Virus record (IMG/VR): IMGVR_UViG_3300030397_000677
Coordinates: 1 to 36,441 of that record
Source of the DNA: a virus
Taxonomy: Duplodnaviria > Caudoviricetes
DNA length: 36,441 bases
Strand: one strand, 5' to 3'
Shown: positions 1 through 36,441 of the stretch, one piece after another
How positions within the stretch are numbered: the first letter of the stretch is position 1
How the letters are laid out: each line of letters opens with the position of its first letter
Notes under the pieces: generated by a model
Databases searched by the model: none
Told to the model about the DNA's origin: nothing
What the model saw: only the letters and a program-made list of their open reading frames with translations
Made by a program: the position numbers and the translations under genes

Positions 1-105
1 ACGCCGGGCGATGTAAAAAAAGTAAATGTTGATGAATTTGGAAAAGGCGGAGACGATGCTTATGATGGTTGGCGTTATGGCGTGATGGAGTTTGAAGATT
101 CGGTC
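1..105. repeat. Terminal direct repeat copy 1 (circularisation overlap)
   Basis: Exact 105-bp match to 36131-36235. Confidence 0.95.
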
Positions 106-117
106 GGACTTTATTAA
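1..117 (+). CDS. terL: 3' end of terminase large subunit (wraps around from 34790)
   Basis: Bases 1-105 are identical to 36131-36235 and in frame with ORF 34790. They translate TPGDVKKVNVDEFGKGGDDAYDGWRYGVMEFEDSVGLY* (TAA 115-117), including the DDxxDxxRY nuclease end motif, and lie just before the portal gene. Confidence 0.9.
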   Translation, partial: TPGDVKKVNVDEFGKGGDDAYDGWRYGVMEFEDSVGLY

Positions 118-137
118 GTAATAATTTTTATACTACC

Positions 138-2411
138 TTGGTCAAAGAAAAAATGAAGATTCAAAATTTAATAAATCTTGGAAGAGACAATTTTATAACG
201 AAAAGACTTAAAAGAGTTGGCAGTTCTTTTCGGGCATATTTCCCGCTTGTAAGTTTAACAAATGGCTTGCGAAATGTTCCCGATAATAAAAAGCTGAATG
301 CTTTGCGTCGGAGCGATATTGCATTCTCTTGCATCAATAAAATCGCCGAAACGATGAACGATGCTCCTTTAGTCGTTCAAAAGAAAAATCGTGATAATGA
401 ATGGGAAACCATTCCATCACATCCGATTTATCCTGTTTTACGGCGACCAAATATGCTCGATATTGGTGCGGATTTGCGATACAAGTTAATAATGAGCGAG
501 TATTCGGTCGGTTATTCTTACACGCATTTAATAAGGGATAGACCAACGGCAACTCCAACGGCTTTAAGAGCTTTGAATCCTTTAAGCGTTCGACCAATTA
601 TTGATTATTCCGGCTTTATTGATTATTACGAATACACAAATTTAATCGGCAAAATGCACGAAATCGCTCCGAGCGATATAGTGATGCGTCGCCGACCGGA
701 TTTGGTTGACGAATTTTATGGTCTTGCACCTTTGCAAATTGTTCTTAATGCAATCGATGCAGAGGATTTATTAACAAATTATGTTAATTCAATTTTTAAC
801 GGTTCGGGAATTCCAAGCGGTTTATTAAAGTTCAAAAAGTCTTTGAATCCGAAACAAGCTGAAGAGAAACAAAGCCTTTGGCAAAAGTATTTTGGAAAGG
901 ACGGAATCAAAAAAAATGAAGTTGCTGTCTTGGATGCCGATGCCGATTATGAAGTTTTAGGCTCAAAATTAAATGAGTTGGAAGCTAACGACAAGCGAAT
1001 GATTAACGAAGTTAAAATCTGCCAAGTTTTCGGTGTTAATCCTATTTTGGTCGGTGCTTTGGTTGGAATTGTTAATATCAACCAAAGAGCAAGTTATCGG
1101 GATGCAATGCGTGATTTTGCCGTTCATAAAATTTCGCCAGAGTTAAAAAATCTTGGTGAATTTAACACGCTTTGTTTTTTGCCGGAGTTTGAAAGTGAGA
1201 ATGCTATTTATGCAAATCGCATCCGCTTATTTTACGATACAAGTCAAATGTCGGCTTTGCGTGAAGATGAAACCGAAAGGCAGAGTCGCGACCGTGAAAA
1301 TTTCAAAGTTGGAGCAATTACGCTAAATGAATTCCGTGCATCGATTGGAGCAAAACGAGATCCAAAAGGCGATTATTATTTGCAACCAAATAACAGCCAA
1401 CCAATCGACGATAAGGAAAGGGCAAAATTATCCCAAACTAGCAGAGTCGTTCAGTTTGGCTCAAACCCAAATAAAACCGATAAAGACGACGACGATGATG
1501 CCGATGGAGATAAAAAGTTATTGGAAGCACTTAATTATTTTAGAAAAACTTTTTCTAAACCTGGTGATGAAAAAAACGAATTATCTTTTATCATACCGGC
1601 GAAAGAAAAAAAATTACTCGATTCTAAAGTTTATGATTTCGAAGGCGTTCGTCTTGCACGGAAACCGAACGAAGTTGAAAAGCTGATTGATTATAAAGAA
1701 ATTATTAAAAATCAAACCGATCAATCAAAAAGATTGCTTGAAGTTTCAAAGCGTTTCCGTGATTTTCTGATTGACCAAGCCGTCCAAAAAGCATCGAATT
1801 TAACCGAAAAAACAATTTCAAATTTGCAGTTAAGAGCAACTCCAAAGCTGAATCAAACTGCTTTAATTAAATTTGCTGAGTCTTATGAAATCGGCAGAAT
1901 GCAAATTATTCACGAAATAAATGCACAAGTTAAAGAGAAAGGCTTGGACTTTTTAGAAACTAAAGAATTTGCAAACGATGATTCACGCAAAAGAATTCGC
2001 TCTTTTTCCGATTTGTTTAGTTCTAAATTGGTCGGCGAAATTCAAAAGCGAGCGATTGATGTTTTTTCAGCTTTGAAATTGCTTGGCGATGATGTAACTG
2101 ATTTTTTCAAAGAAATGCGTCAAAGGCTCAAAGATGAATCCTTGCAATTTCTCGAACGTTTGGCGAAAGATTTTACCAACGCATCAATCCAAATTGGTCG
2201 CAAGGATGAAATCGATAAGCAACAAACGGAAATTTCAAAAGTGCAATATTCGGCTATCTTGGATTTGAATACTTGCTCGCCGTGCCGACGTGCCGACAAG
2301 ATGGAAGGCGATACGACCGACGACGTGCCAACAACGCCGAATCCGGAATGCGAAGGAGCTTCAAAATGTCGCTGTATGCTTTTATTTATTTTTTATACTG
2401 AAGATGAATAA
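138..2411 (+). CDS. HK97-type portal protein fused to a C-terminal MuF/SPP1 gp7-like minor head domain
   Basis: The N-terminal ~420 aa show portal motifs (CINKIAE, YGLAPL, FNGSGIPSGLL, ICQVFGVNPILVG, TLNEFRASIG). An acidic linker follows, then C-terminal YSAILDLNTCSPC...PNPECEGASKCRC, which is MuF-like. Position follows terL. The start may be ATG 153. Confidence 0.85.
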   Translation: MVKEKMKIQNLINLGRDNFITKRLKRVGSSFRAYFPLVSLTNGLRNVPDNKKLNALRRSDIAFSCINKIAETMNDAPLVVQKKNRDNEWETIPSHPIYPVLRRPNMLDIGADLRYKLIMSEYSVGYSYTHLIRDRPTATPTALRALNPLSVRPIIDYSGFIDYYEYTNLIGKMHEIAPSDIVMRRRPDLVDEFYGLAPLQIVLNAIDAEDLLTNYVNSIFNGSGIPSGLLKFKKSLNPKQAEEKQSLWQKYFGKDGIKKNEVAVLDADADYEVLGSKLNELEANDKRMINEVKICQVFGVNPILVGALVGIVNINQRASYRDAMRDFAVHKISPELKNLGEFNTLCFLPEFESENAIYANRIRLFYDTSQMSALREDETERQSRDRENFKVGAITLNEFRASIGAKRDPKGDYYLQPNNSQPIDDKERAKLSQTSRVVQFGSNPNKTDKDDDDDADGDKKLLEALNYFRKTFSKPGDEKNELSFIIPAKEKKLLDSKVYDFEGVRLARKPNEVEKLIDYKEIIKNQTDQSKRLLEVSKRFRDFLIDQAVQKASNLTEKTISNLQLRATPKLNQTALIKFAESYEIGRMQIIHEINAQVKEKGLDFLETKEFANDDSRKRIRSFSDLFSSKLVGEIQKRAIDVFSALKLLGDDVTDFFKEMRQRLKDESLQFLERLAKDFTNASIQIGRKDEIDKQQTEISKVQYSAILDLNTCSPCRRADKMEGDTTDDVPTTPNPECEGASKCRCMLLFIFYTEDE

Positions 2412-2556
2412 AACATTTGCATATAGAAACAAAATACGTCAAAATAAAAAACGAATTGAATATCTCAATTTTGTTCTTACAATTTCTTAATTTCTTGCAG
2501 TTATTAAGAAATCCCGCAAGTAATAAAGTTTGAATTTTTTGTTCGTAAAAGTCGGG

Positions 2557-2587
2557 AAAAGCGAGTCATATCTTGACTCGCTTTTTT
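2557..2587 (+). terminator. Intrinsic terminator (possibly bidirectional) between portal and protease
   Basis: AAAAGCGAGTCA-TATCT-TGACTCGCTTTT, perfect 12-bp stem ending in a T run. Confidence 0.7.
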
Positions 2588-2632
2588 CGTTGTTAAAATA
2601 AGGATTTATTTTGTGATAATATTTTTCTTGTT

Positions 2633-3481
2633 ATGGCAAAAAAAACAGAAACAAAAACTCCGGAATTTAAGAGCGTTCCTTTTGTAAATATCAAAGCTGA
2701 ATCGGACGGCTTGATAAGAGTAGGAATCGCGGCAGTTACAGGAAACATCGACGACGGCAAGGATCGGATAAAAAAAGGTGCTTTTAAGAAAACACTTTCC
2801 GAAATGAAAGGTCGGATGTCGCATCTTTGGAATCATCAATCTTGGAATCCGCCAATCGCAACGATTAAAGATATAAAAGAAGTCGATGCGAGCGAATTGC
2901 CAAAAGAGATTCTTGACCAATTTGAAAAGGGAACTGTAACATCCGGCTTAAAAGTTACACGCCAATATTACACAGACGTTCCGTTGTCGGAATGGGTTCT
3001 TAAAGCGATTGACCGAAATGACATCAATGAGATGAGCATTGGTTTTAACTCGGTAAAAGCTACACGAATCGAAATCGAAAACGACGACGGCGGGAAAACT
3101 TATATTCGTCAAATCGACGAAATTAAATTGTTTGAGTGTTCTGATGTAAATTGGGGAATGAACTCGGCGACCGTTGCAAATATGAAATCTTTCGATTTTG
3201 AACGAATGCCGATAACTTCCTTATTTGATGCCATAAAAACACTCGGCGAAAAGATTAAAGCTGGACACGCTTTTTCTGAATCCGAGTCTTTACTCTTGCA
3301 AAACTTAAAATCTACCGTTTCAGAATTTGAAATAGTTGATTTCGCCGAAACGCAAGAAACGAAATCCGACAACGACCAAGATAATAAGCAAGCCGGAGCC
3401 GACGAAGATGATGAACTCACTCCACTTGACGAAAGTTATTTTGCAGAAAATAAAAAGAAACTTAACAGTTTGAAATTGTAA
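2633..3481 (+). CDS. HK97-family prohead maturation protease
   Basis: GNIDDGKDRIKKGAF, LWNH, EMSIGF and LFECSDVNWGMN motifs; lies between portal and capsid. Confidence 0.9.
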   Translation: MAKKTETKTPEFKSVPFVNIKAESDGLIRVGIAAVTGNIDDGKDRIKKGAFKKTLSEMKGRMSHLWNHQSWNPPIATIKDIKEVDASELPKEILDQFEKGTVTSGLKVTRQYYTDVPLSEWVLKAIDRNDINEMSIGFNSVKATRIEIENDDGGKTYIRQIDEIKLFECSDVNWGMNSATVANMKSFDFERMPITSLFDAIKTLGEKIKAGHAFSESESLLLQNLKSTVSEFEIVDFAETQETKSDNDQDNKQAGADEDDELTPLDESYFAENKKKLNSLKL

Positions 3482-3507
3482 TTAACTTAATGGAGTAAAT
3501 GTAAATT

Positions 3508-4773
3508 ATGTCAACTAAGAAAGATGTTAAAAAAGTTAAACGCTCGGCAATGGTGAAAGGTTGGGAGCAGGATTTGGCAAAGTTTGGCTCGGATTTGAAT
3601 GAGCTTGATGCCAAGATGCAAGAAGACTATAAAACGGACGACGGCGTAAAATCCGAAGACCGTGAAAAGTTCGATAAAATGTTTAAGGATGCGACCGATT
3701 TGCGTGAAAGAATCGAGAAGCATTTAGGCATCGGCGACATTACAAAAATCGTCGAGCCGAATTCGGATTCCAAAAATTTTGCAGTAAATGGATCAAAAGA
3801 AATTGTGCGAACAAAATCGCTTGGTCGAATTTTTACCGAATCCGATGAATATAAAGACGCTCTTGGCGATGGCAATATCGGTCAAGGTTTGCGATGTGGA
3901 GTTGAAACAAAAGCGACATTCGATACGGATGCGACCGGATTGGATTCAACGGTTAATTATTTGCCCGGCATAATTGAAATCGAGCAACAAAGATTAACCA
4001 TTCGGAATTTGCTTGCGACCGGAGAAACTTCGATGAACGCCGTGCCGTATGTTACGGAAAATTCTTTTAACAACGCCGCGGACGTTGTTGCTGAAGGTGC
4101 AGAAAAACCGGAAGCGACTTTCGATACTGCTCCGGCATCTGCTCCGGTTAAAAAAATCGCAGTTCGTGCGAAAGTTACTGAGGAAATGTGGGCTGATTTC
4201 CCATCGCTTCGCAGTTACATCGACGGTCGGATGCGTTTTATGGTTGGCTCAAAAGAAGAGCAACAATTATTAAACGGTTCGGGAGTTGGTGCAGAAATTC
4301 TCGGAATCCGAAACGTCGCCGGAATTCAGTCGCAAGCAAAAGGTGCTGATACAATTCCGGACGCTGTTTTCAAGGCGATAACCAAAGTTCGCACAATCGG
4401 CTTTTTTGAGCCGGATGGCTTTGTCGTGCATCCGAACGACTGGCAACGGTTGAAACTTTTGAAAGATGATAACAATCAGTATTACGGAGGCGGACCATTT
4501 ACCGGAGCTTACGGCAATCAAATGATGAATGTCGAAAGATTTTGGGGATTGCCAACGGTTATCACAACGGCAATAACAGAAGGCACGGCACTTGTCGGAG
4601 CGTTCCGTCTTGGCGGACAAATTTTTGATCGTATGGGAATCCGAATGGATTCGACCAACTCAAACGAAGACGATTTCAATAAAAACTTGATTTCGATGCG
4701 TGTTGAGGAAAGACTTGCACTTGCTGTTTATAGAGCTCTTGCATTTTGCGAAGTTACAGGAATCAACGCTTAG
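3508..4773 (+). CDS. Major capsid protein, HK97 fold, with N-terminal delta/scaffold region
   Basis: Coiled-coil N-terminus; VAEGAEKPE, VKKIA, EEQQLLNGSG, VHPNDWQRL, WGLP and FNKNLISMRVEERLALAVYR motifs. Confidence 0.95.
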   Translation: MSTKKDVKKVKRSAMVKGWEQDLAKFGSDLNELDAKMQEDYKTDDGVKSEDREKFDKMFKDATDLRERIEKHLGIGDITKIVEPNSDSKNFAVNGSKEIVRTKSLGRIFTESDEYKDALGDGNIGQGLRCGVETKATFDTDATGLDSTVNYLPGIIEIEQQRLTIRNLLATGETSMNAVPYVTENSFNNAADVVAEGAEKPEATFDTAPASAPVKKIAVRAKVTEEMWADFPSLRSYIDGRMRFMVGSKEEQQLLNGSGVGAEILGIRNVAGIQSQAKGADTIPDAVFKAITKVRTIGFFEPDGFVVHPNDWQRLKLLKDDNNQYYGGGPFTGAYGNQMMNVERFWGLPTVITTAITEGTALVGAFRLGGQIFDRMGIRMDSTNSNEDDFNKNLISMRVEERLALAVYRALAFCEVTGINA

Positions 4774-4844
4774 TTTTTTAAGCCTTAGATTTTTAATTTA
4801 AAACCGATGGCGAACGGTATATTTCGCCATAACTTTTAATTATT

Positions 4845-5054
4845 ATGGTAGAACTTAAAGAAAGAATTTATCTTACGGCGGATAAGAAAAAAGCTGTTAA
4901 AGCCGGACATAAAGATTGTGCGTTTTTGCTTGGCGATAAAGGGCATCAAATAACCGATGACCAAGCCAAGAAATACAAAATAAACAAAGACGGCACTTTA
5001 GGAAAAACTCGCTCAACGTCAACAAAGAATAAAGGCGACGGCGATAAAAAATAA
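4845..5054 (+). CDS. Small basic protein after MCP (possible head accessory protein)
   Basis: 69 aa, Lys-rich, followed by a terminator; function inferred from position only. Confidence 0.6.
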   Translation: MVELKERIYLTADKKKAVKAGHKDCAFLLGDKGHQITDDQAKKYKINKDGTLGKTRSTSTKNKGDGDKK

Positions 5055-5079
5055 ATAATTTCAAATTTTTAATTAAATC

Positions 5080-5115
5080 AAAAAGCTCCATTGTTAAAAA
5101 CAAGCGGAGCTTTTT
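5080..5115 (+). terminator. Intrinsic terminator closing the capsid unit
   Basis: AAAAAGCTCC...GGAGCTTTTT outer stem with inner TTGTT/AACAA pairing. Confidence 0.6.
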
Positions 5116-5134
5116 GATTTATTCTTTTGATGTA

Positions 5135-6190
5135 ATGGAAATCGTAAAAAGAAAAGTTTTTGGAAAAATATTAGACGCTCTTGATTCCGGTCTTTTGGTC
5201 GATAAAGAGATTAAATTTTTACCTTTGGAACATTTCGGATCGGGCGACAAAACGATTCCGAGTGTAGAAGTTGTCGCCGACATAAGTGAAGACGGTTCGT
5301 TCGAAGCTGAATTATTTACCTTTGATAATAAGGGCGTTGAATATGAATGCGAGTTACCATCTAAAGAAGTTACTTGCTTTATTTTAGAATACGGCGACGG
5401 CTCGGATATTGAGTTGCAAACGCTTATCAATAATTATGAAATTTCGTCGGAAAATTCTAGAGATGTTTTAACGGAAATTCTTTCGGGTTTGCTTGCCAAC
5501 TACACGCCGAATCGAAGTTTGTTGGCTTCTTATTTTCACGATATGAATTACAGTTCCGGAGGATTCGATGGCGAGTTTTCTATTCAGCAAAGTTCAGCCG
5601 GACTTTATAATTTTTCGCCTCCGACAAATTTTGCCGATTATCAAGGTTTCGGTTTAGTTCCTATTTACTTAAAAGTTCCAAATAATGAAGTTTGGATCGT
5701 TATCAACGATATTTGGAAAAACAACGGAACAGCCGGAATTTTTTCACTTGGTTACGGTCGCTCTTTTTCCGATTTAAGATTTGCGGTTGAAAACCTTTCA
5801 GATGCAAATAATAGCTATGAGTTTTATTTTGGCATTGCCAACCATTATTACGAAATTCCGGCAAACGGATGTTATTTTAAATATACGCATTCGGAAAATA
5901 ACGGAAACTTGCAAGCTATAACTCGCAAGGATAATGTTGAAACTAAGGTTAATACCGACCAATCTTTAACTTTGAACGAAATGCAAAAAATTGCTGTCGA
6001 TGTAAATGATGATGCTACAAAAGTCGATTTTAGATTTGACGGCGAAATTATTGCAACAATCGAGGAAAACATTCCAACGGCAAAACTTACTTGTTTTTTT
6101 TGGATTAAAAAAACCGTTGGAAATGTTACGACAAAAACTTTGGTCTTGGATTGGATTCAAAGTTTATATTACTTTTCAAATCCTAGATAA
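5135..6190 (+). CDS. Putative head fibre/decoration protein with a C-terminal lectin-like beta-sandwich
   Basis: ORF 5114..6190, first ATG at 5135. Acidic N-terminal domain and beta-rich C-terminus (GCYFKY, VDFRFDGEIIATIEENIP, LVLDWI). The fold assignment is inference. Confidence 0.45.
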   Translation: MEIVKRKVFGKILDALDSGLLVDKEIKFLPLEHFGSGDKTIPSVEVVADISEDGSFEAELFTFDNKGVEYECELPSKEVTCFILEYGDGSDIELQTLINNYEISSENSRDVLTEILSGLLANYTPNRSLLASYFHDMNYSSGGFDGEFSIQQSSAGLYNFSPPTNFADYQGFGLVPIYLKVPNNEVWIVINDIWKNNGTAGIFSLGYGRSFSDLRFAVENLSDANNSYEFYFGIANHYYEIPANGCYFKYTHSENNGNLQAITRKDNVETKVNTDQSLTLNEMQKIAVDVNDDATKVDFRFDGEIIATIEENIPTAKLTCFFWIKKTVGNVTTKTLVLDWIQSLYYFSNPR

Positions 6191-6196
6191 ATTATT

Positions 6197-7063
6197 ATGA
6201 AAAAATTACTATCTTTTTTATTTATTTTTCTTTTGGCGTGTTCAGCATTTGGGCAAGTTACAAGCGTTAATCAAATTGAGTTGATCAGCGAACAAAATAC
6301 GGTTTTAAGCCGATGGCAATCTTACGAACATCCAAGCGGATATCCTAGTTTTGCGATTGGTCTCGGCATCAATGCCAAAGACTTAAATTTTGGGAATGTG
6401 ATTTACGGAAATTATTTTCCCGCCGGCTTTGAAAAAAAAGCAATGTTTGGACTCGGTGTAAATAATCTATTGCTTGGCAACGGTTCGGGAAAGGATTTAG
6501 AGAATGGCGATTCCAATGTTTTTGCGGGTTCGGGTTCTTTTGGTTTTGCAAAGTCTGCAAAAAGGAATGTCGGGACGGGTTTTTTGACCGGAGCTTGGAG
6601 CGTTAATGGCGTTGGGAATGTTTATTCGGGTTATCGGTCGGGAGCACAGCAAACAAATATCGGAACGGTTCAAGCGAATTACAACACATTTTCGGGATAT
6701 GAATCCGGCTATCAAAGTCAAAGTTCAAGTTTTTCATATTTTGGCGGAGCGTTTTCCGGTCGTGCATCGAACTCTAAAAGGTCAATTTTTCTTGGTGCTT
6801 ATTCCGGTTTTTCCGAGCAAGATGATTTTCGCTTAATAGTTCAAACGGCATCGAATCAAACGCCAATTATTAACGGTTGGATGTCGGAAAATGTTGATAA
6901 ACAAATTCTTGAATTAAATGCAGTTGTAAAACCGAAACTTTTTATCGTTCCGGAAGTAAGAAAAAATGAATGCACAAACGGCGAGTTATCCTATGACCAA
7001 AATTTTCTTTATGTTTGCGTTCAAAACCAACGGAAGCAAATTCCATTTTCAGCAATAGAATAA
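6197..7063 (+). CDS. Signal-peptide-bearing Gly/Ser/Asn-repeat beta-roll (adhesin/fibre-like) protein
   Basis: MKKLLSFLFIFLLACSAFG|Q Sec-type signal; repeated NxFxGxxSG units; C-terminal GELSYDQNFLYVC motif of the kind seen in fibre proteins. Confidence 0.55.
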   Translation: MKKLLSFLFIFLLACSAFGQVTSVNQIELISEQNTVLSRWQSYEHPSGYPSFAIGLGINAKDLNFGNVIYGNYFPAGFEKKAMFGLGVNNLLLGNGSGKDLENGDSNVFAGSGSFGFAKSAKRNVGTGFLTGAWSVNGVGNVYSGYRSGAQQTNIGTVQANYNTFSGYESGYQSQSSSFSYFGGAFSGRASNSKRSIFLGAYSGFSEQDDFRLIVQTASNQTPIINGWMSENVDKQILELNAVVKPKLFIVPEVRKNECTNGELSYDQNFLYVCVQNQRKQIPFSAIE

Positions 7064-7065
7064 TT

Positions 7066-7644
7066 ATGTCAAGCTATCTTAAAACGTTCCAATTAAAATC
7101 AATTACGGAAGCGTCCGAAGCATCGTCGACAAGGCTTTGGACGCTTCTTGGCGAATCGGCATCACGTTATTTAGATGAATTATGTGAAGTTGACGACGAT
7201 TATTTCGGGCAATCGCCATCGGATGCAACTACTAAAACTTATGAATCAAACGGCATTCGCTTAATGCGTATCCATCCAATTATTAAGGATTCAGTTACAA
7301 AAATTGAGCAAGTAAATGAAGATGGAACTCGCAAGGAATTTACAGCCGACCAATACAAAATCACGGCTGATAACAAAATCGCCTTTTGGCTTAAAAGAGT
7401 TCCAAAGGCTGATTTTGACGATGATGTCGAAATCGAAATAACTGCACGTTTTGGCTTTGAAAAAGTTCCGCCAAAAATTCAAATGGTTACGAGAGAGATT
7501 GCTGTTTATTGTTGGCATTTTCTTGATCCGAAAGATATACGGAACGCCGATATCGATGTCGCTGTTTTTGAAAAAGGACTTCCGACAATGACTTGGTCAA
7601 TAATTAAAAAAATTAAAAACCGTGTATCGATGGCACATCTTTAA
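7066..7644 (+). CDS. Head-tail adaptor (gp6/gp15-like)
   Basis: LLGESASRYLDELC and IEITARFGFEKVPPKIQMVT motifs typical of connectors. ATG 7066 chosen over the ORF start at 7015. Confidence 0.7.
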   Translation: MSSYLKTFQLKSITEASEASSTRLWTLLGESASRYLDELCEVDDDYFGQSPSDATTKTYESNGIRLMRIHPIIKDSVTKIEQVNEDGTRKEFTADQYKITADNKIAFWLKRVPKADFDDDVEIEITARFGFEKVPPKIQMVTREIAVYCWHFLDPKDIRNADIDVAVFEKGLPTMTWSIIKKIKNRVSMAHL

Positions 7645-7676
7645 TTTTTTAGTAGATCCTGACTCAAAAAAAATAA

Positions 7677-8138
7677 ATGTCGCGAGAACGAATTAAAATT
7701 GTTTTTCAAAATGAAGTTGTATTCGATAAAAACTTTAATCGGATTGACCGTTCGCTTGGCGACTTTCGACCAATTTGGCGAGTAGTAGAAAAAGAATTCC
7801 ATCGCTCGGAAAAAGAGCAGTTTAATTCTGAGGGTTCGCTTGGTGCTTCCGGCAAATGGAAACCTTTATCGAAAAACTATGCCAAACGCAAAAAAAAAGA
7901 AGTTGGCAATCTGCCAATCTTGCAAAGGTCAAAAAAACTTTTTCGAGCTGTTACTTCACGGTCAACACATACGGTCGTCAAAATTAGAAAGGATTCCTAC
8001 ATTCGCGGCACTAACTTAAAATATCCAAAATATGTAAATCGTGAGCGTCCGATTGTTTCTTTGTCGCAAAAACAAATCCGCCGGATGCAAAAAAAAGTTA
8101 GAGAAAAAGTTCGCCGACGTGCATTAAAAAGGAAATAA
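7677..8138 (+). CDS. Virion morphogenesis/tail completion protein (Mu gpG-like)
   Basis: QFNSEG..SGKWKPLSKNYAKRK, PILQRS, GTNLKYPKY and RPIV motifs; basic protein. Confidence 0.7.
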   Translation: MSRERIKIVFQNEVVFDKNFNRIDRSLGDFRPIWRVVEKEFHRSEKEQFNSEGSLGASGKWKPLSKNYAKRKKKEVGNLPILQRSKKLFRAVTSRSTHTVVKIRKDSYIRGTNLKYPKYVNRERPIVSLSQKQIRRMQKKVREKVRRRALKRK

Positions 8139-8152
8139 ATAGGAGTGTGTTT

Positions 8153-8698
8153 ATGGCTTATGAGCCGGAGTTTAATGTTTTCGATTCTAGAAAGTTGCAA
8201 GGGAATTTAATTAAATTTTTTGTAGCAAATCAAAAGGATGCTTTGCTTTGGGCAAATAATGGCGAAAGGTATTATTTGGGCAAAACTAAAAATCCAATCA
8301 AACGAAAAATTGAGCCATTAAAAGAATTTTATCCAAGCGAGCCGTCTGATAAATTGTTGGTCGTTCCAAGCCTTACTTTTATCCAAGACGACAACGGCTC
8401 GGAAATCTTCGACGATTTTACCGAAACGGATGTAACTATATTTTTTGAAATAAAAATTGTTGACGGCGAAAGGCAGATAATAAAAGAAATCGCTAAAATT
8501 TATGAGTTGGCATATAAATCAATGGTGCGAAATTGTCCAAGTCATTTATTATCTGATGAGATGAATATCGATTGCGAGTTTAAGCCTTTGTTTCTAAATA
8601 CTGAGTTTGAAATAGTTGAAAAAAATGCAAACAAATTCCGGCAAAGTTTTCAAATCGAAGTAACTTGGACGGTAGATTTTCAGAACAATCGAGAATAA
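8153..8698 (+). CDS. Putative tail terminator protein
   Basis: Located just upstream of the tail tube region, appropriate size, beta-rich C-terminus; AGGAG upstream. Confidence 0.45.
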   Translation: MAYEPEFNVFDSRKLQGNLIKFFVANQKDALLWANNGERYYLGKTKNPIKRKIEPLKEFYPSEPSDKLLVVPSLTFIQDDNGSEIFDDFTETDVTIFFEIKIVDGERQIIKEIAKIYELAYKSMVRNCPSHLLSDEMNIDCEFKPLFLNTEFEIVEKNANKFRQSFQIEVTWTVDFQNNRE

Positions 8699-8752
8699 AA
8701 AAATTACTTCTCAAAATCAAGCATTTTATGTTTGATTTATACTTATAATGTT

Positions 8753-9112
8753 ATGGCAACAAAAGCAAAAGAAAACAAGAGTGTAAAACCAAAAGAAGAT
8801 AAATCCGACAAACCGGAAAAGACTACCGAAGAGCCGAAAACCGACGACTCGGTAGAAACCGACGAAAAAAAATCTGCTGAAGAGCAAAAAAATAAAAATC
8901 CTTTCGGGCGTTTTATTGATTTGAATGACACAGAAAAAGAGTTTGGCGAAGAGAACGGTCTTGACGCATTATCCAAAATTGGTATTGAGTTCGGTTACGG
9001 TGTAGCAAATAAAAAGAGCGTTTTTGCAATTCCGTTAGATGAAGAATTTGACGCAAAGTTAATAAACTTCATCGCCGTGTTAAAAAAACAATACGCTCCA
9101 AAAGAAGATTAA
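8753..9112 (+). CDS. Hypothetical protein with Lys/Glu-rich disordered N-terminus
   Basis: ORF 8732..9112, first ATG 8753; no recognisable motif. Confidence 0.6.
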   Translation: MATKAKENKSVKPKEDKSDKPEKTTEEPKTDDSVETDEKKSAEEQKNKNPFGRFIDLNDTEKEFGEENGLDALSKIGIEFGYGVANKKSVFAIPLDEEFDAKLINFIAVLKKQYAPKED

Positions 9113-9160
9113 AAATAGCTTTTTGAATTAGAAGCAATTTTTTACAAAGGTAAATTTATT

Positions 9161-9748
9161 ATGGCAACGAATTTTTCTTATCCGGCGACGCATAAAAACC
9201 CCGGTCAGATTTGGGCAAATCTTTCCATTCCGGCGGGCGGAGCTAGATTAACACTTGACGCAAATGGCGAGCCGGACGCTACTGAAAATCCAAATGCTTT
9301 GCATCTTGGTTTAACAGAAGCCGGAGCGACCGTAAAATTAAATGGCGAGTATGAGGATGAATTTTTCGACGAATTCCGTGAAGCGTTGGACACAACGCAC
9401 ACGCAAACGGCTATGATGCTAAATGCAGATTTGTCGCAAGTTTATGATTTTGATGTTTTGGAGCTTTGCACCAAAGGCATCGGCACAAGGGATACCGGAG
9501 CCGGATACGATGAAATATCTATCGGTCGGTCGCCTTTAGGATTTACATCAATCGCAGTTATCACGCCAAGACGTGACGATCCGACCAAATTTGCAGTTAC
9601 GCATATTTATTCGGCGTTGAATAAATCAAATATTGAGCTTGCAACTTCACGCCAAACTCGAAGTAAAATTCCGGTTGAGTTTGTTGGTTACGGCATTCCG
9701 GGTCGTGCCGATTCCGACACACTTGGCAAAATCTGGACGCAAGTGTAA
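9161..9748 (+). CDS. Major tail tube protein
   Basis: HLGLTEAGATVK motif, 195 aa, followed by a terminator and then the chaperone and TMP genes. Confidence 0.8.
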   Translation: MATNFSYPATHKNPGQIWANLSIPAGGARLTLDANGEPDATENPNALHLGLTEAGATVKLNGEYEDEFFDEFREALDTTHTQTAMMLNADLSQVYDFDVLELCTKGIGTRDTGAGYDEISIGRSPLGFTSIAVITPRRDDPTKFAVTHIYSALNKSNIELATSRQTRSKIPVEFVGYGIPGRADSDTLGKIWTQV

Positions 9749-9772
9749 AATAATTTTTATTACTATCCCCTT

Positions 9773-9814
9773 AAAAGTTTCGATGTTAATTTTATTTAGC
9801 ATCGAAACTTTTTT
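9773..9814 (+). terminator. Intrinsic terminator after tail tube gene
   Basis: AAAAGTTTCGATGTTAA / TTAGCATCGAAACTTTT long stem (one G-U pair) plus T run. Confidence 0.7.
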
Positions 9815-9840
9815 AATTTAGAATTTTATTCTTTTACATT

Positions 9841-10359
9841 ATGAGCAAAAAAATAACTTATCAAGATCAAGTAAAAAAGAAACAAGAACACGACCGGAAA
9901 CAAGCATTAAAAACAGGGAATTTTATAACTCTGAAAATGCCAAGCGGTTATGATTGGAAAGTTTTACCGATTTCAGTTCATCAATTAGCGATTTGCGGAG
10001 TGCTTCCAATGCACTTAGTAGAGCAGATGGAAAACATTGCTGATATAACAGACGAGCAAATTTCCGATGCCTTAAAAGACAACGATGTAAAAGTAAGCGG
10101 TTCGCAAATGACCGACTTTTACAATACGGTCGGAGCAATAATGGTCGATAATGTTATTGAGCCGAGAATTCTTTTGAATCCGCCAAAAAAAGAGCCGGAC
10201 TTTGAATATCAATTAGTCAAAGATTTATACAGTAAAGATTTAGATAAATTTACAAATTGGATTCAAGGAGGTGCTCAAGTTTCGGAAAACAACTTTCGCA
10301 CTTCAAATCGTAAAAAACGACGCAAATCTAAAAATCGTCGCAATCCTAACAAAACATAA
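9841..10359 (+). CDS. Tail assembly chaperone (gpG-like)
   Basis: Lies between tail tube and TMP; LKMPSG near the N-terminus; ends QGG...NNFR followed by a basic tail that overlaps the next ORF. Confidence 0.75.
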   Translation: MSKKITYQDQVKKKQEHDRKQALKTGNFITLKMPSGYDWKVLPISVHQLAICGVLPMHLVEQMENIADITDEQISDALKDNDVKVSGSQMTDFYNTVGAIMVDNVIEPRILLNPPKKEPDFEYQLVKDLYSKDLDKFTNWIQGGAQVSENNFRTSNRKKRRKSKNRRNPNKT

Positions 10360-10585
10360 TTCTTGTCGAGCAAGCGATTTCTTTCCCGAAATTTCTAAAG
10401 ACGAATTAACTGCTTTTGAGTTTGATTTGGCAGTAGCTTATCGCCGTGAAATTTATGAGAATGAACGGGAAGCGGAAAAGTTTAAATTGCAACTCGAGTC
10501 GATGGCAATGTTGCAATATGGCGTAAAACCCGATGGCACAGGAAGCGACCGACCAACAAAACAATTTAAGACTCAAGAATTGTAA
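10295..10585 (+). CDS. Tail assembly chaperone extension (gpT-like), probably reached by +1 frameshift
   Basis: +1 frame ORF with no ATG until near its end; RASDFFPEISKDELTAFEFDLA resembles gpT segments; candidate shift site TTT_CGC at 10294-10299. Confidence 0.65.
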   Translation, partial: FALQIVKNDANLKIVAILTKHNSCRASDFFPEISKDELTAFEFDLAVAYRREIYENEREAEKFKLQLESMAMLQYGVKPDGTGSDRPTKQFKTQEL

Positions 10586-10627
10586 ATAATAGCCAAACCG
10601 ATTCTCTTTTCGTGATAAGGTTTTTAT

Positions 10628-13600
10628 ATGGCTGTTACAAGAGATACAATCGGACTCCTTTTTCAAACAAAAGCTGATAATGCTAACGCAAAAACTGAAT
10701 TTAAACTTTTGCGACAAAGCGTAAAAAAAGACATTAAATCGATGACCGAAGATGTCGACGAATTTAATGACGCTTTTGAAAAAACCAATGCAAGCGAAGA
10801 GCTTAAACAAGCATTTCGGGACTTAAAAAAAGAAATCAAGAAAAATGAGCTTGCGTTGGAAGAGTTTGGCAATGAGCAGAAATCCGTTGAAAAAGTGAAT
10901 CGAAGTGTAAAAGAATTGCGACGCAATTTTGAACGCTTAAAGAAATCCGATTCCGGCAAAATCAAATCCAACCAAGATAAACTCAACAACTCATTAAAAC
11001 AAAGTTCCGGTCGCTTGGCGACCATTGGTGCGACTGCTTCACGAGTAGCAGGACCGCTAACAATCGCAGTCGGTATTTTGGTCGGAGCTGGAGTTGCATT
11101 AAAGAAAGTTGCTGATTTTTCCATCTATGCCGCGAATCAATACACGGCTTATAACAAAGAAATCGATAACGCAAATAAATTGCTTGGATTTCAAACGGAA
11201 ACTTTATCCGGTTTATTAAATGCCGGAATTGAGTCGGATGTTAAGTTTGCACAAATCACAGATTCAATCCGCCAATTTACAAGAAATTTAGGAAACGCCG
11301 CGAACGGTTCGGATGAATTTATCGCCAAAATGAAAAGGCTTGGAATTGATCCGCAAACCGACATCAATAATCTTGAGGGAGCTTTGCAAAAAGTTTTCAC
11401 AACGATTAACAATTTGCCGGACGGTGCTTCTAAGGCAAATGCCGCGATGGATGCGTTTGGAGAATCCGGAACGGCACTACTTCCAATTATTGCGAAAAAT
11501 AATGGTTCGATTGCTGAAATGATTTCAAAGGCTCGCAAACTTGGTCTTGTAATGTCGACGGAAGATGTAAAAGCCGCGAATGATTTTTCATCCGCTTTTA
11601 CTGAAGTAAGGCAAAAAATACTTGGTGCGACTTTTACAATGGCAAGAGAATTTTTGCCAAGTTTTACTCGTGCATTAAAAGCAGTATCAATTTTTATTGA
11701 TCAAAACAAAGATTCCTTTGTTCGTTGGGGCAGAGAAATCGGGAAAATTGTAGACAAAGCGATAACAGCTTGGGAAACAATGGCTGATTGGTGGCGTTCG
11801 CCGACCGGAAGATTTTTGCTATCTGCATTATTAAAAGCAACTACCGGAGCGACCGTTCCTTATATTCCGGCGGGAGGAAAATACCCAAAAACTCGCTCGG
11901 CTTATGATCGTCCGCCAAAACCGATTGATTATTCACGTCCTGGCAGTAATAAAAAACAAAAGCCAAGCGACTATTTTTCCGGCGATATCGAGAAGCAAAA
12001 AAGAAAAGCTGAAGAGTTGCGTCGGGAACGTGAACGAGTTGCAAAGGCAGAATTGCAATCAAGAATAAATATTTTGAAAAAGCAATTAAGTGCTTTGCAA
12101 ACAAGTTTCAAGGAAACGATGCAAAGGTTGCGTGATGAGTTTAAGGAAACCAAAGATGCGACACGGTTTGCAGATTTAGCAAATGATGCTTTGCGTATTT
12201 ACGGAGCTCAAGCTGATAGTATTTTCAAACTGTTAGATAAACTTGAAAATCGAAAACTTAAAAAAGACAAAGGCACTCCGACGCAGTTCAAAGAATTAAA
12301 GTTTGATCAAGACGAACGCTTTTCCAATATGCGAAAAGACGCTCAAGCCGAAGCAAAAAAATCACAAGATTTAGTTACAAAAATCACGAAAAAAGGTTCG
12401 GAAGATAGACAGAAAATTCGCCAAGATGAAATAAAAAACGAAATCCAAAGGCTAGAAAAAGATTCACAAACTGTCTTAAAAAAACTAGAAAAGAATTTGG
12501 AACTCGGTTTAATTACAGAAGAGCAATATCTCGAAGCAACATTCCAAGCAAGGTTAAATTTATTAACTGCAAAAGAGGAATTGTTAAATAAAGAAGCACG
12601 ATTATTTATTGATAATGCAAAAGAAACGGAACGGATAAATAATGAGCTTTATGCCAATGAGCAAGAGATGGAGCAACTTGGTTATGAAAGGGAAATCGCA
12701 CGAAGCAAATTAAAGAAAAAATCCTTAGAAGACCAAAAACGCATTCAAAAAGAATTGCTTGAAGTGCAAAGATTAGTTAGTGATGCCGAAAAAGAAATTG
12801 TTGATTTTCGTGCCGAACAAACTAAAAAACGACTTGATAATGAGTTGGAAATAACCGACAACAAAATAGAAGTTCTTAAAAAAATTCGTGATTTTGAAGA
12901 GAGCGAATTGATGCGGAAAGATTTGCAAAGGCGTTTAGATTTAGATGCCGAAAAACAGGCAATGATTGGCCGGATCGAAGATAAGGAAAAAGAAAAAGAA
13001 AAAATCGCTGAAATCGAAGAGCTTTATCGCCAAAAGGCTTTACTTGCTACGGAGGAATTTCAAGCTAAATTAAAAGAGATCCGTGATAGATATAACGAAG
13101 CGGAAGCCGAAAACAGCAAGTCGCCATTCAAGAGAATGATTGACGGTTTTCGTAATTTTCTTGAATCTAATACAGCGAAAAACTTATCGGAAACTTTTAC
13201 CAAACTTGCTGATATTGGTGCAAATGCTTTTTCACAGTTGGCGAGTGCAGTCGGGAATCTAGTTTCGCAATGGGTTCTTTACGGCGAAACGGGTCCTGCT
13301 GTAATGAAAAAAATTCTTGCGTCGGTATTGGCTTCGATTGCTTCGGAAGCCGCGATTCAAGCTGTTTATGCGACTGCTTATGGATTTTTAATGCTTGCGA
13401 CGATGCAATATGACCGAGCCGCGGACGCTTTTATTTCAGCCGCGACTTTTGGTGCGATTGCACTTGGGACGGGACTTGCCGGACGTGCCATTGCCGGAGA
13501 TTCTTTTAACCAAGAAACAAGCGGAGCATTTGGTTCAAATGATTCCAACAATTCATCAAACAACGAAGCCGGAGCGATATTTTCAAGTCGTGACGACCAA

Positions 13601-13750
13601 ATCCTAGATTTATCTAGAAGTTTGTCGCAAAGAACACAAAGTAAAGACACGATTGAAATCCGAAACAAAACAACATTTGCGGATTTCCTTACAATCGAGC
13701 ATCGTAAAAACGGCAAAACGGTCAAAATAATTAAGGAAATGGCAACTTGA
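10628..13750 (+). CDS. Tail tape measure protein
   Basis: 1040 aa, helical/coiled-coil, AAMDAFGESGTALLPII motif, hydrophobic Ala/Gly segments; follows the chaperone. Confidence 0.92.
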   Translation: MAVTRDTIGLLFQTKADNANAKTEFKLLRQSVKKDIKSMTEDVDEFNDAFEKTNASEELKQAFRDLKKEIKKNELALEEFGNEQKSVEKVNRSVKELRRNFERLKKSDSGKIKSNQDKLNNSLKQSSGRLATIGATASRVAGPLTIAVGILVGAGVALKKVADFSIYAANQYTAYNKEIDNANKLLGFQTETLSGLLNAGIESDVKFAQITDSIRQFTRNLGNAANGSDEFIAKMKRLGIDPQTDINNLEGALQKVFTTINNLPDGASKANAAMDAFGESGTALLPIIAKNNGSIAEMISKARKLGLVMSTEDVKAANDFSSAFTEVRQKILGATFTMAREFLPSFTRALKAVSIFIDQNKDSFVRWGREIGKIVDKAITAWETMADWWRSPTGRFLLSALLKATTGATVPYIPAGGKYPKTRSAYDRPPKPIDYSRPGSNKKQKPSDYFSGDIEKQKRKAEELRRERERVAKAELQSRINILKKQLSALQTSFKETMQRLRDEFKETKDATRFADLANDALRIYGAQADSIFKLLDKLENRKLKKDKGTPTQFKELKFDQDERFSNMRKDAQAEAKKSQDLVTKITKKGSEDRQKIRQDEIKNEIQRLEKDSQTVLKKLEKNLELGLITEEQYLEATFQARLNLLTAKEELLNKEARLFIDNAKETERINNELYANEQEMEQLGYEREIARSKLKKKSLEDQKRIQKELLEVQRLVSDAEKEIVDFRAEQTKKRLDNELEITDNKIEVLKKIRDFEESELMRKDLQRRLDLDAEKQAMIGRIEDKEKEKEKIAEIEELYRQKALLATEEFQAKLKEIRDRYNEAEAENSKSPFKRMIDGFRNFLESNTAKNLSETFTKLADIGANAFSQLASAVGNLVSQWVLYGETGPAVMKKILASVLASIASEAAIQAVYATAYGFLMLATMQYDRAADAFISAATFGAIALGTGLAGRAIAGDSFNQETSGAFGSNDSNNSSNNEAGAIFSSRDDQILDLSRSLSQRTQSKDTIEIRNKTTFADFLTIEHRKNGKTVKIIKEMAT

Positions 13751-13803
13751 TTTTTTTTTGATACCGGTAGCAAGAAAAATTTTTACTTACTTATTTTTAA
13801 TTT

Positions 13804-14838
13804 ATGAAATTTGCATACTTAGAACATTTAATAAAATTCGACGGTGCGATTGCACTTTATACTTTGGACGATGATACGGCGAGCGACGGTGCAAAAGCTG
13901 ATTCGGTTAAAGATTATTCTGATAATGGATTTAATTTAACTGCTAATAATGCGACTGCTCCGTTGTGGAAATTTAATCGTCGCAACAATGCCAACCAAAT
14001 CGAATTTGCCGGAAATAATGATCCGCTTAAAAGCGTCGATTTATTTCAAGGCGTTAAACATATTTTTATTCTTGCAAGCTATAATAAAAATGAGTTTGCC
14101 GGATACGAGGGTTTGTTTAGTGCAAAAACCGGAATCGATATTCTTACGAGCAATAATGTCGGAAATTTGTTTTTTGATTTTCAACTTCCAAACGTGCAAA
14201 TTTTAAGCGACGGAGTTGTTCAAAATCAAAATAATTTTATTGCTCCGGTAAATAAGATTCCAAAGCTGATTGAAATTACAAAAACGGATTCTTTTGCAAT
14301 GAATTCATTTCAAATTGGCAAACAAAGAGATGTCGATCCGGCTCGGTTATTGGATGGGACTGTTTATTTTGTTTTGCTTTACAATAGAATTTTATCAGCT
14401 CTCGAGATAGAAAAAATTCGGCTTTATGCAAACTTAAAAGCTCGGCATTGGGAAACTACCGACCAAACTCTTTTATTTCCAACGCCAAATTTAATCCGAG
14501 ACCATTTAACAACTTACTCGCATTTTTATTCTGCTCCGATTGACAATGATTCAATTACAGTTGAAAGGGAATACGGCGACGGCTCAAAATCACATTACGA
14601 AATAAATGAAATCGGGACTCGTATGTTTGATATTGAGATGAATAATTTAACCATAAAAGAAGCACAAGTCTTCGATGCTTTTGCGGAAACTGTTAAAAAA
14701 TCAAGACCGTTTAATTTATTCGATTATCAAATCGGCAGAACTTACAAAAATGTAAAAATTAAAGATTATAGTCGTCGCCATCGTCGCCATCAATCTTGGA
14801 AAAACAACGTAAAATTTGAGTTAGAAATCACGCCTTAA
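13804..14838 (+). CDS. Distal tail protein with N-terminal LamG/concanavalin-like domain
   Basis: Immediately after TMP. LamG-like FQIGK..LDGTVYFVLLYNRILSALEI, then a ~120-aa Dit/gpM-like C-terminal part. Confidence 0.6.
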   Translation: MKFAYLEHLIKFDGAIALYTLDDDTASDGAKADSVKDYSDNGFNLTANNATAPLWKFNRRNNANQIEFAGNNDPLKSVDLFQGVKHIFILASYNKNEFAGYEGLFSAKTGIDILTSNNVGNLFFDFQLPNVQILSDGVVQNQNNFIAPVNKIPKLIEITKTDSFAMNSFQIGKQRDVDPARLLDGTVYFVLLYNRILSALEIEKIRLYANLKARHWETTDQTLLFPTPNLIRDHLTTYSHFYSAPIDNDSITVEREYGDGSKSHYEINEIGTRMFDIEMNNLTIKEAQVFDAFAETVKKSRPFNLFDYQIGRTYKNVKIKDYSRRHRRHQSWKNNVKFELEITP

Positions 14839-14871
14839 TTTTTTTTACAGCTCCGGAAACAAAAAATATTT

Positions 14872-17800
14872 ATGATTATTTTACCGACTGAAAATTTAAA
14901 AACTTTTTTTGATAATATGCTCGATCCTTTAATGTTGGTTGAGATTTATCCAAGCGATGCGACTCCGGTTTTTAATCCGGCTCAAGCTGAAAAGCGTTTT
15001 GCTAGTGTAAATGGTGTTTCGTTTCTTGGTTTCGAATATGAAAGATTTGTAAAGAATCTTGGCAATGTTCGCCGAACAAATGATAACGAAATAAATTCGA
15101 GCAGTTTTTCACTTGATAATAATGAAAGGGAAATTTCAGATTTGGAACTTGGCGAGCCAAATGGACGCAGTTATTTCGAGGGAAAAGTTGTCGTTTTTCG
15201 TTTTATATCGCAAAGCCTTTCAAAAACTTTAGACGATTCATTGGTGTTTTATGCCGGAAAAATAGAACGACCGGACGGCGGTTCGCACGACTCGCTCGAC
15301 TTACGTGCCTTTGCACCTTTTGGAACTAAAGATAAAAAAATTCCTCGTCGCCGATTCACGCCAAACGATGCAAACGGTCGGACTCGTGCCGATCCTTTAT
15401 TCGAAGGATTTCCAAATATCCAAAGATACGGTCAAACAACTTATTACAGAACTGTTCGCCCGTGGTGGGGCTTCGGTTTCGTTAAAAAGAAAAAACGCCA
15501 ATCTTTGCAATGGAGTTCTTTTTCTGATTTGGATACTGAGCGTTATGTTGGAATTGGTTTTGGTCGGACGCAAGTTCTCGGTGTAAATTTGCAAGCCGCG
15601 GACGTTGGAAATACCATCGAAGCATCAACGGCTTTTTGTGAAGGAGTTATCAAAGATTATATTAAAATCTTTTGCACAAATCCTCGCTTATCTCGCCAAG
15701 CAGTTCACGAACGTTTTGGGCATTTAGGCAATCAAAACGGTCAAGTTAGAATCGGAAATAATTGGATTGGCGACGGTATTTATTCCCGAACGGCTTGGGC
15801 GGGAACTCGCTGGGGCGGAACTAATATCGAAAATGTTGTCGAAGCTTTGGAAGTTGTCGCACTTATGTTGACATCGATTATAACCGTGCCGGATTCCAAC
15901 GGTGCATATAATTCGACCGATTGGAGCGATAACGGTTCGGCGATAATGTTGCATATTTTAACTAATAAAGAATTTTGGAATGTTGACCAAGATTGGTTTA
16001 ATTTAGAAAAATTCTTTGATGCTCATTTATATAATGATGAAACTATTTTCGATAAATCATTCTCTGATTTGCTTTTTGTTCCTAGCACATCTCTGCAAGC
16101 AAACATCGACGAATTGCCATCGTATCGCTCGACGAGTGCATTCACGACCGAATATGTAAAATTTTTGAAAGGCGATGCGACGCATTTAGAAGCATTTGCA
16201 CAAAAATCAATCGTTGAAACTTACGACGAATCTGAAAATGCAGTTCCGATTGATCCGGAAGATTTTCCCGAAGATTTTCCAAATAACACGCCAAACATAA
16301 ATTTAAGTTTATTTTTACGTCGCCGATACACGACAAATATATTTTCAAATGAAGATATGGAGTTGCGTGAATTTGGCGAAATAATAATGCGTAATTCACG
16401 GATGAATATATCGCAATCAACACTTGACGGTCGTTATCAATTAAATCACAAAAAGCCGACCGATTTTGCTCTTGCAAGTTCAGCCATTCCGGAAAATACT
16501 TCGATTATAAATTTGGATGATGTTTCAAATTTCATTGGTAATTTATCCGGTCATATTTTAGTAGGTCCGCACACGCAAAATGTCGAAGCTAGAAAATTAA
16601 CATCTGTAAATTATGATTTGGCTCAAAATAATGTCACGACTTCTAGTTCTCAAGGCAATGTGACAATAGTTGGTTTTGCCGGATGTGATGGGAACGACAC
16701 TCCGGCGACGGCACGATTTACTTTTAATACGACTGAAAATACAACTATTGAAATCGACGGCGAAGAGATTGCAGTTACGACCAATCCGTTAGGCGATACG
16801 CTTTACACTTTGACCGGATTTTTTTTCGCGGCAATAAACAGCCATCCAAGACTCCGCAGAAAATTCAAGGCTGATTGGGTTGTCGGAAATAATTACATTG
16901 ATATAACTGCAAAATTTGGAAAAATAACTTTTGATCAACCGACCGAAAACGACCATCTTGCACCAATCGCCAATCCCGTCGCCGAGCCGACTTTGACGGC
17001 TTTGCCAAATGGAAACCTAAGAGCAGGATTTTATAAAGTTGCTTATGCTTATGAGAATGAAAATGGTCGGACTTTAATTTCTGCTCCGGAATTTATCGAG
17101 CTCCAGGACGATGAAAAAATTCAAGTTGATGCCGTTCCCGCTCCCGATGCGACAAGTTCGGTTGTTTGGTATGTAAATCCGCTTGGCTCAAATTATCGAT
17201 TGCGAAAAATTGGCACTCATACAAACGAACAATTTGAGATTGATTCTTTGCCATCACTTTCCAACGAATTGCCAAACGATATAAATCGGACTGGTTGTGA
17301 GTTAATGCGTGTTGCAATGATTTTTTCAGATAAGCCTAACGATTCACGGTCAAGCGAAAAACCGCAAAGAATTTTAAGAGGGACTTATCGTTGGATTCTT
17401 GGAAGTCAAAAAGATGCGATTAACACAGTTTCGCTCGATTTTAGAGATTCTATTCGTGATTTTGCATTGACCGAATTGCGTATTAGTGACGACGCACATA
17501 TTGGAATTGTTGGCAAAGAAAACTTGGAAGAGTTCAACGGCACATCAATCGATAACTCGCACCAAGCTACACGCATCGCACTTGGTTTATTAAATGAGTT
17601 CCAAGATGCCGGATTTTTGTATGATTGGGAATCTGATGGAAAAGCTCTTTTATTAGAAGAGAACGACGTTGTCGCTATTACTGATAAAACTGCAAAAATT
17701 GTTTTGCTTCCAATTTTTATAAATGAGTTGGAGTTCGAATTTGAAAAAAACAATGTGCCGAAAGTAGCTTTTCAAGGGCATAAATACACGACGACTCTTT

Positions 17801-18318
17801 ATGATGATTCGGTAGTTGAAAGGCAGATTCCAATTATAAGAGATTTGGATCAAGACCAATCAAATTTTCTTGACCAATTTCAAGACATAAAAACTTTTGA
17901 AACTTATGCGGAATTTCTTGCTTACACTTTGCAACCCAATAAACGCTATGCCGTGAAGGATATCGGCATTTACGATTATCAAGGTAACGATGCAAAACTC
18001 GGCTCGCAAGCTATTATCGACAATGAAATTTGGTTTTTATTTAGGAAAAATGTAATTGAGATTTCCGAAAATTATGCAAGTTTAATAAATGATTACACGA
18101 TCCGTGTCGATTTGAACAAAACCGGAAGCAACATCGATTTAACTTTAACCGATTCATACATCGGACACGAGTTAATTATTCGTAAAGTTGATTCATCTGC
18201 AAACATTATAAATTTAATTGGAACTATAAACGGCTCGACGACTGAAACCATAGTCAACCAATGGAACTCAATTCATATACAGTATGTCGGCGATTCAAAA
18301 TGGGAGCGTATTTCTTAA
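14872..18318 (+). CDS. Tail tip / central fibre (host-specificity) protein
   Basis: 1148 aa after Dit. Hub-like N-terminus, INTVSLDFRD and LLEENDVVAIT resemble lambda J-like tip motifs, Ig-like inserts, fibre-like C-terminus. Confidence 0.75.
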   Translation: MIILPTENLKTFFDNMLDPLMLVEIYPSDATPVFNPAQAEKRFASVNGVSFLGFEYERFVKNLGNVRRTNDNEINSSSFSLDNNEREISDLELGEPNGRSYFEGKVVVFRFISQSLSKTLDDSLVFYAGKIERPDGGSHDSLDLRAFAPFGTKDKKIPRRRFTPNDANGRTRADPLFEGFPNIQRYGQTTYYRTVRPWWGFGFVKKKKRQSLQWSSFSDLDTERYVGIGFGRTQVLGVNLQAADVGNTIEASTAFCEGVIKDYIKIFCTNPRLSRQAVHERFGHLGNQNGQVRIGNNWIGDGIYSRTAWAGTRWGGTNIENVVEALEVVALMLTSIITVPDSNGAYNSTDWSDNGSAIMLHILTNKEFWNVDQDWFNLEKFFDAHLYNDETIFDKSFSDLLFVPSTSLQANIDELPSYRSTSAFTTEYVKFLKGDATHLEAFAQKSIVETYDESENAVPIDPEDFPEDFPNNTPNINLSLFLRRRYTTNIFSNEDMELREFGEIIMRNSRMNISQSTLDGRYQLNHKKPTDFALASSAIPENTSIINLDDVSNFIGNLSGHILVGPHTQNVEARKLTSVNYDLAQNNVTTSSSQGNVTIVGFAGCDGNDTPATARFTFNTTENTTIEIDGEEIAVTTNPLGDTLYTLTGFFFAAINSHPRLRRKFKADWVVGNNYIDITAKFGKITFDQPTENDHLAPIANPVAEPTLTALPNGNLRAGFYKVAYAYENENGRTLISAPEFIELQDDEKIQVDAVPAPDATSSVVWYVNPLGSNYRLRKIGTHTNEQFEIDSLPSLSNELPNDINRTGCELMRVAMIFSDKPNDSRSSEKPQRILRGTYRWILGSQKDAINTVSLDFRDSIRDFALTELRISDDAHIGIVGKENLEEFNGTSIDNSHQATRIALGLLNEFQDAGFLYDWESDGKALLLEENDVVAITDKTAKIVLLPIFINELEFEFEKNNVPKVAFQGHKYTTTLYDDSVVERQIPIIRDLDQDQSNFLDQFQDIKTFETYAEFLAYTLQPNKRYAVKDIGIYDYQGNDAKLGSQAIIDNEIWFLFRKNVIEISENYASLINDYTIRVDLNKTGSNIDLTLTDSYIGHELIIRKVDSSANIINLIGTINGSTTETIVNQWNSIHIQYVGDSKWERIS

Positions 18319-18789
18319 ATGTCAGAATTTCAAAAAGATTCAGTTTATCAAGAGCAGTTAGTAGGAACGGTCGATATAAATAACGACAACGAAAATCAAA
18401 TTTTTTCTTACTCCTTAGAAGCAAATAGAAGATTTAGAAAATATTGGGTTAATACACAGCTTGTTTTTCACGGCGATATCCCAAGCGTTCCGACAATTCC
18501 AAACTATGAAATTTTGCTTAAAGGCGATATTAACGGCTCAAATAATTTCACATTTGGTCGTTTTCATCAGCTTAACGGTTTAGAAATTTCCGTTGCAGCA
18601 ATTCAAACTTTTATGACTTCCGGTGTTGTCGATTTTGATAACTTGAATGTAAGCATCGGCGATACAATAAATTTATTTGTAAATTTCAAATCGTCGAGCA
18701 TCTTGCCTTTACCTTTGCTTTATATTTCCGGCGAAATTAACGGATTTGGTTCTTGGTTTTCTATCGAGACAAAAGAAAAAATAACATAA
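18319..18789 (+). CDS. Putative receptor-binding/tail accessory protein
   Basis: Beta-rich 156 aa, abutting the tail tip gene (TAA-ATG). Confidence 0.45.
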   Translation: MSEFQKDSVYQEQLVGTVDINNDNENQIFSYSLEANRRFRKYWVNTQLVFHGDIPSVPTIPNYEILLKGDINGSNNFTFGRFHQLNGLEISVAAIQTFMTSGVVDFDNLNVSIGDTINLFVNFKSSSILPLPLLYISGEINGFGSWFSIETKEKIT

Positions 18790-18888
18790 ATTCAAAAATA
18801 AGACTTTTTTTAGTTGCTATGATTTTAATAGCACGATTTTTTTTCGTGCAGAGATCTATTAAAAAATTACGAAAAGGAAAAAAAACTT

Positions 18889-19641
18889 ATGATTTTACAA
18901 CTTGGAAGCTCAAACTCGCACGTCCTTAATCTTGAGCAAGTTTTATACGGACTTGGATATCGTGGATTTGATGTTGACGGCGAATACGACGAAAAAACAA
19001 AGAATGTTATCGAAAACATTCAGAAAACAAATGGCTTAACTGTCGACGGCATTGCAGGTCCGCAAACATTTTCCGTTATCGATAAAATTTATCAACCGGA
19101 AAAATCAAACTTTGGACATACAGCGTCGAGCGTATTAAAAAAAGGGCAAGAAAAAAGGATTGTTAAAAGCGGTTATTCACGCTCAAAACTTGCCTATGTT
19201 TATCAGCCATTGGCGGAAAGAGTAAAAATGATTTTGAAATATGCTTCCCACGACGGTTTGAAGTTAAAAGTTACGCAAGGAGTTCGGACATTTCGGGAGC
19301 AAAATAATTTATATGCTATCGGTCGAACTCGGCAAAAACATCGTCGCCGAGTTACTAATGCTCGCGGCGGACTTTCAACGCACAATTACAAATTTGCGGT
19401 TGATTTTGCAGTAGTAAGAAACGGAAAAATAACGTGGGACGAAAAGTATTACTACAAAATCGGCGTGTATGCACAAAAAGCCGGATTAAGCTGGGGCGGA
19501 AATTGGCGATTTGTTGATTTACCGCACGTCCAAATCCCAAGTTTGCCAAGCGTCCGACGACTTTTCAATTATTACAATTCGGTTTCCGGTTCGCACGATC
19601 AAAAACTAAACAAAGTTATAAAACGCTTTGCAACAATCTAA
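18889..19641 (+). CDS. Endolysin: peptidoglycan-binding domain plus M15 (L-Ala-D-Glu type) peptidase
   Basis: N-terminal VDGEYDEKT..NGLTVDGIAGPQT (PG_binding_1); RTFREQNNLYAIGR, STHNYKFAVD, WGGNW and DLPHVQ zinc-peptidase motifs. Confidence 0.92.
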   Translation: MILQLGSSNSHVLNLEQVLYGLGYRGFDVDGEYDEKTKNVIENIQKTNGLTVDGIAGPQTFSVIDKIYQPEKSNFGHTASSVLKKGQEKRIVKSGYSRSKLAYVYQPLAERVKMILKYASHDGLKLKVTQGVRTFREQNNLYAIGRTRQKHRRRVTNARGGLSTHNYKFAVDFAVVRNGKITWDEKYYYKIGVYAQKAGLSWGGNWRFVDLPHVQIPSLPSVRRLFNYYNSVSGSHDQKLNKVIKRFATI

Positions 19642-19701
19642 TTTTTTTTAATCGTGCCGGTAAATAAAAAAACTTTTTTTCTACTGAAGGGAAATAAAAT
19701 T

Positions 19702-20271
19702 ATGAAAACTAACAGCATCACAGTTCGCAACGGTAGTTTTGAAGAGCTCGTCATAAATGGCGACGCTCTTCAAAATGTTTCCTTAAACGATTCAAGTAAG
19801 ATTTTGAATCCGGCACAAAACCCAAATTCGGAAAATGAGAATTTTCAAGATGAATTTTTGGACGGTGCATATACAGACGATTTCGATGGCGATTTGAAAC
19901 CCGCAAAACCTAGTTGGCATACAACGGCGATTGTATATGCGATGAAATTCGTCGCACTTGGACTCGGATTGCTTGCAAGCTACGGAGTGATTTCACAAGA
20001 CACGGCAAGTTTTATCGGGAATTCTGCTACGACCGAAACTTTGCTTTTGGCGTTTGTTGAATATCTTCCTAGTTTGCTTGGATTTATTTTTTCTTATTTA
20101 TTCGCACATCTCGGCTCCGGTATGTGGGATAAATCAAGCAATCGGGCGAAAGAAGTAAATGTCGTCGCTTTGAAACAAGTAAGAAAAAAACCAAAAGGCT
20201 TAACAGTTAATCCGGAAATAAATTTTGTTGGCGATAACGAATTGAGCATAAATGCAGATAATCACAATTAA
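19702..20271 (+). CDS. Membrane protein, holin candidate
   Basis: Two to three hydrophobic segments; directly follows the endolysin. Confidence 0.5.
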   Translation: MKTNSITVRNGSFEELVINGDALQNVSLNDSSKILNPAQNPNSENENFQDEFLDGAYTDDFDGDLKPAKPSWHTTAIVYAMKFVALGLGLLASYGVISQDTASFIGNSATTETLLLAFVEYLPSLLGFIFSYLFAHLGSGMWDKSSNRAKEVNVVALKQVRKKPKGLTVNPEINFVGDNELSINADNHN

Positions 20272-20282
20272 AGGATGGATTT

Positions 20283-20609
20283 ATGATTTGGAAATTTTTT
20301 ACCGGACTTTCTTTGAAACAATGGTTGTTTTTAATTGGTGCAACTTTATTGCTTATCGCAATATTTGCTTTTGTTTATTTGTGGAATGGTTGGAATGTAG
20401 CTATCGAAGAGAATGCCAATATTACCAACACGCAAATCAAGCAAGAATCAAATGCTAATTTGCGTCGTGTAAATGCAAATTTGATAAATGCAAATCGAAA
20501 AGTTTTTGAAGCTGAGAGCAATCGCCGGAAACTTAACAACTCAAATCTTGAAAATTCAAACTTTTCAGATTTGGTCAACGCTTATAAAAACAGGGAAAAA
20601 TTGAAATGA
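20283..20609 (+). CDS. i-spanin (Rz-like) candidate
   Basis: Single N-terminal TM followed by an Asn-rich coiled coil; overlaps the next gene (ATGA). Confidence 0.5.
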   Translation: MIWKFFTGLSLKQWLFLIGATLLLIAIFAFVYLWNGWNVAIEENANITNTQIKQESNANLRRVNANLINANRKVFEAESNRRKLNNSNLENSNFSDLVNAYKNREKLK

Positions 20610-21100
20610 AATATTTATTATTAACGCTTTGCTTAATTTGCTCGTTTAGTTTTTTTGCGTCCGGGCAAGATAAAAATTGCGACGATAAAGGCGAGTGCAA
20701 AATAACCAAAGACGAATACGATACGGCGAAAGATGCACTTGTTAGAGTTCCGGTTTTGGAAGATGAGATCCGAAAGAAAGATGTAAAGATTCGGGAATTA
20801 AACGCCAAAGTAAAAGAACTTGAAAACAGTCAACAAACGCCTTGCTCGTTGGCAATAAAAGAAGCAAATATCACACTTGAAAATTTACAAGCTCCGGATA
20901 CAAAAAAACTTTCAAAAAGAGACCGTAAATATCAAGAAAAAAGGTTTAAGGAAAAATATAAATTAACTACTAAGTTAATGAAAAATATTCTCTATCAGCA
21001 ATGCGGAGTAAAAGATAAAGATTCGCTTGTAAAAACCATTATAAAAGAAGCTCCAAAAGTAATTCTGAATTTGGCTTTATTATTTAAACTCTACACTTAA
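20606..21100 (+). CDS. Exported coiled-coil protein, spanin-partner candidate
   Basis: Signal peptide MKYLLLTLCLICSFSFFASG|Q, four Cys in the mature part, coiled coil, hydrophobic C-terminus; no canonical lipobox. Confidence 0.4.
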   Translation: MKYLLLTLCLICSFSFFASGQDKNCDDKGECKITKDEYDTAKDALVRVPVLEDEIRKKDVKIRELNAKVKELENSQQTPCSLAIKEANITLENLQAPDTKKLSKRDRKYQEKRFKEKYKLTTKLMKNILYQQCGVKDKDSLVKTIIKEAPKVILNLALLFKLYT

Positions 21101-21105
21101 AAAAA

Positions 21106-21720
21106 ATGAATAAAAATCAACAAATAAAATATCTTGACCGATTCTCTTTGCTGTTTTTTTTATCAGCAAGTTTATTGTTTTATTATTTCCCGTCGTTTTC
21201 CGACTTGGTTTTTCCGACACAAACATACTCGTCATTATCTAGCTTGACGGATTGGTCGCCGGAAACGATGCGACATTGCATTCAGAATTTGGCTTTAACT
21301 TTGATCCTTACAATTTTAAGAATCAAGATAATAATTAAATATGTTTATATTTCAATTATTTGGTTTAAGTCGGCGAAAAATGCAAGTCTTAATGCAAAAC
21401 AGCATTTTAGCCGTTTGATTCGAATATTTCTTTTTTGTGCGTCCGGCTGTTATTTTGCAAGTTTGGTCGCTATTTGGTTTCCGGAATTTGCACCATTTTT
21501 CGCTATTTTTGCAATGGCAACAAACGATTATTTCTGCTCGCAATTTATAAACGGAGTCGGCGATAACTTTCAAATGATAGGCATCGAGCAAAACGCCGGA
21601 CATCAAATAGATGAAATGGACATCGAGAATCTCGACGATGCTCAAATAACTGAACGAATTAAAGAAATAAAAAAAGAAATGGCTTTCTTAACTAAAAAAA
21701 GAGCAAAAACAATTTTATAA
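21106..21720 (+). CDS. Multi-pass membrane protein
   Basis: About four hydrophobic segments and a charged C-terminal tail. Confidence 0.65.
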   Translation: MNKNQQIKYLDRFSLLFFLSASLLFYYFPSFSDLVFPTQTYSSLSSLTDWSPETMRHCIQNLALTLILTILRIKIIIKYVYISIIWFKSAKNASLNAKQHFSRLIRIFLFCASGCYFASLVAIWFPEFAPFFAIFAMATNDYFCSQFINGVGDNFQMIGIEQNAGHQIDEMDIENLDDAQITERIKEIKKEMAFLTKKRAKTIL

Positions 21721-21724
21721 AATT

Positions 21725-22093
21725 ATGATTTATCTCTTACAGATGGACTCAAAAACTGCTAATGACTGGTTTGTTCTAACTGAAAATTTTGGAGTTGGAG
21801 CGTCTTTTTTATTGCTTGTAGCTTGCATAGTGCTTGCTTTGGTCGTTCGACATTTATATATAAAAATCGAAACTGAAAGGCAAGAAACCAAAATACAAGA
21901 TAAAGAAGTTTTGGAAGCCTTGATATTAGCAAATCAAGCTATGTCAAGCATCGGAAAATCAAAAGAAAAATTTGCGAAGGAAATCTCTGATTATGTAAGC
22001 AAAGCAAAAACCGACGATGATTCGCTTCGTGACTTCATAAAAGATGAACTAAGAGAATTACGTTCTTTAATTGAAAAATTCAAACCTAATTAG
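21725..22093 (+). CDS. Single-TM coiled-coil protein (holin/antiholin-like)
   Basis: FGVGASFLLLVACIVLALVV TM followed by a coiled coil; last gene of the rightward late block. Confidence 0.5.
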   Translation: MIYLLQMDSKTANDWFVLTENFGVGASFLLLVACIVLALVVRHLYIKIETERQETKIQDKEVLEALILANQAMSSIGKSKEKFAKEISDYVSKAKTDDDSLRDFIKDELRELRSLIEKFKPN

Positions 22094-22617
22094 ATTTCAA
22101 TGTTTGATATAAAGGTGCGTCTCAAATTGCGATCAACTTCTAAATCAAAAAAAACATTATTTTTTTCATAACCAAAAAGCTCCGAGAAACTTATCAATTT
22201 TGAAAGAGAAACTTTTATATTTTTGATCTGCCTTATTTTTATATTTCCTTTTGGTTGGAATGGTTCGCCGACAAAATTACTTGGTGCATAGTTTGGCGAA
22301 CTTGTAAAACTTGGAAAAACAGCTTGCACGACCGGAACTCTGCTCCAAGTAATTTCAATCTTATTATCTCTAAAATCTTCGGGAATGTTCCTAGCCGTAT
22401 CAATTTGATATTTTTCATAATGCGAAAACATTTTTTTTGAGCCGTAGCGATTTCGCCATTTTGTATTTAACCTTTTTTTTACTTTTCCCTTAAATCTTTT
22501 TTGTTTGAAAAATTTATAAACCGGAACTTGTTTGTAAATTTCAAGCATCAAATTTTTGCTAACTTCAAAAGTTGTAAAGTTATCAAAAATATATTCTTTT
22601 AATTCATTATCAGTCAT
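22090..22617 (-). CDS. Hypothetical protein
   Basis: 175-aa ORF, last gene of the leftward operon; contains the basic motif KKRLNTKWRNRYG. Confidence 0.65.
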   Translation of the reverse strand: MTDNELKEYIFDNFTTFEVSKNLMLEIYKQVPVYKFFKQKRFKGKVKKRLNTKWRNRYGSKKMFSHYEKYQIDTARNIPEDFRDNKIEITWSRVPVVQAVFPSFTSSPNYAPSNFVGEPFQPKGNIKIRQIKNIKVSLSKLISFSELFGYEKNNVFFDLEVDRNLRRTFISNIEI

Positions 22618-22646
22618 AATTTTTTTGAGCCAGGATCTATTAAAAA

Positions 22647-23543
22647 TTAAAATAAACTTTGTTGGACTTCAAACTGCTTAAAATGTTGATGGAACTTTTT
22701 CGGATAATCTCTTGTTTGCAAGTGTTCGGGAAACGATTCAAAAGTCGCACCTTTGGAATCCGGCATTTCATAACGCAAAGGCACATCAAAACCGTTTTCT
22801 TTATAAAGCGGGTTTGTGCCAAGCTGTTTAAGAAAAAAAGCAACATCATTCGATTTGCATTGCTCTTGCAAATCGACAAAATCTTCTAAATGGCTTGGTC
22901 GTGCTTTGGTTATATCCTTTGAAGATTCTCCGCCGGAAACCAACCAATCAATCGGTTTTTTTGCAATGCGAGCAGAATTTAGCAAATAATTGAAATCTGT
23001 TTTTTGTAAATACGGCTCGACATTTATCCATTTCATCACGCTCGGAGTTGATATTAAGTATTCAACTCGTTCCAAGTATTCGGAAGATTCAACACTAACG
23101 CCAAGACATAAGTTTTCGATTATTTGGTTAGATTGATAATAGCTGTTACAAAATTCAAACATATTTTCGGCATACTTAGTTTGAACTAAAAAAATATGTT
23201 GCTTTGCTTTTTTTATTACTTGAAAAACTCTTTCGATCCATTCATCCGGCACTTTATCAAAGAAAATATCCGACATAGAATTAACAAAGATTATTTTTGG
23301 CACTCTGATATTTATCGGCTCAAAAAACTTGTCATCATTTTCACGACGGACTTTTCCATTCCAAATCCCTTCCGAATTTGTTAATCCGGCGTATTTGTTT
23401 CGGACTTTTGTGTTGCCGTGTTTTGCAAGATTAAAGGCGATTTTTTGTGCATAACAATTTAAGCATCCGTCGGATATCGGTAGACATCCGACGAATGCGT
23501 TCCAAGTGTGTTCGGCATATTCGATATTTGTAGTTGGAAGCAT
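22647..23543 (-). CDS. DUF5131 / phage Gp37-Gp68 family protein (radical-SAM-like)
   Basis: TWNAFVGCLPISDGCLNCYA (Cx6Cx2C), IFVNSMSDIF, LGVSVE, VEP, WLVSGGES and FFLKQLG family motifs. Confidence 0.9.
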   Translation of the reverse strand: MLPTTNIEYAEHTWNAFVGCLPISDGCLNCYAQKIAFNLAKHGNTKVRNKYAGLTNSEGIWNGKVRRENDDKFFEPINIRVPKIIFVNSMSDIFFDKVPDEWIERVFQVIKKAKQHIFLVQTKYAENMFEFCNSYYQSNQIIENLCLGVSVESSEYLERVEYLISTPSVMKWINVEPYLQKTDFNYLLNSARIAKKPIDWLVSGGESSKDITKARPSHLEDFVDLQEQCKSNDVAFFLKQLGTNPLYKENGFDVPLRYEMPDSKGATFESFPEHLQTRDYPKKFHQHFKQFEVQQSLF

Positions 23544-23547
23544 AATT

Positions 23548-23754
23548 TTAATTTACCATTAAGTATTTAGTTTGCTTTTTTGGTTGCAAATCGTTTCTTT
23601 GGTTCGCGGCGACATTATTTAACCGTTGCATCGCATTCGAAGCAAGAATCGCACGATTTAACTCGGTTGATTGCTCTTTGCTGAGTTCGCCGTCACGTTT
23701 TAACTGTAAAAGTCTTTGAATTTTTGTTTGTAAATCTTCTGTTTTTTGTTTCAT
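23548..23754 (-). CDS. Hypothetical small helical protein
   Basis: ATG 23754 (MKQKTEDL...) within ORF 23548..23799; tightly packed in the operon. Confidence 0.55.
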   Translation of the reverse strand: MKQKTEDLQTKIQRLLQLKRDGELSKEQSTELNRAILASNAMQRLNNVAANQRNDLQPKKQTKYLMVN

Positions 23755-23773
23755 ATTAGTTTTTTTTGAAGTC

Positions 23774-23797
23774 AAAAAGGTCGACCGAACATCGACC
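23774..23797 (-). terminator. Candidate terminator within the leftward operon
   Basis: Minus strand reads GGTCGA-TGTTCGG-TCGACC-TTTTT. Confidence 0.45.
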
Positions 23798-23808
23798 AAG
23801 TGTAGTAA

Positions 23809-24018
23809 TTATAAGTCGTTGACGATGTTTTGTTTTGTGTTCGGCAAAAGCTGTTTGGAAACTTTTAAAATAATATTACTAGCAAGTGTTTGATTTTCCG
23901 GTGTATCTTCCAATCCCATTGCTTCCAAAATTTCCAATGTGTCAACGTGCATCGCATCATTTTCCTCGTCGTAATAAAATCCGGGGCTTCCCAAACTTTT
24001 CATTTTCGTTTTATCCAT
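23809..24018 (-). CDS. Hypothetical protein
   Basis: 69 aa, AAGGAG upstream, abuts the upstream stop codon. Confidence 0.65.
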   Translation of the reverse strand: MDKTKMKSLGSPGFYYDEENDAMHVDTLEILEAMGLEDTPENQTLASNIILKVSKQLLPNTKQNIVNDL

Positions 24019-24156
24019 TTATACGAGTTGCTCCTTATCCCATTCCGGAATATAAAATCTTGGCATTTCAATATCACGCCTGCCATCTTCTACCGAATCA
24101 AGATATTTTTCTTTGAATTCATCCTTTTTAGCTTTAGTTTTCGTTTGTGTTTTCAT
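24019..24156 (-). CDS. Small 45-aa protein missing from the ORF track
   Basis: MKTQTKTKAKKDEFKEKYLDSVEDGRRDIEMPRFYIPEWDKEQLV*; AGGAG upstream; fills the gap exactly (TAA-ATG with the next gene). Confidence 0.7.
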   Translation of the reverse strand: MKTQTKTKAKKDEFKEKYLDSVEDGRRDIEMPRFYIPEWDKEQLV

Positions 24157-24177
24157 TTTGTTTTTTGCTCCTATTGA

Positions 24178-24462
24178 TTAATCTAAATTGACGGTTTGAT
24201 ACCATCGATTTAAGTTGGTTAAATCGCCTTGATTTTCAAGACGCATTTCGAAACTTGAATCTTTTTCATAATCAAAATATTCAAGATTTATATAATTGCC
24301 AATTAAATCGACTTTGATATAAAAGGCTTTTTTATGGTCGCCATTTATAACAAAGTCGAAAATTGCTTGCTTCTTAGAAGTTCTTTCATAATTAAATACT
24401 TCGAGAACGTCGTGCAGTTGACCAAATATATTTAAAGTTATTTCACGGAAAAACTCTTGCAT
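24178..24462 (-). CDS. Hypothetical protein
   Basis: 94 aa, AGGAG upstream, TAATG coupling. Confidence 0.65.
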   Translation of the reverse strand: MQEFFREITLNIFGQLHDVLEVFNYERTSKKQAIFDFVINGDHKKAFYIKVDLIGNYINLEYFDYEKDSSFEMRLENQGDLTNLNRWYQTVNLD

Positions 24463-24593
24463 TATTTTTTTGGCTCCTGGTTATCAGAAATTTTCTTAAA
24501 TTGGCAACGATGCCCATCGCTCCATTTTGGCGACGTTGGCATCGTTTGGCTTAAAATTGTGTGTTGGCATTTTTTGCATTCGTAAATTTTCAT
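24462..24593 (-). CDS. Small 43-aa zinc-ribbon-like protein missing from the ORF track
   Basis: MKIYECKKCQHTILSQTMPTSPKWSDGHRCQFKKISDNQEPKK*; CxxC...HxC; stop overlaps the next ATG. Confidence 0.65.
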   Translation of the reverse strand: MKIYECKKCQHTILSQTMPTSPKWSDGHRCQFKKISDNQEPKK

Positions 24594-24612
24594 ATTTTTT
24601 TCCCGCCGGTTC

Positions 24613-24906
24613 TTATAAATTTAATGCTTCGACTTTTGCTTTGGTTTCGTTGTAAATGTTTAACCATTTTTCTTTTTTAACCTTTTCGGCATCTGCCAAT
24701 TTGCCGGAGTCGATTTCCGTGCGATATTGCTTTGCTTGCGATTCACGCTCTTCGATGTTTAAGTGCCAATCAAGAAAAAGTTTTAAATCTGCAATACATT
24801 TTTCTGATTTTTCGTGTTCATCCAATACGGCACTAAAACCAAGTTTTCTTGATTCATAATTGCCAAGATTTTTATTTTGTTCGATTTTTATTTCAGTAAT
24901 TTTCAT
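24613..24906 (-). CDS. Hypothetical protein with NLGNYES motif
   Basis: The NLGNYESxK motif is common in small phage proteins; AAGGAG upstream. Confidence 0.7.
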   Translation of the reverse strand: MKITEIKIEQNKNLGNYESRKLGFSAVLDEHEKSEKCIADLKLFLDWHLNIEERESQAKQYRTEIDSGKLADAEKVKKEKWLNIYNETKAKVEALNL

Positions 24907-24933
24907 AGTAGTTTTTTGCTCCTTGTAAAAGTA

Positions 24934-25299
24934 TTATTTTTTGAAATTTTTTCTTGCTTCGGCTTCGCTTTGCACTTGCAACTTATCATCAATCAAATCA
25001 TTCATTGCATTTTGAAAATCTGAGTTTTCAAAAATGTTCTCTGCAATGAATTCAACCAAAGGCAAATCTTGGATTGCAGTTTGTAAATCAATTTCTTTTT
25101 CGTATAATCCTTCGCCGTTGCATTTTGGACACTTAATAAAAGGATCGTTTTTTGCATTGCGATTTAGTTCATCTAAATCTAAATTTTTAATTGATTCCAA
25201 GCGTGATAATGCGTGTGCTAAATTTTCATTTATAATTATTTTTGCACCTTTGCAGTTATCACACGGACTCACTATTTCAGTTAATTTATATTTTTTCAT
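24934..25299 (-). CDS. Protein with DnaJ-type zinc-finger half-sites
   Basis: CDNCKGAK and CPKCNGEG; AGGAG upstream. Confidence 0.7.
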   Translation of the reverse strand: MKKYKLTEIVSPCDNCKGAKIIINENLAHALSRLESIKNLDLDELNRNAKNDPFIKCPKCNGEGLYEKEIDLQTAIQDLPLVEFIAENIFENSDFQNAMNDLIDDKLQVQSEAEARKNFKK

Positions 25300-25370
25300 T
25301 TTGTTTTTTGCTCCTATTTTGTAAAAGTTTTGAGCCGGAAACTTCCGGCTCGGTTTTGGTTGGTTTGCAG

Positions 25371-25844
25371 TTAAATTCTGTAATTGCCGATTTTTTCAAC
25401 TTTCTTTTCCTTGCGTGTCGGTGCATAAATTGCTGTCTCTTGTTCGCATTTATCGCATTTGCTTGAATTTTCGTTACATTCGTTGACCAAGCATCTCTCG
25501 CAAGGCTTAACAAGTTTAACGGCTTCGCATTCGGCTTCGTAGTAATTTCGCATCATTCTTGATAATGCTCTATGCCAACACGGAACATTTTCAAAAAACG
25601 CCTTGCATTCGCAAACGCCGTTCGATGTATAAACTCCGTTGTCGGCTGATTCTTGGGAAAAAATTAAAAGTTCCTTATCATCAGCAAACCAAGTCATAAA
25701 CTCGGAGTGTTTCAATAATTGGGATTTTGCTTTTCTTATTGCATTTTTCCATCTTGTCGGCGTGTTAGAATCGTCGGCTTTTTCCAAAGCTGTATTAAAA
25801 ACTTTATCAAAAAGTTCTAAGTCAATATTTTTTAAGTCAATCAT
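25371..25844 (-). CDS. SWIM zinc-finger protein with a second C-terminal Cys4 motif
   Basis: CECKAFFENVPCWH (CxCx8CxH) plus CERC...CDKC; first gene of the leftward operon; ATG 25844 with AGGA upstream. Confidence 0.75.
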   Translation of the reverse strand: MIDLKNIDLELFDKVFNTALEKADDSNTPTRWKNAIRKAKSQLLKHSEFMTWFADDKELLIFSQESADNGVYTSNGVCECKAFFENVPCWHRALSRMMRNYYEAECEAVKLVKPCERCLVNECNENSSKCDKCEQETAIYAPTRKEKKVEKIGNYRI

Positions 25845-25871
25845 TTTTTTGTTTCCTGTTTGTAAAAGTAT

Positions 25872-25947
25872 TAGTTGAAAGTTATCTTTCAAACTAAGTA
25901 TATTATACTATACTTTTAAGCAGAAATAAAGTATAATCGACCGTGTT
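25872..25947. promoter_or_regulatory. Divergent promoter/operator region
   Basis: TATAAT on + (25932-25937) and on - (25907-25902); AAGTATA-N6-TATACTT dyad; TAGTTGAAAG/CTTTCAAACTA inverted repeat; lies between divergent gene blocks. Confidence 0.6.
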
Positions 25948-26163
25948 ATGAGCAAAAAAACAAACATTATTTATGACGGCACGGCGATAAAAAACGCCAT
26001 TCCCGAAACCGCAAAAAATAAAACTGATTGGCTTATCGAACAATCCGGTCTATCTAAAGGAACGATTTACAAGATATTCAAATCAAATCCAAAAGTTATT
26101 ATTCAAAACTTGGCGGATGCTTGTGAAAGTGTTGGCTTGGAGTTGAAACAAATAATTTTATAA
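25948..26163 (+). CDS. Cro/C1-type HTH regulator
   Basis: LIEQSGLSKGTIYKIF...NLADACESVGLEL; 71 aa; first rightward early gene. Confidence 0.8.
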   Translation: MSKKTNIIYDGTAIKNAIPETAKNKTDWLIEQSGLSKGTIYKIFKSNPKVIIQNLADACESVGLELKQIIL

Positions 26164-26184
26164 CTTAAAGAACTTTTACAAATT

Positions 26185-26370
26185 ATGAGCGAAAAACATA
26201 AAAGCAAATTGCTGATTCAAAGCGAGTCGCAAAATTCTTTTTCTTTTTGGAATGAAGAGGATAAATATAAAGTTATCCAAAACAAACAAGAAATTATTAT
26301 TGTGCCGCCGTTTGATTTTGAAATAGAACTTACAGACTCCGGCAATATAATAATCAAACCTAAAAACTAA
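26185..26370 (+). CDS. Hypothetical protein
   Basis: 61 aa, operon packing. Confidence 0.5.
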   Translation: MSEKHKSKLLIQSESQNSFSFWNEEDKYKVIQNKQEIIIVPPFDFEIELTDSGNIIIKPKN

Positions 26371-26376
26371 ACTTTT

Positions 26377-26628
26377 ATGAATGCAGAAAAAGCAAAATCC
26401 AATGTTAAAAGGTGCAATGAAAATCCGCACCAAACTATCGAGCAAGAGCTTGATTCAATTTACGCACGAATTGCGTCCGAATCATTAAAGGGCGAAGTTT
26501 CAATCGAATTAAAAATTATAAATGGCGACGACCGTGAAAATGATTTAACTTTTGTTTTGGACAAACTTGAAAACAAAGGCTATTTAACACAGATCGTCGA
26601 TAATTCCCTTTATATAAATTGGGCATAA
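26377..26628 (+). CDS. Hypothetical protein
   Basis: 83 aa; the LxxKGY...INW ending is common in small phage proteins. Confidence 0.6.
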   Translation: MNAEKAKSNVKRCNENPHQTIEQELDSIYARIASESLKGEVSIELKIINGDDRENDLTFVLDKLENKGYLTQIVDNSLYINWA

Positions 26629-26655
26629 TTTCATTTACTTTTACGACAAAAAACT

Positions 26656-27420
26656 ATGAGCAAATTACTAATCGAAGACCGACCGTTGGTCTTTTCGCCA
26701 AAACTAGCAGAAGCAATCGGAGTTAATAAAGCAATAATATTGCAACAAGTGCATTATCTTTGCACAAGCGGAAACTCCGGCAAGTTTTTACCGGACGGCA
26801 AAAAATATGTTTGGAATTCTTATAAGGATTGGAAAAAGAATTATTTCCCTTTTTGGAGCGTCCGGACAATAGAAAGAATTTTCACACAGCTTGAAGATAA
26901 AAAATTAAAATTATTGGTTTCAAAAAAGCCATATTCTAAGACCGGAAATCATACAAAATACTATCGGGTTTCAGAATCAAAATTAACCGAGTTAGAGCGT
27001 CAAATTGGCGTATTCGATGCCGACAAAATGGCGGAAACGGATACGACAAATAGTCGAAAAGGAAACCGACAAAATGGCGATAACTCAAACCGACAAAATG
27101 GCGGATTCTTTCCAAAGACTTCTCCAGAGACTTCATCAGAGATTTCATCAAATATTGATTGCGAAATTTGGGAAAATTTTCTTTCAAAAATAAAGCAAAC
27201 ATTAAATCCGCAAATCTTTGATGCTTGGATCAAACCGTTAATTATTAAAAGCTATGATAAGGAAAATAAAGTCTTTGAAATACAAGCATCTGTAATTAAC
27301 CAAGAATGGATTATTAAAAACTACGCTGATTTATTTTTAGAAGTTTTTCACGAATTAGGAATCGAAGACCATAAAATAAGTTGGTGCATACTAAAGGAGT
27401 CGGTATTTTATGAGCAATAG
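26656..27420 (+). CDS. Replication initiator: N-terminal winged helix, C-terminal DnaA domain I-like region
   Basis: LLIEDRPLVFSPKLAEAIGVNKAIILQQVHY, WNSYKDW..FPFWSVRTIERIF, TKYYRV; internal iterons; C-terminal IWENFLSKIKQTLNPQIFDAWIKPL. Confidence 0.85.
   Translation: MSKLLIEDRPLVFSPKLAEAIGVNKAIILQQVHYLCTSGNSGKFLPDGKKYVWNSYKDWKKNYFPFWSVRTIERIFTQLEDKKLKLLVSKKPYSKTGNHTKYYRVSESKLTELERQIGVFDADKMAETDTTNSRKGNRQNGDNSNRQNGGFFPKTSPETSSEISSNIDCEIWENFLSKIKQTLNPQIFDAWIKPLIIKSYDKENKVFEIQASVINQEWIIKNYADLFLEVFHELGIEDHKISWCILKESVFYEQ
26997..27160. repeat. Replication origin iterons
   Basis: CCGACAAAATGGCG is exact at 27020, 27066 and 27090 and degenerate at 26997 and 27043. 12-bp CAGAGACTTCAT-like units follow at 27113, 27125, 27137 (and 27149). 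Confidence 0.8.
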
Positions 27421-27676
27421 TAGTATGAAAGATTCAATCAAAGCCGTAAATCAAATAAAAGAACTTGTCGAAAATGATACGACGCACAAAGGCAAAGTCG
27501 TCTATCTAAGAAAAGACGGCGTGATTATTCACTTTGAAAGAAGTTTGATAAAGCAAAAAACTTCACTAGAATTATTAGAAATTATTCGTAAATCTTATGA
27601 CCAAAAAACTATCGAAATCAAAAAAGGCAAAGAGAAAAAGGGACTTATCACAATCGGACTTGATGAACTTAACTGA
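27410..27676 (+). CDS. Hypothetical protein
   Basis: 88 aa, AAGGAG upstream, overlaps the end of rep. Confidence 0.6.
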   Translation: MSNSSMKDSIKAVNQIKELVENDTTHKGKVVYLRKDGVIIHFERSLIKQKTSLELLEIIRKSYDQKTIEIKKGKEKKGLITIGLDELN

Positions 27677-27923
27677 TTTTGACCAAGCAAGATTAAATAA
27701 AACTATTTGTCCGGCTTGCGAAATTGCATCGTTTGTTCGGTTTGCGTCCGGCGAGCTTGGCTGTTTTCATTGTGGAATCTGTTTTTATTGCGTCGGCGAA
27801 AAATGCGGGATTTGCGAAAATCAAGGTTTTTTCAGATTGGAAAAAAACAACGCACAATATCGAGTTCATCCGGTTAATTGTGAATGCACTCGAAAAAGCT
27901 GTAAAGCAAAATTTTTAACTTAA
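27663..27923 (+). CDS. Cys-rich multi-zinc-finger protein
   Basis: CPAC, CFHC, CFYC, CGIC and CEC motifs; ATG 27663 within ORF 27597..27923. Confidence 0.6.
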   Translation: MNLTDFDQARLNKTICPACEIASFVRFASGELGCFHCGICFYCVGEKCGICENQGFFRLEKNNAQYRVHPVNCECTRKSCKAKFLT

Positions 27924-27941
27924 AATATGGGAGCTTAAAAT

Positions 27942-28484
27942 ATGGGAATCAAATTAGTAGAAAAAAACGAAGCTGTTAAACAGGAATTCGCCGAGCCGGA
28001 TTTTGAAATCGACGATTCAAGCAATCAATTTGCTTTTGCTTACGAAGCCATCGAAATCGGCGAAAAGTTAATTGAAAAGTTTCACTCGCATCTTGTCGGC
28101 GAAAGGGTTGAATTTGTTTTTACAAGCAAAACTCCGACATCCGGCGGACGTGAAAAATGGGGAAGTGCAAGCAAACTCGGCGGGTTGAATGCTTGGCTTT
28201 GTGACGATGAGCGTCAAAATGAAGTTTTTCCAAAACCATTTTTTATTATTAAATTAAGTTGGCAGATTTGGAAACAACTTGAGTCGGAGCAAAAAATTGC
28301 ATTGGTTGACCATTATCTAGCACATTGCAATTTTAACGAAAAGGGAAATCCGGTTTTGCTTTTGCCGGATTGCAAGGAATTTAATCAAATAATGGAACGA
28401 CACGGAGCTTGGAACGAAAATATAATTCGGTTGTTAAAAGCTGAAAAGCAATCGAAATCGACTCCGTTGTTTGATGATCAATAA
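27942..28484 (+). CDS. Putative phage metallopeptidase-family protein with HYxxH in place of HExxH
   Basis: LIEKFHSHL, FIIKLSWQIW..L...QKIALVDHYLAH and DCKEFNQIMERHGAW match the family pattern. Confidence 0.75.
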   Translation: MGIKLVEKNEAVKQEFAEPDFEIDDSSNQFAFAYEAIEIGEKLIEKFHSHLVGERVEFVFTSKTPTSGGREKWGSASKLGGLNAWLCDDERQNEVFPKPFFIIKLSWQIWKQLESEQKIALVDHYLAHCNFNEKGNPVLLLPDCKEFNQIMERHGAWNENIIRLLKAEKQSKSTPLFDDQ

Positions 28485-28523
28485 TTTTTTATGTCCCGGT
28501 AAGAAAAAAAGAGGAATTAAAAT

Positions 28524-28811
28524 ATGTATTTTGAGGGAAATGTTAAATGTTCTTTGTGTAGCTATGAAACCAAGTTGCTTGCTACCAATCCGAGCGAATG
28601 GCGTGCTTTGAAAATTAACAATAAGATTTTCTATTTGTGCCTTTCGTGCCAACCAACTATAAACCCAACGGTCAAAGATTGGGAAAACTTTTATTTTGGA
28701 GCTGTAAAAAAACTTCAAAAAGAAAACAAAATTCCTATCCCTTTTAAGAAATTCGCTGTTTTGCGGGATTTGGGAAACCGTGCCGAAATAATCGCCAAAT
28801 TTAACAATTAA
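28524..28811 (+). CDS. Zinc-binding hypothetical protein
   Basis: CSLC...CLSC; GAGG upstream. Confidence 0.6.
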   Translation: MYFEGNVKCSLCSYETKLLATNPSEWRALKINNKIFYLCLSCQPTINPTVKDWENFYFGAVKKLQKENKIPIPFKKFAVLRDLGNRAEIIAKFNN

Positions 28812-28853
28812 GTTTTTTTAGTTTTAAGGACCTACACTTAAAAAAAATAAATT

Positions 28854-29378
28854 ATGAACAAAGAAAAAGTAACTTTTGTCGATGATTTGGGAAATAAAGA
28901 AGAGCAGTATGTCGAAGCGGATATCTACGAACAAAGCCAAATCAAAGAACGCCGGATAACTTTAACTTTGCCGCGTTCGGTTAGTTTTGAATTTATGCAA
29001 ACGGAAACAAATCGGGAATCCGAAGAGCTGGCGTTGGTAGAAAGTAAGGAAATAATTAAAGAAGTTGATAAAGAATTTCGCTTCAAAGTTGGCGACGTTG
29101 TTTTTGATTCGCCGGATTTAGTTAATCCCTTTGATTATCTTAGGTTATATGAAAACCAACTTAAACAGGATCAAAAAGAAAAAAAGATGCGTTTATTCAG
29201 CAAGGCGTTTTTTACATTCTTTTTTTCTTTCAGTTCTGCATTTGTATTTTTCGTTTATTATTTTTTTGGCTCTTCAGCTGAGTTTTTTATTTATTTTCCG
29301 ATTTTCTTTAGTTGTGTGATTTTTAGCTGTTTGTTTTATTTAAGTTATTGGTTGGAAACAAAATCCGGCGATATTTGA
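28854..29378 (+). CDS. Membrane protein with two C-terminal Phe-rich TM segments
   Basis: Acidic N-terminus and very hydrophobic C-terminus; followed by a terminator. Confidence 0.65.
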   Translation: MNKEKVTFVDDLGNKEEQYVEADIYEQSQIKERRITLTLPRSVSFEFMQTETNRESEELALVESKEIIKEVDKEFRFKVGDVVFDSPDLVNPFDYLRLYENQLKQDQKEKKMRLFSKAFFTFFFSFSSAFVFFVYYFFGSSAEFFIYFPIFFSCVIFSCLFYLSYWLETKSGDI

Positions 29379-29404
29379 TTGACGGCATAAGTTAAATTTA
29401 ATTT

Positions 29405-29443
29405 AATGGGATTGTAGTTAGCGACTGCAATCCCATTTTTTTT
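29405..29443 (+). terminator. Intrinsic terminator ending the early rightward unit
   Basis: AATGGGATTGTAGT-TAGCG-ACTGCAATCCCATT 14-bp stem (one G-U pair) running into T8. Confidence 0.8.
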
Positions 29444-29478
29444 AGATAGAGATCGTATCTAAAAAAAATAAATCTTTT

Positions 29479-30123
29479 ATGAAAAAAGAAACTAAAAAAC
29501 TAAGTGCTGATTCTCGGACGGTTTTAAGGTATTTAATTAAAAACGAAAAAAAGAAAATCACACGCAAGAAAATCAGCAAAGAGTTTGGTCTTGGAAAACA
29601 CAAGATGCGTCGAATCACTTCGGAGCTTCGGTCGTTGGGTATTTTGCACTACAAACCAAAGCACAAAGCAAACGGTCGCTTTGCCGGATGGCTTTGGAAA
29701 ATAAACAAAGAGAAATTAAAAGAATTGAAAGTAGATTCTTTTTTCGTGCCGGTAGCAAAAAAAAATGACCGGAAGTTAATCGGGCAAATCGCCATTAACC
29801 AAATCCAAGCAATGTCGGCACAAATTGAAGATGCAAACATTCAAAAAATTCTCTCGATCGCAGAAAAAAAAATTCATATTGAAACCCAAACGACCGTCGA
29901 TGAAAAAACAAAAATAATTCGCGATTGTGTTGAAAATCTTTGCTCGCATACTTACGACGAAATCGCAGAGGATTCCGGTTTGCCGGATTCCGTCGTTCGT
30001 TCTCGTGTTAAAGTTTTGGTTGATGCCGACATTTTTTATGTTAAAGAAAGATTGGTCGCAAAATCACAAAATACCGGACACTTAATTTATTCAAATGAAA
30101 AGCAATGTAATTGCATTAGCTAA
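29479..30123 (+). CDS. Double winged-HTH DNA-binding protein (possible late regulator)
   Basis: ITRKKISKEFGLGKHKMRRITSELRSLG and TYDEIAEDSGLPDSVVRSRVKVLVDAD HTH-like segments. Confidence 0.65.
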   Translation: MKKETKKLSADSRTVLRYLIKNEKKKITRKKISKEFGLGKHKMRRITSELRSLGILHYKPKHKANGRFAGWLWKINKEKLKELKVDSFFVPVAKKNDRKLIGQIAINQIQAMSAQIEDANIQKILSIAEKKIHIETQTTVDEKTKIIRDCVENLCSHTYDEIAEDSGLPDSVVRSRVKVLVDADIFYVKERLVAKSQNTGHLIYSNEKQCNCIS

Positions 30124-30170
30124 AATTTTTCTTTAGGATTTATTTATTACTTTTACGGAGCTTAAACTTT

Positions 30171-30389
30171 ATGAAAAAAATCAAAATAGAAATCAATGCA
30201 ACACTTTCCGACGACGATATTTCTAAAGTTTTAGAAATATTTAAGACGGCTGATATTCGTTCAAATGTTATTCTTGAAACTGCTTCGATTGAAATAAAGT
30301 CAGAGGATAAGGATTTTAAGAGTTCTAAAACTTTTGAATTTGAATATAAAAATAACAAATTGGAAAAGGAAAAAATCATTGAATTGTAA
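30171..30389 (+). CDS. Hypothetical protein
   Basis: 72 aa, abuts the next ATG. Confidence 0.55.
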   Translation: MKKIKIEINATLSDDDISKVLEIFKTADIRSNVILETASIEIKSEDKDFKSSKTFEFEYKNNKLEKEKIIEL

Positions 30390-30950
30390 ATGAAAAATAA
30401 AAGTCAAAAACAAATTTCTAATAAAAATAAGTTTGCCGATAATCCAAGAAAAATCTCTAAAGAACAAAAGAAATTATTAAAAGAACACTTGGAAGAGCTT
30501 GGCGATTTATCCGGCGTTGTATATTGCCGGAAAAATAAAGCATACGTCGGCGGGAATCAAAGAAGCGATGTGCTTGACGGTTCTGAAATTATTATTGCGG
30601 AAGAGTATGAAAAACCAACCAAAGCCGGAACGGTCGCAGTCGGTGAAATTATTTACAAAAGCGAAAGATACTCTTATCGCGAAGTCGAATTTTCAAAAAA
30701 ACAATTTGATAAAGCGTGTATCGTTGCAAACTCGGACGGCGGAGTGTTTGATTGGAATGCTTTAAGTTCCGGCACTTGGACGACCAAGCCTTTCGACGAT
30801 TGGGGATTAAAATTTCCGCAAGGTTTCCGGAGATCTGCAAAAAAAGAATCTAAGGAAACCGAAACGGGCGAAGCCGAAAGAAAAGAGCTGTTAAAAAAAT
30901 ACGGCGTTGAGCTTGGTCAACTTTGGCAACTTGGCGACCATCGGCTTTAA
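30390..30950 (+). CDS. ParB/Srx-like domain protein (N-terminal part of an interrupted ParB-methyltransferase fusion)
   Basis: DNPRKIS and VGGNQR motifs; ends GQLWQLGDHRL, the usual lead-in to the methyltransferase domain. Confidence 0.75.
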   Translation: MKNKSQKQISNKNKFADNPRKISKEQKKLLKEHLEELGDLSGVVYCRKNKAYVGGNQRSDVLDGSEIIIAEEYEKPTKAGTVAVGEIIYKSERYSYREVEFSKKQFDKACIVANSDGGVFDWNALSSGTWTTKPFDDWGLKFPQGFRRSAKKESKETETGEAERKELLKKYGVELGQLWQLGDHRL

Positions 30951-31634
30951 TGCGGAAACTCAAGTGACAAAAAAGATGTTGCGAGCTTGATTGGCGAGAA
31001 CGAAATGGATTTAGTTTTTACCGATCCGCCGTATAATGCTTTGAGGTCCTGGAATGCAAAACCCGCCAAAAAATACACACGGTTAAACAAGCGGGATTGG
31101 TTTGATAACGACAATATGAGTTGGAAAGATTTTGAAATTTTCTTGACTGAAGTATTTGAAAACTTTAACTCGCATTCGATTTATGTGTGTTGCGACTTTA
31201 GGATTTACGATTTAGTTAAACTTTGCATCGAGAAGCAAAAATATAAAATTCGACATTGCATCGTTTGGAAAAAGAATGTTTGGGGATTGGGCAAGCGTTA
31301 TCGTTTTCAACACGAATTTATTATTTATGCAACAAAGGGAAACGCACCTTTTTTCGGCGATAAATCACAGAGCGACGTTTGGGAAATTGATGTCGACCGA
31401 AAGACCAACCATAAAACGCCAAAACCTTCCGAACTTCCAAGACGTGCCATAATTAACTCATCAAAATTAAACGATAATGTTATCGACTTTTTTACCGGAG
31501 CCGGATCGACGCTTATTGCTTGCGAGCAGGAAAAGCGTCGTTTTTTCGGCTTGGAACTTTCGCCGGAATCGGTCGCCGTAACTTTGGAAAGGTTTTACAA
31601 ATTTACAAATAAAAAACCGAAATTGATAAATTGA
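30951..31634 (+). CDS. Beta-class N6-adenine/N4-cytosine DNA methyltransferase domain, in frame after a single TAA
   Basis: CGNSSDKKDVASL, DLVFTDPPY (motif IV), IVWKK, HEFIIY, HKTPKP, DFFTGAGSTLIAC (motif I) and GLELSP. Possible independent TTG start at 30987. Confidence 0.85.
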   Translation, partial: CGNSSDKKDVASLIGENEMDLVFTDPPYNALRSWNAKPAKKYTRLNKRDWFDNDNMSWKDFEIFLTEVFENFNSHSIYVCCDFRIYDLVKLCIEKQKYKIRHCIVWKKNVWGLGKRYRFQHEFIIYATKGNAPFFGDKSQSDVWEIDVDRKTNHKTPKPSELPRRAIINSSKLNDNVIDFFTGAGSTLIACEQEKRRFFGLELSPESVAVTLERFYKFTNKKPKLIN

Positions 31635-31638
31635 TTTT

Positions 31639-32226
31639 ATGAAAAAATTAAGCTCAAAAAATAAATATAAAGATAATCCGAGAATAATTACCGAAAAAGA
31701 GCAAAAACTTTTAAAAAAGCATCTTAAAGAATTCGGCGATTTATCTGGGATTGTTTATTGCGTTAATAACAAAGCATTTGTCGGCGGAAATCAACGTAGC
31801 GACGCTTTGGACGGTTTGGAAATTAACATTCGGGAAAGGTTTGAAAAACCAACCAAATCAAAGACCGTTGCTTATGGCGATATCGTTGGAAAAAACGGCG
31901 AGTTGTATGCTTATCGTGAAGTAAAATTCACCAAGCAACAATTTAAAAAGGCTTGCATAGTTGCCAACTCAAACGGCGGAGCTTTTGATTGGGCAAAACT
32001 AACGACGGATGTTTGGAATAAAGAAAACCTAAAAGGCTGGGGTGTGAATTTTCCCGCCGGATTTGAAAACTTCGGAAAGAAGCAAAAAAAGAAAGTTGAA
32101 TTTGAAGCTAATTCAAAAGGTGAAAAATTATTTTTTCTCAATATCCAATGCGACGATGAAAATCAATGCAAGGAACTTTACAATCAATTTATAGAAAAAG
32201 GATTTAACTGCAAAATAGTTACTTAA
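31639..32226 (+). CDS. Second ParB/Srx-like protein, paralogue of 30390
   Basis: DNPRIIT, GDLSGIVYC, VGGNQRSD and KACIVANS shared with 30390; short C-terminal IQCDDENQCKELYNQFIEKGFNCKI domain. Confidence 0.75.
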   Translation: MKKLSSKNKYKDNPRIITEKEQKLLKKHLKEFGDLSGIVYCVNNKAFVGGNQRSDALDGLEINIRERFEKPTKSKTVAYGDIVGKNGELYAYREVKFTKQQFKKACIVANSNGGAFDWAKLTTDVWNKENLKGWGVNFPAGFENFGKKQKKKVEFEANSKGEKLFFLNIQCDDENQCKELYNQFIEKGFNCKIVT

Positions 32227-32230
32227 AATT

Positions 32231-32527
32231 ATGAGTGAAATATACGACGATTTAATGCAAATAATAACTGAAGCCGAGCAATCTTCGCCAAGAATTCCAA
32301 ATAGTGAAATAAAGGTAAATGACGGAATTTATATTTTGCCGTGCAATGAGAAAAAAGAATTGGTTGGTCTTGATTATGAAGTCTTAAATTTTCATTTACA
32401 GAAACAAGGCTTAACAGTTATAAAAACTGAGTTTTTGCAAGTTGAAAATTACGGCGATTGTTATGTGATGCCAAAACCAAAAGTTAATTTATTTGATCAA
32501 AAATTTCGATGGGGCTGGAAATGGTAA
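32231..32527 (+). CDS. Hypothetical protein
   Basis: 98 aa, between the ParB-like and ATPase genes. Confidence 0.55.
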   Translation: MSEIYDDLMQIITEAEQSSPRIPNSEIKVNDGIYILPCNEKKELVGLDYEVLNFHLQKQGLTVIKTEFLQVENYGDCYVMPKPKVNLFDQKFRWGWKW

Positions 32528-33249
32528 AGAAAATTCCAAAAAATGTAAAAGTAAAACTTGAATCCGAAATAATCGACGATTATTACACAAAGCGAGCTTG
32601 TGACTCACAAGATTTAGATATCAAGAAAAAATCACGGCATATTTTAGAAGTGCAAAACATTGCTCCGGAATCTGATTGGAGCATCGGTGTTATTTTTGGT
32701 TCATCAGGAAGCGGAAAAACTTCACTAGCAAAAAAATTGTTTGGTGCAAATTGTTTTCAAACAGCTTTGAATTTGGAAAAACCGATAATCTCACAATTTG
32801 GCGATTCAATGAATTTTGAAGATCGTGCAAAATTATTAAATGGCATCGGATTAAATTCCGTTCCGTGTTGGGTTCGCCAAGCCAAAACTTTATCGAATGG
32901 GCAAAGGGCAAGAGCGGAAGCATCATTATTGATTTCCGACCAATCTAAAAATTTAGTTTGTATCGACGAATGGACTTCCGTTGTTGACCGGCCGGTTGCT
33001 AAGGTGATGAGCCATTGTTTGCAAAAATTTGCAAGGAAACAAAAAAAGAAAATTATTTTAGTTACTTGCCATCGGGACGTTATCGAATGGCTCAAAGCTG
33101 ATTGGATGATTGATTGCAATACTGAAAAGTTTATAAACCGAAGTGAATTAAAACAAGGTTTTTTTTTGAGCCAAAAACAGAACTTAAATTCGACATCCGA
33201 AGGATCGACCGAGAAAGTTGGAAGTATTTTAGCAAGTATCATTATTTGA
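32521..33249 (+). CDS. Soluble ABC-type ATPase (N-terminal part of ATPase-GNAT)
   Basis: Walker A GSSGSGKT, signature LSNGQ, Walker B VCIDEW, H-loop VTCH; no TM partner. Start is ATG 32509 or 32521. Confidence 0.85.
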   Translation: MVKKIPKNVKVKLESEIIDDYYTKRACDSQDLDIKKKSRHILEVQNIAPESDWSIGVIFGSSGSGKTSLAKKLFGANCFQTALNLEKPIISQFGDSMNFEDRAKLLNGIGLNSVPCWVRQAKTLSNGQRARAEASLLISDQSKNLVCIDEWTSVVDRPVAKVMSHCLQKFARKQKKKIILVTCHRDVIEWLKADWMIDCNTEKFINRSELKQGFFLSQKQNLNSTSEGSTEKVGSILASIII

Positions 33250-33689
33250 GCGACCAAATGCCAGGCGGGAATTTATTTTGTTACGGACTTTTTCACGGCG
33301 ACGATCAAATTGGTTTTCAATGTTTCGCAAATTATGTTCCTCGTGAGCGTGATAAACGAATGATTTACCATTCTAATCGGACGGTTATTCATCCGGACTT
33401 TCAAGGCTTCGGTCTTGGGATTAAATTTGTAAATGCTTGCACGAAACATTTTGTTGATAAATTTGGCTATGAAATAAGAGCAAAGGGTTCACACTCCGCA
33501 ATGTTTTACTCAAGAATAAATGATGAAAATTGGGAATTGTTAAGGGTTCGGCGAACGTTTGGCTCAATTAAAAAAAATCACGATTTCGGAGCTCTCAATC
33601 GGCGAACGGCTTATCGGGAATACGGAATAAAAACTTATCATTTTCGTTATGTCGGACACGATAAAAAACTGTTTAACATTAAACATTAA
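33168..33689 (+). CDS. GNAT (Mom-like) acyltransferase domain, in the -1 frame from the ATPase
   Basis: The frame is open from the T9 run: EPKTELKFDIRRIDRESWKYFSKYHYLS...; acyl-CoA motif A RTVIHPDFQGFGLG. Confidence 0.8.
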   Translation, partial: EPKTELKFDIRRIDRESWKYFSKYHYLSDQMPGGNLFCYGLFHGDDQIGFQCFANYVPRERDKRMIYHSNRTVIHPDFQGFGLGIKFVNACTKHFVDKFGYEIRAKGSHSAMFYSRINDENWELLRVRRTFGSIKKNHDFGALNRRTAYREYGIKTYHFRYVGHDKKLFNIKH

Positions 33690-34404
33690 AAGGGAATATT
33701 TTTTAGAAATTCTCGAGGGAAAAAAAACCGAAGAATTTCGCAAAGTTTCAAAACATTATAAATCCCGAATTGATGGGAAAGACATTGAAACTCTTTTGCT
33801 AAAAAATGGATATTCAAAAAATGCCGATTGGCTTTTGGTTAATGTTGAAAAAATTTACAAGCGTCGCCGGAAAGTTAAACTATACGGCGACAAACCGACT
33901 CTTGTTTATGTGATCAAATTGGGCGATGTGATAGATAGTTTTGTCGCTGATAATGATTCAACGGAAGAGCAAGGAAAGAATTACGGCAGAGGGCAACATC
34001 CAAATTCACGAAAAAACTTGATTCTCGGTGCTTGGCAAGAAGGCGAATCCGGCAATCCGGACGGAAAAAAAAAGGGAACTAAAGACCGTGCAAAAGTGTT
34101 AAATTCTTTCTTGCATTTGAAAGTTAAAGTTCCAAATCCGCTCGATGCAAACGGCGATAAAACTTTCGTCGATTTGCCGGAAATAATCGAGATGACTGTT
34201 TATGAACAAACTGCAATGGCTTTAATCGGCAGAGCTTTATCCGGTGATGTAAGGGCATTCAAAGAAATCCAAGATACATTACACGGCAAACATATAAACC
34301 GTCGCTCGCAGTTAATTGATGAAAATGAAGATAAGTCGTCCGAATTAGACGAAGCTTATATCGACGATTTAGAAAGAATTTACGGCAAAGACAAAGAGGA
34401 TTAA
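33649..34404 (+). CDS. ASCH domain fused to a terminase small subunit-like (DUF5681-type) region
   Basis: N-terminal LTLNIKREYFLEILEGKKTEEFR (GxKxxExR); then HPNSRKNL..WQEGESGNPDGKKKG and ALSGDVRAFKEIQDTLHGK; lies upstream of terL. Confidence 0.75.
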   Translation: MSDTIKNCLTLNIKREYFLEILEGKKTEEFRKVSKHYKSRIDGKDIETLLLKNGYSKNADWLLVNVEKIYKRRRKVKLYGDKPTLVYVIKLGDVIDSFVADNDSTEEQGKNYGRGQHPNSRKNLILGAWQEGESGNPDGKKKGTKDRAKVLNSFLHLKVKVPNPLDANGDKTFVDLPEIIEMTVYEQTAMALIGRALSGDVRAFKEIQDTLHGKHINRRSQLIDENEDKSSELDEAYIDDLERIYGKDKED

Positions 34405-34408
34405 ATTT

Positions 34409-34789
34409 ATGGCTACAAACGGAATTGTTTCTTTTACAGAAAATGGAGATGTTAAAACAAAAATTATTGTTGGTTGTGACGGTTATAATGCTGAACAATT
34501 TGCAATCGCATCTCTTCACAAAAAATTTGAAAAACTTTCTGATTATTATGATTTTGCACTTGCTAACGATTTTGGATGTCGTGGGTGTTTAGTTGTAATG
34601 AATTCAGAAGAGCATATATTTATCGGCGACGGCGAAATAATTCCTGATTTATATTATGCGACTTTTAATGTTTGGTTTGTAAATCCGAGATGGACAAAAG
34701 GCATCGCAAGCAATGTTATTAAAATCAACCAAACAAGAAAAAGAATCTATCGTTTTAATTTTGATATTCAAAAAGTAAAAATTGACTAA
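34409..34789 (+). CDS. Hypothetical protein between terS and terL
   Basis: 126 aa, contains GCDGYNA and FGCRGCL; stop abuts the terL ATG. Confidence 0.65.
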   Translation: MATNGIVSFTENGDVKTKIIVGCDGYNAEQFAIASLHKKFEKLSDYYDFALANDFGCRGCLVVMNSEEHIFIGDGEIIPDLYYATFNVWFVNPRWTKGIASNVIKINQTRKRIYRFNFDIQKVKID

Positions 34790-36235
34790 ATGTCGGGAAA
34801 TCCAAAATTAAAAAAATTGTCGCCGGAAGCATTTAAGCGTTATGCACGAACGGCGAAACGTCTTGGCGTTCCAAAAGATACCTTTCAAAGATTCCACAAA
34901 GCTCGGTATGTAGCACAAGAAAAACAATTAGAGTTTCACGCATCCGCAAGATTGGCGGATAAAATTCCGGAACTTGTCGACATCGGATACGGCGGAGCTC
35001 GCGGCGGTGGAAAAACTTATGCAATTTTCGCACAAATTGCACTTGACGACTGCCAACGAGTTCCAAATCTAAAAGTTTTATATTTGCGAAAACACGGCGG
35101 AGCAATTTCCGAAACGCTGGACGAATTGGCAAAAAGCGGATTGCTTGCAAACATCCCGCATAAAGCATCCGGTCGCAAAATCAAATTTGCCAACGGCTCG
35201 CAAATCATAATCGGGCATTTTCAATATGAAAAAGATATAAATAAATATCTTGGTCAAAACTACCAAATCATCGCCATCGAAGAGGCGACGCAGTTATCCG
35301 AATCAAAAATAATAAATATCAAAACTTGCAATCGTGCGAGCCGTCGTATGAATTTCAAGCCGAGAGTTTATTATTCGACGAACCCCGGCGGAGTTGGACA
35401 TCAATGGTTTAAGGATAAGTTTATCGTTCCTTTCCGTGATGAAAAAAGCGGAAAAAAACAAACAACGACTCGTTTCATTCCGGCGACTGTCGATGATAAT
35501 GCACAAATCGACGAAAATTATATTAAGAATAATCTTGATACTTTGGTCGGTTGGCAGTTAAAGGCTTGGCGTTTTGGCGATTGGGATGTTTTTGCCGGAC
35601 AATTTTTCGACCGTTTCAAATATGATGAACACACTTTCGATATTGATAAATCAATTTTTGCGGATTATGAATTGCCGACTCGTGATATCAGAATTTGGGG
35701 GTCGATGGACTGGGGATTTCAGCACTACAATACATTTTATCTTTTCGCAAAATATGACGGTATGCTTTACACGCTCGGCGAAAGTTGCAAGCGACAAGCA
35801 AATGCCGAAGAGGTTGCAAACGGTATAAAAGAAGTCGTGAATCAATTTTCTTTTCCCGACGGCGAAACTTTAGATGTTTTTGATTTGGAAGATATTGTCG
35901 CCGGATCGGATGTTTTTAAGTTTGACGGCGAGCGTGGAACGACTCTTTCGGACGAATATGGCTTGCACGATATAATCTTAAATCAAGCAAACCAAACAAG
36001 GCTTGCCGGAGCATCAAAAATTTATTCATTACTTGGCGACTCAAATCAAGGCAAGATAAGCCGTGTTAGAATTTCACGTAGTTGTCGAATGTTAATCAAA
36101 CAACTTCCGGCGATGCTACACGACGAAAAAACGCCGGGCGATGTAAAAAAAGTAAATGTTGATGAATTTGGAAAAGGCGGAGACGATGCTTATGATGGTT
36201 GGCGTTATGGCGTGATGGAGTTTGAAGATTCGGTC
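34790..36235 (+). CDS. terL: Terminase large subunit
   Basis: Walker A GGARGGGKT, Walker B IAIEEAT, STNPGG, nuclease GSMDWG and DDAYDGWRY. The true end is probably SVGLY* as read at 100-117. Confidence 0.95.
36131..36235. repeat. Terminal direct repeat copy 2
   Basis: Identical to 1-105. Confidence 0.95.
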
Positions 36236-36402
36236 TTGGGATTAAATATGTAAATGCTTGCACGAAACATTTTGTTGATAAATTTGGCTATGAAATAAGA
36301 GCAAAGGGTTCACACTCCGCAATGTTTTACTCAAGAATAAATGATGAAAATTGGGAATTGTTAAGGGTTCGGCGAACGTTTGGCTCAATTAAAAAAAATC
36401 AC
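36229..36402. repeat. Second copy of 33408-33581 (GNAT internal segment), likely chimeric contig end
   Basis: 174-bp direct repeat with one mismatch (33427 T vs 36248 A), joined through shared TTCGGTC. Confidence 0.85.
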
Positions 36403-36441
36403 AACAAAAAAAGAGGCAAAAAAATAAAATGGACCCAGAAG

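Follow-up and report, generated by a model that had tools for sequence, protein, structure and literature searches.

A T9-split ABC-ATPase/acyltransferase gene beside a ParB-like gene in a phage genome: probable recoding and a predicted role in DNA acylation

Gene content of the locus

The window, the whole stretch of 36,441 nucleotides analysed here, represents one circular phage genome of 36,130 bp. Positions 1-105 repeat at 36131-36235, and the sequence beyond position 36235 is an assembly artefact. The plus strand carries a ParB-methyltransferase gene whose frame spans 30390-31634 and is cut by an in-frame TAA at 30948-30950; phrog_498 matches both sides of the stop. The N-terminal half, ParB1 (30390..30950), is a ParB-like domain (phrog_498, phrog_620). 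The C-terminal half (30951..31634) is an N6/N4 amino-methyltransferase (PF01555, E=2.8e-27) with intact catalytic motifs, DPPY at 31023 and FxGxG at 31488. A second ParB-like protein, ParB2 (31639..32226; phrog_620), ends in a conserved C-terminal module of ~33 aa (32128-32223), which is absent from ParB1. ParB1 and ParB2 share 58% amino acid identity and 70% nucleotide identity over 336 bp.

The ABC ATPase (32509..33249, plus strand; 246 aa) has a Walker A motif at 32698, the signature at 32890, Walker B at 32956 and a His-switch at 33061, followed by a 27-aa tail. It was assigned by profile matches and by the ABC fold in a fused relative. The GNAT acyltransferase domain (33165..33689) lies in the -1 frame, has an acyl-CoA-type QxxGxG motif at 33390 and matches phrog_11143 and Pfam GNAT. 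An ASCH domain (33649..33945; phrog_625, E=1e-18; PF04266, weak) with a GxKxxExR octapeptide is in frame with a DUF5681 domain (33946..34404; PF18932, E=6.8e-10). We take the latter to be the small terminase subunit (TerS), from family assignment and gene position. The terminase large subunit (TerL, 34790..36235; PF04466, phrog_979) crosses the circle join and ends just past position 105. All of these features are on the plus strand.

A sequence-only reading had described five co-oriented, tightly packed units directly upstream of terL. All named units exist on the plus strand. They do not form a contiguous block, nor do they directly precede terL, because two overlooked plus-strand ORFs intervene in the ORF listing, one of 98 aa between ParB2 and the ATPase (32231..32527) and one of 126 aa between TerS and TerL (34409..34789). 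The 98-aa orphan had no Pfam or PHROG family, no match in the loci of relatives and a best Atlas score of 0.78. The 126-aa viral hypothetical protein fell into unnamed viral clusters of the Atlas (score 0.95), which provided a family for neither ORF. The count of five also changes, as ATPase and GNAT are read here as one recoded gene.

Two interruptions of different kind

The methyltransferase TAA and the T9 run between ATPase and GNAT were without variant letters in the contigs of 3/3 runs at a depth of about 190-315; the runs belong to one study, from which the DNA of the window may itself derive, and rare variants are hidden in contigs. Sequencing error was rejected as their source: the contigs of the three runs are concordant, and the T9 break recurs among relatives. 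The two interruptions differ in kind.

The TAA position is a sense codon in 5/5 close relatives (52-58% identity). Such a methyltransferase is located near an ATPase-GNAT gene in just 2/101 other representatives of the family. From these comparisons, the TAA is likely a plain nonsense mutation, and the methyltransferase half is likely inactive or N-terminally truncated. Stop-codon reassignment was rejected, with TAA terminating 30/41 long ORFs. Read-through or a shift at the CTT-TAA was rejected as well: there is no upstream Shine-Dalgarno (SD) sequence, the +1 frame is closed within about 15 codons and the relatives are intact. The gene shares domain order, DPPY and FxGxG motifs and position with the ParB-N6/N4-methyltransferase fusions before terS (phrog_498), but differs in its in-frame TAA and in a ParB half that resembles the adjoining ParB2. 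The ParB-methylase is likely a passenger with a duplicated ParB domain at its base, acquired separately and inactivated not long ago. The sequence-only reading had taken the interruption of both writers as a possible means of switching or tuning the mark. For the methylase, the private stop and the rare linkage lend switching no support. For ATPase/GNAT the idea gained strength beyond what that reading could show, and the break acts like a tuning device.

The ATPase-GNAT joint

The T9 run (33159..33167) sits in the interdomain linker between two complete domains and is the sole T-run of at least nine in a plus-strand coding frame of the genome. A single added U, or a -1 shift, fuses ATPase and GNAT into a protein of about 393 aa. 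Positions 2-198 and 202-354 of phrog_11143 cover ATPase and GNAT across the break, and the window holds the module of this family, intact ABC motifs followed by a GNAT domain. Positions 33168..33249 are dual-coded, as indicated by family-wide frame conservation. They encode the short-ATPase tail and the GNAT N-terminus and end with the invariant stop 33247-33249.

The joint was surveyed in 102 representatives with less than 90% identity, the window among them; the counts overstate independence because the representatives are related and T-run genes form one branch (SH-aLRT 84) in a quick tree. A T-run, A-run or SD-like motif was present at the joint in 99/102 (T-run 49, A-run 12, prfB-like SD-NNN-CTT cassette 34, other SD 4), and two of the three signal-less representatives are split genes. 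The best 119 homologues comprise 79 long proteins (74 with FFF at the joint), 36 short ones with the same tail, two in the third frame and two truncated. Among 175 junctions, 147 are in frame, 26 require -1 and two require +1. In-frame T-run genes have TTT TTT TTT in 41/41 cases, where their own codon use predicts about 25/40. The cassette class has CTT in 33/34 genes, in comparison to 18% of Leu codons elsewhere; the spacer codon is free and the base after CTT is T or C in 32/34. AGG in 34/34 cassette genes is a matter of definition, because the signal classes were set from the motifs.

In 99/99 testable representatives, the alternative frame stays open and then ends in a stop at the same position. 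Amino-acid-preserving resampling predicts 34 open and 36 stopped (about 35). The same holds for 6/6 more distant cultured phages, and the tail of the short product has a conserved length of 24-38 aa. A TTG restart overlapping the short-product stop was rejected as the reason for this stop: the codon is TTA or CTA in 66/99, and the restart product would be without the invariant W..HY helix. The slip site is kept beyond amino acid need and at a domain boundary, with both frames under selection, as in dnaX-type recoding. These sequence patterns indicate that the T9 break is likely programmed. Split and 'intact' genes likely both give two proteins, a short ATPase and a long ATPase-GNAT, in the manner of dnaX. 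No paper on recoding of ATPase-GNAT was found in the literature search, although Iyer et al. 2013 and the Krishnan ABC classification may treat split forms; the available parts of PMC5009743, PMC3711429 and PMC6078989 do not mention it.

How two products may arise

RNA polymerase may insert a U at T9 in some transcripts. Slippage at T9 is known in Thermus dnaX (PMC5009743, in part), and a run length of 9-10 fits the RNA-DNA hybrid. The same two products could come from -1 ribosomal frameshifting; read in the frame of the ATPase, U_UUU_UUU is a valid X_XXY_YYZ heptamer. The family does include ribosomal solutions, since relatives that carry the SD-CTT cassette depend on the ribosome for theirs. 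Polymerase slippage is favoured for the window because a conserved stimulatory hairpin is lacking: the predicted folding of the 60 nt downstream of the site does not surpass that of shuffled sequences (z = +0.5 for the window and about +0.5 as the T-run mean, in a pseudoknot-free folding model). T9 genes, needing -1, and T10 genes, needing +1, are intermixed on the tree, for which a bidirectional polymerase slip is simpler. Frameshifting at T9 is rather unlikely, on balance.

The T-run could also act at the DNA level as a phase-variation switch, with the acyltransferase on in one subpopulation of phage and off in another. Runs of T9, T10, T11 and T12 are found on branches close to one another, and the two third-frame proteins among the best 119 homologues fit a switch. 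An OFF phase would not preserve an open tail and a fixed stop, phases are mixed in 0/31 multi-member clusters, the 34 cassette genes have no repeat at all and only T9 was present in the contigs of the three runs, where rare variants would be hidden. These points make a switch quite improbable.

The type of joint signal appears to track SD use of nearby genes, a relation that is new here and rests on few transitions. SD-like gene starts amount to 37% near cassette genes (control 4%) and to 6% near T-run genes (control 6%, no excess). The window, where 9/32 starts are SD-like (control 6/128), is unlike other T-run loci. Two Bacteroidota-labelled loci bear the SD cassette, against the correlation.

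Like dnaX of Thermus thermophilus, the gene described here likely encodes an ATPase with and without a C-terminal extension at a T9 run; in both cases mechanisms differ by lineage and either product may be the default (PMC5009743, in part). The systems differ in that dnaX encodes a clamp loader with an immediate stop, whereas the phage ABC ATPase has a tail of 24-38 aa and its family includes a +1 SD-CUU solution. This cassette, in 34 relatives and several cultured phages, shares with prfB (RF2) the SD-like purines, a 3-nt spacer, CTT and mostly T/C next. It has a sense codon in the A-site (TGG, CGG, TGT, others) in place of TGA, and the shift would truncate the protein instead of completing it (PMC12421855, in part). 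The window itself lacks the cassette and uses T9.

ParB-like partner and terminase neighbourhood

ParB is located upstream of ATPase-GNAT in 79/80 relatives, as in the window, and the ParB C-terminal module directly upstream of the ATPase in 96/99 representatives. Terminase genes lie within 3 kb in 42/55 relatives, and 13/55 have no recognised terminase gene there. In Nonlabens P12024S, both ParB and terminase are missing next to ATPase-GNAT. The conserved unit is ParB plus ATPase-GNAT, usually near terminase, and the expected co-occurrence with terminase was confirmed by this survey. ParB2 is the likely partner of ATPase-GNAT. Activation by a ParB-like protein has been demonstrated for phage T-dioxygenases, which modify DNA (PMC13229309, in part). 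These systems share a ParB-like protein without DNA-binding domain, with a small C-terminal domain and next to a DNA-modifying enzyme; the enzyme is different, and ParB dependence is putative here.

Substrate of the acyltransferase

The GNAT had been called Mom-like. A predicted model supported the GNAT fold (Z up to 12.6); affinity to Mom is weak. PF25680 (Mom) matched 23/45 members at E up to 0.05 (best 5e-4), the window not among them, and phrog_1384 matched 7/45 (window E=0.0015, weak). Mom was absent among the matches in fold searches, whose libraries may lack it, and in PDB sequence searches. The best structural matches were generic protein and small-molecule acetyltransferases. The invariant HY pair and a beta-strand Arg of the family recall H58-Y59 and R111 of phage Mu Mom, also a GNAT fold. 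The GNAT described here has about 170 aa, is fused to an ABC ATPase and has an acyl-CoA-type loop, whereas Mom uses glycyl-tRNA and yields N6-carbamoylmethyladenine. An HTH-like insertion, essential for Mom activity (PMC13219725, in part), was not found after the last core helix of the model, in a region with pLDDT 53-69.

ABC-GNAT was predicted in print to acylate DNA (PMC7824862, in part), and the literature search found no test of this prediction. The ABC-ATPase-coupled GNAT of ParB-Tls loci (Iyer et al. 2013, via PMC7824862 and PMC4738411; phrog_11143) has the same domain pair, ParB neighbour and terminase linkage. In the available parts of these sources it is one protein without recoding; two products are likely in the family here.

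ATPase-GNAT may instead acylate tRNA, nucleotides or a host protein, in a TmcA/NAT10-like or anti-defence role with ASCH as the matching eraser. The acyl-CoA loop is canonical, and the generic GNAT matches include RimI/Nat enzymes. TmcA pairs an ATPase with a GNAT. ASCH proteins with GxKxxExR, as in the window, can strip N4-acetylcytidine from tRNA and nucleosides (10.64898/2026.02.27.708502, in part). Three observations speak against this alternative. Linkage to ParB and terminase resembles known DNA-modification loci (PMC4738411, PMC13229309, both in part). The gene of Mu-like phiE255 comes after tail-fibre genes, the site where Mu has mom. ASCH is present in just 16/102 representatives. Acylation of tRNA, nucleotides or a host protein is rather unlikely as an alternative to DNA acylation.

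Proposed function

The core of the locus is the ParB-like gene plus the T9-split gene. With a probability of about 0.5, the T9-split gene makes two proteins by slippage, an ATPase of 246 aa and an ATPase-acyltransferase of ~393 aa, which are predicted to act jointly in acylating phage DNA bases before packaging. Short and long chains would pair via their ABC domains, and the resulting ATPase dimer would carry fewer than two acyltransferases. The ParB protein, likely by its C-terminal module, would activate or load the enzyme. The acyl group may come from an acyl-CoA, be placed on an exocyclic amine of a base (N4-C or N6-A) in replicated DNA and protect against restriction.

Most family members are annotated as intact single proteins, in which the recoding site is likely hidden. 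Finding the predicted modification would need ParB, short ATPase and long fusion together, and codon-optimised constructs would destroy the short-ATPase/long-fusion output. Across the family, T-run, A-run and prfB-like signals form a natural series, all leading to one outcome. Cultured carriers with harmless hosts (Leptospira biflexa LE4, Lactococcus P335, Pseudoalteromonas SL25 and Gordonia NHagos) put recoding and acylation within direct testing.

The ASCH domain and its fusion to TerS

The sequence-only reading had envisaged a pair of writers open to switching, each served by a ParB of its own, and an ASCH reader on TerS that makes packaging depend on the mark. The gene layout, including the intact methyltransferase motifs, suits this model. 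Phage MismyG repeats the order ParB-ABC-GNAT-ASCH-(small gene)-TerL, ASCH directly follows GNAT in about ten representatives and the ASCH-TerS fusion is seamless in all three runs. Besides the methyltransferase evidence given above, the fusion itself argues against the model: among the best 149 of 528 matches, 0/149 other proteins span both halves, and ASCH is a separate gene, stopping within 13 codons, in 14/14 solid cases among relatives. Homologues of the TerS-like domain start near residue 100, and it may have a separate start at one of the in-frame GTG/TTG codons at 33910-33928. The fusion is likely a private loss of stop and start between two normally separate neighbours. The two-writer model is very improbable, and the reader on the packaging machine was not upheld as a system feature. 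ASCH proteins with GxKxxExR can be de-acylating enzymes, not readers; this motif, also found in the window's ASCH, sets the GKER subgroup, but alone does not predict activity (10.64898/2026.02.27.708502, in part).

A more speculative extension of the DNA-acylation proposal, which we consider improbable as a whole, would combine short and long ABC chains in an obligatory mixed oligomer with the ParB module as adaptor. Host-fitted recoding would set the ratio, by a prfB-type cassette in hosts that use SD pairing and by T/A-run polymerase slippage in the others, and the default could be either product. The complex would install an undescribed N-acyl base, e.g., N4-acyl-deoxycytidine, and ASCH, here joined to the small terminase, would edit or sense the mark during packaging.

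The operon and its interrupted genes

All units named by the sequence-only reading upstream of the large terminase subunit gene (TerL, from 34790) are present on the plus strand: a ParB-like protein fused to a methyltransferase (ParB1-MTase, 30390-31634), a second ParB-like protein (ParB2, 31639-32226), an ABC ATPase (32509-33249), a GNAT domain ending at 33689 and an ASCH domain fused to the small terminase subunit (ASCH-TerS, 33649-34404). Two ORFs it did not name sit between them inside the operon, an orphan (32231-32527) and one resembling unnamed viral clusters (34409-34789). The phrog_498 match continues through an in-frame TAA (30948-30950) in ParB1-MTase. The phrog_11143 match covers the ATPase (profile positions 2-198) and the GNAT (202-354), the latter in the -1 frame past a T9 run (33159-33167). 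Neither interruption shows other letters or indels in contigs of three out of three runs from one study, which are possibly the window's own source data and mask rare variants.

A probable recoding site between ATPase and GNAT

The ATPase-GNAT joint is probably (about 85%) a programmed recoding site with two products, the ATPase with a short tail and the ATPase-GNAT fusion. The best 119 homologues fell into two length groups. FFF occurred at the joint in 74 of the 79 long proteins; 36 of the 40 short ones shared the window's terminal I-I/T-I tail, two were third-frame and two truncated. An alignment scan gave 173 loci (the best 80 of 230 viral, the best 80 of 279 metagenomic and all 13 genomic), to which four annotated phage regions were added. 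With the window, 175 of 178 loci had both domains, and the three without a GNAT match were left out. The junction was in frame in 147, required -1 in 26 and +1 in two.

Representatives below 90% identity (n = 102) carried a T-run (49), an A-run (12), a Shine-Dalgarno (SD) motif as SD-NNN-CTT (34), another SD (4) or no signal (3). The T-runs comprised T10 in frame (40), T9 in frame (1), T9 split (5, window included), T11 (2) and T12 (1); nine A-run genes were split and three in frame. FFF was spelled with TTT alone in 41/41 in-frame T-run genes, against an expectation of about 25 of 40. In-frame genes lacking a run numbered 39, and 34 of them had GGAGG, three free bases, then CTT (33) or GTT (1). 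This cassette, a class set by its own motif and informative by its frequency, free spacer and codon choice, lay in the same frame and place in all 34, with T or C as the next base in 32. Elsewhere AGG accounts for 12% of Arg and CTT for 18% of Leu codons. The geometry is that described for prfB (PMC12421855), but the cassette genes carry a sense codon in the A site.

Some loci deviated. P335, Vinitor-27 and MismyG (L176, L177, L187) have split (-1) forms without a long run; P335 and MismyG have GTT TTT CAA then CCC CAC in common, possibly a further shift signal. In L043, L052, L103 and L120 a variant cassette has ATG/GTG GTT GGT after the SD in place of CTT, and the short-product frame is still open.

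The frame +1 to GNAT was open from the signal to one shared stop in all 99 representatives with an HYL anchor, which three of the 102 lack. The stop is formed by a Leu codon, without exception xTA or xTG, together with the next base; the codon after it starts with A throughout. Synonymous-codon resampling with each gene's usage predicted 34 open and 36 stopped among the 99; the counts are inflated because the representatives are related, the T-run class being a single branch. Open frame and stop were also kept in six of six more distant phages (phiE255, P12024S, MismyG, NHagos, SL25 and EastWest), and in the five in-frame ones an SD-like, purine-rich stretch is separated by 3 nt from CTT or GTT. 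Because frame and stop are kept throughout, the two encoded proteins are likely the same in split and intact genes, which would differ in the one made by default. For a fused relative, structure prediction (pLDDT 84) locates the site in the linker after a complete ABC fold.

The module is real and of a kind already predicted. No report of recoding in the ABC-ATPase/GNAT family was found in literature searches (subscription papers and Iyer 2013 outside) or by its terms in PMC5009743, PMC3711429 (bar one supplement) and PMC6078989.

Likely mechanism of the proposed slip

A quick tree placed the T-run class as one branch (SH-aLRT 84) inside a grade of cassette genes, with the window as a long basal branch of that class and A-runs scattered. 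T9 genes, whose shift would run opposite to that of T10 genes, were intermixed with them, and no fold 3' of the slip site was better than those of shuffled sequences. In Thermus dnaX, a run of nine T's is described as enough for the polymerase to slip (PMC5009743). For these reasons transcriptional slippage is favoured, about two to one, over -1 ribosomal frameshifting at the T-run, for which the missing fold and the intermixing are unfavourable. Phase variation of the run at the DNA level leaves the protected tail unexplained, and none of 31 multi-member clusters mixes phases.

SD motifs at gene starts, counted at loci with at least four ORFs, were in excess near cassette genes (69/188, control 4%) and not near T-run genes (20/309, control 6%); near A-run genes they numbered 10/71 (control 7%). 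This suggests that runs take the cassette's place where hosts rely little on SD pairing. Counter to this are the small number of independent transitions, two Bacteroidota-labelled loci that carry a cassette and the window's own gene starts (9/32 SD-like).

Partner proteins and the methyltransferase

The predicted association with ParB and terminase genes was borne out by the neighbourhood survey. Of 80 representatives with enough upstream sequence, 79 have a ParB-like gene directly before ATPase-GNAT; genes of the terminase cluster follow within 3 kb in 42 of 55. ParB N-domains are variable (about 29% identity). A 33-aa C-terminal module upstream of the ATPase, found in 96 of 99 representatives, is the likely adaptor; it was seen neither in ParB-MTase fusions nor in ParB1. 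It apparently stands alone as the 54-aa gp28 of the Mu-like Burkholderia phage phiE255 (L185:3229-3393; weak, 11.7 bits); this gene, followed by ATPase-GNAT and a putative formyltransferase, lies where the Mu-like tail operon ends. A ParB-like activator requiring its C-terminal domain is reported for phage T-dioxygenases (PMC13229309).

ParB1 is 58% identical to ParB2, which points to a putative origin of ParB1-MTase by local duplication and fusion. Seven MTase relatives were found, and none of their loci has an ATPase-GNAT. Six were read (L183 is without this region): at the TAA position the five close ones encode Met, Ile or Leu, and the sixth, a stand-alone MTase, is distant. The MTase profile matched two of 101 other representatives, both partially, with 2.2 kb upstream present in 59 of 102. 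The TAA is probably, on the plain reading, a private nonsense mutation; a restart at TTG 30987 would lose the first strand of the MTase.

GNAT and its substrate

The window's domain is predicted as a GNAT fold (pLDDT 81), with generic acetyltransferases as best structural matches (Z up to 12.6), and Foldseek agrees. It keeps a loop that we take to be of the acyl-CoA type. Likeness to Mom is confined to weak profile matches among 45 members (PF25680 in 23, phrog_1384 in 7) and an invariant HY pair. In the predicted model no counterpart was seen of the HTH-like insertion that is described as essential in Mom (PMC13219725). Given the loop, the limited resemblance and the model without this insertion, the GNAT should not be classed as Mom. 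DNA-base acylation by the ABC-GNAT family was predicted earlier (PMC7824862, citing Iyer 2013), and no experimental test was found in the literature searched. We lean slightly towards a module that acylates DNA.

ASCH and TerS

Sixteen of 102 representatives have an ASCH, often directly after GNAT; in 14/14 solid cases besides the window it ends within 13 codons, one marginal match apart. The series runs likewise in MismyG, from ParB through ABC, GNAT and ASCH to a small gene and then TerL, with no fusion. By these comparisons ASCH is a genuine companion that need not be present, and the ASCH-TerS fusion appears private to the window. The full ORF matched only itself among near-length proteins, none but itself covered both halves among the best 150 of 528 representative matches, and five longer ASCH proteins had no match to the profile of the TerS half. 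Possible separate TerS starts lie at 33910-33928. An A9 at 34065-34073 in the TerS half makes an in-frame A_AAA_AAG; as three other places have an A9 too, this one may be due to chance.

The sequence-only reading had proposed two switchable writers with a reader on the packaging machine. As a general system this is unlikely, given the private MTase stop, the rarely linked MTase and the private fusion. ASCH is predicted to bind modified bases (PMC4738411), and octapeptide-bearing ASCH proteins are reported to be able to erase N4-acetylcytidine (10.64898/2026.02.27.708502). As the window's ASCH has the same octapeptide, a putative eraser or salvage role and a reader role are equally plausible, and by analogy the octapeptide hints at N4-acylcytosine chemistry.

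Genome and contig end

The window is the entire assembly, a tailed-phage genome that closes into a circle of 36,130 bp and encodes portal, protease, capsid, tape measure and endolysin. Within 36226-36441, 174 of 177 bases repeat 33405-33581, followed by a high-depth linker, and the contig end is chimeric past 36235. The run contigs diverge there and carry on into the window's start. The tail beyond 36235 is therefore an artefact, without effect on the recoding finding. Because of it TerL acquires a spurious C-terminus; the gene really finishes just past position 105.

A replication-initiator-like protein (26656-27420) has a C-terminal DnaA_N domain (PF11638, E = 1.6e-9). Two overlapping ORFs (9841-10585) upstream of the tape measure gene are positioned like the tail chaperones G/GT, with no classic in-frame slippery heptamer evident near the overlap. 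On the minus strand, a phrog_2045 protein (22647-23543) has a Cys motif and matches radical SAM weakly; presumably resembling DUF5131, it is possibly another nucleic-acid enzyme.

Follow-up and report, generated by a model that had tools for sequence, protein, structure and literature searches.

What does a tailed phage do with an ASCH domain that is joined, in one reading frame, to what is likely the small subunit (TerS) of its terminase? This question is raised by a 36,441-nucleotide stretch of viral DNA (the window; IMG/VR record IMGVR_UViG_3300030397_000677), in which such a gene follows a putative acyltransferase gene. The original prediction saw ASCH as a domain that could read or erase an acylated base and thereby allow the terminase to tell phage from host DNA. 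Here, we ask whether the fusion is real, what its halves are likely to do, how often they are joined elsewhere and whether the acyltransferase can be made at all.

The locus and its surroundings

The window corresponds to a circular tailed-phage genome of 36,130 bp: bases 1-105 recur at 36131-36235, contigs from three metagenomic runs all pass from 36235 into window base 106, and it is at base 106 that the true end of terL and the portal gene resume. Past 36235 there is a chimeric assembly tail (Table 1), and the contigs ruled out that the 174-nt repeat around the cassette (33408-33581 and 36229-36402) is a biological one. The runs (X1, X2, X3) are aquatic metagenomes from a single study, possibly the source of the window itself, and our comparisons with them are between assembled contigs, which drop rare variants.

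A ParB-methyltransferase gene (with an internal TAA), a ParB-like gene, a 98-aa ORF, the ABC ATPase, GNAT, the fusion gene, a 126-aa ORF and terL follow each other in this order, ParB-like, base-modifying enzyme and terL genes sharing one operon. The original prediction saw motifs typical of the gene preceding terL; the fusion gene does lie upstream of terL but is separated from it by the 126-aa ORF, which has no match in Pfam, PHROG or NCBIfam. By atlas comparison (0.93-0.95), this ORF resembles phage protein clusters. Two paralogous ParB-like domains stand in tandem, one before the methyltransferase (30390-30950) and one on its own (31639-32226). The TAA in the methyltransferase gene is fixed in contigs from all three runs; a homologue (in L390) is uninterrupted with Leu where the window has TAA, and the stop looks like a plain nonsense change.

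Such a locus is of a known kind, the ParB-terminase modification loci. For ParB-Tls loci, DNA modification has been predicted as part of packaging and ASCH as a binder of modified bases (PMC4738411) and, likewise, the window has ParB-like genes, a methyltransferase, ABC-GNAT and ASCH directly upstream of terS/terL. It differs in two respects: ASCH is fused to TerS instead of being fused to or placed beside methyltransferases, as in those sections of the ParB-Tls paper that were accessible (PMC4738411), and its methyltransferase, unlike the ParB-Tls description, has an internal stop.

Table 1. Features of the cassette in the window and their coordinates
Feature	Position	Strand	Remarks
ParB-like/N6-N4 DNA methyltransferase gene	30390..31634	+	in-frame TAA at 30948-30950
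ParB-like cassette protein	31639..32226	+	phrog_620, E 6e-8
ABC-type ATPase, short product (246 aa)	32509..33249	+	phrog_11143 positions 2-198 of 357, E 4e-57
T9 run at ABC/GNAT linker	33159..33167	+	predicted slippage or -1 frameshift site; would yield full-length ABC-GNAT
GNAT acyltransferase domain, -1 frame	33168..33689	+	phrog_11143 positions 257-354
ASCH domain (phrog_625 family), residues 1-97	33649..33939	+	domain proper, residues 8-97
GxKxxExR octapeptide	33718-33741	+	K26, E29, R31; plus Y17
Fusion joint F98-V99-A100	33940..33948	+	without stop, without ATG
DUF5681 small-terminase-like domain, residues 99-251	33943..34404	+	Pfam DUF5681, 39.8 bits (cut-off 27.5)
A9 run in TerS half	34065-34073	+	A_AAA_AAG at 34068; a -1 slip would meet a stop four codons downstream
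C-terminal tail motif, residues 241-246	34369..34386	+	shared with TerS of phages in the same TerL clade
126-aa ORF between fusion gene and terL	34409..34789	+	
Terminase large subunit	34790..36235	+	485 aa read across the circle junction; Pfam Terminase_3, E 8e-10
Chimeric assembly tail	36236-36441		past 36235, copy of 33408-33581

ASCH and TerS are joined in one frame

As predicted, ASCH and the TerS-like DUF5681 domain share an uninterrupted frame of 251 codons (33649-34404, +) with GKKTEEFR at residues 24-31, GESGNPDG at 132-139 and GDVRAFKEI at 199-207. Single contigs of X1, X2 and X3 (depth over the ORF 315, 194 and 263) span it wholly with 0 other letters and 0 gaps, and none has a stop or indel at the joint, the kind of finding that the original prediction had named as speaking against a fusion. 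The joint coincides with the ends of stand-alone ASCH genes and the beginnings of stand-alone TerS genes, F98 and V99 occupying the places of the stop and the ATG seen in an unfused locus (L144). That a sequencing or assembly error joined two genes is hardly credible: although the tail of the window is chimeric, two more genes close by are interrupted and the three runs belong to one study, three separately assembled contigs (depth 194-315) agree letter for letter over the gene, the joint has no homopolymer longer than 4, and one of the neighbouring interruptions is a conserved signal (see below).

Also in line with the original prediction, there is no early internal ATG, the first being codon 182. 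In-frame GTG/TTG triplets at codons 88, 91, 94 and 124 were scored with a start model built on 29 genes of this phage (all ATG; true starts -5.7 to 7.8); their contexts reach 0.7, -4.8, -7.1 and -5.8, whereas the annotated ATG has 3.2, which leaves an internal start unsupported. We consider it improbable that separate products are made after all, be it free TerS from an internal GTG/TTG or free ASCH through a -1 slip at the A9 run. The context of GTG88 is middling (0.7), the A9 run is the longest among in-frame A_AAA_AAG sites and the neighbouring gene uses a slippery run; yet 29/29 modelled starts are ATG, A_AAA_AAG heptamers occur (n=8) in 9,954 codons, the A9 site has no upstream Shine-Dalgarno sequence and weak downstream structure (-4.4 kcal/mol), and homologous fusions in which conservation could be compared were not found.

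In structural terms, residues 112-134 form a predicted linker with pLDDT below 50 in the full model (whose alignment has no TerS rows) and 57-64 in a TerS-only model.

The ASCH half keeps its putative catalytic motif

The N-terminal half matches phrog_625 (E 9e-19, profile positions 3-94 of 98) and, below the cut-off, Pfam ASCH (E 0.008); a PDB-sequence profile search with it gave no match. An AlphaFold (AF2) model built on 34 sequences (pLDDT 95-98, residues 11-100) has ASCH structures (3iuw, ZmASCH) as best Foldseek rows (E 0.002-0.04) and aligns by VIA with 3iuw (Z 8.2, rmsd 3.5, 78 aligned) and with YqfB 9kyf (Z 6.3). The top Foldseek and VIA rows are ASCH chains, and the modelled fold is the PUA-like beta-barrel. 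The octapeptide (G24-K26-E29-R31) comes after the first helix and is of the glutamate (GKER) type, and K26, E29 and R31 are invariant across the 34 aligned homologues. The domain is not decayed either, as its leave-one-out score (105.6 bits) lies within that of the family (78-123), a set picked by likeness to the window ASCH. Thus intact K/E/R residues, a modelled ASCH fold and the phrog_625 match together bear out the predicted ASCH domain with its GKKTEEFR motif.

The same fold is found in ASCH amidohydrolases, namely E. coli YqfB (GKTR type) and the GKER-type proteins TthASCH, EOLA1 and TRIP4-ASCH, and the window residues K26, E29, R31 and Y17 are spaced as K23, E26, R28 and Y14 of TthASCH. 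Identity to solved ASCH structures is only 15-23%, however, and unlike the assayed proteins the window ASCH belongs to the phage-specific phrog_625, of which no assayed member was found in the literature. In the accessible part of a recent preprint (10.64898/2026.02.27.708502), Lys and Glu of the motif are essential for ac4C removal from tRNA and all 19 ASCH proteins assayed took ac4C off tRNA; several of them shift ss/dsDNA, but nucleic-acid binding varies and charge does not predict it. An earlier study cited there found some GKER-type proteins without activity on ac4C. Because Lys and Glu are essential, all 19 proteins active and binding variable, the likelier chemistry of the window ASCH is that of a predicted N4-acylcytidine amidohydrolase (eraser). 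ZmASCH has been described as an ssRNA nuclease (PMC5615036).

The DUF5681 half is very likely the small terminase

The prediction that the C-terminal half is TerS-like is very likely correct: DUF5681 scores above its cut-off, it stands before TerL and it has a tail that matches its TerL clade. Of 47 DUF5681 loci, 46 had their next long ORF scanned, and in 36 of these 46 it is a Pfam terminase large subunit (64/67 candidate ORFs were submitted overall and 53 matched), and phmmer places TerL in 43/47. Structure comparisons are less telling. The best VIA row in 48,161 chains is the NV1 small terminase 7joq at a weak Z of 3.5 (rmsd 2.6, 44 aligned), Foldseek against PDB gave no match at E<=0.001, a BFVD row named TerS matches weakly (E 0.06), and a PDB-sequence profile search returned repeat-protein noise only. 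Window TerS and known small terminases such as NV1 TerS (7joq) share the position before TerL and a C-terminal tail, which co-segregates with the TerL clade, and may be alike in a helical hairpin core; unlike in solved TerS, no helix-turn-helix was seen in the window half or the DUF5681 family. SF6, P22 and lambda gpNu1 are other small terminase subunits for comparison.

The tail motif, drawn up after inspection of these sequences, is present in all 10 of the phages closest in TerL (8 of them by score, 2 by eye in the output) as opposed to 5/110 stand-alone DUF5681 homologues and 1/47 DUF5681 loci, and that one is in the same TerL clade. In these ten phages TerL is 43-51% identical to that of the window, and they mostly have TerS of other types with the common tail motif. 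By sequence, the tail may be inferred to dock TerL. Since it is shared with the closest-TerL phages and no rival TerS candidate is evident in the window, the fusion is likely the phage's own working TerS. On a related note, TerS of unrelated N-terminal types stand before terL in L374-L383 with one tail motif within the TerL clade, which suggests that TerS bodies may have been swapped while a TerL-matched tail was retained. No experimental TerS role for DUF5681 was found in the literature; the domain is named in a virion proteome list, as given in the accessible part of its source (PMC8954984).

The two halves are separate genes elsewhere

Is the fusion found in other phages? Among 477 candidates from one search, the only match was the fusion itself. 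With phmmer against 1.84 billion representatives we obtained 528 matches, and the best 149 of these 528 (a 2,644-aa repeat protein among the best 150 was left out) were cross-searched with each half: 38 were ASCH-only, 110 TerS-only and the query alone had both. A relative with two such halves would sum their scores and rank high, while ASCH fused to another TerS family would score with one half only; the three longest ASCH-only matches were scanned and had no TerS family. Similarly, none of 66 phage records covers 80% of the fusion, none of 373 loci has ASCH and the DUF5681 TerS family in one frame, the protein cluster has a size of 1, and all atlas feature matches are below 0.9. No relative emerged when loci were scanned with a single protein, be it the ASCH half or the ABC half, or among 7 candidates of a word-index search with the ASCH half, and no ASCH from 36 further loci (mostly re-fetches). 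Nor did we find a close relative of the phage, the best TerL identity being 51%.

The only other long C-terminal extension of ASCH in the 373 loci is a PAPS-reductase fusion. It occurs at L005:3992-5371 (Acidovorax phage Alfacinha1 gp49), where the same ASCH family is joined to a PAPS-reductase-like part beside a cytosine methyltransferase. Our literature search, with most subscription papers outside it, found no ASCH-TerS fusion. The Iyer et al. 2013 NAR paper and its supplements reportedly hold many ASCH architectures and may include this type.

What does recur is the unfused arrangement. A separate ASCH gene stands directly before TerS and TerL in at least five independent loci (L144, L042, L017 with its near-copies L015 and L019, L217, L264), with apparently three types of TerS as judged by eye and with ABC-GNAT upstream in four of the five (L144, L042, L017, L217). 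In L144, ASCH, one stop, 15 nt and the ATG of a TerS of the same family follow in the same frame. As for DUF5681, single-member fusions elsewhere involve methyltransferase, ParB-methyltransferase or TerL pieces; either its N-terminus fuses with whatever precedes or assemblies mimic fusion, and these singletons may include assembly errors. In sum, no second ASCH-TerS fusion was found, the ASCH scans covering 20/64 and 15/64 parts, and every relative found has two genes, which largely goes against the original prediction. Most likely, two genes merged here once, and the fusion is not a sensor dedicated to modified DNA.

Alternatively, selection may keep ASCH as a tethered helper that gives the TerS ring a basic DNA-binding surface or strips acyl marks from the pac site, with no self/non-self sensing involved. 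Despite several points in its favour, we regard this as unlikely. The ASCH half is basic (pI 9.6; TerS half, pI 5.2) and N-terminal, where many TerS are generally known to have their DNA-binding domain, the TerS family shows no helix-turn-helix, and ASCH directly precedes TerS of apparently three types in at least five loci. However, 110 stand-alone TerS-half homologues and 47/47 DUF5681 loci do without ASCH. DNA shifts by several ASCH proteins would suit such a helper, but the failure of charge to predict ASCH binding, in the same preprint (10.64898/2026.02.27.708502), does not.

The upstream acyltransferase is probably expressible

An acyltransferase had been predicted upstream, and there is indeed a GNAT domain (Pfam Acetyltransf_7, E 0.001), whose coding sequence reaches 41 nt into the fusion gene, across its ATG. 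Rather than being a gene of its own, it forms the C-terminal portion of a larger ABC-ATPase/GNAT gene, read across the T9 run, which is identical in contigs of all three runs. Intact 366-aa ABC-GNAT homologues exist in Leptospira phage LE4 and Pasteurella phage Pmp13. We surveyed the boundary in 165 ABC matches (4 without anchor), which gave 147 distinct full-length linkers.

A putative shift signal at the ATPase/GNAT boundary is present in 135/147 linkers and absent from 12, with the reservation that the patterns were set after inspection and that the sequences are related, those of the T-run class strongly so. There are 84 linkers with a cassette composed of an in-frame NGG, AGG or GGG, any codon, CTT/GTT and a pyrimidine, 35 with T runs of 9-11, 14 with A runs of 9-12 and 2 with A7G. 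By comparison, control windows of the same genes have any such signal in 19/880 cases, none being a cassette or T run, and upstream codon use in ABC-GNAT genes is 6% AGG among Arg and 11% CTT among Leu codons. The frame +1 to GNAT is open for 23-31 codons in 120/121 signal-bearing linkers with a located GNAT, in part owing to the conserved GNAT coding beneath, and the other frame is scattered. The 246-aa ABC ORF of the window is exactly the predicted short product. The best reading of these sequences is that one gene gives two predicted products, ABC-only and ABC-GNAT. For run-type linkers, phase variation as in T2 agt, described with phage contingency loci in the accessible part of PMC12633550, is a rival. 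We have dropped the view that ABC-GNAT is a decaying frameshifted gene, given a shift signal in 135/147 linkers; decay stands for the methyltransferase.

The signal takes three interchangeable forms in the window (33159-33167), L001, L006-L086, L144, L217 and L294-L373, and spans many phyla, archaea included. Some hosts make little use of Shine-Dalgarno pairing. This might account for Bacteroidota-like loci (L294, L339, L346, L350, L356, L361) with A/T runs and not the Shine-Dalgarno cassette, L295 and L310 being exceptions.

A precedent is dnaX, for which bacteria differ in how they obtain the tau and gamma products (accessible part of PMC5009743): ABC-GNAT, likewise, would be one gene with a short ATPase and a long product, the means differing by lineage. 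The cassette has a geometry like that of the RF2 (prfB) +1 site, i.e. an internal Shine-Dalgarno sequence, one codon, CUU and a pyrimidine. Unlike the RF2 site, it has Trp, Arg or Gln codons and no stop codon, and GUU replaces CUU in 18/84 cassettes, known here from sequence. In the literature we found nothing on ABC-GNAT recoding and no demonstration of an ABC-GNAT substrate. The acyltransferase, then, is probably expressible and a functional link with ASCH can accordingly be entertained. In practice, cloning of ABC-GNAT in search of its product is to be expected to yield two proteins, and copies that look 'split' ought not to be annotated as pseudogenes.

ASCH is probably an optional partner of the acyltransferase

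ASCH lies near ABC-GNAT in 13/160 ABC-GNAT loci (8%; 8/80 viral, 5/80 genome) versus 0/47 loci of the DUF5681 TerS family, none of which has ABC-GNAT. Marginal as it is (Fisher p 0.04), this difference favours the part of the original prediction that linked ASCH to the neighbouring acyltransferase. In the remaining 147/160 loci, the flanks that were fetched, some of them short, showed no ASCH. Among the 160 ASCH-selected loci, counted as matches listed in scans that covered 20/64 and 15/64 parts, ASCH is near TerL in 4 and near ABC-GNAT in 2. In L006, L071, L296, L314 and L345, ASCH is on the opposite strand, overlaps or abuts the GNAT end and so cannot share a packaging transcript.

A quick ASCH tree, weakly resolved with 9/83 branches starred, puts the window ASCH nearest to ABC-GNAT-linked ones (L217, L294, L042, L007), whereas four convergent ASCHs group apart in a clade of their own (support 100). 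Given this separate clade, the cassette has likely acquired ASCH repeatedly. The branch of the window ASCH is long (2.1 vs a median of 0.65), which would fit relaxed or changed function. Overall, the distribution suits an optional acyltransferase partner that is also a general accessory gene of phages better than it suits a motor part.

This bears on the model put forward originally, in which ASCH reads the base acylated by ABC-GNAT and gates the terminase, restricting packaging to modified (phage) DNA. In the window, writer, ASCH and TerS follow one another with overlaps, the writer can probably be expressed, and ASCH binding of modified bases as well as a tie between ParB-terminase modification and packaging have been predicted in the accessible sections of PMC4738411. 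Nonetheless, we find the model rather improbable, considering that the fusion is a singleton, that no ASCH was detected in 147/160 ABC-GNAT loci (some flanks short) and that it is encoded on the opposite strand in five, and that the retained catalytic K/E/R fit an eraser, 19/19 ASCHs in the preprint having removed ac4C from tRNA. As is generally known, a pac sequence can suffice for a 36-kb temperate-like phage to choose its DNA. A role of the fusion in distinguishing phage from host DNA thus finds no backing in the flanks of the 10 closest-TerL phages or in 47/47 TerS loci, where ASCH is absent, nor in the five opposite-strand loci.

Discussion

What we favour instead, at a rough probability of 55%, is a tolerated, lineage-specific fusion in which TerS works as usual and ASCH is a deacylase companion of ABC-GNAT. 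The join likely arose in the lineage of the window from two adjacent genes of a ParB / ABC-GNAT / ASCH / TerS / TerL cassette. The TerS half would form the usual ring and may be inferred to dock TerL via its C-terminal tail, with the ASCH half hanging outside on a flexible linker of about 35 residues. Other TerS proteins carry a DNA-binding domain N-terminally on the outside of the ring; ASCH would sit at just this place, so the fusion could be tolerated. By prediction, the GNAT would acylate a base in an ATPase-coupled reaction, while ASCH with its Lys/Glu/Arg motif may hydrolyse N4-acyl-cytosine on nucleosides, RNA or DNA and so clean up or limit the mark. By being fused, ASCH and TerS would be co-expressed at a fixed 1:1 ratio and ASCH kept close to packaged DNA, and the choice of DNA to package would not need the fusion.

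Counting against mere tolerance, neither the stop of ASCH nor the ATG of TerS is left and the phage is abundant in the samples; the fusion has thus been maintained and may be under selection. A fusion conserved in the phage's own clade, from which no close relative was found, is possible.

A link between modification genes in front of the terminase and packaging has been proposed computationally, and we found no test of it in the literature. For such a link a single fusion is weak evidence. A bolder scenario, doubtful in our view, has ABC-GNAT acylate phage cytosine and ASCH, on the TerS ring, read or remove the mark as packaging starts. If true, a chemical self-tag would be linked directly to the packaging motor, its writer would be a two-product enzyme set by recoding, and the fusion would be a Rosetta-stone case for the ABC-GNAT / ASCH / TerS gene order. 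Either way, the natural ASCH-TerS fusion provides one small protein in which the link between modification and packaging can be tested.
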